A stretch of 41,343 nucleotides of DNA from a virus. A model generated the notes under the pieces. That model was not told where the DNA came from. It did no database searches and was given only the letters and a program-made list of their open reading frames with translations. Below are positions 1 to 41,343 of the stretch, one piece after another. The stretch's first letter is position 1. Every line of letters starts with the position of its first letter. Position numbers and translations under genes: made by a program. The DNA lies in the IMG/VR virus record IMGVR_UViG_3300031110_000004, one strand, 5' to 3'.

Positions 1-127
1 GACGAACAGACTGGGAAGGAGAGTTCACCCGCATCAACGACGCTGATGGTTCGCTTGTGGGAATTGATGACTGAGCTGTACGGCCACAAGTGGACCAGCG
101 TGCACGGCCTGGGCGACGACTCGGGGA
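1..127. repeat. Terminal overlap, identical to 41217-41343; implies a circular or circularly permuted unit of about 41216 bp
   Basis: Read directly. Both copies run gacgaacagactggg...gacgactcgggga. A 127-nt length is typical of an assembler k-mer overlap. Confidence 0.9.
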
Positions 128-657
128 ACTGGGGGAAGATCTTCTCGGGCATCAACGGGCAGCAGCTTGCGACGGGCGTTCGTGCCTGGACCTCGCAGCC
201 GGGAGAGTTGGCCAAGTGGCCGCCGGGCGCCGTCGAGCTTCGTGAGCTGTGCCGTGTTGGTGCAGCGTCGGAGATACCGGACGTGGCCATGGCATGGCGT
301 GAAGCCGTCAACGCCAGCACTGACCCGACGCAGTGGAAGTTCAGCCACCCGATCGTGCAGGAGGCCGGACGACTGACGGACTGGTACAGCATCCGCCATG
401 GCATCCCGAAGGCTGAGACGGTGCAGGGCAGGTTCAACAAGCGCTATGCGGATCTGGTGGCCAAGCTGAACCGCGGCGAGCCACTGGTCGACGGACAACT
501 GCAGATCGGCATGGACGCAGCACAAGGCGAGCTGGAGAAATCCGACCATGCCAATGACTGGCTGGTGAAGCAAAGGATCAAGGACCAGGGCCTTGATCGA
601 AAATCAACCGATGAGCTACGCGCCGAGATGCGCGCCAAGCTGGGGATCAAGCGATGA
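46..657 (+). CDS. Replication protein P-like (host DnaB helicase loader)
   Basis: 203 aa. Lies directly after the replisome-organiser gene across the circular junction, with a 29-nt overlap (ATG also at 41262). Segments ...AKLNRGEPL... and ...RAKLGIKR resemble lambda P. Stop overlaps the next start (ATGA). Confidence 0.7.
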   Translation: MVRLWELMTELYGHKWTSVHGLGDDSGNWGKIFSGINGQQLATGVRAWTSQPGELAKWPPGAVELRELCRVGAASEIPDVAMAWREAVNASTDPTQWKFSHPIVQEAGRLTDWYSIRHGIPKAETVQGRFNKRYADLVAKLNRGEPLVDGQLQIGMDAAQGELEKSDHANDWLVKQRIKDQGLDRKSTDELRAEMRAKLGIKR

Positions 658-830
658 AACCAAAGATCCGGAGAAAACCACACCTCAGGCGCGTAATCCG
701 AACTGACTTCGTCCAGGCGCTCTGGAAGTGCACCGGCCCGAACATGTTCGGCAACGACATAATCGGCTATGGCAAGACGCCGGCCGCCGCTTACAACGAC
801 TGGAAGCTTTACTTCGATTTTCCATTCTGA
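654..830 (+). CDS. Hypothetical small protein (58 aa), below the ORF-track cutoff
   Basis: ATG 654 overlaps the previous stop (gcgATGAaa). Hand translation: MKPKIRRKPHLRRVIRTDFVQALWKCTGPNMFGNDIIGYGKTPAAAYNDWKLYFDFPF. Stop at 828-830. Confidence 0.45.
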   Translation: MKPKIRRKPHLRRVIRTDFVQALWKCTGPNMFGNDIIGYGKTPAAAYNDWKLYFDFPF

Positions 831-854
831 CCAACCAAAGACCGGAGCAAGACC

Positions 855-1490
855 ATGACCAAAGACCAACTGCCACAACTGAAAGATCCGCTGCCAATGC
901 CTACCGTAAAGGCGCCGAATGGAGCATCCAAGATCGAGCAGACCCGGCACGACCTGTATGGCGCCCTGGCGAAGATCCGCAAGGCCAAGAAGCACCCCAA
1001 GGCCACCGATGCGCTGGAGACTGCGCTCGAGGAGCACCTGGAGGAGCTGCAGCGTTTCGAGTATCCAGACCTGAAGCGCCGACTGGCCGAGATGACCAAG
1101 GAGCGCGACGACTGCCAAGAGCGCATGCGCGCCGTGGACGAGGCCTATCGCAAGTCGCAGGAGGCGTTGGTGATCGCAGGGGATGAGCTGCGCCGCGTAC
1201 AGGCCGTTGCCAAGGACTGCCTTGATGCCGAGAAGCTCGCTGACGACCTCGGCGAAAAGCTCGGCGCCGCAACCGCTGTCATCGGCCAGCAAGAACAGCT
1301 CATCGCCGGCCAGCGCAAGGCCATCGCCGACATGCACAACGAGCTGGTGCACCGGCGGGTGATCGGCAAGGCCTTCATGCAGGCAAGGCTGGCATTCGTG
1401 GCGCTTGATGAGGCACTACACGAGGCACCGCAGAGCAAGGCTGTTCGGGCGTTTGGCGATGACATCGCTGATGCGGAGGTGACTTTCTGA
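855..1490 (+). CDS. Hypothetical coiled-coil protein (211 aa)
   Basis: ATG preceded by GGAGcaagacc. Long heptad-like charged sequence. Fills the gap and couples to the next gene (TGATG). Confidence 0.7.
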   Translation: MTKDQLPQLKDPLPMPTVKAPNGASKIEQTRHDLYGALAKIRKAKKHPKATDALETALEEHLEELQRFEYPDLKRRLAEMTKERDDCQERMRAVDEAYRKSQEALVIAGDELRRVQAVAKDCLDAEKLADDLGEKLGAATAVIGQQEQLIAGQRKAIADMHNELVHRRVIGKAFMQARLAFVALDEALHEAPQSKAVRAFGDDIADAEVTF

Positions 1491-1732
1491 TGGACACCAA
1501 CAAGATGCGCGCGCAGTTCGAAAAACAGTTTGAGGAATTTTTCGTCGAGTACGAGAAGAAGCGCGAAGCCAATGGCTGGATGCCGCTTGAAACCCACGTC
1601 GTGGTGCACATGCGGAACGCTTGGGTCGCCTCCCGCGAGGCCGTGGTGGTGGAGCTGCCCGATCATTTCCGTCCGAGCAGGGAAGAAGTAATCGCGGCAA
1701 TCCAAGCCCAGGGCCTGAAGGTGGCGCCATGA
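1490..1732 (+). CDS. Hypothetical protein (80 aa)
   Basis: ATG shares its A with the previous TGA. Stop overlaps the next ATG. Confidence 0.6.
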   Translation: MDTNKMRAQFEKQFEEFFVEYEKKREANGWMPLETHVVVHMRNAWVASREAVVVELPDHFRPSREEVIAAIQAQGLKVAP

Positions 1733-1863
1733 AGCGCGTATGGACAATCCAAGTCCCAGGCTTCAGCCCGTTCTCGATGGTGCTGATGGATGGGCCGCAG
1801 GACCACGCCGGGGCGCTGCGTGAGGCGCAATTGATCTGGCCGCTGTGTGAGGTGAAGCCATGA
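1729..1863 (+). CDS. Hypothetical small protein (44 aa)
   Basis: Internal ATG of track ORF 1621..1863, sitting in an ATGA overlap with the previous stop. Sequence MKRVWTIQVPGFSPFSMVLMDGPQDHAGALREAQLIWPLCEVKP. Stop overlaps the next ATG. Confidence 0.4.
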   Translation: MKRVWTIQVPGFSPFSMVLMDGPQDHAGALREAQLIWPLCEVKP

Positions 1864-2168
1864 CACGTCAGGAGAAATTCGAGATCCACTATGCCGGCCA
1901 GCACGACCTACCAGTCGAAACGCTTGCCCAGTACCGCTGGCTGCACCAGGACGGGTATCGGCTGCCGGGGATCGCGGGGGCGTACCGGAGTTTCTGCGCG
2001 GGATGGGATGCGCAAGTACCAACGATCGATGCGCTGCTTAACCACTGCGACAAGGACAATGGCGAATGCCATCAGTGCAGCGCGATAATCTGCCCTCACC
2101 ATGACGGAATGCATTTTCATCATGACGGCTGCCCGAGCTGCGCGCAGGCTGAAGGAGAACAGCAATGA
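1860..2168 (+). CDS. Hypothetical Cys/His-rich protein (102 aa)
   Basis: C-terminal CDKDNGECHQCSAIICPHHDGMHFHHDGCPSC suggests metal binding. ATGA coupling at both ends. Confidence 0.65.
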   Translation: MTRQEKFEIHYAGQHDLPVETLAQYRWLHQDGYRLPGIAGAYRSFCAGWDAQVPTIDALLNHCDKDNGECHQCSAIICPHHDGMHFHHDGCPSCAQAEGEQQ

Positions 2169-2755
2169 CTATCGAAAAAGACAAGCTTCGGGAAATGGCC
2201 AAGGCCTGCGGAAACTTCAACTGGAGGTTTCTTCAGGACAAATGGACCGAGTACGCCATTCGAGATGACCACGCTTATATCGCCAATATGCGCGTAGGAA
2301 GCCCGAAGCATTCCGGGCCATGCCCAGAGCGCGAGGCAAAGGCAAAGTTTCTTGGTGAAATGACGCCGACCACTGTTCTTGCACTTCTGGATGAGATCTC
2401 TGCTCTGCAGCACCAGGTATCCGCAGGTAAGGCGCGGGAATGGGACATAAACAACCAGTACATGACAGCTCGTGAGTCGAAGATTAAGACCATGCTCTCT
2501 AACCGCGCATTGCGTGCTCAGCGAGACGAGCTCAAGGCCGAGAACGAGGTGCTGCGCAAGCAGAATGAGGAACTTCCAAAAACGATCCAGGCTCAGCTTG
2601 AGGCGTTTCTTGTTGAGGCAAAGCGGGATGCCGAGCGGTATCGGTGGATCACGGAGAACGCCGACGTCGATTGCCGAGGGCATGAGATGGGTCGTGAATA
2701 CGGCAGCTTGGATGAATGCATAGACGCGGCCATGGCCAAGGAGAAAGGCCAATGA
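2165..2755 (+). CDS. Ead/Ea22-like protein (196 aa)
   Basis: N-terminal ...KLREMAKACG..., central coiled coil and C-terminal ...RYRWI... fit my recollection of lambdoid Ead/Ea22-like early proteins. Position in the nin-like region supports this. Confidence 0.55.
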   Translation: MTIEKDKLREMAKACGNFNWRFLQDKWTEYAIRDDHAYIANMRVGSPKHSGPCPEREAKAKFLGEMTPTTVLALLDEISALQHQVSAGKAREWDINNQYMTARESKIKTMLSNRALRAQRDELKAENEVLRKQNEELPKTIQAQLEAFLVEAKRDAERYRWITENADVDCRGHEMGREYGSLDECIDAAMAKEKGQ

Positions 2756-3147
2756 GCATCGAAATGACGCTTGCCTTCGTCCGCGCATCGGTCCAGCGTG
2801 CCGAGCACCAAGGCGACAAAACCGTCGAGCTGAACGTGATGGACATGCTCGAGCTGCTGCCAAAAGTCGAATCGAACCTGCACCATGAGCGCGCCGAAAA
2901 GCCGATGAAGCGGATCGGCTGGGTCAGCCCAGGCTCGGTAATCGGCATGTTTTCAGCCAAGCGCGGTAAGCGTGGCGCCAGGCTGCTCCGGTTCAAGACG
3001 CCTGAGAACAACATGGAGGTCTTCTACTGCGACAACCTGGGCGAGAAGGCCAGAGAGTCTGAGCAGTTGGTGGCGGCGCGTGACGCGAAGGAAGAAGAAA
3101 AGGCCAAGGAGGCGGTAGACGAAGCGTTGAACCGTATGCGCGAATGA
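2752..3147 (+). CDS. Hypothetical protein (131 aa)
   Basis: ATG 2752 in an ATGA overlap. The track ORF start at 2716 lies inside the previous gene. Basic middle, acidic coiled-coil tail. Confidence 0.6.
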   Translation: MSIEMTLAFVRASVQRAEHQGDKTVELNVMDMLELLPKVESNLHHERAEKPMKRIGWVSPGSVIGMFSAKRGKRGARLLRFKTPENNMEVFYCDNLGEKARESEQLVAARDAKEEEKAKEAVDEALNRMRE

Positions 3148-3689
3148 TGGATCTTTTCGAAGAGCCGTCCAAGGACCTTTCGGATCAGGCCGTGCTGATC
3201 GTTGTGGAGGGGCAGCCAAAAGGTAAAGGCCGCTCCAGGCATTCGGTTCAAGGTGGATTCGTCAGGGTCTATACGCCGCAAGATACACGCGATTACGAAC
3301 TGGCAATCCAGATGGAGGTGGCCCGCACGCTTTACGGTCAGCAGATGGCAGAGCAGATCTGGGGCCTTCGAAAACTTCCGGCAAAGGATATGTTCCTGAT
3401 GCTGCAGTTCGTTCCGCGCTTCACTGGCCCAGTCCGGTTCGAGATGGAGATTCGTCACTCGATCCGGGAGTCGTGGAACAAGGCGAAGAAGGCCGGCGCT
3501 GCGGATGGATCAATCGCGCCGACCATCAAGCCCGACGCCGACAACGTGAAAAAAGTTTTCTGGGACGCCTTCAACGGCTGTATGTGGGTCGACGACACCC
3601 AGGTCGTCGAATGGTCGGGCCGCAAGGTGTTCTCGGAAAGCCCGGGCGTCACCGTCACCGTCACGCCGCTTGATTTGCAGTCAGCGTGA
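3144..3689 (+). CDS. rusA: RusA-family Holliday junction resolvase
   Basis: 181 aa. Motif ...KPDADNVKKVFWDAFNGCMWVDDTQV... matches the RusA catalytic Asp cluster. Typical position at the end of a lambdoid nin region. Confidence 0.88.
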   Translation: MMDLFEEPSKDLSDQAVLIVVEGQPKGKGRSRHSVQGGFVRVYTPQDTRDYELAIQMEVARTLYGQQMAEQIWGLRKLPAKDMFLMLQFVPRFTGPVRFEMEIRHSIRESWNKAKKAGAADGSIAPTIKPDADNVKKVFWDAFNGCMWVDDTQVVEWSGRKVFSESPGVTVTVTPLDLQSA

Positions 3690-3699
3690 CCCGTATCAT
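3670..3699 (+). promoter_or_regulatory. Candidate sigma70-type promoter for the late-operon leader
   Basis: TTGATT (3670-3675), 18-nt spacer, TATCAT (3694-3699), overlapping the rusA stop. Confidence 0.35.
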
Positions 3700-3884
3700 T
3701 CCCCGGCAGGCGGCGTTTTGGTCTTCGCCGGGGTCTCACGGTCTCCATACCTGCCGAGTGGTTCACGTTACGAACCTGCAATGCCACGTCAGTGCCCTGA
3801 TACCTGGAATGGGGAAACGGCCGGATCTGAAGAAGTGGAAGCGCCTGATCAGCGACCAAGCTTTTTTCGGAAAAGGTAACGAAT

Positions 3885-3915
3885 GCTGGTTCGAATCCAG
3901 CCGGCGAGGGCTCCA
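3885..3915 (+). other. tRNA-like 3' fragment (T-arm plus acceptor strand), not an intact tRNA
   Basis: GCTGG-TTCGAAT-CCAGC is a perfect T-arm. It is followed by CGGCGAG and ...CTCCA. No D or anticodon arm could be built upstream. Confidence 0.45.
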
Positions 3916-3956
3916 AATTTTGGTATGATTGCCCAATCAAGACCGAGGGCAAGACC

Positions 3957-4040
3957 ATGAACGAACTCGAAGAAGCCATCCAAGACCTCGAACTCGAAGC
4001 CGCCGAAGAGGCAGTGCTTGACGATCTGGGGGATGAGTAG
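3957..4040 (+). CDS. Possible 27-aa acidic leader peptide
   Basis: GAGGGcaagaccATG context. MNELEEAIQDLELEAAEEAVLDDLGDE, stop TAG 4038-4040. Very short, so uncertain. Confidence 0.25.
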   Translation: MNELEEAIQDLELEAAEEAVLDDLGDE

Positions 4041-4130
4041 CAATCTGCTCATGCTTTGCGTGGGACGCTTAAACCACGACACACCCGGGAAGCGCGGGCA
4101 AGAGCGCCGACAGCTAAGAGTTCGGAAATA

Positions 4131-4162
4131 AAGCCCCGCCCTAACCCGGTGGGGCTTTTTTG
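4131..4162 (+). terminator. Strong intrinsic terminator upstream of terS
   Basis: AAGCCCCGCC (4131-4140), loop CTAACCC, GGTGGGGCTT (4148-4157), then a T tract TTTTTTGTG. Confidence 0.8.
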
Positions 4163-4224
4163 TGGGCGTGATAAACTCGCCAGCGTCAACCGATTTTTTC
4201 ACGGAACTTTCAGAGACCAAGACC

Positions 4225-4686
4225 ATGGCCAAAGAATCCTTGCGACTTACCCCAGAGCAACAGGCCCTATTCGACAAGCTGACCAGCCTGCAAAAGCGGG
4301 TCTGCATCAACGTGCTCAATGGCATGAACCAGCGACAGGCCTACAAGGAAGCAGGGGGGAAAGCGAAGGAAACAGCGCTTGACAACATAGTCAGCGTCAT
4401 GATGAAAAATACTAAAGTCAAAGCTTTCATGGATGAAATGTATTCATACGACCTGAACCAGACCATCATGGGCAGGGATGAGGCGCTTCAGATCATGTCT
4501 GGGTTTGCCCGAGCGCCCGGGGTGACCAAGCGAGATCGCATCCGTTCCGTTGAGCGACTGGCCAAGATGCAGGGCTGGGATGCGGCCCAGAAGCATGACC
4601 TCACCGGGCACATCCTCACGTCCGAGGTTCCGCTTACTGAGGCCCAGCAGGCGCTCCTGGACAAAGCCCTCGAAGACGACGTATGA
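4225..4686 (+). CDS. terS: Terminase small subunit
   Basis: 153 aa from ATG 4225; the track start 4162 is a GTG inside the terminator. LTPEQQALFDKL...NQRQAYKEAGGKAKETA...MKNTKVKAF resembles the Terminase_2 HTH region. ATGA overlap with terL. Confidence 0.8.
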   Translation: MAKESLRLTPEQQALFDKLTSLQKRVCINVLNGMNQRQAYKEAGGKAKETALDNIVSVMMKNTKVKAFMDEMYSYDLNQTIMGRDEALQIMSGFARAPGVTKRDRIRSVERLAKMQGWDAAQKHDLTGHILTSEVPLTEAQQALLDKALEDDV

Positions 4687-6218
4687 CCGCCCAGGCCAAG
4701 ATCCCGCCCATCACCCCACAGCAGATGCTCACGCGCATCAGGGAGAAGTGCGAGGAGAGTTTTACGTTCTATGCCAGGTACATGTTCAAGGCGCGCAAGA
4801 GCGTCAAGTTCGCATTCAGCGAGCACCACCAGGTCATCTGTGACGACCTCGAGGCCATATACCGCGGCGAGATCCAGAACTACATCCTGAACATGCCGCC
4901 GCGGTACTCGAAGACCGAGCTGGTGATCGTGCTGTTCGCTTCATGGTGCTTCATGAAGAACCCTCGCTGCGAGTTCCTGCACCTTTCCTACGCGGACAAG
5001 CTGGTGAAGCGGAACTCCGAGGGTATCCGCTCGATCGTCACGTCTGCCGAGTTCCGCCAGCTCTGGCCCGAGATCACCATCTCCGGGCACACCTCATCCA
5101 AAGATGCCTGGGCAACCGCGCAGGGCGGCGTGTTCATGGCTGCCCCGTCCGGCGGTTCTGTTACCGGCTTCGGCGCCGGGCGCATGGATGAGTGGGACGA
5201 AGAGACCGAGGAGTTCAACTTCTCTGGCGCCCTGATGATCGATGACCCGCTCAAGCCCAAGGACTACAAGCACGAGACCATCAGGGAAGAGGTCAACACC
5301 AACTGGGACGAGACGATCAAGAGCCGGCGTAACAGCCCGCGCACGCCGACCATTGTGGTCATGCAGCGGATCGGCGAGAAGGACTTCACGGCCTACCTGC
5401 TGGCCGACACCGAGATGCAATGGTTCCACCGCTGCATGCCAGCGCTGATCGACGAGGGCCTCCCAACGGAGCGCGCTCTGTGGCCGGCCAAGCACTCGGT
5501 CGAAAAGCTCAAGGCCATGCGCGACAAGAAGAACGACCGCGGCGAGATCAACCCCGTGGCCAGGGCCATGTTCAACAGCCAGATGCAGCAGCGGCCGAGC
5601 AGTCTGGAGGGCAACCTGCTCAAGTCGCACTGGTGGCGCTACTACGCCAGCAAGGAGGAGGTCATGCAGCGGTGTACGTTCTTCTTCTTCGTGGCTGACA
5701 CGGCCTACACCAAGAACAACGCCAATGACCCATCGGCCCTGCAGCTGTGGGGCGCAGAGCGCGGCCGGCGTCTCTACCTTATTGACCGAGTCTCCGCACA
5801 CTGGGAGTTCCCGGACCTGCTGATCGGCGCGGACAAGTTCTGGAAGAGCAAGGATGATGCACAGCGGATGTACATCGAGGCCAAGGCTAGCGGCCTCAGC
5901 CTGATCCAGTCCCTGCGCAAGCGCGGGATCCGGGCTGTGGCGTGGAAGCCAAAGGATTACGGCTACCCTGACGACAAGGTCGGCCGCGTGAAGGAGGCAT
6001 CCTGGAACATCTTCAGCGGTGATGTTTGGCTGCCAGATCCAGAGATTGAGCCATGGGTTGAGCAGGTGGTCGACCAGTGCTCGGCCTTCACCACCGACGA
6101 CTCTCACGCGCATGACGACGATGTAGACTGCATCACCATGGCCGTTTCGGTCTGGACAAAATACGGCGGAGGCACCCAACGTGTCGAAGAAGAGAACGAA
6201 AAACGGCCGGCAGCGTAG
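4683..6218 (+). CDS. terL: Terminase large subunit
   Basis: 511 aa. N-terminal ATPase region, acidic nuclease motifs (...MIDDPLKP..., ...HDDDVDCITMAV). Sits between terS and the portal. Confidence 0.92.
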   Translation: MTAQAKIPPITPQQMLTRIREKCEESFTFYARYMFKARKSVKFAFSEHHQVICDDLEAIYRGEIQNYILNMPPRYSKTELVIVLFASWCFMKNPRCEFLHLSYADKLVKRNSEGIRSIVTSAEFRQLWPEITISGHTSSKDAWATAQGGVFMAAPSGGSVTGFGAGRMDEWDEETEEFNFSGALMIDDPLKPKDYKHETIREEVNTNWDETIKSRRNSPRTPTIVVMQRIGEKDFTAYLLADTEMQWFHRCMPALIDEGLPTERALWPAKHSVEKLKAMRDKKNDRGEINPVARAMFNSQMQQRPSSLEGNLLKSHWWRYYASKEEVMQRCTFFFFVADTAYTKNNANDPSALQLWGAERGRRLYLIDRVSAHWEFPDLLIGADKFWKSKDDAQRMYIEAKASGLSLIQSLRKRGIRAVAWKPKDYGYPDDKVGRVKEASWNIFSGDVWLPDPEIEPWVEQVVDQCSAFTTDDSHAHDDDVDCITMAVSVWTKYGGGTQRVEEENEKRPAA

Positions 6219-7614
6219 CGCTCCGAGCAAGGGCGTGCAGAGCGCCAAGGTCACGAACAACGTCGGGCGATTCTCCGGCATCGGGTCCGAGTTTGATTAC
6301 GGGCAATTCCAAGAGCCGGCAACCGCCCGGCTCTCGCCGTTTCAGCAAGACAAGTTTGTCGTCGACCTGTACTTCAGCGACTGGGCTTCGAAGAAGGGGA
6401 TCTGCATCCCGGTCGACGACCAGCTCCGCGATGGCTGGAAGTACGAAGGCCTGAGCGATGAGCAGTCGGCCCTGATGGTCACCTTCGGCGACTCGCTCAG
6501 CGTGCTCGAGAAGTTCAAGCAGGCCATGCGCCTGGAGCGGCTGATCGGCGGGTGCGTCATCTTCATGGGGATTGCCGATGGCGCTGCCGACCCATGCGAG
6601 CCGGTTAACTTCGAAGCGCTTGGGAAGGGCTGCCTGAAGTTCATCAACGTGATTCCGCGCACCAGGGTGACGAACACCACCATCGACTGGGACCCGCTGT
6701 CCCCGACCTATGGCGACCCGCTGACCTACTGGGTGAATGGTATCCAGGTGCACCGCGACCGCCTGATCCTGTTCAAGGGTGATCCGCTGCTGCAGGCCCC
6801 AGACTCGAGCATCATGCCGAGCCAGTGGATCCGCAACGACGGGTTCGGTGTGTCTGTTCTGATGTCCATGCTCGACGACCTGACCCGGGCAACCGGATCG
6901 CGCCAGGCCGCCTATCAGCTTGTGCAGCGCGCCAGCGTGTTTCTGTTCCAGGCCGACACCATGGACCTCGAGGCGACGAAGCAAGGCCAGGGCGCGCTCA
7001 AGAAGATGCAGGACATCGTCAACCAGATAAACCTGTTCCGGGGCGCCGTGGTTGACAGGCAGCCGGGCGACTCCGACCCGATCACCACCATCAGCCCGTC
7101 CTTCGGCAGCGTGCCCGAGCTGGTCATGACGTTCATGCAGGTGCTGGCGGCGGCGTTCGACATCCCAGGTAGTCGTTTCTTCAGCCAGGCCCCGGGCGGC
7201 CTGAACGCCGGCGACGGCGGTACGTCGCTCGAGAACTACTATGGAGGCCTTGAGGCCAAGCGCCGGCAAGAGCTGCGCCCGCGCCTGATGAAGTGGCTGA
7301 AGGTGGCCGGGCCGTCCGTTCTGGGCGATGAATATTCTCCCGTGGACATCGATGTCGTCTTCGAGCCGCTGTGGTCCCTGAGCGAGCTGGAGCAATCCCA
7401 GGTGCGCACCGCTGACGTGGCCAACGTCATCGCCCTGCAGACTGCCCAGCTCATCAGCGATGCTGAAGCCCTTGACGAGCTCAAGCAGCGTGACGCCCTG
7501 AAGGTCGAGATCAAACCAGAGCTGATCGAGGAGGGGGGTGAGGAATCGACCAAGACACCAGAAGAGCTTGAGGCAGAGCTGGCCGCCAACATCGCCGCAT
7601 TGGGTGCGCCATGA
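6181..7614 (+). CDS. Portal protein (DUF1073-type)
   Basis: 477 aa. GTG start behind GGCGGAGG, overlapping the terL end. Size, position and acidic C-terminus fit a portal. Confidence 0.85.
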   Translation: MSKKRTKNGRQRSAPSKGVQSAKVTNNVGRFSGIGSEFDYGQFQEPATARLSPFQQDKFVVDLYFSDWASKKGICIPVDDQLRDGWKYEGLSDEQSALMVTFGDSLSVLEKFKQAMRLERLIGGCVIFMGIADGAADPCEPVNFEALGKGCLKFINVIPRTRVTNTTIDWDPLSPTYGDPLTYWVNGIQVHRDRLILFKGDPLLQAPDSSIMPSQWIRNDGFGVSVLMSMLDDLTRATGSRQAAYQLVQRASVFLFQADTMDLEATKQGQGALKKMQDIVNQINLFRGAVVDRQPGDSDPITTISPSFGSVPELVMTFMQVLAAAFDIPGSRFFSQAPGGLNAGDGGTSLENYYGGLEAKRRQELRPRLMKWLKVAGPSVLGDEYSPVDIDVVFEPLWSLSELEQSQVRTADVANVIALQTAQLISDAEALDELKQRDALKVEIKPELIEEGGEESTKTPEELEAELAANIAALGAP

Positions 7615-7802
7615 CCTGCCTGCGCTGTGAGGTGGTCCGGGCCAAGATCATCGCCACCGGCATGGCCGGACTTCGCAAGAATGGCCAGCAGATCGTTGCC
7701 GAACTCTGCGGCCGCTATGGCGATGTGTACTTCCTGCAGGGCCTGCGCGTGATGCGCAAGTCCTATCCTGAAGACATCTTCATCATCGAGGTGCGGAGAT
7801 GA
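7611..7802 (+). CDS. Hypothetical protein (63 aa)
   Basis: ATGA overlaps at both ends, between the portal and MuF-like genes. Confidence 0.5.
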   Translation: MTCLRCEVVRAKIIATGMAGLRKNGQQIVAELCGRYGDVYFLQGLRVMRKSYPEDIFIIEVRR

Positions 7803-8644
7803 TCATCCTGCCTGCCGCAGCCAAGGACGGGAAAAAGAAGAACGAGCGCAACATGCGCCCTGTCAAGATCCCGCGCTCGGTTCGGAAGAACTACCTAGAT
7901 CTTCTTGACCAGCAGGTGCGCTACCTAAAAGGCCAGACCGCAAACCTATCCGACCTGCTCGCCTCGGGCGCTGACCGCTCTACCGTGGCCACCACGCTGG
8001 CCGGGATGGCGCAGCAGGCCCAGGCAAGGCTTGAACAGCTTGCCCCGCAAACGGCCCGTTCGTTCGTTACTGCTGCCGACGTGGCCAACAAGGAGGCCAT
8101 GCAGAAGAACATCGCCAGCGCCCTCAGCGTGGACTTCGCTACCGTCATCGACAGCCCGAACATCAAGCCACTGCTGGACCAGGCTCTGGTGGACAACACT
8201 GCACTGATCAAGTCGATCTCGACCGAGCACTTCGCCAAGGTCAGCCAAGCCGTTCTGGACAACTACCGCGGAGTGCCCCAAGTCGATGGCGTGTCGCTGA
8301 CCCAGCGCCTGCAGAAGATCGGAGGCATCTCGAAAAACCGGGCCAAGTTCATCGCCCGCGACCAAACTGCCAAGCTGACCGGCGACCTGAACCAGGCCCG
8401 CCAGCAGGACAATGGCATCGACGAGTACACCTGGCACAACGCCCAGGACCGGCGCGTGGTCGGCAACCCATCCGGGCTGTACCCAAAGGGTAACCGCGTG
8501 CACGGCGACCACTGGGATCGGGAGGGGGTGACATACAGCTGGGCCAAGCCCCCGTTCGACGGGCACCCAGGCCATGCGCCCAACTGCCGGTGTTATGCTA
8601 AGCCGAAACTCAACCTTGAAAAACTGAAGGCTCAGTACGTATGA
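7799..8644 (+). CDS. Head morphogenesis protein (SPP1 gp7 / Mu F-like)
   Basis: 281 aa. C-terminal ...HPGHAPNCRCYAKP is the family signature. Follows the portal. Confidence 0.82.
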   Translation: MIILPAAAKDGKKKNERNMRPVKIPRSVRKNYLDLLDQQVRYLKGQTANLSDLLASGADRSTVATTLAGMAQQAQARLEQLAPQTARSFVTAADVANKEAMQKNIASALSVDFATVIDSPNIKPLLDQALVDNTALIKSISTEHFAKVSQAVLDNYRGVPQVDGVSLTQRLQKIGGISKNRAKFIARDQTAKLTGDLNQARQQDNGIDEYTWHNAQDRRVVGNPSGLYPKGNRVHGDHWDREGVTYSWAKPPFDGHPGHAPNCRCYAKPKLNLEKLKAQYV

Positions 8645-9858
8645 GAATCACGACTGCGGCACGAATCCAGAACAACGCCTGGCGCTATGACCCCGACACG
8701 GGGTTTTTGCGTTGTACGGCCTCCATCCTCTGCGCAGGCGTGATGACCTACCAGCGCGATGAGCTCGAGGCCTCCAATCCGCCGGCAGGTCTATCCGAGC
8801 TTCGCGTCTATGTGTCGCCCGAAGAGCTGTCAGATCCCGAGGGTATCTCGACCCTGGAGGGTATGCCGGTTGTCATCGGGCACACCTGGCAGACTGCGGC
8901 CGACCTGAGCGACTGCGGCAACATCTCCGGCACACCGACGATCCAGGACATCGACGGCGTGCCACACCTGATCTCTGGGATCCTCCTCAAGAAGCCCGAG
9001 GCCGTCCGGCGCGTTATGCTTCCTCCGGGTGACCCTCAGCGCCTCGAGGAGATCTCCAGCGCCGGGGACTGGGGGATCGTATGGGAGCAAGGCATGAGCC
9101 CTGCTGGCGAAGCATACGATGGGTATTTTGTAAAGCTGCGTTATAATCACTCTGCGCTTCTGCCTCCCGGTGCGGGTCGGGCGGGTGCTTCAGTCCGCAT
9201 CATCAATGAAAAAGAGGCTCCAAAGATGGAATTCACTCGGGTTCAAATCCGCAACACCAAGACCGGGAAATCCCGAGTCGTGCGCGTTGCAAACGAAGAC
9301 GCGCCAATCCTCGAGGAGGCCATGCTCGAGAACGAGGAAGTGGCATCCGCTGCCATCACCCCTGAGCAGTTGCAGGAAGCGCTGGATGAGCTGGCCACTC
9401 TGCGCGAAGAAACCAAGGTTAAGACCGACCGCATTGCCGAACTCGAAGGCATGATCCAGTCCTACAAGGATCAGCTTGATTCCGCCCTGTCGACCGATGC
9501 AATCGCCGAAGCCGCTGAAGAAATGGCAATCGAGAATGAAGAGGCCGTCGAGGTAATGAACTCGAAAGGCCTGAAGCTCGACACCAGCAAGAAGCTGCGC
9601 GGCCATGCCCTGCGCGCCCACGTCGTCAACTCGGTTCGCGTTGCCAACGGCAAGCCTGAGCTGACTGCCGAAGAAGCGAAGCAGGAAGGATACGTGAAGG
9701 GCATGTACCAAGGACTGGTCGAAACCTCCGGCACCCAGCAGCGCACGCCGACCGGCGCCAGCGTCGTGGTTCTAAACAGCAGCCAGCAACAGCAGCCGGC
9801 AATGAGCGACAAAAACGCTCGCATGGCCCGCCTGTACCCAACCAAAGGTGATAAGTAA
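8641..9858 (+). CDS. Scaffold / prohead-processing protein (DUF2213-like)
   Basis: 405 aa. Globular N-domain, then a long acidic coiled coil (EE...E rich). Position between the MuF-like and capsid genes. Confidence 0.6.
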   Translation: MRITTAARIQNNAWRYDPDTGFLRCTASILCAGVMTYQRDELEASNPPAGLSELRVYVSPEELSDPEGISTLEGMPVVIGHTWQTAADLSDCGNISGTPTIQDIDGVPHLISGILLKKPEAVRRVMLPPGDPQRLEEISSAGDWGIVWEQGMSPAGEAYDGYFVKLRYNHSALLPPGAGRAGASVRIINEKEAPKMEFTRVQIRNTKTGKSRVVRVANEDAPILEEAMLENEEVASAAITPEQLQEALDELATLREETKVKTDRIAELEGMIQSYKDQLDSALSTDAIAEAAEEMAIENEEAVEVMNSKGLKLDTSKKLRGHALRAHVVNSVRVANGKPELTAEEAKQEGYVKGMYQGLVETSGTQQRTPTGASVVVLNSSQQQQPAMSDKNARMARLYPTKGDK

Positions 9859-10415
9859 TGAGCCTTCAAGCCGTCCAAACCACGTTCTACGATACCTTCG
9901 GCGCGCTGTATGAAGGCCAACTGGCCGAGTACGGCTCTGTCGCGCTGTGCGAAGCAGTTCGCAGCTTCCGTACCGAAGAAATCATCCTGCTGGGCCGCGG
10001 CGTAATGCAGGGCACCGTAAACGGTCAAAACGATCCGATCCTAACCCCCTACGGTGTGAAGAACGTCGACGCGACCACCACCGTCGATAACTTCGTTGGC
10101 ATCTCGGTTTTGAATCAGGCATCCAGTTCGGATGCCTCGAACAACCCGGTTACCGTCCGCGACACAACGATGATCGCAGTTGCTGAACTGGGCAGCGGCG
10201 TGCAGATCGGCGCACTGGTTCCGGCCGGCGTGACCGTGGCACACAAAGACCCGGTGTATCTGTCGATCAGCGATGCAACCATCGGCGTCGGTCGTTTCGC
10301 TAAAGCAGCAGCGGCCGGGCGTATTCTGGTTCCTGGTGCTTACTGGTATGGTGCCGGCGCCGCTGGTACTGTCAGCCGTATTCTTCTGGGGCCAGTGCCT
10401 CAGCCAGCAGCTTAA
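9858..10415 (+). CDS. Putative capsid-associated (decoration or cement-like) protein
   Basis: 185 aa, Gly/Ala/Val-rich and beta-like. Immediately upstream of the major capsid gene. Confidence 0.5.
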   Translation: MSLQAVQTTFYDTFGALYEGQLAEYGSVALCEAVRSFRTEEIILLGRGVMQGTVNGQNDPILTPYGVKNVDATTTVDNFVGISVLNQASSSDASNNPVTVRDTTMIAVAELGSGVQIGALVPAGVTVAHKDPVYLSISDATIGVGRFAKAAAAGRILVPGAYWYGAGAAGTVSRILLGPVPQPAA

Positions 10416-10425
10416 GGGGAGCAAC

Positions 10426-11484
10426 ATGAACCAAAGTCGAATCATGAACGCGCAGCAACTGGCTGCGGACTTGAATGTCCCGCTTGCGCAAATGGCCGCA
10501 ATCATGAACGCCATGACGCCGGGCAACCCTGCCGGCATGAATGGCCAGATGGGCTTCACCGTCGATATCTACGAGCAGATCACCGCGAGGGCGTACGACG
10601 TCCTGTTGCCGGAGATCCTGTGGTCCAAGACCATTCCGCAAGCTTCGATCGATACCAGCATCAACCCGGGCGCCAAGTTGGTCAGCTACCGTGTCCGCGA
10701 TCGCCGCGGCAAGGGTGCGTTCCGTGCCGCCATCGGCAAGGACATCCCGACCGTTGGCCTGTCCATGAACAAGGTGGTCATTCCTCTGGAATCCGCCGGC
10801 GTCATGGCATCGGCCGACATCGACGACATCCGCGCCGTGTCCTTCGGTTTCGAAGGCATGAACCTGCTGACTGATCTGGGCGTCGTGATGCGTGAAGCTT
10901 CCGAGCGTCACATCGAGGAAGTGTTCTTCTTCGGTTACGAAGATCTGGGCTTCGCGGGCTACGTCGACTACTCCCTGGTCCCGACCACCACCGCCAGCGT
11001 CAAGGCTGCCGGCGGAACCACCTGGGCCGTGGCCACCGGTGACGAGATCGCTCGCGACATCTTCACCGCGCTGGGCACCGTGTACGAAAACAGCAAGGGC
11101 ATTTTCATCCCGGGCAAGATCGAGCTGCCGCTGAAGCAGTTCATGCAGATCGCCGGCCAGCGCATGGGCGGATCTTCGGGCGCCACCGGTGAGAACGTGA
11201 CTGTTCTGGACTACATCCGCCGCAATAACCCGTACCGCACTATCACCGGGCAAGAGCTGGAAGTTGTCGGCCTGCGTTACCTCGATGGCGCTGGCACCGG
11301 TGGCGCTGACCGCATGCGTGTTTCGGACCCAAGTCCGGATCACCACTACATGCCGATGTCCAACCCGTTCGAGATGCTGCCTCCGCAGGATCGCCAGTTC
11401 GCGACCGATCTGTTCGCCCACTGGAAGTTCGGCAGCTACCACATGCCATACCCAACCTCGGCGCTGTTCGTCGACGGCATCTGA
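10426..11484 (+). CDS. Major capsid protein (HK97-fold, DUF2184-like)
   Basis: 352 aa from ATG 10426 behind AAGGGGAG. Follows the scaffold-like gene and is followed by a strong terminator. Confidence 0.78.
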   Translation: MNQSRIMNAQQLAADLNVPLAQMAAIMNAMTPGNPAGMNGQMGFTVDIYEQITARAYDVLLPEILWSKTIPQASIDTSINPGAKLVSYRVRDRRGKGAFRAAIGKDIPTVGLSMNKVVIPLESAGVMASADIDDIRAVSFGFEGMNLLTDLGVVMREASERHIEEVFFFGYEDLGFAGYVDYSLVPTTTASVKAAGGTTWAVATGDEIARDIFTALGTVYENSKGIFIPGKIELPLKQFMQIAGQRMGGSSGATGENVTVLDYIRRNNPYRTITGQELEVVGLRYLDGAGTGGADRMRVSDPSPDHHYMPMSNPFEMLPPQDRQFATDLFAHWKFGSYHMPYPTSALFVDGI

Positions 11485-11499
11485 CCACAACCTCACCAT

Positions 11500-11520
11500 G
11501 GCGCCTTCGGGCGCCTTTTT
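11500..11520 (+). terminator. Intrinsic terminator or attenuator after the capsid gene
   Basis: GGCGCC-TTCG-GGCGCC followed by TTTTT. Confidence 0.8.
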
Positions 11521-11532
11521 GGAGAAAGACCA

Positions 11533-11907
11533 ATGTTCACCGTAACCAACCGTCAAAAGCGCGCTTTCATCATCCCGGGTGTATTCGGCGGCGATAACCA
11601 GCCGATCAATGCAGCCATCACCATCAACCCTGGCCAGTCGGTTCCGATCGATGACGAGCACTGGAAGACCATCAGCAAGGGCAACAAGGTGATTGAAGCC
11701 CTGCTGACCGGCCGCCACCTGGTCGTCAACCGCGGCACCAAGGAAGTCGCCGTCGATAGCGACGAACTGGAAAACCCGAAACAGGCCTCCGCTCCGGAAG
11801 AGCTGAAAGAGAAAGACGACCGCGTCAAGATCGACAGCAAGGTCGAACTCAAGGAATTGAACCTCGACGAGCCGGCCGCCGGCAAAACCGACCGCAAGGC
11901 GAAGTAA
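11533..11907 (+). CDS. Hypothetical virion-module protein (124 aa)
   Basis: GGAGaaagaccaATG context. Acidic/basic tail. Position in the head-neck module. Confidence 0.65.
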   Translation: MFTVTNRQKRAFIIPGVFGGDNQPINAAITINPGQSVPIDDEHWKTISKGNKVIEALLTGRHLVVNRGTKEVAVDSDELENPKQASAPEELKEKDDRVKIDSKVELKELNLDEPAAGKTDRKAK

Positions 11908-11910
11908 GCC

Positions 11911-12306
11911 ATGACCCCTGATCTGGCTACGTTCCGCGCCCTGTTCCCCGAGTTCGCCACCATCGATGACGCGGTGATCGCGATCTACTTGGACGATGCG
12001 GCCGACGAGCTGGATCAGGGCGCATGGGGGCGCTGCTATGCAAAGGCTGCCCTCAACTACGCAGCTCACCAGCTCGCCCTGTCTCAAGCCCGCCAGGCAT
12101 CAGCCAGCGAGACCGAGACGGGCGGCGTGGTGATCCCGCAGACAGGCGTGCTCGCATCCGGCAGCGAGGAGGGCATCTCCTTCGCCTTCGCCCAGAGCAG
12201 CGCGCCCAAGTCGGCCACCCAGGAATGGCTCAGCCAGACCCCATACGGACAAGCGTACTCGGCACTGCAGCGTCAGTGCCTTAATCGCGGGCGGTTGAGC
12301 TGGTGA
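11911..12306 (+). CDS. Head-tail adaptor-like protein (DUF4054-like)
   Basis: 131 aa. MTPDLATFRALFPEFA...DDAVIAIYLDDA resembles DUF4054 connector proteins. Confidence 0.6.
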   Translation: MTPDLATFRALFPEFATIDDAVIAIYLDDAADELDQGAWGRCYAKAALNYAAHQLALSQARQASASETETGGVVIPQTGVLASGSEEGISFAFAQSSAPKSATQEWLSQTPYGQAYSALQRQCLNRGRLSW

Positions 12307-12773
12307 GCGCCCGAGTCGTCCAGTCGAACCCGGGATGGCTCGAAAGGCTGATCAAGCGCTACAAGGACGAATCGGTGTTGGCCGTTGGCTATCCAGCCTC
12401 AGAAACGGGCGGCATAAAATACCCAGATGGAACGCCGGTAACTCTCGTTGCAGCTGTGAACAACTTCGGTTCACAGTCTCGGGGGATACCGGCGCGCCCG
12501 TTTATGGAAGCCGGCGCCCAGGCGGCTCTGGCTGGCGATGCTGGAAAGGTCGCCGCCGAGCTGGTGCCTCTGCTCAATGAGGGGAAGATCACCATCGAGG
12601 AAATCCTGAAGCAGATGGGGCCATTCGCCGAGGCATCGTTCAAGGAGGTTTTCACGGGCGTCGAATGGGAGCCAAACGCAGAGTCAACCATCGAAGCCAA
12701 GGGCAGCGCGCAGCCGCTGATAGACACCGCCCTCCTGCGCAACTCGCTAACCCATGTCGTCAGGAAGCCATGA
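12303..12773 (+). CDS. Head-closure / neck protein (HK97 gp10-like)
   Basis: 156 aa, GTG start in a GTGA overlap. ...ESTIEAKGSAQPLIDTALLRNSL... resembles the gp10-family motif. Confidence 0.55.
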   Translation: MSARVVQSNPGWLERLIKRYKDESVLAVGYPASETGGIKYPDGTPVTLVAAVNNFGSQSRGIPARPFMEAGAQAALAGDAGKVAAELVPLLNEGKITIEEILKQMGPFAEASFKEVFTGVEWEPNAESTIEAKGSAQPLIDTALLRNSLTHVVRKP

Positions 12774-12774
12774 C

Positions 12775-13167
12775 ATGCTGATCCTACCGATTCACGTCAC
12801 CCACAACCTTCTCACGCACACTGTTCAGGCGTTCGATGTCTTGCACAGCAGGGATGCCTCTGGACGGCCTGTAATCGCGCAGGGCTCGGATTACGCAGTA
12901 GCCGACGCCAACGTACAGCCTGCCGGGGACAAGACCATAGCGCTGCTCCCAGAGGGCGCACAGGCAGACGGTGCGCAGGTCATGCACACCCGCAAGCGCC
13001 TGCAGTACGCCACCAACGTCAACGGATCATCGAGCGGCACCCAAACCTACATCCGGCACAATGGCGATATCTGGAAGGTCTGGGCCATCCAGGACTGGCG
13101 CCCGCATGCCAAGATTGGCCGGTACATCCTCACCCGATATGTCAACGTGGACGGGACCATCACATGA
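12775..13167 (+). CDS. Neck/tail-module hypothetical protein (130 aa)
   Basis: ATG 12775 behind AGGAAG. An alternative in-frame ATG is at 12754. Confidence 0.6.
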   Translation: MLILPIHVTHNLLTHTVQAFDVLHSRDASGRPVIAQGSDYAVADANVQPAGDKTIALLPEGAQADGAQVMHTRKRLQYATNVNGSSSGTQTYIRHNGDIWKVWAIQDWRPHAKIGRYILTRYVNVDGTIT

Positions 13168-13406
13168 GGCGGCAGCCATATACGTCGTGCAAGTTGTACG
13201 CTGATGGCTTCCCAGATCTTCAGGTCGGGGACTTCATCACCACAGAGGCGGGATCGGCGTATCTCGTGCAAACCATGCGCGTGGGAAGATCAAATCCAGG
13301 TCGAAAGCATCTGGAGTGCCTGCGCTGGCCAATCGCCGAGATCCCTGCCGACGCAAAACGCCACGTGCTCTACTGGTACAGCAGGGGCAAAAGGAGATCC
13401 ACATGA
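13164..13406 (+). CDS. Hypothetical protein (80 aa)
   Basis: ATGA overlaps at both ends. Confidence 0.5.
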   Translation: MRRQPYTSCKLYADGFPDLQVGDFITTEAGSAYLVQTMRVGRSNPGRKHLECLRWPIAEIPADAKRHVLYWYSRGKRRST

Positions 13407-13924
13407 TCGCCACGATCACACAAGTAGAAGATGCATTCGCGGCCCTCCTGTCTCAGTTGGGCCGCGAAATCGTTCAGGGCCGGATAGGTGAAGGCCCGGC
13501 ACCAGCAAGGCCATACGCGATGTGGGATCTGGAAAATCTTGAACTTTCGGACTTCCCGATCATCAAGGTCGACGGCGCCAATCAGCGCATCATCTCCACA
13601 AACACGCCGCTGATCTTCCTGGTCAATATCGTTGGCGGTCAGGCCATGCAAGACGCCGCAAAGTTCGGCCTGTCCTTCCGCCAGTCGCAGCGCCTGAACG
13701 AACTGTACAAGTTCTGTGGACTGTCCGGTATCAGTCCGATGACCGACGTTAGCGCGGTAGAGGTTGGAACTTTCCGTCAGCGTGTACAATTGCGGGTGAC
13801 GCTGTTCGCTGCGGTCGACCTGTTCGCCGCCCCCGAAACGCTCGAGCACCAAGACACCACGCTGAACGCGCCTGAGAAGGACTTCAGCGAGACGTTCCGA
13901 CAAACCCAAGGGGAGTGCCACTAG
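13403..13924 (+). CDS. Tail-module hypothetical protein (173 aa), possibly a terminator or completion protein
   Basis: ATG 13403 behind AAGGAG. Immediately upstream of the sheath gene. Confidence 0.65.
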   Translation: MIATITQVEDAFAALLSQLGREIVQGRIGEGPAPARPYAMWDLENLELSDFPIIKVDGANQRIISTNTPLIFLVNIVGGQAMQDAAKFGLSFRQSQRLNELYKFCGLSGISPMTDVSAVEVGTFRQRVQLRVTLFAAVDLFAAPETLEHQDTTLNAPEKDFSETFRQTQGECH

Positions 13925-15433
13925 ATGGTCGACGTAATCAACTGCGGCAGTGCATCGCTGCCGCGCTCGCTGGATGTCCAGGTCACGGTAAACCGTCCTG
14001 GCGCCGAACAAACCACCGATCTTTCCGTTGCCGTCTTCGCTCAGGCAGGCGGCACCTTTGACTTCGGCGCAGGCCGGCTGGCCTTCTACTCGACCTTCAC
14101 CGCCGTGCAGGGTGATGCCCGGGTCACCGCAGAAGGCCTCAAGGCTGCTCGTGACTTCTTCGCCCAGCCCAAGCGGGCGGCGCGCATGGCAATCGGTCAG
14201 GTGTTCGACACGCCGCAGGCAGGCTACCTGCTGTCCGGTGCCATTGGCACGCTGGCGGCTTTCCAGGCGGTTACCACTGGATCTTTCGCCGTATCAATCG
14301 ATGGCATCAGCCACAACATCACCGGCCTCAACTTCTCCACTGACACCACGCTGGCCCAGGTCGCAACGCGCATCCAGGCCGCCCTGGTTACCGCGGGCTT
14401 CACTGGCGCGACTGCGGTTATCAGTGGCACCCAGATCCGCATCACCTCGGGCACAACCGGCGACGGATCGACCGTTTCCGTTCTGGCGCCCGTATCGCCT
14501 GCGGCTGGCGTTGATATTTCGGGTCCAGGCTTCCTGAATGGTCGGCTCGGAACTGCTGTTGTGCAGCCAGGCTATACGCCGGGTGATCTGGCCTCCGAGC
14601 TTGGGCTGATCAAAGAGGCCGGGCGCTGCGGCGGTTCGTTCCTGTACGGCTGGATTCTCGACGCAGCCTATCGCGACAGCCCGGACCAGGTGGCCGCGGG
14701 GCAGTGGGCGCAAGCCAATGGCCTTGTCATGCCGCTGGTGAGCAACAGCCCTCTTGCCTGGGATCCGAACAGCACTACCGACCTTGGCCCAGAGATCGAA
14801 GAACTCGGCCTGTTCCGCGCCTGGCCCTACTACCACGACGACGCGAACTTCTATCCTGACATGGCGCTGATCGCCGTCATGCTGTCCGTGAACTACGCGC
14901 AGCGAGAGGCGACCATCACTGCCAAGTTCAAGGACCTGGTAGGCATTCCGACCGTTGGCCTCACCGAGACCCAATGGCAGGTGCTTCGCTCGAAGAGCTA
15001 CAACACCTTCACGCTGACCGGGAACACCGCCCGAGTTAACCGCGAAGGGACCACAGGAAATACCTCGTGGTACATGGACGACGTGGTCAACCTGGACAAC
15101 TTCAAGGAAGAGCTGGAGGTCGCCGAATACAACGTCTTCTTGAGAAATGGTGTGGTCGGGAACGATCCGGCCGGGCAGGCCAAGCTCCAGGACGGACTGC
15201 AGCAAATCTGCGAGAAGTACATCTTCAACGGCGTCTTGAGCGCTCGCCGCGTGCTGGACCTGAGCAACATCGATGGCTTCCGTATTGACCCTCCGTACAC
15301 GATCATTCCGGGCCTGTTCGAACTCCAGACCGTCGCCGAACGCGCCGATCGAATCGGTCCACCCTTCACCATCAACGTCAACTTGCGCGGCGCGATCCAC
15401 TCCATCGCCATCGCAATCAACGCCTACAGCTAA
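13925..15433 (+). CDS. Contractile tail sheath protein (DUF3383-like)
   Basis: 502 aa. Followed by a 136-aa tube-like gene, a chaperone pair and the tape measure. Confidence 0.7.
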   Translation: MVDVINCGSASLPRSLDVQVTVNRPGAEQTTDLSVAVFAQAGGTFDFGAGRLAFYSTFTAVQGDARVTAEGLKAARDFFAQPKRAARMAIGQVFDTPQAGYLLSGAIGTLAAFQAVTTGSFAVSIDGISHNITGLNFSTDTTLAQVATRIQAALVTAGFTGATAVISGTQIRITSGTTGDGSTVSVLAPVSPAAGVDISGPGFLNGRLGTAVVQPGYTPGDLASELGLIKEAGRCGGSFLYGWILDAAYRDSPDQVAAGQWAQANGLVMPLVSNSPLAWDPNSTTDLGPEIEELGLFRAWPYYHDDANFYPDMALIAVMLSVNYAQREATITAKFKDLVGIPTVGLTETQWQVLRSKSYNTFTLTGNTARVNREGTTGNTSWYMDDVVNLDNFKEELEVAEYNVFLRNGVVGNDPAGQAKLQDGLQQICEKYIFNGVLSARRVLDLSNIDGFRIDPPYTIIPGLFELQTVAERADRIGPPFTINVNLRGAIHSIAIAINAYS

Positions 15434-15445
15434 GGAGCGCCGGCT

Positions 15446-15856
15446 ATGTCGCGTAATACCTTGTTCCTCAACCAGGCACTCTGCACGGTCATCGGCAACG
15501 GATCGCAGGATGTGGGTCACCTTTCCGGCGACTCTATCCGCGTCATCCCGAACTCCGAAGGCTCCGCGATGGATGTCGGCTTCGACGGCGCTGTGACCCA
15601 GTTCAGCACCGATCAGTCGGGAACATTCGAGCAGGACTTCCAGCAGACAAGCGAAAGCCTGGACAAATACACGGACCTCTGGCGCGCTCAGAAAACCTCG
15701 GCGGCCCGCTTGTTCAATATCCAGATCATCACCGCGGCAAACCAGGCCATCCGGCTTGAGGGCTGCAGCATCTCCGACCTCGGCGCCGTCAACACTGGCG
15801 GCAAAACCCCAAGCGCTCAGACCGTTGTGTTCAACGTTCAGAAGATCATCTACTAA
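15446..15856 (+). CDS. Tail tube protein (DUF3277-like)
   Basis: 136 aa behind AAGGAG. Position between sheath and chaperone. Confidence 0.68.
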   Translation: MSRNTLFLNQALCTVIGNGSQDVGHLSGDSIRVIPNSEGSAMDVGFDGAVTQFSTDQSGTFEQDFQQTSESLDKYTDLWRAQKTSAARLFNIQIITAANQAIRLEGCSISDLGAVNTGGKTPSAQTVVFNVQKIIY

Positions 15857-15871
15857 GACCAGGAAAAGACC

Positions 15872-16339
15872 ATGAGTGAAGCAATCGCAACCGAGCAGAT
15901 CAAAGGCCAGGCGTACCGACTGGTGAAGCTGGACCCAATCCGAGGCGGCCGCTTGGCCACCAAGGTTATCCAGCTGCTGGCGGTAGCCGTGTCGGATGTC
16001 GGCACCATCAAAGACCTCGTCCAGGCCTACATGGATCGCAAGGATGGCGAGGAGACGCCGAAGGATGGCGAGGCCGCGAAGGACCGCATGAAGGACCTGA
16101 TGGAAACCCCCCAGCTGATTTCGGCGATGGCCGGCGGAATCGGCAAGATCGATGCTGATGCCCTGTACGAGATCGGTCTTGAGTTCGTGCGCGGCAACCT
16201 GTTCGCAGACCGAAAGCTTCACGATGATCTCGCTTTCAATCAGTGGTTTGCCGATCACCCAGACCATCTGCTGCTGGTTCTGGTGTGGGCGATCCGCGTC
16301 AACTGCCAGGGTTTTTTCGGGCTCGGCGGCAAGGGCTAG
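15872..16339 (+). CDS. Tail assembly chaperone (0-frame product)
   Basis: 155 aa between the tube and tape-measure genes. Contains the slippery heptamer near its 3' end. Confidence 0.75.
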   Translation: MSEAIATEQIKGQAYRLVKLDPIRGGRLATKVIQLLAVAVSDVGTIKDLVQAYMDRKDGEETPKDGEAAKDRMKDLMETPQLISAMAGGIGKIDADALYEIGLEFVRGNLFADRKLHDDLAFNQWFADHPDHLLLVLVWAIRVNCQGFFGLGGKG

Positions 16340-16566
16340 AGGTATCGGGTGCCCGCCGCCCGTCCATCGAGATCCCAGAAGAATGGAGGATTGATTACGC
16401 AATAGGCCGCCTGCTCAAGGGCGGCCTCGGCGTTACATGGCCCGACCTCCGCGACTGGAAGTATTCCTGGGATGACATATGGCGAATGCATGACATCCTT
16501 GATCTGGACGACTGGATCGACTGGGAAAGCCATGTGCTGGCCGAACGAATGAGGAACAACAAATGA
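15872..16566 (+). CDS. Tail assembly chaperone, -1 frameshift fusion product; join(15872..16318,16318..16566), about 231 aa
   Basis: T TTT TTC is in the X XXY YYZ register of the 0 frame. The -1 frame stays open (...FFRARRQGLE...EEWRIDYAIGRLL...) and ends in an ATGA overlap with the tape-measure start. Confidence 0.62.
16312..16318 (+). promoter_or_regulatory. Slippery heptamer TTTTTTC for -1 programmed ribosomal frameshifting
   Basis: 0-frame codons are GGT TTT TTC (16310-16318). Confidence 0.62.
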
Positions 16567-18113
16567 GCGTGGTTGACGAGCTTGTCACGATCCTCGGCCT
16601 GAAGACCGACCCCAAGGCCGAATCAACCGCCTCCGGGTTCGGCAAGATCCTTGGGGGCGTCACCACGGCTGCAACGGCCGTGGGAGCTGCCCTTGTAGCT
16701 GCAGCTGGCGCAGTGGGTGCCTACGCAGTGCAGCAGGCCGCCGCGATAGATCAAACCGGGAAGATGGCCGATGCATTCGGCATTGGCTTCGAAGCATTCC
16801 AAGAGCTTGAGTTTGCCGCGCAGAAGTCAGGCGCCGAGGTCGAGGAGTTCCGCACCGACCTTGAGAACCTGTCGAAGACCCTGGACGACAACGACGCACT
16901 GAAAGAGCTTGGCGTGAACGCAAAGGACGCCGCCGGCAAGCTGCGCTCCACCGACGAGGTCCTGATGGACATCGCCGAGAAATTCGAAACGCTGAGCAAG
17001 GGCGAGCAGAACAAGTTCACCGATCAGCTCGGCCTCAGCCCAAGCGCCCTAAAGGTTCTCCAGCAGGGCGGCAAGGGCATCAGCCAGTTGCGCAGCGAGG
17101 CGCAGAAGCTCGGCCTGGTGCTGGATACCGCGGCGAAGGACAAGGCCGCACGCTTCCAGAGTTCCCTGCTCAACTCTCGCTCAGTGGTCGACGCCCTCGG
17201 CAAGTCGATATCTGTCGGCCTGCTGCCGGGGATGGCGGACGCTCTTGATGCATTCACCAACTGGGTAGGCGCAAACCGGCAGTTCATCTCAAGCGCCGTG
17301 ACTCAGGTCGTCGAGGGCGTCGGCCAGGGGTTCAAGATGTTCGGCGCGGCCATCGGCTATGTCTATGACCAGGTCATGAAGTTCATCGGCCCCATGGATG
17401 GACTGGTCGAGGGTCTTGACGCCACGCAGGCGATTGCCATCACCGTGGCTATTGCCCTCGGAGCACTTGCGGTGGCTGCAATCGCGGCCACCTGGCCATT
17501 CCTGCTGATGGCTGTGGCCATAGGCGCGATCATCATCGTTCTCGATGACCTCTACTCTGCCTTCACCGGGGGCGAGTCGATCATCGGCGGATGGGTCGAA
17601 AGCTTCATGGCAGCGTACCCGGCGATCACGGGGGGTATCGGGACGATTATTGACTGGGTCGGAAAGCTGATGTCGCTGGTCGGGGGTGGCCTGGTAGCAG
17701 CCTTTACAACAGCCGCCGGGATCGTCTCCGATGTGTTCATGGCCATCGTCGGCACCATCAAAAACGTAATGTCCGCGATTGAGGCCGTGATCTCTGGCGC
17801 TAACCCGTTCTCGGTCCTGTCCGACCTGTTCACCAAGCAGTTCGACGTGATCTTCGACCTTGCCAAGAACTACGCCGGAAAGATCGGCGACTTCTTCGGC
17901 GGCGTGTTCGGTAGCGCCCCGTCGTCTGCCCCAGTAGAGGCAGGCGTGGTCGCTGGTGCTGGCGGGTCAAGCAACCAGACCAACAACACCACGATCAACG
18001 TGAACGGGGCCGGCGACCCCGCTGCCGTAGGCAATGCCGTGGTGAGCAAGAGTGGTCTAGGATCGTCGCTGCAGCAGACCAGCCCGGGGCTTAGCGGCCC
18101 TGTCACGGCGTAG
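16563..18113 (+). CDS. Tail tape measure protein
   Basis: 516 aa. Alpha-helical N-part, hydrophobic Gly/Ala-rich central segment. Follows the chaperone pair. Confidence 0.82.
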   Translation: MSVVDELVTILGLKTDPKAESTASGFGKILGGVTTAATAVGAALVAAAGAVGAYAVQQAAAIDQTGKMADAFGIGFEAFQELEFAAQKSGAEVEEFRTDLENLSKTLDDNDALKELGVNAKDAAGKLRSTDEVLMDIAEKFETLSKGEQNKFTDQLGLSPSALKVLQQGGKGISQLRSEAQKLGLVLDTAAKDKAARFQSSLLNSRSVVDALGKSISVGLLPGMADALDAFTNWVGANRQFISSAVTQVVEGVGQGFKMFGAAIGYVYDQVMKFIGPMDGLVEGLDATQAIAITVAIALGALAVAAIAATWPFLLMAVAIGAIIIVLDDLYSAFTGGESIIGGWVESFMAAYPAITGGIGTIIDWVGKLMSLVGGGLVAAFTTAAGIVSDVFMAIVGTIKNVMSAIEAVISGANPFSVLSDLFTKQFDVIFDLAKNYAGKIGDFFGGVFGSAPSSAPVEAGVVAGAGGSSNQTNNTTINVNGAGDPAAVGNAVVSKSGLGSSLQQTSPGLSGPVTA

Positions 18114-18121
18114 GAGGGTTC

Positions 18122-18691
18122 ATGGCAGTAGCATTGTTCAGCGGGAACAACCTCCAGGTCATCACTGATGGCCCAGAGGTAGACCTCAAGACCGGCGAAT
18201 ACCACAACTTCAGTGCTTCGCCCACGAACTACACGATCGAGTCAGGAGCTACTGCGGCCGACCATATCGTCGAGAATCCAGACACCCTCGAGGTGTATTG
18301 GGTTATGAGCAACCTCGACCAGGACGGGCAGTCTTACGGCAACCGGGCGGCAACTCTCCTCGATTCGCTTCGAACAAAGATCAAGGAGCGGGGGCTGTAT
18401 GAGGTGGTAACGCGACACCGTACCTATCCATCGATGGCAATCACCGCCGTATCGGCCGAGCATACCGGGCCATTCACTGGCGCTCTCCGTGGGCGCATAG
18501 CATTCCAGGAGGTTCCGCAAGCCCTGCTCGAGCGAACAACGATCCCTGAAGCCAAGCTCAGCAAGCCGGTGAAGAAAACAGCCAGCACCCAAACAAACGC
18601 CGGGCGCGTAGAAGCGACCACGCCGACCACAGCAGACAAGAAGGCTGCCGGCGCATCCGGATCCGTGCTCAGCCAAATATTCACGAGGTAA
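18122..18691 (+). CDS. Tail/baseplate-associated hypothetical protein (189 aa)
   Basis: AGGAGGG RBS. Position directly after the tape measure. Confidence 0.65.
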   Translation: MAVALFSGNNLQVITDGPEVDLKTGEYHNFSASPTNYTIESGATAADHIVENPDTLEVYWVMSNLDQDGQSYGNRAATLLDSLRTKIKERGLYEVVTRHRTYPSMAITAVSAEHTGPFTGALRGRIAFQEVPQALLERTTIPEAKLSKPVKKTASTQTNAGRVEATTPTTADKKAAGASGSVLSQIFTR

Positions 18692-18694
18692 ACC

Positions 18695-19171
18695 ATGGCT
18701 TTGATACTCCCCGTTAACAGCACAGGCGATAGGCGCATTCAGGTGCTCCTGGGCAACAACCTGCTATCCATCAGGACCTACTGGAACCCAACAGTTCCAG
18801 CCTGGTACATGGACATTTTCGGGCCTAATGGCCTGCCAATTGCAGAAGGGCTGGCGCTTGTGCCGGTCATCAACGTTTTAGCCGCCCAGCCGAACCTGAC
18901 CAGGGTATTCGGACAGTTCAGGGTATTCACCCTGGACGGCGGAGAAAACAACACAGAAGACTCGCTTGGTAGAACAGCCAAGCTCTGGTGGTTTTCCCCG
19001 GGCGAGTGGGAAGCCAACGAGATAGAATCCCAGTTCCTTACTGAGCTGCCGTTTGATGTCAGGGCCATGTACACGCAACCGCCTCCAGGGCCTCCCCTGC
19101 TGGTACTGGACGGTTCATGGATGCTTGATGGGACCTATTACCTAAACGGCCAAAAAGTAGAAGCGGAGTGA
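18695..19171 (+). CDS. Tail/baseplate-associated hypothetical protein (158 aa)
   Basis: Compact spacing within the tail module. Confidence 0.6.
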   Translation: MALILPVNSTGDRRIQVLLGNNLLSIRTYWNPTVPAWYMDIFGPNGLPIAEGLALVPVINVLAAQPNLTRVFGQFRVFTLDGGENNTEDSLGRTAKLWWFSPGEWEANEIESQFLTELPFDVRAMYTQPPPGPPLLVLDGSWMLDGTYYLNGQKVEAE

Positions 19172-19173
19172 TC

Positions 19174-21276
19174 ATGACAGAACTGAATCCAACACCAGCA
19201 CTGACCCCAGTTCCCCAGCTTGAGACAAATACTCTGGCGCTTGGCGGAACAGGGAATCCTATGAACCAGCAAGCCCAGGCGCTCCTGAACAGGACCGAGT
19301 ACATCCGAGATGAGGTTTCTGGCCTCTCTGATAGCCTGCAAAACGTAAATGACATTCTTGATCCACTTGCAGAAAGGTCAGGTGTCGCGAATGAATTCGC
19401 ATGGGGTAACGTCAAGCAAAACGAAGAGGATTATGCATCCCTTGGCGCTAACCTCGGGCCTGATATGGGAACCATTGCCCGTGTTAATTTCGATTCTGCA
19501 GGAGTCCATGGGGCCGGCACAGTAGCGACGATGACAGGGCCTGTCCCGGGCCCAGATTTGTTCGGGCACTACCTGGTTGAGATGCGCATAAAAACCACGG
19601 CGCGAGGAAGCGTAAACATAAAGCTCGATGGGATTTCCCTGTGGCCAGATCACCCGAATGGCTACCCTTTCGTGGTGGGCGGGGTCACTACGAACGGCAC
19701 TGAGAACAACCGCCCAATTGATGACGAGACCTATCAATTCGTTTATTTCACCTCGGGCACGAATTTCAGCGAAATCGTGGTATCCACCGATACCTCCTGG
19801 GCAGGGCAGCTGTATTACGTGAAGGTTTTCCCGGTTGTGCGGCCCACGAAGTTTTCAGTTGCGGGCATGGCTTCCGGCGCCAATGGCCAACACGCTCCGG
19901 CCGGAATTAAGACCGGCGGCTATTTGAGCAATGACCTTGCCCTGGGAGACCCAAGGACTCTCGGCGTCAAAATGAATGACGGCAACCCTTTGCCGGGGGC
20001 GCATAACCTGGCTGAGGGGGCTAACGTTCTTGCTAGCTGCCTATTCGGCGATCAGAACCGGGGATCCGGCCCATACTCCCTAATGTTCAACAACACCAGC
20101 AGCAACGATGCCAGCGGCTACTCCGCTCTTAAAATGAACACCAAGGGGCGCGAAAACACAGCCAACGGCTACAAGTCTCTCACGTCGAATACTGTAGGCA
20201 GCAGACTGACCGCGTCTGGCTTCCACTCCCTGTGGCTGCACATCGCTGGCGACTATTGTTCGGCAAGTGGCTGGTGCGCGGGGCAGAATGATATTTATGG
20301 TTCGGCCAACTCCTACTGGGGGGCCAACACTGGAGCCATGAATTCAGGCGGCACAAACTGCACCTACACTGGCGCATTTGCTGGATACGGCACGGGTGTT
20401 GCTGTCGCCGACTATGACAATGTCACCTGTACTGGCGCTGAATCCTGGGTGTATGGAGACGGCGGCACCGCTACCGGCGTGCAGGCTCGCGTTGGAACTG
20501 CAGGTTCACCAGTTTCGAACGGCACGGCCAACGGGTACCAGTCACAAGTCCTTTCCGACCTTGGGACGGCCACCGGCTACATGGCGTTGGCCCAAGGTGT
20601 GCGTAGCACTGCGAACGGTGAGGAAGCCAAAGCTGTTGGGCAGCAGAGCGTTGCAAATGGCGCTCTGGCGGAGGCCAACGGCGATTACACCATATCCAGC
20701 GGCGCCCAGGCAGGTGTTGGCAACACCGGGACTAGAAACGCCTTCTTTGGGCCTGGCGCTGGCGCGATGTCGAATAACTATTCGAACGTTACCTGTCTTG
20801 GCAGCTTTTCGGTTGCAACCGGCAGTGACCAGATTCAGCTTGGGGACTCGGCAACCACGACTTATGTATACGGTACGGTACAAAACCGTTCAGATGCACG
20901 TGATAAAGCCGATGTGCAAGAAACAGAGCTCGGTATTGAATTCATACTTGGACTTCGAGCGAAACAAGGTCGTTGGGATATTCGGGAAGACTACCGCGAG
21001 ATAGACGAAGAAGGTAACGTCACCCTGATCGAGAAGGACGGAAGCCGCAAACGAACTCGTATGCATCAGTGGTTCATTGCTCAGGAAGTAGCTGAGTTGT
21101 GCGAAAGGCTTGGCGTTGATTTCGGTGGCTTGCAACACCACGCCATTAACGGCGGTGAAGACGTCTTCTCGCTGGGTTATGACGAATTCATCCCGCCGAC
21201 GATAAAGGCTGTTCAGCAGTGCTGGGAAAGGCTTGATGCGATTGAAGCAAGGCTTTCTGCGTTAGAGGTCAAGTGA
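19174..21276 (+). CDS. Tail fibre/spike with C-terminal S74-type intramolecular chaperone domain
   Basis: About 700 aa from ATG 19174 behind GGAG (the track start 19168 is GTG). Repetitive Gly/Asn/Ser-rich beta-helix-like body. C-terminal ...SDARDKADVQETELGIEFILGLRAKQ... plus a terminal coiled coil resembles the Peptidase_S74 auto-chaperone. Confidence 0.75.
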   Translation: MTELNPTPALTPVPQLETNTLALGGTGNPMNQQAQALLNRTEYIRDEVSGLSDSLQNVNDILDPLAERSGVANEFAWGNVKQNEEDYASLGANLGPDMGTIARVNFDSAGVHGAGTVATMTGPVPGPDLFGHYLVEMRIKTTARGSVNIKLDGISLWPDHPNGYPFVVGGVTTNGTENNRPIDDETYQFVYFTSGTNFSEIVVSTDTSWAGQLYYVKVFPVVRPTKFSVAGMASGANGQHAPAGIKTGGYLSNDLALGDPRTLGVKMNDGNPLPGAHNLAEGANVLASCLFGDQNRGSGPYSLMFNNTSSNDASGYSALKMNTKGRENTANGYKSLTSNTVGSRLTASGFHSLWLHIAGDYCSASGWCAGQNDIYGSANSYWGANTGAMNSGGTNCTYTGAFAGYGTGVAVADYDNVTCTGAESWVYGDGGTATGVQARVGTAGSPVSNGTANGYQSQVLSDLGTATGYMALAQGVRSTANGEEAKAVGQQSVANGALAEANGDYTISSGAQAGVGNTGTRNAFFGPGAGAMSNNYSNVTCLGSFSVATGSDQIQLGDSATTTYVYGTVQNRSDARDKADVQETELGIEFILGLRAKQGRWDIREDYREIDEEGNVTLIEKDGSRKRTRMHQWFIAQEVAELCERLGVDFGGLQHHAINGGEDVFSLGYDEFIPPTIKAVQQCWERLDAIEARLSALEVK

Positions 21277-22148
21277 TGGACTTTCTACGCTACTGCGAGC
21301 TGATTGTTGGCCCCCTTGCCGAATGGCAGGGGGGGGGCTCGACAAGCGAGGCCATTCGCATCATCGCTGATGGTTCAAGTCGCGGCCTGCGCGTTGTCTT
21401 TAACGCCAACAAAACCGTAACTGGCGACCCGAACAAGATCGACATTGCGATCTGGGGCCTGTCCCAGAAGACCATGCAGTCAATCAGAGGCAACCTAACC
21501 AAGATCCAGCTCTTGGCCGGCTACTCATCTTCAGCGGACAGCGCAGGGATTGTGGCGTCTGGCTCGATACTGTCGGCCATACCAGAGCGCCAGGGCGCAG
21601 ATGTCGTGCTGAAGATCACTGCTCTCGACGGATATGGCGGCATGGTGCGCGGCGCCTACACGAGGGCATTCTCTGGTGGCACCCCTATCGCTTCGGTGGT
21701 TCGGGACATCGCTTCGTCTATGCCTGGTGTGACCGTGGGTGACATCCAAGTTGACGGGAACCTGTTCCAGAAGGGCCAGCAATTCAGCGGATCAAGTACC
21801 GAACAACTCAACAAGCTAGGCGACCAGTACGGGTTCAGCTGGTCCGTACAGGATGGAGTTATCCAGGCAGTCATGGACCAAAAAGATACAGGCCGTGAAT
21901 TCTTCTTCACCTCCGAGCGAAACCTGATCAGCGCAGTTCCGCTTCTGAATGGTCCGACAGCAGAAAACGTCGGTGTCGAGATCGTGGCAAAGTTCGATGC
22001 CCGCATGAAGCCAGGCGATAGGATGACCATCGACAGCCTGATCAATCCGGCGCTCAATGGGAGCTACAAGTCAACGTCTGTTAACCTTGCATTCGACAGC
22101 CACGGCCAGGCAACGCTGAAGGCCCAATCACTCAAGGTGACCTCATGA
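21276..22148 (+). CDS. Baseplate hub-like protein
   Basis: About 290 aa (ATG 21276, alternative GTG 21273). Sits upstream of the spike, W, J and I genes. Contains a G9 tract at 21329-21337. Confidence 0.6.
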   Translation: MDFLRYCELIVGPLAEWQGGGSTSEAIRIIADGSSRGLRVVFNANKTVTGDPNKIDIAIWGLSQKTMQSIRGNLTKIQLLAGYSSSADSAGIVASGSILSAIPERQGADVVLKITALDGYGGMVRGAYTRAFSGGTPIASVVRDIASSMPGVTVGDIQVDGNLFQKGQQFSGSSTEQLNKLGDQYGFSWSVQDGVIQAVMDQKDTGREFFFTSERNLISAVPLLNGPTAENVGVEIVAKFDARMKPGDRMTIDSLINPALNGSYKSTSVNLAFDSHGQATLKAQSLKVTS

Positions 22149-22816
22149 CAATGATGACAGTGGATACGCCCGAGGCAGAATCGCTCAGGGTTGCGATTGA
22201 CCGCGAGCTATTGAAGAAGGACGGAGCCAGTCCTGCAGTCCTGACCAATGTGTCGGCATCCGGGGCAACGGTTGATGCACAGCCAGCTATCAGTAAGACA
22301 CAGCGCCTTGAAGGCGTGACGGCAGAAATCCCGCGCTCCGAGGTCCGTGGCGCCCCAGTCATGATGTATGGGTCAACCCAGAAAGGCCTGTTCATCTGTC
22401 CGCCGATGACCGCCGGTGATGATGGCGTGCTGTTCCCGATGATGCGCGCTATCGACAACTGGCAGCATGGGGAGGGCGTAGGCCCACCGCCAGACATGCA
22501 GACCCCCAGACAAAGCGATCTTGGCGACTCGGTCTATTACCCTGGCGTGCTCCGCGAGTCAGTCCAAATAGCCAATTATCCGACTGAGGCAATCACCATT
22601 CAGGATGCCGAGGCCTCTACTGTGCTCAGCATCAAGGCTGGCGAGATCAAACTGACGGTTGGTGCCATGACGGTCACCTTGGATGCGACAGGGCTGCATA
22701 TCAACGCTCCGGTCGACATCAATGGCTTGCTTGCCCTTACTGGCAATCTTGGCCAGGTTGGCAACCAGATCATCAACGGCACCGTCACCGCCAACCAATT
22801 CATCACGGTGCCCTGA
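22145..22816 (+). CDS. Baseplate central spike (gpV / Mu gp45-like)
   Basis: 223 aa. OB-fold-like N-part and a C-terminal beta-helical ...LTVGAMTVTLDATGLHINAPVDINGLLALTGNL... segment. Confidence 0.68.
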   Translation: MTMMTVDTPEAESLRVAIDRELLKKDGASPAVLTNVSASGATVDAQPAISKTQRLEGVTAEIPRSEVRGAPVMMYGSTQKGLFICPPMTAGDDGVLFPMMRAIDNWQHGEGVGPPPDMQTPRQSDLGDSVYYPGVLRESVQIANYPTEAITIQDAEASTVLSIKAGEIKLTVGAMTVTLDATGLHINAPVDINGLLALTGNLGQVGNQIINGTVTANQFITVP

Positions 22817-22817
22817 T

Positions 22818-23198
22818 ATGGCCTTCTCATTCCTCCTCCGGCGCGATGGACTTGGCCAGCCGGACTATCAGATCAAGGACGGTCGAATCGTTCTCTCGAC
22901 CGGCGCCGATGCTGCCCGCGATCGAATCTTCACCGCGCTGAGCATTAACCGTGGCGAGTGGTTCCTTGACGCTGACAAAGGCATCCCGTACTTGGGCGCA
23001 GATGGAATCCTTGGCGGCAAGAAGACCGAGGCCGAAGTCGGCGCAATCATCCGTCGCGAGATTCTGAATGTTGACGAGGTCGACCGGATCGTGTCTCTCG
23101 ACATCTCCCAGGACAGTTTCAGGCGCGTATCTGTCGATGGCGAGGCTCGCCTAAAATTGGCAGACGGCACCAGCGAAACAACTACTTTCGAGGTTTAA
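22818..23198 (+). CDS. Baseplate wedge protein (gpW / gp25-like)
   Basis: 126 aa from ATG 22818. Position between the spike and J-like genes. Confidence 0.6.
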   Translation: MAFSFLLRRDGLGQPDYQIKDGRIVLSTGADAARDRIFTALSINRGEWFLDADKGIPYLGADGILGGKKTEAEVGAIIRREILNVDEVDRIVSLDISQDSFRRVSVDGEARLKLADGTSETTTFEV

Positions 23199-23201
23199 CC
23201 A

Positions 23202-24422
23202 ATGGCCGGCGTATCATCGACGGGATTTGAAGCCAAGCGATTGGCCGATGTGAATAGTGATGCCCAGGAAAATCTGCGCACCATCGTAGACCCAGTGAGT
23301 GGCGAATCACTGCAGGCTGACTTCGAAGCTGACGACCCGGCCATGCAGGTTGTTCAGGTTCCCCTTGAAGGCGTAGGCCTTGGGTGGGAGGCCATGCAGC
23401 TCGTCTACCAGCAGTTTGACCCGAACATGGCGACCGGCCCATCGCAGAGCGCCTTGGTCCAGCTGAACGGTATCACGCGGCTTGATGAGGCAAACTCAAC
23501 CGCAACCGTAGACTTGGTAGGAACCCCGCTCGCCGTAATCCCCTCCGGGCAGTTGGTGTCCGATCAGAACAACATCAACCAGTGGGCGACTCTGTCCGAT
23601 GTAACGCTGGATGTTGGCGGCCTTGGTTCGATCAGCGTTCAGTGCACAGTATCTGGGCCAGTCAGCGCGCCAGCTGGAACGATCAACAGGATCGTAACGC
23701 CATACCCTGGCCTGATCTCCGTCAGTAACCCAGCAGATGCCCAAGTCGGCCGCAACATCGAGACGGATACAGAGCTTCGTCAGCGCCGTAATCGCTCCAC
23801 CATGGCGCCTGCTGCGAGCCCTGTCGAGTCTGTGTATGCAAACCTTGCCAACCTTCCGGGCGTCACCTATGCACGAGTCAGGCAGAACAACACCCTTGTT
23901 ACTGACAGCAATGGCATACCGGGTAAATCCGTCGCAGCCGTCGTAGTTGGCGGTCTCGACGAGGACATTGCCTATACGCTGCTGGCGCGCACCGGCATAG
24001 CCTCGGCATGGTTTGGCAATACGTCCCTGACGCTATTCGATGCACAGGATGAGGCCTATGTCGTTAGCTGGACTCGGCCAACTCCGCTTCCGATCTACAT
24101 CGAGCTCCAGCTTGAGATCGTCAATCCGAAAATTTTCCCAGCTGATGGCTTACAGCAAATCAGGGACGCGATCATTGCCTATGCCCAGAGCGGAGCGTCT
24201 GCCCTCGGCATTGATGACGGCTTCTCTGAGACTGGATTTCCCCCAGGAGCCACCGTTCTCTGGTCCCGGCTGTTCACGCCAATAAACTACGTTCCCGGAC
24301 ACCGGGTTGTTCACCTCTACATCGGGACATCACCTTCCCCATCGACCGAGGATGACATCCCTACCCCTTGGAACCAGTACCCGCTGTTCCTTGATGACAA
24401 CATCGATATCACGGTGATCTGA
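23202..24422 (+). CDS. Baseplate J-like protein
   Basis: 406 aa. Size, order and sequence flavour match the gpJ / Mu gp47 family. Confidence 0.75.
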   Translation: MAGVSSTGFEAKRLADVNSDAQENLRTIVDPVSGESLQADFEADDPAMQVVQVPLEGVGLGWEAMQLVYQQFDPNMATGPSQSALVQLNGITRLDEANSTATVDLVGTPLAVIPSGQLVSDQNNINQWATLSDVTLDVGGLGSISVQCTVSGPVSAPAGTINRIVTPYPGLISVSNPADAQVGRNIETDTELRQRRNRSTMAPAASPVESVYANLANLPGVTYARVRQNNTLVTDSNGIPGKSVAAVVVGGLDEDIAYTLLARTGIASAWFGNTSLTLFDAQDEAYVVSWTRPTPLPIYIELQLEIVNPKIFPADGLQQIRDAIIAYAQSGASALGIDDGFSETGFPPGATVLWSRLFTPINYVPGHRVVHLYIGTSPSPSTEDDIPTPWNQYPLFLDDNIDITVI

Positions 24423-25129
24423 TGGCCAGCGAATTCGATATCTACCGGCAGGATCTCCAGGCCCTGGCCTGCGTTAGAACGCTGGAGGTCTTTTCCCGTG
24501 ATGTTGTTTTGCGCGGCATGCAGACCAGCATCATCAATCAGACCCAGGAGCTTCACAATTCGATCATCGACTCCCTGCCGGCAAGAACTCTAGATCTGGC
24601 TGTCGGCGCTAACTTGGATGTCATAGGCAGGATCGTTGGTCTTTTCCCCAGGCCGCTAACTGACGCCGGGGCAATCACTTATTTCTCTCCAGACCTACCG
24701 CTCGCTGCCCCTGACTGGTCTCCGGTGTATGTGGTCGGCGCCCCACTGGCCGGCCAGGTCCAGATTGGAGATGCTGAATACCGAATAGCCATCCGCGCAA
24801 AGATCGCCAAGAACCACACCAAGTACGGGAGCGCACCAGAAATCCAATATTTCGCTCTGCTTGCCTACGGGGTAACGCTTAGCGTGAAAAATATCGGTCT
24901 TGGTGACCTTGAGGTCATTTTCTCTGCGAGCACGCCTCCTTCGATCATTCGGGCGGCGCTTGATGATTTCTCAGACGATACTGCAGACCATCAGTTCAAC
25001 TTGCCTCTTCCTACGACCAGCAGGATCAGGCGTGTATCATTCCGCTACCCGGACGCATTCGCGCCGGACCTTGATAATGGCGCGCCAGATGTGGCGCTCG
25101 TAGGAGTTGGCTATGTCCTCAACGCGTGA
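24422..25129 (+). CDS. Baseplate/tail protein I-like (DUF2612-like)
   Basis: 235 aa, directly after the J-like gene (TGATG junction). Confidence 0.62.
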   Translation: MASEFDIYRQDLQALACVRTLEVFSRDVVLRGMQTSIINQTQELHNSIIDSLPARTLDLAVGANLDVIGRIVGLFPRPLTDAGAITYFSPDLPLAAPDWSPVYVVGAPLAGQVQIGDAEYRIAIRAKIAKNHTKYGSAPEIQYFALLAYGVTLSVKNIGLGDLEVIFSASTPPSIIRAALDDFSDDTADHQFNLPLPTTSRIRRVSFRYPDAFAPDLDNGAPDVALVGVGYVLNA

Positions 25130-25994
25130 TTTCAAATCCCCTGGGATATTTGCAGAAGACGCAACAACCGTAATACCCCCAACACCAATTGCTGGTGTAG
25201 CTTACCGAAACGCCGCTTCCGGGGCTAACGATACCCCAAATGGATGGCGATACGGAACCAGAGTTGAGTCCCAAGACTGGAACCAGATCATGTTCCTTTT
25301 GACATCGATGCTTTCGACTCTGGACAAACAGGGCATCCTGGGCTGGTCAAACCTTGTTGACTACACGGTGCCTGCATTAAGTTTTGGCAGTAATGGCTTG
25401 TTGTACATCGCAACACAACCAAGCGGCCCTAGCACTTCTGTGCAAGATCCAACAACAGCTCCCACTCATTGGGAGCAATTTGCATCTAACGGATTTGTGG
25501 TTTTTTCTACGCCTGGCGTGTTTACCTGGACCGTTCCGAAATCATTGCAGCTTGGATATGGTCGACCAAAAGTAACCGTGATTGGCGGGGGCGGCGGAAA
25601 TCAAGGTGGTAGCGGCGGGACTTCGTCTTTTGGGGGGTTCTGTCAAGCGACTGGTGGTCAGCCATCATCCGGAACGGTTGCAGGTGGAGGCGGCGTAGCA
25701 ACTGGAGGTGATATCAACATCCCGGGGGGGAATGGCGGTTCATCCAACCCAGGCTCCAGGAGTTCTGGAGGAGGATCATTCTTTGGGGTTTCTGGCGAAG
25801 GCAGAAGCAATACTGGCATCTATGGATGCGGGGATAGTGGGGATATAGGCCAGGCTGGAGCGGCTGCGGGAGGAACCGCAATCAAACAGGTAGACCTAAC
25901 GGGCGTTACAAGTGTGTCGGTGACCGTCGGCGCTCCTGGAGTAAGCGGCGGGCAGCCAGCTCCAGGTGGCGGAATCGTAATAATTGAATGGTGA
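25113..25994 (+). CDS. Short tail fibre with C-terminal glycine-rich domain
   Basis: 293 aa from ATG 25113 behind GGAG. The C-terminal 120 aa are dominated by GGG/GGxG runs. Followed by a terminator. Confidence 0.72.
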   Translation: MSSTRDFKSPGIFAEDATTVIPPTPIAGVAYRNAASGANDTPNGWRYGTRVESQDWNQIMFLLTSMLSTLDKQGILGWSNLVDYTVPALSFGSNGLLYIATQPSGPSTSVQDPTTAPTHWEQFASNGFVVFSTPGVFTWTVPKSLQLGYGRPKVTVIGGGGGNQGGSGGTSSFGGFCQATGGQPSSGTVAGGGGVATGGDINIPGGNGGSSNPGSRSSGGGSFFGVSGEGRSNTGIYGCGDSGDIGQAGAAAGGTAIKQVDLTGVTSVSVTVGAPGVSGGQPAPGGGIVIIEW

Positions 25995-25998
25995 CCGC

Positions 25999-26021
25999 GG
26001 CCTCTTCGGAGGCCTTTTCTT
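25999..26021 (+). terminator. Intrinsic terminator after the fibre gene
   Basis: GGCCTC-TTCG-GAGGCC followed by TTTTCTT. Confidence 0.78.
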
Positions 26022-26042
26022 ATTCCCTGGGGAGGGGCAAGG

Positions 26043-26408
26043 ATGGATGGTATGGAAGAGCTGAAAAACTGGGCAATGGGCCTTGTGTTTGGTCCGGCAA
26101 TGGGCCTACTGCTCTGGTACTTCAAGCGTGCAAATGATCGATCAGACAAGCGCCTGGATGACATCGAGCAGGATATCGAACGGACCCGTGACGATGTGTC
26201 CAAGAAGCTCGACCGGGAGGAGCTGCGCCCGGTATGGGAGAAGATCGGCCTGCAGGACAATGACATCAAGAACCTGGCCGCCGTCTTCTCGCAGGAGCTG
26301 CGCGGGCAGATCGACAACCTGCGCAAGGAGTCGAACGACCACCAGCGCCAGACTAACGACCGTCTTGACCGCTTGTTCATTGCGGTTACCTCGAAGGGTA
26401 AGGACTGA
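26043..26408 (+). CDS. Putative holin-like membrane protein (one N-terminal TM helix plus coiled coil)
   Basis: 121 aa. WAMGLVFGPAMGLLLWYF is hydrophobic and the rest is a charged coiled coil. Immediately upstream of the endolysin (TGATG junction). Confidence 0.45.
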   Translation: MDGMEELKNWAMGLVFGPAMGLLLWYFKRANDRSDKRLDDIEQDIERTRDDVSKKLDREELRPVWEKIGLQDNDIKNLAAVFSQELRGQIDNLRKESNDHQRQTNDRLDRLFIAVTSKGKD

Positions 26409-26932
26409 TGAAGACCTCAAGCAAGTATCTATCCGCTGCTGTGCTGGCCTTGGTAGCCGCCGGCGCATCGCAGACCAGCATCCTGGATCAATTCATCCGC
26501 GAGAAGGAAAGCGGTGACCGTTACGAACTGAAGGCCTACCAGGACGGCGCCCGGGTATGGACCATCTGCGACGGCAAGACGGCTGGCGTCAAGAAGGGCG
26601 ACACCATGACCAAGGCCCAGTGCGATGAATGGCGGAAGTCAGAGATCGGCCGGCGCCTGGCCGTAGCACACCGGGTCATCAAGGTGCCGATGAGCGAAGC
26701 GGCCTGGGCTGGGTTCGGCTCGTTCTGCTGGAACATCGGTGACGCCGGTTGCGAGCGGTCCACCAGTGCCAAGCTGATCAACGCCGGGCGCCAGGTCGAT
26801 GGCTGCAAATCCATGCTGAACTGGCGCTACATCACCCGCGACGGCCTGAAAGTGGACTGCTCACAGCCTAACCCCTACTGCGCCGGGGTGTGGGACCGCC
26901 GCAACGCGGAGGCCGAGCTATGCCAGCTCTGA
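26408..26932 (+). CDS. SAR endolysin (GH24 lysozyme-like)
   Basis: 174 aa. Weakly hydrophobic Ala/Gly-rich N-terminus YLSAAVLALVAAGAS. E-x8-D-x5-T spacing in EKESGDRYELKAYQDGARVWT. Confidence 0.82.
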   Translation: MKTSSKYLSAAVLALVAAGASQTSILDQFIREKESGDRYELKAYQDGARVWTICDGKTAGVKKGDTMTKAQCDEWRKSEIGRRLAVAHRVIKVPMSEAAWAGFGSFCWNIGDAGCERSTSAKLINAGRQVDGCKSMLNWRYITRDGLKVDCSQPNPYCAGVWDRRNAEAELCQL

Positions 26933-27336
26933 AGGCATTGCTCGCCAGCCACTGGCTATGGCTGGCGCTTTTCGCCGCGGGCGTTGGGGTTGGTGGCTAT
27001 CTGATGCTTGGCCAAGTTCAAGACGCCCGGTCAGCTGCAGATGCTGCCAAGAAGGAAGCCAAGGAAGCATATGACAAGGCCGACGAGCTGGGAAAGTCGC
27101 TCGCCTCAGTGCTCGCCCGTCAGGCGCAGACGGATGCAAGCCTTGCCGTCCGGAAGCGCCAGGAGGCCGCCCTGCAGGCTCAACTCAAAGGATTGCATTC
27201 TGACCTTGACCGAGTGCTCAAAGATGACCCGAACTCTTCTGTGTGGGGCGCTGGCTGCGTCCCTGATGCTGTTGCTTCACGGCTGCGGCTACCGACAGAC
27301 CCAGACTGTCCAGCCGCCGCGGGAACTGCCCCCTGA
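26920..27336 (+). CDS. i-spanin (Rz-like)
   Basis: 138 aa from ATG 26920 behind GGAGG. N-terminal TM helix (WLWLALFAAGVGVGGYLML), then a coiled coil. Confidence 0.75.
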   Translation: MPALKALLASHWLWLALFAAGVGVGGYLMLGQVQDARSAADAAKKEAKEAYDKADELGKSLASVLARQAQTDASLAVRKRQEAALQAQLKGLHSDLDRVLKDDPNSSVWGAGCVPDAVASRLRLPTDPDCPAAAGTAP

Positions 27337-27511
27337 ATCTCTGCTGGTCGATACGCCTATTCCAGCACCTGAAGGCCGGAAGAACTCCGATCTAGCCAAG
27401 TGGGCGCCGGAACTTTACTGCGCACTGATGCAGTCCAATGCGGACAAGGCGGCCCTGCGCGCTTGGCGGGAGGGCAAGCCGTACACGGCCGATGCATTGA
27501 CTTGTGAGTGA
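27224..27511 (+). CDS. o-spanin (Rz1-like lipoprotein), overlapping the 3' part of the i-spanin gene
   Basis: 95 aa in the +1 frame. Signal plus lipobox ...LMLLLHGC. Pro-rich mature part. Confidence 0.72.
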   Translation: MTRTLLCGALAASLMLLLHGCGYRQTQTVQPPRELPPESLLVDTPIPAPEGRKNSDLAKWAPELYCALMQSNADKAALRAWREGKPYTADALTCE

Positions 27512-27515
27512 CAGC

Positions 27516-28385
27516 ATGTCCAGAAACTTTCCCCTTCAAACCTCAGCCGAACCACAGATAATCCCGATTGCCGGTGGCGAGTCGGGATTCCACAGAATCT
27601 TCGTAGCCTTTGCCACCGCTCCATCTGGCGGGTATGTCAGCGTCGAGAAACGCCTTCTTGGGTCTCCATACTGGATGCCCATCATCGGCGGCGAGAACGT
27701 TCCGATCACGTCCGGAGAGGTATCGGTATTTACCGATGGCACCATCGGCGCCTTGCGCATCACGTTCATTGCCCTGGCTGGCGGCACGAGCCCAACGCTC
27801 TGGCTCAGTAGCTCGCCAACCGCATGGCCGCCGCTTTCTCTCATGACCGACAAGGGCACCGGCCCGTCAGCCCGCCTCCGCGTAGATCCAGGCCAAACCG
27901 GATTCTTCGCCGGCCGGTTCTTCCGTTCTTACATCGAGGCCCTGATCCCGGTGGCTGGCCCATCGGTTCAATTCCGCTTCACCAGTCCTGTCGACTTCAT
28001 CCTCTGGTCGCAGGTCATGGAGCTCACGCAAGGTGCTCTGGAGCTGCGTATTTACTCAGGAGCCACCAGCAGCGGAACCTGGACCCAGCGCCCGGTGATC
28101 GGCGTCAACCGGATGGCTGAGCGCCCGCAGCCCCTGTATGCGGCCCAGGCAACGCTGGAGACGGGCGGAAACTTCACTGGTGGCACAGAGGTCGACCTAA
28201 TCAAGGTGCGCACCTCCTCGGCAAACAACAGCGCCCAGAACGTAGGCCTGACCTCAAGCGAGCGCGGCCTTCCTGCCGGTGTGTTCCATGGCCGGTTCGC
28301 CACTCTGGCCGGGGGGCTTACCGTTAACGACGCCGCCCAGCTCCTATACAGCCTGCAGTGGGAAGAGCGGCCAGTGGTGCTGTAA
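27516..28385 (+). CDS. Hypothetical late protein (289 aa) downstream of the lysis cassette
   Basis: ATG 27516 (alternative GTG 27504). No TM segment or recognised motif. Last gene before the bidirectional terminator. Confidence 0.7.
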   Translation: MSRNFPLQTSAEPQIIPIAGGESGFHRIFVAFATAPSGGYVSVEKRLLGSPYWMPIIGGENVPITSGEVSVFTDGTIGALRITFIALAGGTSPTLWLSSSPTAWPPLSLMTDKGTGPSARLRVDPGQTGFFAGRFFRSYIEALIPVAGPSVQFRFTSPVDFILWSQVMELTQGALELRIYSGATSSGTWTQRPVIGVNRMAERPQPLYAAQATLETGGNFTGGTEVDLIKVRTSSANNSAQNVGLTSSERGLPAGVFHGRFATLAGGLTVNDAAQLLYSLQWEERPVVL

Positions 28386-28416
28386 AGAAAAGGCCCGCAT
28401 TGCGCGGGCCTTGTTT
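28384..28416. terminator. Bidirectional intrinsic terminator at the convergence of the late and leftward operons
   Basis: AAAGAAAA-GGCCCGC-attgc-GCGGGCC-TTGTTT. The 7-bp GC stem is flanked by A and T tracts. Confidence 0.75.
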
Positions 28417-28637
28417 CATGGGCACGGGATCAGTTCTGGGTTTCGCCTGATAAGACCTTTGCTTGATAGATCGAGGCCTTTAGTCATGCCGGCGTACTCG
28501 GGATCATGCGGTGATCGCCACTTACCATCGTTCCACCATTTCCAGTCCTTACCTGAGCAATCCCGCCACGGGTTTAGGCTTCCGATGTAATAGTGCGTGG
28601 CGCCTTCTGGCTTATCGGACCAGTCGATCCCGCTCAC
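28416..28637 (-). CDS. Hypothetical Trp-rich protein (73 aa)
   Basis: GTG start in a GTGA overlap with the upstream stop. Last gene of the leftward operon. Confidence 0.5.
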   Translation of the reverse strand: MSGIDWSDKPEGATHYYIGSLNPWRDCSGKDWKWWNDGKWRSPHDPEYAGMTKGLDLSSKGLIRRNPELIPCP

Positions 28638-28960
28638 TTCTTCACCCCAATGCTCTCGATCCCCACGAACAGCCGAGTACCGCCATCGACTGCCTGAACC
28701 TCACTGGCCGACAGCAGCCGCTCATGGATGACAATAACCGGAATATCGCGCCCGGCGATTCCGCAGTTGTCGACGGTCTTCTCGTAGCCCTGGCCCAGCG
28801 CCTTCATCTGGGCATCGTAGTCGGCCTCGTAGAAGCAGACGATGCTGCCGGACTTGATGACGTAGTGCGGGGCTGCCTTGGCCTTTCCAGAGGCAACCAT
28901 GCCAGCGACGAAGCCCAGCATGATGAGGGCGGAGGCTTTCACGAGTTGGGATTTGGTCAT
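28634..28960 (-). CDS. Hypothetical secreted/periplasmic protein (108 aa)
   Basis: The N-terminus KASALIMLGFVAGMVASGKAKA looks like a cleavable signal peptide. ATGA overlap upstream. Confidence 0.6.
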   Translation of the reverse strand: MTKSQLVKASALIMLGFVAGMVASGKAKAAPHYVIKSGSIVCFYEADYDAQMKALGQGYEKTVDNCGIAGRDIPVIVIHERLLSASEVQAVDGGTRLFVGIESIGVKK

Positions 28961-29157
28961 TGCATGTTGCTCCTGATCAGGTCGATTACTTCGTTGACGC
29001 CCTTGGCATAGTCCTCGGGCTTGCTCTGCGTGCCCCGGCTGAGCACGGTGATGACATCGTCCAGGCCCTTGGCTTGGCCGCGCACCATAAGGACGCCGAT
29101 CTCCTCGGCGGTCTGGCGGGCCCAGCGCCGGCCCTCTATTCGCTCAAGCTGGCTCAT
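28957..29157 (-). CDS. Hypothetical protein (66 aa)
   Basis: ORF with an ATG start, overlapping its neighbours by 4 and 14 nt. Confidence 0.55.
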   Translation of the reverse strand: MSQLERIEGRRWARQTAEEIGVLMVRGQAKGLDDVITVLSRGTQSKPEDYAKGVNEVIDLIRSNMQ

Positions 29158-29446
29158 GATCTTCTCCCATGAAGTTCATCCCCATGGATAGTCCGATGTA
29201 CACCTCCAGCATCGCGCCCTTCGACATCGTGTATCCCGGCAGCAAGTAGATCGTGTCGCACTCCATCAGCTGCTTGATCGCCATGCGCATGTAGGCACTC
29301 CAGCCCCCGAACGGTGGCTCCGGGTTCTCGGCCGGGTTCTCGACGTGGTGGCCAAGGCCGCGCAAGCGCGCAGCCTCAGCGTTGAATGCCGGGTAGTTCA
29401 GGTCCTTGATTCCGGACATCGGCCCGGAGATGTAGATCCGCTTCAT
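29144..29446 (-). CDS. DUF4406-like protein (nucleoside 2-deoxyribosyltransferase-like fold)
   Basis: 100 aa from ATG 29446 in an ATGA overlap. MKRIYISGPMSG...YPAFN... is typical of DUF4406. The track's N-terminal extension lies inside the upstream gene. Confidence 0.62.
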   Translation of the reverse strand: MKRIYISGPMSGIKDLNYPAFNAEAARLRGLGHHVENPAENPEPPFGGWSAYMRMAIKQLMECDTIYLLPGYTMSKGAMLEVYIGLSMGMNFMGEDHEPA

Positions 29447-30162
29447 TTGCCTGCCCTCTCGAAAGCCTTGAGAAGCCATTCGTCTTTGTCGACCTGCCCG
29501 CGATACCAGCGGACGTAATCGCTGGGCACGTCCTCGATTCGCAGACCCTTGTGCTTGCCGAACGACATGATCGTCGGGATGCGGGCTTCGTCGCTGATCA
29601 GTGCCAGTTGCTCCCACGATTCAACCTCGACGCCTTTGTGCTTCAGCATCAGCACCAGGAAGCGCAGCAGCGCGGCACACATGCGAACGTCATCAAGCGC
29701 GGCGTGGGCACCCTTCACCAGGTCGCGAGCCCAGGCCATGCGGCCATAGATTCGCCCGATGTGGTAGATCATTGCCGCTTGCTTGTGGCTGTCCAATTCC
29801 GGAAATATCGAACGGCTCAGAGCCAGTGTGCAGATGCGGCGGACTTCTGGCTCACCCATCATCCGCCAGTCAAAGTCGATGTTGTGCCCGATCAGGTAGT
29901 CGGCATCGTCAGGCCATGCGAACCGCTCGCTATCCGCGCAGCCGTCCAGGTCTTCTTCGATGATGTTGTGCACCGACATTGCGCCCAGGCTGATCTGGAT
30001 AGATGGCCGGAACCTCTCATGGTAGAACTCGAATTGCTCCGGGCTCTTCACGGCGCAGAACCCTTCAACGGTGGCCGGCAGGTGAAGCCATGCCGCCTCG
30101 ATGATCTGGTCCGTTTCGTGGTCAGTACCGGTTGTTTCCGTGTCGCCGAGCAATACTTTCAT
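29443..30162 (-). CDS. DEDDh 3'-5' exonuclease (ExoX-like) with a C-terminal KHKG...DVP...Y..W domain
   Basis: 239 aa. Exo I DTETTG, Exo II GHNIDFD, Exo III HAALDD. The C-terminal FGKHKGLRIEDVPSDYVRWY matches the ExoX / DUF3820-type tail. Confidence 0.8.
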   Translation of the reverse strand: MKVLLGDTETTGTDHETDQIIEAAWLHLPATVEGFCAVKSPEQFEFYHERFRPSIQISLGAMSVHNIIEEDLDGCADSERFAWPDDADYLIGHNIDFDWRMMGEPEVRRICTLALSRSIFPELDSHKQAAMIYHIGRIYGRMAWARDLVKGAHAALDDVRMCAALLRFLVLMLKHKGVEVESWEQLALISDEARIPTIMSFGKHKGLRIEDVPSDYVRWYRGQVDKDEWLLKAFERAGK

Positions 30163-30198
30163 GGTCTTCGTCTCACTTTTGGTCTGTTCTGTTTCGGT

Positions 30199-30915
30199 TT
30201 AGGCGGTTTGTGTTTCACTTGCTGAGTATGGTGAATGCTGCCGCAGCCACTCTTGGGTCTTGTCCGTTGCCAATGGCTCGGTTCCTGTCCATCCGATCGG
30301 CCATCCCATCAGGTTTTCCCAGAAATCCGGGTTCACATACAGCTTGCCTATGGGCGTTCCACGCAATTTGTTCTGGCTCCCTCCGACCTCCTGGAATGTT
30401 CCGCCCCATCGGCTTGAGCCATGGCATGGAGTCGGCCACGATCCAGCAACGGGAACGGGCATGAGGGGCGCCAACATGGTTTGATCCCAGCACTCCCCAT
30501 CTTGCAGAGAACCCCAGGTCGGCCAGGTCACCGAGCACAACTCCGAGTCCTCGATGAGTGAGCGCTGACGAGTTTTCCACGAACGCGAATCGCGGTCGTA
30601 CTTCGCCAATGATTCTTGCCATTTCTTTCCACAGGCTGCTGGCCTCGCCTTCAATGCCTGACTTCTTTCCTGCCTGAGATATGTCGGTGCAGGGGAAGCC
30701 CCCAGAAACGACATCAACAACTCCGCTCCAGGGGCGTCCGTCGAAGGTACAAACATCATCCCAAATGGGGAACGGCTGAAGATGGCCTTCATTTTGCCGC
30801 TGCATGAGTCGGCTGGAACAAAAGGTATTGATCTCCACCGCGCAAACCGTTCTCCATCCGAGCAGTTTTCCGGCGAGAATTCCGCCACCAGCGCCTGCGA
30901 AAAGTGCCAGCTCAT
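30199..30915 (-). CDS. Alternative +1-frame ORF over the whole methyltransferase gene (frame B, 238 aa) carrying a WPTP / LMGWPIGWT module. Status unresolved.
   Basis: ATG 30915 is 4 nt after the frame-A ATG, behind the same GGAG. Open for 238 codons. Contains SWKTRQRSL, TWPTWGSLQDGECW, GSWPTP and NPDFWENLMGWPIGWT. See findings. Confidence 0.35.
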   Translation of the reverse strand: MSWHFSQALVAEFSPENCSDGERFARWRSIPFVPADSCSGKMKAIFSRSPFGMMFVPSTDAPGAELLMSFLGASPAPTYLRQERSQALKARPAACGKKWQESLAKYDRDSRSWKTRQRSLIEDSELCSVTWPTWGSLQDGECWDQTMLAPLMPVPVAGSWPTPCHGSSRWGGTFQEVGGSQNKLRGTPIGKLYVNPDFWENLMGWPIGWTGTEPLATDKTQEWLRQHSPYSASETQTA

Positions 30916-30919
30916 TCAT
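30215..30919 (-). CDS. DNA (cytosine-5)-methyltransferase, compact form (frame A)
   Basis: 234 aa from ATG 30919. Motifs LFAGAGGG (I), GGFPCTDIS (IV), FVENS (VI), GAPHARSRCWIVA (VIII), RAIGNGQ (X-like). ATGA overlap with the upstream ATPase stop. Confidence 0.8.
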   Translation of the reverse strand: MNELALFAGAGGGILAGKLLGWRTVCAVEINTFCSSRLMQRQNEGHLQPFPIWDDVCTFDGRPWSGVVDVVSGGFPCTDISQAGKKSGIEGEASSLWKEMARIIGEVRPRFAFVENSSALTHRGLGVVLGDLADLGFSARWGVLGSNHVGAPHARSRCWIVADSMPWLKPMGRNIPGGRREPEQIAWNAHRQAVCEPGFLGKPDGMADRMDRNRAIGNGQDPRVAAAAFTILSK

Positions 30920-32646
30920 ACGGTCTCCGCTATGCCGCCACGGATCCACACACTGGCGTAGCTGGCGTGCGGCGGCATCGGCTGCTTCATGGTCCCGGCG
31001 ATAATCATGGTGTCCATTGCGCCCAGCTGGTCCAGTTTCAGCAGCATACCCAGCAGCCGCTGGCGAGATTTCGAATCCAGAACGTCGAACCGGTCAAGCA
31101 TCACAAGGCGCAGTTGGCTGATCTGCGCGATGGCCAGGGCAATCAGTGCGTCGGCGCGCCACTTCTCGGATTCGCTGCACAGGCCGTACAGGCGGCCGCC
31201 GAAGGTGATCGACATGTCAGGCTCTACAACGGCCTTGGCCCAGCCGCACATTCCAGAGAGAACGGCAATCGACTGGTTCACAGGGGCCAGTGCATCGTTC
31301 AGCAGCTCACCAGGGATTCCGTCCGGAGCCAGGGCATCGCCGGCCGCATTCCAAGCCTTGACTGTGGCATGGGCTTCGGCTGCCTTGTTGGTCTTCTCGT
31401 CGACTTTCGCTGCGGCGCCCTTCAGGTCTTCCAGGGCCTTGAAGTCAACGCGCAGCTGGGCAATTGCGTCCTTCAGCTGCTGGACGCTGTCACGGGCTCG
31501 CTGCATCTTGTCTGCGTCGAATGCTGATCCTTCCTCACCCCTGATGCGTTTAGCCTCCTGCTCGGCCGCCTTGCTCTCGGCAATGGCTTCCTGATCCTTC
31601 GCTACTGTGCTGCGCAGCAGATTGACTGCATCCTTGGCCTTGGTCAGCTCGAGCGCAGCGTCGGAAATCTTTCCGGTGCCCTCCTTCAGGCCTACGTACT
31701 TCACCAGATGCCCGTCTACCATGCTCAGCGTCTCATCGCAGCATGGGCATTTCAGCGGCACCGTGGCGCCCTTGAGTGCCGTGACGGCGGCCTGCAGATC
31801 TGGCAGCTTGGCTTCCCACTTGGCCAGTTCAGTCTGATCGGCATCCAGCTTGGCTTGGCGTCGCTTCAGCAGACTGGCGGTATCTACAAGCTTCGATAGG
31901 CGCTCGGCTCGACCATCATGATCGCGCTGGGCCTGCTCCTGCTCGCCGATGAACTTGATCCCGCTTTCCAGGTCGGCCTGGTGCTTGGTGACCTTGGCGA
32001 CGATCTCCTGAAGGTCCTTTTCGGTTGGCACCTTGCCTTCGGGCGCTGGCGCCTCCCAGTCCTCGGCGACGTTGGTGCCCCAGTTGCTGCCGGTGATCGA
32101 TCGCCACACGCCCTTGGCCTGGGTTGCCCGGGCGTAGCACTCCTTGGCCGCCGACGGGAAGCCGCTGCGCATCATCGGAAGGATCTCTTCGATCAGGCTT
32201 TCGTCGACTCCACGCTCGGCCAACTTCTCGCCAACCAGCTTCGGGGAAGCCTTCACGGCGGTCAGCTTGAATAGCATGGTCCGGCGTTCGTCGTCGCTTA
32301 GGCTGGCGAACTTCTGCGGGTCCAGAACGAACGGCATGGAGTCGGCGCCGACGAACTCGCTGACGTGGTGGTCGCCCTTTGGCAGACGGAACTCTGCACC
32401 GTCGTCGTTATCATCGAAGGCGATACTCACGCGCCCCTTCTCGGCGCCGTTGTGTAGCAGCTGGCCCAGCTCCTTCTTGGCGTCAACGCGGCGCGGCTTG
32501 CCCAGGAAGGCCATGCTGATGGCGTCTGCGATGCTGCTCTTGCCTTGGGCGTTATCTGCTGACACCACCATGACGGCCTTGGCCATGTCCAGATCTGCTC
32601 GGCCAATGCCGATCACGTTGCTGATTTCGATTCGGTTCAGTTTCAT
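30916..32646 (-). CDS. Rad50/SbcC-like SMC-family ATPase with a CxxC hook
   Basis: 576 aa from ATG 32646 (AAGGAccaagaccaATG). Walker A SADNAQGKSS, long coiled coil with a central LKCPCCDE, signature-like CSESEKW, Walker B LRLVMLDRFD. Confidence 0.78.
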   Translation of the reverse strand: MKLNRIEISNVIGIGRADLDMAKAVMVVSADNAQGKSSIADAISMAFLGKPRRVDAKKELGQLLHNGAEKGRVSIAFDDNDDGAEFRLPKGDHHVSEFVGADSMPFVLDPQKFASLSDDERRTMLFKLTAVKASPKLVGEKLAERGVDESLIEEILPMMRSGFPSAAKECYARATQAKGVWRSITGSNWGTNVAEDWEAPAPEGKVPTEKDLQEIVAKVTKHQADLESGIKFIGEQEQAQRDHDGRAERLSKLVDTASLLKRRQAKLDADQTELAKWEAKLPDLQAAVTALKGATVPLKCPCCDETLSMVDGHLVKYVGLKEGTGKISDAALELTKAKDAVNLLRSTVAKDQEAIAESKAAEQEAKRIRGEEGSAFDADKMQRARDSVQQLKDAIAQLRVDFKALEDLKGAAAKVDEKTNKAAEAHATVKAWNAAGDALAPDGIPGELLNDALAPVNQSIAVLSGMCGWAKAVVEPDMSITFGGRLYGLCSESEKWRADALIALAIAQISQLRLVMLDRFDVLDSKSRQRLLGMLLKLDQLGAMDTMIIAGTMKQPMPPHASYASVWIRGGIAETV

Positions 32647-32804
32647 TGGTCTTGGTCCTTGGTCTGTGCAACTGGTTTTCGATGTTCGCGCTTCTCGGCC
32701 TTGGTGATCTGGTCGCGAAGCCATGCCGGCCCTAGCAGCCGCACAAAGCTTTCCCACTCCTGATCGTTAAGCCGTATGGCTCTGCTCTTTCGTTCCACGG
32801 TCAT
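32643..32804 (-). CDS. Hypothetical small basic protein (53 aa)
   Basis: ATG 32804; the track start 32849 is a TTG inside a hairpin. MTVERKSRAIRLNDQEWESFVRLLG... ATGA overlap with the ATPase start. Confidence 0.5.
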   Translation of the reverse strand: MTVERKSRAIRLNDQEWESFVRLLGPAWLRDQITKAEKREHRKPVAQTKDQDQ

Positions 32805-32847
32805 GCCTCGGTTTAGTGCCAGAAATCCGGCTGGCTTCGGTACTGCC

Positions 32848-32869
32848 AAAGCCCCAGTTAAGGGGCTTG
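32848..32869 (-). terminator. Hairpin downstream of the Rmf/CrpP-like gene (weak terminator)
   Basis: Minus strand: AAGCCCC-ttaact-GGGGCTT followed by TGG, so only a short T tail. Confidence 0.35.
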
Positions 32870-32885
32870 TGGGTGGTGGGGGTAG

Positions 32886-33047
32886 TTAGCTGGCACTCTT
32901 ATCGCTTGCTTCCTGCCAGCCGCGCCGCCACTCGCGGCGAGCAATGCGGATGTACTTGGACATAGAGCTGATCTGATGCGGGCAATCGTCCAGTGGCTTT
33001 CCGTCTTGGAATGCCTTTGCGCCTTCTTTCTCGTGATTGGTTTGCAT
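32886..33047 (-). CDS. Rmf/CrpP-family small protein
   Basis: 53 aa from ATG 33047 behind GGAGGGcaagacg. ...GAKAFQDGKPLDDCPHQ...REWRRGWQEA matches the Rmf/CrpP pattern (A-F/Y-x-G, CP-aromatic/His, W-x-x-GW). Confidence 0.62.
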   Translation of the reverse strand: MQTNHEKEGAKAFQDGKPLDDCPHQISSMSKYIRIARREWRRGWQEASDKSAS

Positions 33048-33120
33048 CGTCTTGCCCTCCAGGGCGTTGTTCGTTTCGATGGGTGAACTGTATATGCGTT
33101 TGCATATGCGCGCAAGTGGT

Positions 33121-33155
33121 TTTCTGAAAATAAAAAGCCCCAGCAATGCCGGGGC
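33121..33155 (-). terminator. Intrinsic terminator after the FtsK-gamma-like gene
   Basis: Minus strand: GCCCCGG-cattg-CTGGGGC followed by TTTTTATTTT. Confidence 0.72.
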
Positions 33156-33173
33156 CCATTCACTGCAGATCGA

Positions 33174-34199
33174 TCAATCCATGACCGGGAAGGTCTCGTC
33201 CGGCGACAGGTTGCCTTCGGCGTCGATCACACCTTCCAGCTCCATGCGGTCGAAGGCCTGCTCGGCGATCTCGAACGGGATGTCGAAGGTCACCGACAGC
33301 GCGCCGGCCGATGCTGAACCCTTCTCGCGGGTCTTGGCGGCAATGCGATCGTAGAGCTCGTCGGTCAGATCGGACATCGGTACATCCTCTCCAAGGTCGG
33401 CAACTTCGGCCGCCTGGTCCTGCTCGCGGTCGATAGCCTCTTTGGTCTCATCAGTCGACAGCTCGTCCTTGTTGCGCACCAGCTCATACTGGCCATCCTT
33501 CGCATCGCCGACGAACTGCACCACGCCTTCTTCAGCCAGGATCTGCAGGATGCGCTCGGCCTTCTGGATGCCGATGCTCAGCTTGTTCTGCAGGCCGGCG
33601 TAGGTCGCGTTCTGCTGCTCGGTAACGAACGCTCTGGCGTCTTCCAAGAGCTTCGGCGGGATCTCGATAGCCTTGGCCACGTCACCGGCCTTCTTGGTGC
33701 CGCCATCCCGGGATTTCTTGGTCGGGGCTGTAGGCTGTTCTCCTTCATCGCCAAGGTCCAGGGGCTTCTGGTCCTTCTCCGATTCGATGCCGTCCAGGGC
33801 GTCGAAGTAGTCACGCTCATAAAGCACGATCAGCACGTCGGACTTGTCCTGCACCTTGCTGATCAGGTCGTTGTAATGCTCCTCGGTGCTCTTCACGATG
33901 CCGACGACCTGGCCGTTGCTGACCTTCAGGTCCTTCAGGGTCATCTCGACGGTCGCGGTCGCTCCGCCGGCAATCAGCCGGGCAGCCAGCAGCGCCGATG
34001 CCTTGAGTTCTTGCTGAAGCTCGGAGATCACCGCGTCCTGCTGCTTCTCGGACATCTTGCGGAAGCCGACTTCATGCTTGCTCAGCTGGTTGATGCTGGC
34101 TTGCACCAGGTCGTGCAGCAGCAGTTCAGAGGCGATCTCGGAAGGCTGCATGCCATCTTTTCGGGCGCGGGCGATAACGGCTTTGTGTTCTGCTTTCAT
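33174..34199 (-). CDS. Acidic protein with two FtsK-gamma-like winged-helix motifs
   Basis: 341 aa. ARAFVTEQQNATYAGLQNKLSIGIQKAERILQILAEEGVV aligns by eye with E. coli FtsK gamma ([40 protein letters not shown]). A second, weaker copy is ALSVTFDIPFEIAEQAFDRMELEGVI. Confidence 0.7.
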   Translation of the reverse strand: MKAEHKAVIARARKDGMQPSEIASELLLHDLVQASINQLSKHEVGFRKMSEKQQDAVISELQQELKASALLAARLIAGGATATVEMTLKDLKVSNGQVVGIVKSTEEHYNDLISKVQDKSDVLIVLYERDYFDALDGIESEKDQKPLDLGDEGEQPTAPTKKSRDGGTKKAGDVAKAIEIPPKLLEDARAFVTEQQNATYAGLQNKLSIGIQKAERILQILAEEGVVQFVGDAKDGQYELVRNKDELSTDETKEAIDREQDQAAEVADLGEDVPMSDLTDELYDRIAAKTREKGSASAGALSVTFDIPFEIAEQAFDRMELEGVIDAEGNLSPDETFPVMD

Positions 34200-34262
34200 G
34201 GTGTTTCCTTATGGTCTTTGGTTTGGGTTGTTCGGGTGTTGCTGGCGTCCTTGCCGGGCGGA

Positions 34263-35210
34263 TCAGTCCATGGGTGGGAAGTCTTCCTGCTGCTGGTCCT
34301 GCTGGTCCCTCACTTCCGCTGCGGCGCGCTGCTGGCGCTGGCGTTGCTGCTTGGGTTCAGGATCTTTCTCTGGCTCAGGCTCGGCCTCCTGTTGGATGAT
34401 CTCGCCGGTGCCGGTGTCGACCATCTCGGCAGCGCCACGGTCAACGGTGCGGCGTCCATCTTGCATTTCTTCGTTCTCGATCACGATGCCGTCAACGATG
34501 GTTGCGCCCAGGCCGCTCTCGCCGGAGTTGGTGACAGCGATGGCATTGGCCATCTCGATCGACGACGGCATGTACTTCAGGACCTGCAGGAGCGGAACCT
34601 TGCGGCAGTACATTTCCCAGTCGCGGAAACTGTAGTGGCGCTGTCCGACCTTGTTGTACTTGTTGCGATGCTTGGTGATCTTGGCGACAGACCACAGCTC
34701 GATGATCGGCATCTGCGCGTCGCGAACCCAGCCAATGGCATAGGCGTGCGTGATGTCTACCGGGTCATCAAGGTCTGTTTCATTGTGGATAACCAGGTCG
34801 CGGCGGGCGCCATCAGTGAACGTGTACTTCTGGTCCTTGAAGATCACGCCGGTATAGACCGTGCCGCGCCCGCTTCGCGAAACCAGATCAACAAGGCCCT
34901 TCCAGCCAGGAACGAACGTGCAGGTGTCCTTGTATGGAATCAGGTAGCCGGCGCCATTCACGCCAGGCTCCAGGCCCAGCGCAGCAGCAGTCATCATGGA
35001 CGCTGCGATGCTCAAGTGCGTGCAACGCTGAAGCTGCTGGTTGCTGCTGAACGCGGTCAGGGCCAGGCGCGCCATGCGATCGGTACTTAGGTGCTTCGGC
35101 AGCGCCAGCTCAAGCTGTGGCTTCAGCTTTTCCATGAACCCGGAAAACGCCTGTACCGGGGTTATTTGCCTTTGGCCCGTGGCGGCCTCTTTCAGTTGAT
35201 TGGTCGACAT
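34263..35210 (-). CDS. recT: RecT-family single-strand annealing protein
   Basis: 315 aa. N-terminal ...FMEKLKPQLELALPKHL..., core ...LGLEPG...GYLIPY.... Adjacent to a YqaJ-type exonuclease. Acidic Gln-rich tail. Confidence 0.88.
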   Translation of the reverse strand: MSTNQLKEAATGQRQITPVQAFSGFMEKLKPQLELALPKHLSTDRMARLALTAFSSNQQLQRCTHLSIAASMMTAAALGLEPGVNGAGYLIPYKDTCTFVPGWKGLVDLVSRSGRGTVYTGVIFKDQKYTFTDGARRDLVIHNETDLDDPVDITHAYAIGWVRDAQMPIIELWSVAKITKHRNKYNKVGQRHYSFRDWEMYCRKVPLLQVLKYMPSSIEMANAIAVTNSGESGLGATIVDGIVIENEEMQDGRRTVDRGAAEMVDTGTGEIIQQEAEPEPEKDPEPKQQRQRQQRAAAEVRDQQDQQQEDFPPMD

Positions 35211-35212
35211 GG

Positions 35213-35422
35213 TCAGTTCGCCTTGTAGTTGCGGTCTTTGCGGTAGGCGGCCTCGTCAGTAGGCGAGACCTCGCGGAAGTCAGGGGTGTCGATCTTCTTG
35301 GCGTACATGGCGCGCTGTGACTGCATGAACAGTTCGCGATCCCACACGCGGTGATGGCTGATGATCGAGGATGCGTTGCCGGTCGGGTCGGTGGTCTTCA
35401 GGTAGAGGTCTTGTGCGTTCAT
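35213..35422 (-). CDS. Hypothetical protein (69 aa)
   Basis: GGAGaagaccATG context. Lies between the exonuclease and recT. Confidence 0.6.
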   Translation of the reverse strand: MNAQDLYLKTTDPTGNASSIISHHRVWDRELFMQSQRAMYAKKIDTPDFREVSPTDEAAYRKDRNYKAN

Positions 35423-35431
35423 GGTCTTCTC

Positions 35432-36328
35432 CTACTTCAACCGCAAGACGCGGCTGGTGGTGGTGCGCTCGAACTTGCGAGCGATGCGTGGGTGTGCGGC
35501 GCGGAACAGGTCCGGCACGAGCCGGGTAGTATCCTGGCTCTTCCAGGTCAGCAGGGTTTCGGCGCCGAACTTCAGGATCTGGTGCTCGCGCATGAACAGC
35601 TTGATGGCCTTGGCCTTGTCGTCGGCATCGTCTTCCAGAAGCTTGATGCGCTTCTTCAGGTCCTTCAGCGCCTTGTACGCGTCGACGATCTCGTCGCTGG
35701 CCTGGACCACTGAGCCATGGTCACGAGCGAATAACCGCTCGATGTCGCCAACGGTGGTCGCTTCTGGCGCCTCCTTCGACTGGATGCGCTGCCAGAACTC
35801 GACCTCCTTGTCGCGGATGCCGGCGATGGTTTCCTCGTCGCGCTTGACTTCGTAGATGCGGAAGTCATCGATGCCAATCAAAACCGGGAAGATGGTGCGG
35901 GCGGCGCCGGTGATCATCATCCCGTGCATGGCCTGGGCGGTGTAGTGGACCGGGATCTCGTCGGTCCACTCGGTGCCCCACTCCTTCGCGCCGAACTGGT
36001 TGACAGACTTGGCTTCGATGTTCTCGCCGGTGTCTGCCTCGGCATCGATCTCGGCAGCAAGGAATTCATGCTCGTGGTCGCGGTATCGTTCGCCGCGCTT
36101 GACCAGCTCAAGGCCAGTTTCTTCGACCAGCATGTCGAGGATGTAGGGCTCAAGCCGGGTACCGCGCTTGAAGATCTTGGCCTTGGCCGGGTCTTCTGGC
36201 TGCTTGCCTTCGACCTTGTCGAGATATACGTCTAGAGGGGTACGGTAAGGGCTCAGGCCCAGGATGGCGGCGATGTCGCTACCGCCCAGATATGTCTGCC
36301 GATCGAGCTGGCCAACTGCGATATTCAT
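35432..36328 (-). CDS. YqaJ-type (lambda Exo-like) recombination exonuclease
   Basis: 298 aa from ATG 36328 behind GGGAGAA (the track start 36343 is TTG). ...YLGGSDIAAILGLSPYRTPLDVY... is the YqaJ signature. Confidence 0.85.
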   Translation of the reverse strand: MNIAVGQLDRQTYLGGSDIAAILGLSPYRTPLDVYLDKVEGKQPEDPAKAKIFKRGTRLEPYILDMLVEETGLELVKRGERYRDHEHEFLAAEIDAEADTGENIEAKSVNQFGAKEWGTEWTDEIPVHYTAQAMHGMMITGAARTIFPVLIGIDDFRIYEVKRDEETIAGIRDKEVEFWQRIQSKEAPEATTVGDIERLFARDHGSVVQASDEIVDAYKALKDLKKRIKLLEDDADDKAKAIKLFMREHQILKFGAETLLTWKSQDTTRLVPDLFRAAHPRIARKFERTTTSRVLRLK

Positions 36329-36534
36329 GAATTTCTCCCACAAAAAAACCCATCAAGTTCAGCACCGGTGGAACGCTCCATCAGATCGACCAGTGCCGGG
36401 GAGGCTTGATCATCAGGAGAGACGGTGCTGACTTCATGGGTTTCATCCCCGGCATCTGGTCGTTACGTTTTGCCTTCGGGTTCCACGCCGTCAGCGGATT
36501 GGATCTTGCCACTACCTGGCCGAACGGCGCAAGC

Positions 36535-36690
36535 CTATTTTGGCTTGAGCCCGGCCTCATACTCTTGCTGCCTGATCTTGCTGCACTTCGTGTGATTGCC
36601 GCGATTCCGGTACTTGCCACAGATATCGCAGCGAGAGCCGAGAAACAGCGGCCGGCCTTCGAGCCTGGCGCCGACGTATTCTGGACTCAT
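36535..36690 (-). CDS. Small zinc-ribbon-like protein (51 aa)
   Basis: ATG 36690 in an ATGA overlap. Contains CDICGKYRNRGNHTKC. Confidence 0.5.
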   Translation of the reverse strand: MSPEYVGARLEGRPLFLGSRCDICGKYRNRGNHTKCSKIRQQEYEAGLKPK

Positions 36691-36887
36691 TGCTTGCGCT
36701 CCAGGGCGGCGCGGGCTTGCCAGCCTACCCACGCCCGCTGCAGGGGCTCATCGCAGTAATCGCCATAGCAAGGATCATCCTTTGGCAGCAGGTCGCGCTT
36801 GCGACTGAGCGGGGCCTGAGGCCATTCGGCAACAATGGCCCGCTCAAACGCCGCCCGCTCATCGCGCTCTGGCGGATAGGGTTGCAT
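36687..36887 (-). CDS. Hypothetical protein (66 aa)
   Basis: ATG behind GGGAAG. Overlaps the upstream gene by 29 nt. Confidence 0.55.
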   Translation of the reverse strand: MQPYPPERDERAAFERAIVAEWPQAPLSRKRDLLPKDDPCYGDYCDEPLQRAWVGWQARAALERKQ

Positions 36888-37401
36888 CTATCTTCCCGCT
36901 CAGCTCATAGACTCGAACCCGTACCCGATCATTTCTTGCGGCAATGTCACCTCCACGCAATAAACCATCAGCTTCACGCAGCAGCGCATCCCGCTCGGCC
37001 AGCTGGGCGCGCAGATCCATTACTTCGCACTCGAAGGTGTTGATCACACCCTGCTGGCGCTTTGACGTGGCGCGCAGCCGCTCAACCTCGGCAGGATCGG
37101 CGTTTCGGTAAACAGCGAACGGGCCTTCATACATTTCAGGAGTTAGCTGCGCATCACCATCGACCAGCATCAACTGGCCTGCAAGGCTGCCTTTCAGCAC
37201 GTTGGCCATATAGGCCAACGGCTCACCCTGCGCCGGTCTGGAGTAGAGCGGTCCAAGCTTGGCGATTTCGTCAAGGCATGCGTTCCATCCTCGATCTTTC
37301 TTTGCTTGAATGAGTGAATATCCGCCTGTCGAAGTTACCCCTACAGGTTCGCGTCGCGCAGGCAGCGTCACCGGCTCGCCCTGGTTGTTTAGCTTTTCCA
37401 T
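36859..37401 (-). CDS. Hypothetical protein with C-terminal coiled coil (180 aa)
   Basis: ATG 37401 behind GAGGTG (the track start 37413 is TTG). Confidence 0.62.
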   Translation of the reverse strand: MEKLNNQGEPVTLPARREPVGVTSTGGYSLIQAKKDRGWNACLDEIAKLGPLYSRPAQGEPLAYMANVLKGSLAGQLMLVDGDAQLTPEMYEGPFAVYRNADPAEVERLRATSKRQQGVINTFECEVMDLRAQLAERDALLREADGLLRGGDIAARNDRVRVRVYELSGKIDATLSARAR

Positions 37402-37402
37402 G

Positions 37403-38092
37403 TCACACCTCAACTGTCACGCGATTCGCGTGGATGTCATTGAAAATCATCTGAGCACGGCCCAAGAGCGCATCCACCACCAGGCCGCGAGACCCAGGCA
37501 TGGCGTCGTATTCCATCGCAGCCAATCCGATCACATGAATCTTTTCTTCCTGCCATGCCCGGTGAGCATCAAGTGGGCAGTCGTACATGCCCAAATGCTT
37601 AAGCGTTCCACCGGAATTGCAGTAGGCTCGGTAATTCCCCGTGCGTTTCACCAGGGTTACTCCGAGCGGCAAATGACCACGAGCAGAACGGCAGGAGGTA
37701 AAGAGAGAATTTATTCGCCTAGGAACGAAGCAGCAGTTGACTGGCGAATAGACCTTGTTGCCTTTCACCAGGATGTCTTTGTCGATTTCCCAGCTGTTGC
37801 CATTTTCATCAATCTCAAGGTATCCAGGCTGGAACTGGCACCATTCCGCGAACTCTTGAAAATTGGCGAAACCATTCTTTGTTCCGATGTAAGCCGGGTT
37901 GGCGCGCTGGAACAGGCCGCCATCCTGCGTGCGACGCTCGACCTTGCTCCACAGGCCATGAGCCCGAGTATGGTTCGTGACGATCTGACCAGGAGACCTT
38001 GAGCGCCAAGTCTTGATCCAAAGACCATCATCGCCACGCCTATCTGCGCACCCATGCACATGACGTCGCACCATCACAAATTCTTTACTCAT
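37403..38092 (-). CDS. AP2-type DNA-binding domain protein (homing-endonuclease-associated family)
   Basis: 229 aa, with lower GC than its neighbours. ...IDKDILVKGNKVYSPVNCCFVPRRIN... and ...GVTLVKRTGNYRAYCNSGGTLKHLGMYDCPLDAHRAWQEEK resemble phage AP2-domain proteins. Confidence 0.6.
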   Translation of the reverse strand: MSKEFVMVRRHVHGCADRRGDDGLWIKTWRSRSPGQIVTNHTRAHGLWSKVERRTQDGGLFQRANPAYIGTKNGFANFQEFAEWCQFQPGYLEIDENGNSWEIDKDILVKGNKVYSPVNCCFVPRRINSLFTSCRSARGHLPLGVTLVKRTGNYRAYCNSGGTLKHLGMYDCPLDAHRAWQEEKIHVIGLAAMEYDAMPGSRGLVVDALLGRAQMIFNDIHANRVTVEV

Positions 38093-38202
38093 TCCCCTTT
38101 CCCCTCACGTTGTTTTGCCTTGCATATGGCGCGGCACATCAGCACCGCGATCAGAATGGCCAGCAGCAGCCAGCCGCCGATGAACCCGATAACGCCGCTC
38201 AT
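38089..38202 (-). CDS. Small membrane peptide (37 aa)
   Basis: ATG 38202. MSGVIGFIGGWLLLAILIAVLMCRAICKAKQREGKGE. GC3 about 28/37 by hand count. ATGA overlap with the downstream start. Confidence 0.5.
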   Translation of the reverse strand: MSGVIGFIGGWLLLAILIAVLMCRAICKAKQREGKGE

Positions 38203-38526
38203 CCTGCATCCCCCGCTGGCTCTTCGTTCTGCGCCTTCACCGGGCAGATGCGAAGGTGGTACTGCAGCTGGAATGTGGTGCAGAACTGGCGGCGGCACCA
38301 TGGACATTCGATTTCTTCGGGCGGTACGTTTTTCATTTGGAGCACCCTTCTTTGGATACGGGTATTTTTCAAGGTCTAGCCAGAGATACCGGACATGCTG
38401 GCCAGGGCCGCGCCGGTGAGATACCCGATCGCTGTGTCGCCGATTGACATGTTTCTTGGCGCGATCCCTGGTCTTCCAGGCGCTGCCACAGATCTTGCAG
38501 ATGTGCGCAATGCACTGTTCGCCCAT
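38089..38526 (-). CDS. ORF with an N-terminal C2H2 zinc finger; its 3' extent is uncertain because it runs in frame through the two genes above
   Basis: ATG 38526 behind GGAGG. CKICGSAWKTRDRAKKHVNRRH has C-x2-C-x12-H-x4-H spacing. GC3 is about 24/33 in the first 33 codons, falls to about half in the middle, and no in-frame stop occurs until 38089. Confidence 0.45.
   Translation of the reverse strand: MGEQCIAHICKICGSAWKTRDRAKKHVNRRHSDRVSHRRGPGQHVRYLWLDLEKYPYPKKGAPNEKRTARRNRMSMVPPPVLHHIPAAVPPSHLPGEGAERRASGGCRMSGVIGFIGGWLLLAILIAVLMCRAICKAKQREGKGE
38199..38336 (-). CDS. Single C2HC/C2H2-type zinc-finger mini-protein (45 aa), below the ORF-track cutoff
   Basis: ATG 38336 behind GAAGGG. MKNVPPEEIECPWCRRQFCTTFQLQYHLRICPVKAQNEEPAGDAG has C-x2-C-x12-H-x3-C spacing. 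GC3 31/45 by hand count. Stop overlaps the next ATG. Confidence 0.55.
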   Translation of the reverse strand: MKNVPPEEIECPWCRRQFCTTFQLQYHLRICPVKAQNEEPAGDAG

Positions 38527-38546
38527 GGTCGCCTCCAGGTGGTTGG

Positions 38547-38774
38547 TTACTCGGTGGGGTCGGCTGGCAGCGGCTGCCAGTGGGTGGCTACAGCGTCGTA
38601 GTCATCACCATAGCCGCCGTCGATGTAGTCGCCGTTATTGACCTCGAACCACTTGTCACCATCGGTCCAGCCGATGAATGCGTACTCTGCGTCGTTGCTG
38701 TCGCTCTGACCGAACGCCAGAACTGGGTTGATGTCGGCTGGTAGCCTGTCGCTGCACTTGATCCAGCCGCTCAT
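38547..38774 (-). CDS. DUF551-like protein
   Basis: 75 aa. WIKCSDRLP...THWQPLPADP is the DUF551 pattern. Confidence 0.7.
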   Translation of the reverse strand: MSGWIKCSDRLPADINPVLAFGQSDSNDAEYAFIGWTDGDKWFEVNNGDYIDGGYGDDYDAVATHWQPLPADPTE

Positions 38775-39061
38775 GGCTTCACCCGGGCGGCGAGCATAGA
38801 ATCGGCGATCACATAAGCCTCCTCTGCAAGCATTTCGGGATAAGCCACGCGCTTTTCGCTCGCCGCAATAAACCCAGACATTGCCTTGGCCGCGAAGTAG
38901 TCGCGCAGTGACATGCCGCTGACGGCCTCGCCACGCGCCTTGATGTATGCGGTTTCGCGCTCTTCGTGATCCTTGATGCCGTGGCTGGCGGTAAGGGCGT
39001 ATGCATGAATCGCCGAGCCGTCCTGCATTGGAAAGGCGGTACCGCCGTCATTCTTGCTCAT
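38771..39061 (-). CDS. Hypothetical protein (96 aa)
   Basis: GGGAG RBS. ...GMSLRDYFAAKAM... is a motif I recall from many prophage early proteins. Confidence 0.62.
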   Translation of the reverse strand: MSKNDGGTAFPMQDGSAIHAYALTASHGIKDHEERETAYIKARGEAVSGMSLRDYFAAKAMSGFIAASEKRVAYPEMLAEEAYVIADSMLAARVKP

Positions 39062-39062
39062 T

Positions 39063-39143
39063 TCAAACTCCCATCATCACGATGATTACGATGGCTACAG
39101 CGCTAATGATCAGGTCGTACTTCGTCGGCTTGGCCATCAGCAT
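39063..39143 (-). CDS. Possible hydrophobic peptide (26 aa)
   Basis: GAGGTGAA-ATG. MLMAKPTKYDLIISAVAIVIIVMMGV. The stop is 1 nt before the next ATG. Confidence 0.4.
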   Translation of the reverse strand: MLMAKPTKYDLIISAVAIVIIVMMGV

Positions 39144-39286
39144 TTCACCTCGTAGCAGATCGTCCACTCTCCACACAGGCAGGCGCGCTGCGACCAAGCG
39201 TGGACATTTTCGATACCGGCGTCGTAGGCCAGAGACAGCGCGCCGAGCCAAGTCTTGTGCGTGAAGATCAGGGTCATGGTTTCCAT
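39137..39286 (-). CDS. Hypothetical small protein (49 aa), below the ORF-track cutoff
   Basis: GGAGGcccgagATG. Hand translation: METMTLIFTHKTWLGALSLAYDAGIENVHAWSQRACLCGEWTICYEVKC. The stop overlaps the downstream start region. Confidence 0.45.
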   Translation of the reverse strand: METMTLIFTHKTWLGALSLAYDAGIENVHAWSQRACLCGEWTICYEVKC

Positions 39287-39305
39287 CTCGGGCCTCCGGG
39301 CTCGG

Positions 39306-39545
39306 TCAGTCGCAGTGCGACAAAAATTCGTGGATCTTGTCGAGGCCTATGTCCTCGAGAATGTCGTCGTGACTATCGTTCTTGAGCAGCCACGCCCGAA
39401 CCACATGCACATTCAAGCCATTCAGACGATCATCATCGGTCAGCTCGGATGCGATCAATGGGCCGTCAACATTGGCAGTTACGTGGACGCTCCTGCCGCC
39501 GTGCGGACCGACGTATAAATCGTTGGTTTCAAAGCTGATTTCCAT
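39306..39545 (-). CDS. Hypothetical acidic protein (79 aa)
   Basis: GGAGGccatATG context. Confidence 0.6.
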   Translation of the reverse strand: MEISFETNDLYVGPHGGRSVHVTANVDGPLIASELTDDDRLNGLNVHVVRAWLLKNDSHDDILEDIGLDKIHEFLSHCD

Positions 39546-39562
39546 ATGGCCTCCAGGCGCGG

Positions 39563-39811
39563 TCAGTTTTTTGTAAGTCCAGCCTGCTGGGCAGCAAGCT
39601 CGATATTGCGGTTATCCCGCTGAGCTCGGATCAGCTTCACCGAGGCGATGCGGCCGCCGTACTCGACCGGCGTCAGGTGGTTGCAGGCCAGCGCATAGCC
39701 GAGGATCGCTTCGGCGCCGGTGAGCATGCGCTCGGCCAGAACATCGCTCTCTGCCTTGCGGCCCTGCTCAAGGTGCAGCTCCAGCAGGTCATTGCCTTCT
39801 TTGGGAATCAT
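39563..39811 (-). CDS. First leftward early gene, hypothetical (82 aa; alternative ATG at 39856 gives 97 aa)
   Basis: ATG 39811 has the GAGACCAAGACC-ATG context, identical to terS. The upstream ATG 39856 lacks an SD and sits in a hairpin loop. Confidence 0.55.
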   Translation of the reverse strand: MIPKEGNDLLELHLEQGRKAESDVLAERMLTGAEAILGYALACNHLTPVEYGGRIASVKLIRAQRDNRNIELAAQQAGLTKN

Positions 39812-39963
39812 GGTCTTGGTCTCGTTCGGGTTTCGGTACTGGCAAAGCCCGCACATGGCGGGCTTGCGGTCAGCTTGTGTGCCGATCTTTGGTCGGCGGA
39901 CGCATGGTGAAATCCTCGGCTGGTTATTTGAACAATCCTCGGCGGTGCGCCTTGGTGAGACGA

Positions 39964-39992
39964 ACTGTAGATTCTGTTCATGTGCTAGTCAA
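39964..39992 (-). promoter_or_regulatory. Candidate leftward early promoter
   Basis: Minus strand: TTGACT (39992-39987), 17-nt spacer, TACAGT (39969-39964). Confidence 0.45.
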
Positions 39993-39996
39993 GCAC
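39982..39996. promoter_or_regulatory. Inverted repeat GTGCT-agtca-AGCAC, a candidate operator overlapping the leftward -35
   Basis: Read directly. Further GCAC half-sites follow at 40002-40005. Confidence 0.4.
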
Positions 39997-40005
39997 AATT
40001 TGCAC

Positions 40006-40034
40006 TTGTTAAAGATTCATCCCCGCGCTATATT
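40006..40034 (+). promoter_or_regulatory. Candidate rightward early promoter
   Basis: TTGTTA (40006-40011), 17-nt spacer, TATATT (40029-40034), 30 nt upstream of the HTH gene. Confidence 0.45.
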
Positions 40035-40063
40035 TGCCACCACCAACCAACAAAGGAATAGCC

Positions 40064-40267
40064 ATGAACCTCCAAAAATCCATCCGGGTAGGCCTTGCGA
40101 TGCGCAGCATGGGTCAGGGTGACCTGGCAGAGGCAACCGGGATTCACCGGAGCAATATCAGCAAGATGGTCAACGGGAAGATGATCATCACCCATGAGCG
40201 ATTGGAGAGCATCGCGGTGGCGTTGAAGATGAAGGTCAGCGAGTTCGTGGCGCTGGGGGAGGACTGA
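40064..40267 (+). CDS. XRE-family HTH regulator in the Cro position
   Basis: 67 aa from ATG 40064 behind AAAGGAA. ...MGQGDLAEATGIHRSNISKMVNG... is a classic HTH_XRE. Confidence 0.8.
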   Translation: MNLQKSIRVGLAMRSMGQGDLAEATGIHRSNISKMVNGKMIITHERLESIAVALKMKVSEFVALGED

Positions 40268-40269
40268 GC

Positions 40270-40395
40270 ATGGACCAGATCTATTCCGGGCACGTGTTGA
40301 GGTTCTTGGCCAGGTGGCTTGACGGAAGCGACATAACCCTTGGCCCAAAATTCATCAAATCCCTGAAGGACTTTGGGCATGGAAACGGTGATTGA
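40270..40395 (+). CDS. Hypothetical small protein (41 aa) in the cII position
   Basis: GGGGGAGGActgagcATG. MDQIYSGHVLRFLARWLDGSDITLGPKFIKSLKDFGHGNGD. Below the ORF-track cutoff. Confidence 0.45.
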   Translation: MDQIYSGHVLRFLARWLDGSDITLGPKFIKSLKDFGHGNGD

Positions 40396-41290
40396 GATGG
40401 CAGGAGACTGGATCAAGTTCGAGACCGCAACGCTCGAGAAGCCAGAGGTCTGCCAGATCGCCGACGCAGCTGATATTGATCTGGACGCAGCGGTCGGAAA
40501 GCTTCTCAGGGTATGGGTCTGGTTCGATCAGCAGAGCGAGGATGGTAACGCTCCGAGCGTTAGCAAAAAGTTACTCGACCGTTTGGTGGGCGTTACCGGT
40601 TTTTGCGATTTGATGGAGTCGGTCGGCTGGATGACGAATGCCGACGGCGTGATCACTCTGCCAAATTTCGAAAGGCACAACGGTAAAACCGCTAAGAATC
40701 GGGCACTTACGGCAAAAAGGGTCGCAAATCATAAGGTAAAAAGTAACGCTGAAGCTAACGATGCTGGCGTTAGCGATGCGTTACCTAGAGAAGAGAAGAG
40801 AAGAGAAGAGAAAGAACAAGAGCAAAAGACTATGTCCGATGCCTTCGCGGTTTTCTGGAAGCTGTACCCGAAGAAGGTTTCGAAGGCCGACGCAGTGAAG
40901 GCGTGGGGAAAGATCAAGAAGGACATGCTGCCCACCATCATGAAGTCCCTGTCGGTGCATCTGGTTTGTGAGCAGTGGGTGAAGGATGACGGGCAGTTTG
41001 TTCCGAATGCCGCCACCTGGCTCAACAAGAAAAAATGGGAAGACGAGGTGAAGCCGTATGTCGAAGGAACCAACGGACAAAGAAGCGGGGCAAGCCGCCC
41101 TAGCCTCGTTGATCAAGTCCGCCAACGTGGGCGCGAGATCGAAGCCGAGCGACATGGACAGGCGGGACATGGATCTCCGCCAGATGGAGAACTACCGCCA
41201 GCCTGGTTGGGCGAAGGACGAACAGACTGGGAAGGAGAGTTCACCCGCATCAACGACGCTGATGGTTCGCTTGTGGGAATTGATGACTGA
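40379..41290 (+). CDS. Replisome organiser / replication initiator (lambda O-like role)
   Basis: About 303 aa (ATG 40379 behind GAAGGA; alternatives TTG 40373 and ATG 40397). N-terminal ...GDWIKFETATLEKPEV... domain, EEKRREEKEQEQK linker, C-terminal ...FWKLYPKKVSKADAVKAWGKI... Iteron-like repeats lie inside the gene. Followed by the P-like loader. Confidence 0.7.
   Translation: METVIEMAGDWIKFETATLEKPEVCQIADAADIDLDAAVGKLLRVWVWFDQQSEDGNAPSVSKKLLDRLVGVTGFCDLMESVGWMTNADGVITLPNFERHNGKTAKNRALTAKRVANHKVKSNAEANDAGVSDALPREEKRREEKEQEQKTMSDAFAVFWKLYPKKVSKADAVKAWGKIKKDMLPTIMKSLSVHLVCEQWVKDDGQFVPNAATWLNKKKWEDEVKPYVEGTNGQRSGASRPSLVDQVRQRGREIEAERHGQAGHGSPPDGELPPAWLGEGRTDWEGEFTRINDADGSLVGIDD
40544..40816. 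repeat. Candidate origin of replication: seven copies of an 8-mer family (GCGTTACC/GCGTTAGC and complements) plus a 30-nt homopurine (AAGAG)n tract
   Basis: 8-mers at 40544, 40557, 40590, 40742, 40754, 40767 and 40778; the last four are spaced 11-13 nt apart. The purine run spans 40787-40816. Confidence 0.55.
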
Positions 41291-41343
41291 GCTGTACGGC
41301 CACAAGTGGACCAGCGTGCACGGCCTGGGCGACGACTCGGGGA
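41217..41343. repeat. Second copy of the terminal overlap (equals 1-127)
   Basis: Base-for-base identity with the window start. Confidence 0.9.

Follow-up and report, generated by a model that had tools for sequence, protein, structure and literature searches.

A phage cytosine methyltransferase locus with two co-extensive reading frames that probably encode one two-polypeptide enzyme

Background

C5 cytosine methyltransferases assembled from more than one polypeptide have been described in several forms. The one that, likened by its description, appears to be the closest precedent for the locus reported here is M.EcoHK31I (Lee, Kam & Shaw 1995), a two-polypeptide enzyme recognising YGGCCR, in which the alpha polypeptide bears motifs I-VIII as well as X and has been assigned the target-recognition domain, while the beta polypeptide, which provides motif IX, is read wholly within the alpha gene from a different frame and is needed for activity, its N-terminal part being dispensable (PMC2836561, PMC3404938). 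M.AquI is split serially, with motifs I-VIII along with a portion of the variable region on alpha and the rest of that region together with motifs IX and X on beta (PMC3404938). Fragment complementation of M.HhaI, M.BspRI, M.BsuRI and M.SssI shows that catalytic and recognition parts can assemble from separate chains (PMC3404938). A gene embedded in another frame on the same strand of a phage genome is exemplified by lambda Rz/Rz1 (PMC9409062).

Here we analysed a locus in a viral DNA stretch of 41,343 nucleotides (IMG/VR record IMGVR_UViG_3300031110_000004; the whole stretch is referred to as the window), at which two long frames overlap from end to end. In bacteria and phages, long gene overlaps are uncommon, and they are often contested. 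In the literature that we searched, a limited collection, no description of the two-frame layout of this methyltransferase family was found.

Results

Layout of the locus

Re-reading of the sequence confirmed the two same-strand ORFs with a +1 offset that a preliminary description of the window had reported, here called A and B (Table 1). Their starts lie 4 nt apart and share one Shine-Dalgarno sequence, which had been placed ahead of both ATGs and was found as GGAG. The TGA stop of the upstream ATPase ORF (613 aa) falls inside the heptamer ATGAATG, again as described. All peptides quoted earlier were located, namely LFAGAGGG, GGFPCTDIS, FVENS, GAPHARSRCWIVA and RAIGNGQ in frame A and SLAKYDRDSRSWKTRQRSL, TWPTWGSLQDGECW, GSWPTP and NPDFWENLMGWPIGWT in frame B; unique tryptic peptides of B include WGGTFQEVGGSQNK. 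The hand count of GC3 over the first 58 codons held for B (36/58), and that for A, given as 33/58, was corrected to 31/58.

Table 1. Positions of the features of the two-frame locus in the window.
Feature	Coordinates	Strand	Remarks
ORF A	30215..30919	minus	234 aa + stop; ATG 30919-30917, stop codon 30217-30215; proposed C5 cytosine methyltransferase catalytic subunit: motifs I-VIII, non-selected middle, motif X
ORF B	30199..30915	minus	238 aa + stop; ATG 30915-30913, stop codon 30201-30199; +1 frame relative to A; proposed second subunit
Shine-Dalgarno-like GGAG, common to the A and B starts	30925..30928	minus	direct reading, gcGGAGaccgtATGAATGagc
Heptamer ATGAATG	30913..30919	minus	A start 30919-30917; TGA of the ATPase ORF 30918-30916; B start 30915-30913
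Zone 1 (A codons 1-162, motifs I-VIII)	30434..30919	minus	A selected; B only kept open
First dual-constraint spot	30427..30445	minus	A motif VIII 'WIVA' 30445-30434 and B 'WPTP' 30438-30427, with nucleotides in common
Zone 2a (A codons 163-193; B ..TPCHGSSRWGGTFQEVGGSQNKLRGTPIGK)	30341..30433	minus	B selected; A only kept open
Zone 2b (second dual-constraint block)	30281..30340	minus	B: YVNPDFWENLMGWPIGWTGT (motif IX-like); A: VCEPGFLGKPDGMADRMDRN
Zone 3 (A codons 214-234, motif X RAIGNGQDPRVAAAAFTILSK)	30218..30280	minus	A selected; B tail a by-product

Frame A resembles the catalytic part of a C5 cytosine methyltransferase

The assignment of frame A to the C5 cytosine methyltransferases, made earlier from motifs, was borne out by a separate profile search, in which residues 4-162 matched PF00145 (E = 4e-26), and the catalytic motifs LFAGAGGG, GGFPCTDIS, FVENS and HARSRCWIVA are all visible in the translation. 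An A profile matched M.HhaI over residues 16-177 (E = 2e-19), A matched phrog_363 'DNA methyltransferase' (E = 2e-53), and it shares 55% identity over its full length with Dcm of Salmonella phage S9-5. One database protein (P0121) is 100% identical to A, and the protein search returned more than 8000 relatives. The phage collection searched held no close relatives of the window itself and gave only short matches to Pseudomonas phages.

The AlphaFold model of A (pTM 0.71) is confident at residues 1-169 and 220-234, drops to a pLDDT below 50 at residues 170-217 and predicts the motif X helix (residues 222-233) with a pLDDT of about 90. Motif X, AIGNGQDPRVAAAAF, is conserved with selection in the A frame, as in a C5 methyltransferase. 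In Foldseek the model aligned with M.HhaI and M.HaeIII with a TM score of 0.60 per query and 0.44 per target, about half of each structure being covered. Every match of methyltransferase profiles to A ended at about residue 162, with none beyond, and neither profiles, selection, AlphaFold nor Foldseek revealed a recognisable target-recognition domain or motif IX between motifs VIII and X of A. In longer relatives the middle of A is junk-like in composition and it is B that carries repeated conserved modules there. We considered A relatives of 305-363 aa as candidate fusions and rejected them, as their ends are unchanged and only the junk-like middle is longer.

Both frames stay open across related loci

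The two-frame layout was found at several hundred loci of phages and prophages, retrieved across many groups of bacteria, about 170 of the loci being unique. At the latter, with a gene GC of 46-65%, both frames are open end to end over 230-385 codons, and the third frame contains 12-25 real stops. Frame A was open in 135 of the 143 unique loci fetched with a B profile; among 77 loci fetched with an A profile, B was open over at least 85% of the A length in 64, and the remaining ones were mostly dual too, with shifted starts. The first three phage matches by plain DNA similarity had both ORFs in every case (3/3). As double openness was found with either frame as query, it is not an ascertainment artefact. 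This openness at nearly every related locus supports genuine overprinting with two products, one of the three readings offered in the preliminary description. The layout likewise holds where the flanks are below 45% GC, which answers the question raised there of whether lower-GC loci keep B open.

The start region and the register of the frames recur as well. A Shine-Dalgarno-like motif lies 4-18 nt upstream of the A start in 141 of 171 unique loci, and the context (ATG/GTG/TTG)AATGAG(C/T)TGG is present at almost all related loci. Of the 171 loci, 94 start A with ATG, 46 with GTG and 19 with TTG, and 12 have a non-start codon there, while the B start is ATG in 171/171, partly a product of the search pattern, which required ATG. 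The B 'WPTP' motif begins 7 nt after the A 'WIVA' motif in 84 loci and 10 nt after it in 17, the G of B GWP is 1 nt from the G of A GVA in 113 loci, and the stops of A and B are a few to tens of nucleotides apart. The genomic setting of the family is phage replication or recombination modules, in which no restriction gene was noticed.

As a null model, one frame was shuffled synonymously and stops were counted in the other. Shuffling of A gave about 5.8 stops in the B frame and shuffling of B about 8 in the A frame, the probability of no stop being near zero for most loci. Taken by zone, P(open) was about 0.05 and 0.18; with A shuffled in zone 1, the B frame received 2.8 stops, and each locus had a P(open) of about 0.05. 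In middles of 120-205 codons, B shuffles placed 4.5 stops in frame A (P(open) 0.023). In the window only, 4% of A shuffles kept B free of stops across its first 160 codons, and the short A middle was open by chance in 80% of trials. The case for above-chance openness is modest from the window alone; judged from the related loci, it is overwhelming.

Selection alternates between the frames

Judged by the codon positions at which substitutions gather, selection acts on A over motifs I-VIII and motif X and on B in the variable middle. Such protein-level purifying selection in each frame, on its own segments, again agrees with overprinting. In zone 1 the entropy at A codon positions 1/2/3 was 0.59/0.38/1.11 (156 loci), and comparison of the window with 8 near relatives gave 254/134/540 differences at these positions. 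Excess synonymous constraint in A, proposed earlier as a check, was seen in the first 13 codons, where A synonymous sites are strongly constrained. The pattern is reversed in zone 2a: 40 close pairs showed 644/181/142 differences at A positions 1/2/3, with an amino-acid identity of 0.88 in B vs 0.58 in A, and the window compared with the 8 relatives showed 108/16/15. All three codon positions are conserved in zone 2b (13/3/13 differences from the 8 relatives at A positions). B varies most at its third position (0.81/0.77/1.22 for B positions 1/2/3), and the amino-acid entropies of B and A are 1.37 and 1.38; the A reading of this block, EPxVGRVAxGVAxRVDR, is likewise conserved. Zone 3 returns to an A-like distribution, with entropies of 0.65/0.64/1.35 and 31/28/86 differences from the 8 relatives at A positions 1/2/3. 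On this evidence both frames are conserved at two overlaps, WIVA/LWPTP and EPxVGRV..RVDR/LNPxWVEWLMGWPxGWT.

Features of frame B

B comprises a conserved N-terminal decapeptide (MSWxFSxAL), about 150 mostly unselected residues and a conserved C-terminal block, in which a variable WPTP-type module, present in one to several copies at other loci, precedes LNPxWVEWLMGWPxGWT. The latter is selected in frame B and located where motif IX would be expected; by pattern reading it resembles motif IX, a likeness that the PF00145 model and the profile search of PDB sequences did not detect. The N-terminal peptide is, to judge from at least 11 variants in which it is kept upstream of the DNA for A motif I while the A reading there drifts, selected in its own right. 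At one locus (L209) a B start is possible internally only (147 codons), so that the long N-terminal part of B seems not to be indispensable.

Database relatives of B numbered 688, the best with 76% identity over the full length, and residues 150-238 as the sole query retrieved 1586 proteins; B matched phrog_1008, phrog_26627 and phrog_35493. There was no match of B to Pfam, NCBIfam or PADLOC, B relatives of 294-361 aa included, and none to PDB sequences with a profile of 13 B sequences. The AlphaFold model of B (mean pLDDT 58) has a pLDDT below 50 at residues 1-100 and of 72-82 at residues 170-230, and Foldseek gave no meaningful match with this model, which at that mean pLDDT is too weak for fold comparison. 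B is thus predicted to be unstructured except for its C-terminal block, and the structure predictions of A and B are complementary and in line with the alternation of selection between the frames. A protein of 1520 aa with nine matches to the B motif (P0386) was discarded as an unrelated repeat protein (repeats ...SLHGWAVG...), the match being spurious.

Discussion

Two proteins made from one DNA stretch, which together form one two-polypeptide C5 cytosine methyltransferase, are in our view the probable meaning of this locus. Ribosomes at the single Shine-Dalgarno site would begin either at the A start or, 4 nt on, at the B ATG, and we infer that B is translated. The large catalytic domain with motifs I-VIII, as well as the helix of motif X, is on A; the middle of A is not selected as A protein and would be kept stop-free so that motif X remains attached. 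In B, some 150 residues that seem mostly a by-product of A coding would be followed by the segment selected as B protein, which would provide the target-recognition and motif IX part absent from A, so that recognition of DNA would fall to B. The two chains would associate as subunits in the manner of M.EcoHK31I alpha and beta, and the enzyme presumably serves self-protection of phage DNA against host restriction. We counted for the two-subunit reading that A has no recognisable small domain and that B has conserved modules in the middle. Against it, about 150 B residues look unselected and disordered, an unusual burden for a subunit, and the conserved A reading of zone 2b could be a short equivalent of motif IX, so A may be more self-sufficient than proposed.

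Like the beta polypeptide of M.EcoHK31I, B lies in another frame (+1) of a catalytic gene, here at about 170 unique loci and under its own purifying selection, and A resembles alpha in having motifs I-VIII and X; the N-terminal part of beta can be dispensed with, as locus L209 suggests for that of B. Unlike beta, which lies inside the alpha gene, B is co-extensive with A, the starts being 4 nt apart behind one ribosome-binding site. The variable region here is selected in frame B, whereas target recognition in M.EcoHK31I has been assigned to alpha, and the division of labour that we propose thus differs from the precedent. M.EcoHK31I has been described with a defined site (YGGCCR), whereas the setting of the family here is that of phage replication or recombination modules. 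The name M.EcoHK31I was on no match of the A and B protein searches. With M.AquI the locus shares a natural split that places the variable region and distal motifs on a second polypeptide (M.AquI beta); unlike in M.AquI, motif X here is on the catalytic chain and the genes overlap completely. The fragment complementation systems are laboratory constructs, whereas the arrangement here is natural. Overlaps of the lambda Rz/Rz1 type, in which a same-strand gene also lies within another frame of phage DNA, are much shorter and concern an embedded gene of small size, whereas the end-to-end overlap here spans 230-385 codons and its two products seem to be components of a single enzyme.

We lean slightly towards a wider proposition, that the 'orphan' cytosine methyltransferases of phages and prophages include a large family of obligate two-subunit enzymes from two co-extensive frames, each alternating selected protein with stop-free filler, and that the modular WPTP-type units of B (one to several) could set or multiply target specificity.

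A less likely explanation, which nevertheless deserves weight, is that both proteins are made and that B acts independently of methylation, for instance as an anti-defence or regulatory protein overprinted on a dispensable linker, with A active alone. The lack of detectable similarity between B and any methyltransferase model or solved structure would suit such a role, as would the occurrence of the B C-terminal block in short predicted proteins of 60-130 aa and the possibility that the conserved A zone 2b serves as motif IX of A. However, A has no A-frame-selected segment between motif VIII and zone 2b and hence no evident target-recognition domain, the selected part of B occupies the place between motifs VIII and X where ordinary C5 methyltransferases have their variable region and motif IX, and the only characterised protein overprinted in a C5 methyltransferase gene, as covered by two sources, is an essential subunit (PMC2836561, PMC3404938). 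That B is a shadow ORF driven by chance or GC composition, with coincidental motif resemblance, as had also been suggested, we regard as refuted: the openness of B in zone 1 is just modestly improbable in the window alone (P about 0.04) and its sequence there is largely dictated by A, but the layout persists at loci with low-GC flanks, the middle segment is more conserved in B with substitutions gathering on the B third codon position, and the N-terminal peptide of B is conserved even without overlap of A motif I.

The remaining reading is a single chain made by recoding, starting in frame A, shifting +1 into B after motif VIII and -1 back to A before motif X, or, as a variant, a broken gene with compensating indels; we consider it very improbable. 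Its appeal is that the selected segments, taken as A, B, A, line up canonically as motifs I-VIII, then the variable region, then the motif IX-like block and lastly motif X, and that chimeras of an A N-terminus and a B C-terminus exist in databases. Recoding would, however, need neither an open B with a conserved ATG in zone 1 nor an open A in zone 2, and both are kept against expectation; since A WIVA and B LWPTP use the same nucleotides, no hybrid could have both. The junctions of the chimeras have no common place, lying after motif IV, at motif VI or after motif VIII, and such sporadic frame switches argue against programmed frameshifting. Neither boundary between the selected segments showed a conserved shift site, and the mark of programmed frameshifting, a fixed conserved site beyond which alone the second frame is needed, is not what the loci display. 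The preliminary description was right, as far as selection indicates, in placing a catalytic half in A and a WPTP/GWT half in B, and its joining of these by a frameshift or indel does not stand; motif X, left out of that reading, is in frame A again. Since about 170 unique loci share this layout, a sequencing error or an indel private to the window is ruled out, and on the same ground we abandoned our first idea, from the motif IX-like block in B and motif X in A, of a double-indel pseudogene. We also looked for a single-frame ancestor or relative by searching B residues 150-238 against 1.84 billion representatives and scanning the 146 top matches. Eight of the 146 had an in-frame PF00145, all of them chimeras with scattered junctions, an indel variant or a deletion remnant (P0311 at loci L244-L246, a 1-nt indel variant; P0351 at locus L247, a deletion remnant), and at that sensitivity no genuine single-chain family with the B C-terminal block was found among these top matches.

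The evidence for the overlapping genes is comparative and strong, comprising diverged loci in the hundreds, purifying selection specific to each frame and two short dual-constrained blocks. The locus is a natural model for the sharing of DNA by two proteins, in which each frame pays with long stop-free unselected filler. If the wider proposition is true, few conserved same-strand gene overlaps that we are aware of in bacteria or their viruses would be as long and as widespread as that of A and B. A widespread natural split between catalysis and recognition would turn the M.EcoHK31I curiosity into a general design and would offer ready-made heterodimeric scaffolds, as sought by engineers of targeted methylation (PMC2836561). 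In addition, if an anti-restriction methyltransferase has a recognition subunit built of modules, that subunit would be an obvious place for specificity to change rapidly.

Gene callers retain only one of the two frames, so that current annotation shows a single gene, and cloning of only the annotated methyltransferase may yield an inactive or non-specific enzyme. At the homologous E. coli RefSeq loci checked, A is annotated and B is absent; other pipelines list B as a hypothetical protein, and in some phage records B-type ORFs are labelled DNA methyltransferase.

Two overlapping reading frames at the methyltransferase locus

The phage C5 cytosine methyltransferase locus very probably encodes two proteins, A and B, both translated and under selection. 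Coordinates read from the window bore out the two out-of-frame ORFs on the same strand, and all peptides quoted for A and B in the preliminary description were found in the window translations. Peptides that only the B frame would yield include WGGTFQEVGGSQNK and LYVNPDFWENLMGWPIGWTGTEPLATDK. Both start codons are contained in one heptamer, ATGAATG, which lies 6 nt 3' of GGAG, and the TGA stop of an upstream ORF for a 613-residue AAA/SMC-like ATPase falls within it. This TGA overlaps the ATG of A (ATGA; 30916-30919) and the ATG of B (30913-30915) follows directly 3' of it (TGAATG), an arrangement through which termination-reinitiation from the ATPase ORF could also reach both starts. In 70 of 171 related loci, an ORF of at least 60 codons in the B frame ends at the TGA of the start heptamer. 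GC3 over the first 58 codons of the window gene is 36/58 for B, as counted previously, and 31/58 for A, slightly off the earlier count.

Features of the A/B locus and its neighbours, with the frame under selection in each zone
Feature	Position	Strand	Remarks
ORF A	ATG at 30919, stop 30217-30215	minus	234 codons
ORF B	ATG at 30915, stop 30201-30199	minus	238 codons, +1 frame relative to A
Zone 1 (A codons 1-162, motifs I-VIII)	30434-30919	minus	A selected; B residues vary freely
Zone 2a (motif VIII to LNP block)	30341-30433	minus	B selected
Zone 2b (about 20 codons after 2a)	30281-30340	minus	both frames selected
Zone 3 (motif X to end)	30218-30280	minus	A selected
ATPase ORF (AAA_23/SMC_N)	30919-32757	minus	
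RNase_T-type exonuclease ORF and downstream DUF4406 ORF	29147-29617, 29446-30162	minus	about 170 nt overlap as listed

Three phage loci first found by plain DNA similarity, in a P22-like Salmonella phage, a freshwater Caudoviricetes contig and a Pseudomonas Detrevirus, all carry both ORFs in the same layout; in one of these records a B-type ORF is annotated instead of A. Larger sets were ascertained through either protein, 160 loci being fetched with the B profile (from viral contigs and one genome per species) and 80 with the A profile. Of 143 unique loci in the B-ascertained set, 135 had A open over its whole length. B was open over at least 85% of the length of A in 64 of the 77 unique A-ascertained loci, and the remainder were mostly dual too, with shifted starts. 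In related loci each ORF has 230-385 codons, the stops of A and B usually lie 5-40 nt apart and GC ranges from 0.38 to 0.69. Named hosts include Pseudomonas, Acinetobacter, Citrobacter, Vibrio, Nitrosomonas, Verrucomicrobiota, Planctomycetes, Patescibacteria and a Lutibacter MAG.

Selection acts on different frames along the gene

The frame under selection changes between consecutive zones of the locus. In zone 1, the entropy at A codon positions 1/2/3 was 0.59/0.38/1.11 in 156 ungapped loci, the third position being the most variable, and the third was again the most variable in zone 3 (0.65/0.64/1.35). In 40 closely related pairs, differences in zone 2a at A positions 1/2/3 numbered 644/181/142, so substitutions pile on the third codon position of B, and amino-acid identity there was 0.88 for B versus 0.58 for A. 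Every codon position is conserved in zone 2b, with most freedom at the third of B, and the two frames have equal amino-acid entropy (1.37 in B and 1.38 in A). The window gene showed the same zone pattern as the wider locus sets when compared with eight near relatives of identical layout, the counts at A positions 1/2/3 being 254/134/540 in zone 1, 108/16/15 in zone 2a, 13/3/13 in zone 2b and 31/28/86 in zone 3. Furthermore, conserved motifs of A and B are read off the same nucleotides at two spots: the offset between motif VIII of A (WIVA) and (G)LWPTP of B is 7 nt in 84 loci and 10 nt in 17, and that between G(V/M)A of A and GWP of B is 1 nt in 113 loci.

Constraint is also seen at the starts. 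Synonymous sites in the first 13 codons of A are unusually fixed, with F7 encoded by TTC in 99% and A10 by GCT in 97% of loci. In at least 11 variants, the B start lies 29-41 nt upstream of the DNA for motif I of A; there B still opens with MSWLIS.ALM or a close variant while the A reading of the same DNA drifts (NVMANQQSLN, NELDDKQRTD, NGLVNQQRND), so the first ten residues of B are selected in their own right. A starts with ATG in 94 loci, with GTG in 46 and with TTG in 19; in 12 loci a non-start codon stands in this place. The ATG of B is constant, which is partly built in because the search pattern required it; the same start context was found in most loci of the A-ascertained set. In a subgroup of loci (L178, L201, L207, L214, L219, L234, L237, L242, L046, L068, L091 and L094), the 5' end is longer by 9-13 codons, which look as if the first codons had been duplicated in tandem; MSWLIS.ALM of B is retained in the upstream copy and ELALFAGAGGG of A in the downstream one. 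At one related locus (L209:1501-2223, start context ATGCGTGAG), the open part of B begins no earlier than an internal ATG (147 codons, MANDQECG...); in this internally starting second ORF the locus resembles M.EcoHK31I, whose beta subunit sits inside the alpha gene.

Alternatives: a chance open frame, a frameshift or a broken gene

The preliminary description had also considered B as a GC-driven shadow ORF. Taken alone, the window gives a chance of 0.04 that B stays open across the catalytic part of A and of 0.8 that A stays open across the middle, so it is the comparison across loci, not one sequence, that carries the case. Per locus, the respective chances were about 0.05 and about 0.18, the latter falling to 0.023 in 11 loci whose middle has 120-205 codons. 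Synonymous codon shuffles within A placed a mean of 5.8 stops in the frame of B and shuffles within B placed 8.1 in the frame of A; for most loci, none of 300 trials left the frame open, and the third frame of related loci holds 12-25 real stops. With 688 database relatives of B (the best at 76% identity over full length) and the dual layout kept at most loci of both sets, the shadow reading is refuted. Dual openness across loci and frame-specific selection by zone support overprinting instead.

The other proposal was a single enzyme whose halves are joined by +1 frameshifting or separated by an indel. Some database proteins do join an A-frame N-terminus to a B-frame C-terminus, but their junctions are scattered (after motif IV, at motif VI or after motif VIII), and no hybrid could carry both WIVA and LWPTP because these share nucleotides. 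Recoding from A to B and back to A needs neither an open B frame with its start across zone 1 nor an open A frame across zone 2, and both frames are kept open in these unneeded zones against expectation. A aligns over its full length, at 55% identity, with a Salmonella phage S9-5 protein annotated as DNA cytosine methyltransferase, and the alignment takes in the C-terminal ...GMAxR(V/M)DRxxA(I/L)GNGQxPRVAAAAF; this rules out a broken enzyme with its C-terminus lost from the frame. The chimeric proteins look like sporadic indels or assembly errors, as does P0311, a relative recurring in nine contigs (L244-L246). The latter has the ordinary dual layout apart from a 1-nt indel in zone 2, in the B-selected segment: motif X (RVDRLKSLGNAIVPQ) has moved to the third frame, and one frame holds motifs I-VIII together with the LMGYPAGWT block. 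The gene sits downstream of an N6/N4 methyltransferase gene. Through P0311 and P0378, the dual layout reaches a more canonical LDLFSGIGG-type methyltransferase clade.

Proteins A and B as candidate subunits of one enzyme

Protein A matches PF00145 over residues 4-162 (E = 4e-26) and has more than 8000 database relatives carrying this domain; those with a name are called DNA cytosine methyltransferase, and one entry is 100% identical. Protein B had no match among Pfam, NCBIfam or PADLOC models. All but two of its 120 listed relatives, a Leptospira hypothetical protein among them, lack a Pfam domain, and of the B-type PHROGs families one is labelled DNA methyltransferase and two are of unknown function. 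Across relatives, the selected part of B is made up of WPTP-type modules, from one to several in number, and then the block LNPxWVEWLMGWPxGWT. This block resembles motif IX as it stands in the M.HhaI and Dcm sequences, L.P.....(L/V)MG(F/Y/W)P; no profile search confirmed the identity and the resemblance serves as a lead only.

Long B variants of 300-420 residues (P0076, P0080, P0109, P0114, P0331 and P0343; loci L149, L150, L097 and L050) have two to five repeated (W/L)PT(P/L) modules, which may form a multi-module recognition region, and share a conserved GNYNRKGxSxxSGDGLAT unit. The A reading of the module DNA is R/G/E/S-rich filler with a recurring DVAD. Short predicted proteins of 57-130 residues (P0250, P0294 and others, with which phrog_26627 and phrog_35493 were grouped) consist of the C-terminal block of B alone, WPTP...LNPxWVEWLMGWPIGWT..., and could represent fragments, products of internal starts in B or small subunits that stand alone.

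In C5 methyltransferases, the small domain makes all sequence-specific contacts (PMC3404938). Since no segment of A selected in its own frame could serve as such a domain and B has a segment in its place, the most likely reading is that two starts sharing one ribosome-binding site give the subunits of a heteromeric enzyme. A would contribute the catalytic large domain and motif X, linked by a filler segment, and B the segment placed where ordinary C5 methyltransferases have the variable region and motif IX. We thus favour, with reasonable though not full confidence, a two-subunit methyltransferase in which B supplies recognition and motif IX. Almost every characterised C5 methyltransferase is a monomer; M.AquI and M.EcoHK31I are named as the exceptions (PMC3404938). 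In M.EcoHK31I, alpha carries motifs I-VIII, X and a predicted target-recognition domain, and beta carries motif IX, its first 42 residues being dispensable (PMC2836561). The present family would work alike, with two polypeptides of one enzyme. In contrast to M.EcoHK31I, however, its overlap is co-extensive with a start region common to A and B, its variable region is selected in the frame of B, and it is very large and phage-borne. No description of this dual-frame arrangement was found in the literature searched. The overlap is noteworthy for its length, conservation and spread, and because one partner is missing from RefSeq annotation at the homologous E. coli loci checked, where only A is annotated.

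Structure models were predicted with 93 homologues as input for each protein. The A model (pTM 0.71) is confident over residues 1-169 and 220-234, with pLDDT below 50 at 170-217. Superposition of this model on M.HhaI and M.HaeIII spans about 180 columns with a TM of 0.60 per query and 0.44 per target, so the model covers about half of these enzymes. The B model has a mean pLDDT of 58, below 50 for residues 1-100 and reaching 72-82 only at 170-230; its helices take in FWENLMGW and the tail, and a fold search with it gave no match. The two models are complementary, in agreement with the selection map.

Gene neighbourhood

The neighbours of the A/B gene are those of a phage early or recombination module, with RecT, an FtsK-gamma domain protein, the AAA/SMC-like ATPase, an exonuclease of the RNase T type and a DUF4406 protein, and adenine methyltransferases adjoin related loci. 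This neighbourhood fits a putative role of the methyltransferase in guarding phage DNA against host restriction. Window positions 26000-36000 had no close relative in the phage collection searched; the short hits to Pseudomonas phages only (YqaJ-like exonuclease, HNH endonuclease fragment) suggest a poorly sampled Pseudomonas-type phage or prophage. The DUF4406 match covers only residues 60-148 of the listed ORF, so its true start is probably an internal ATG (MKRIYISGP...).
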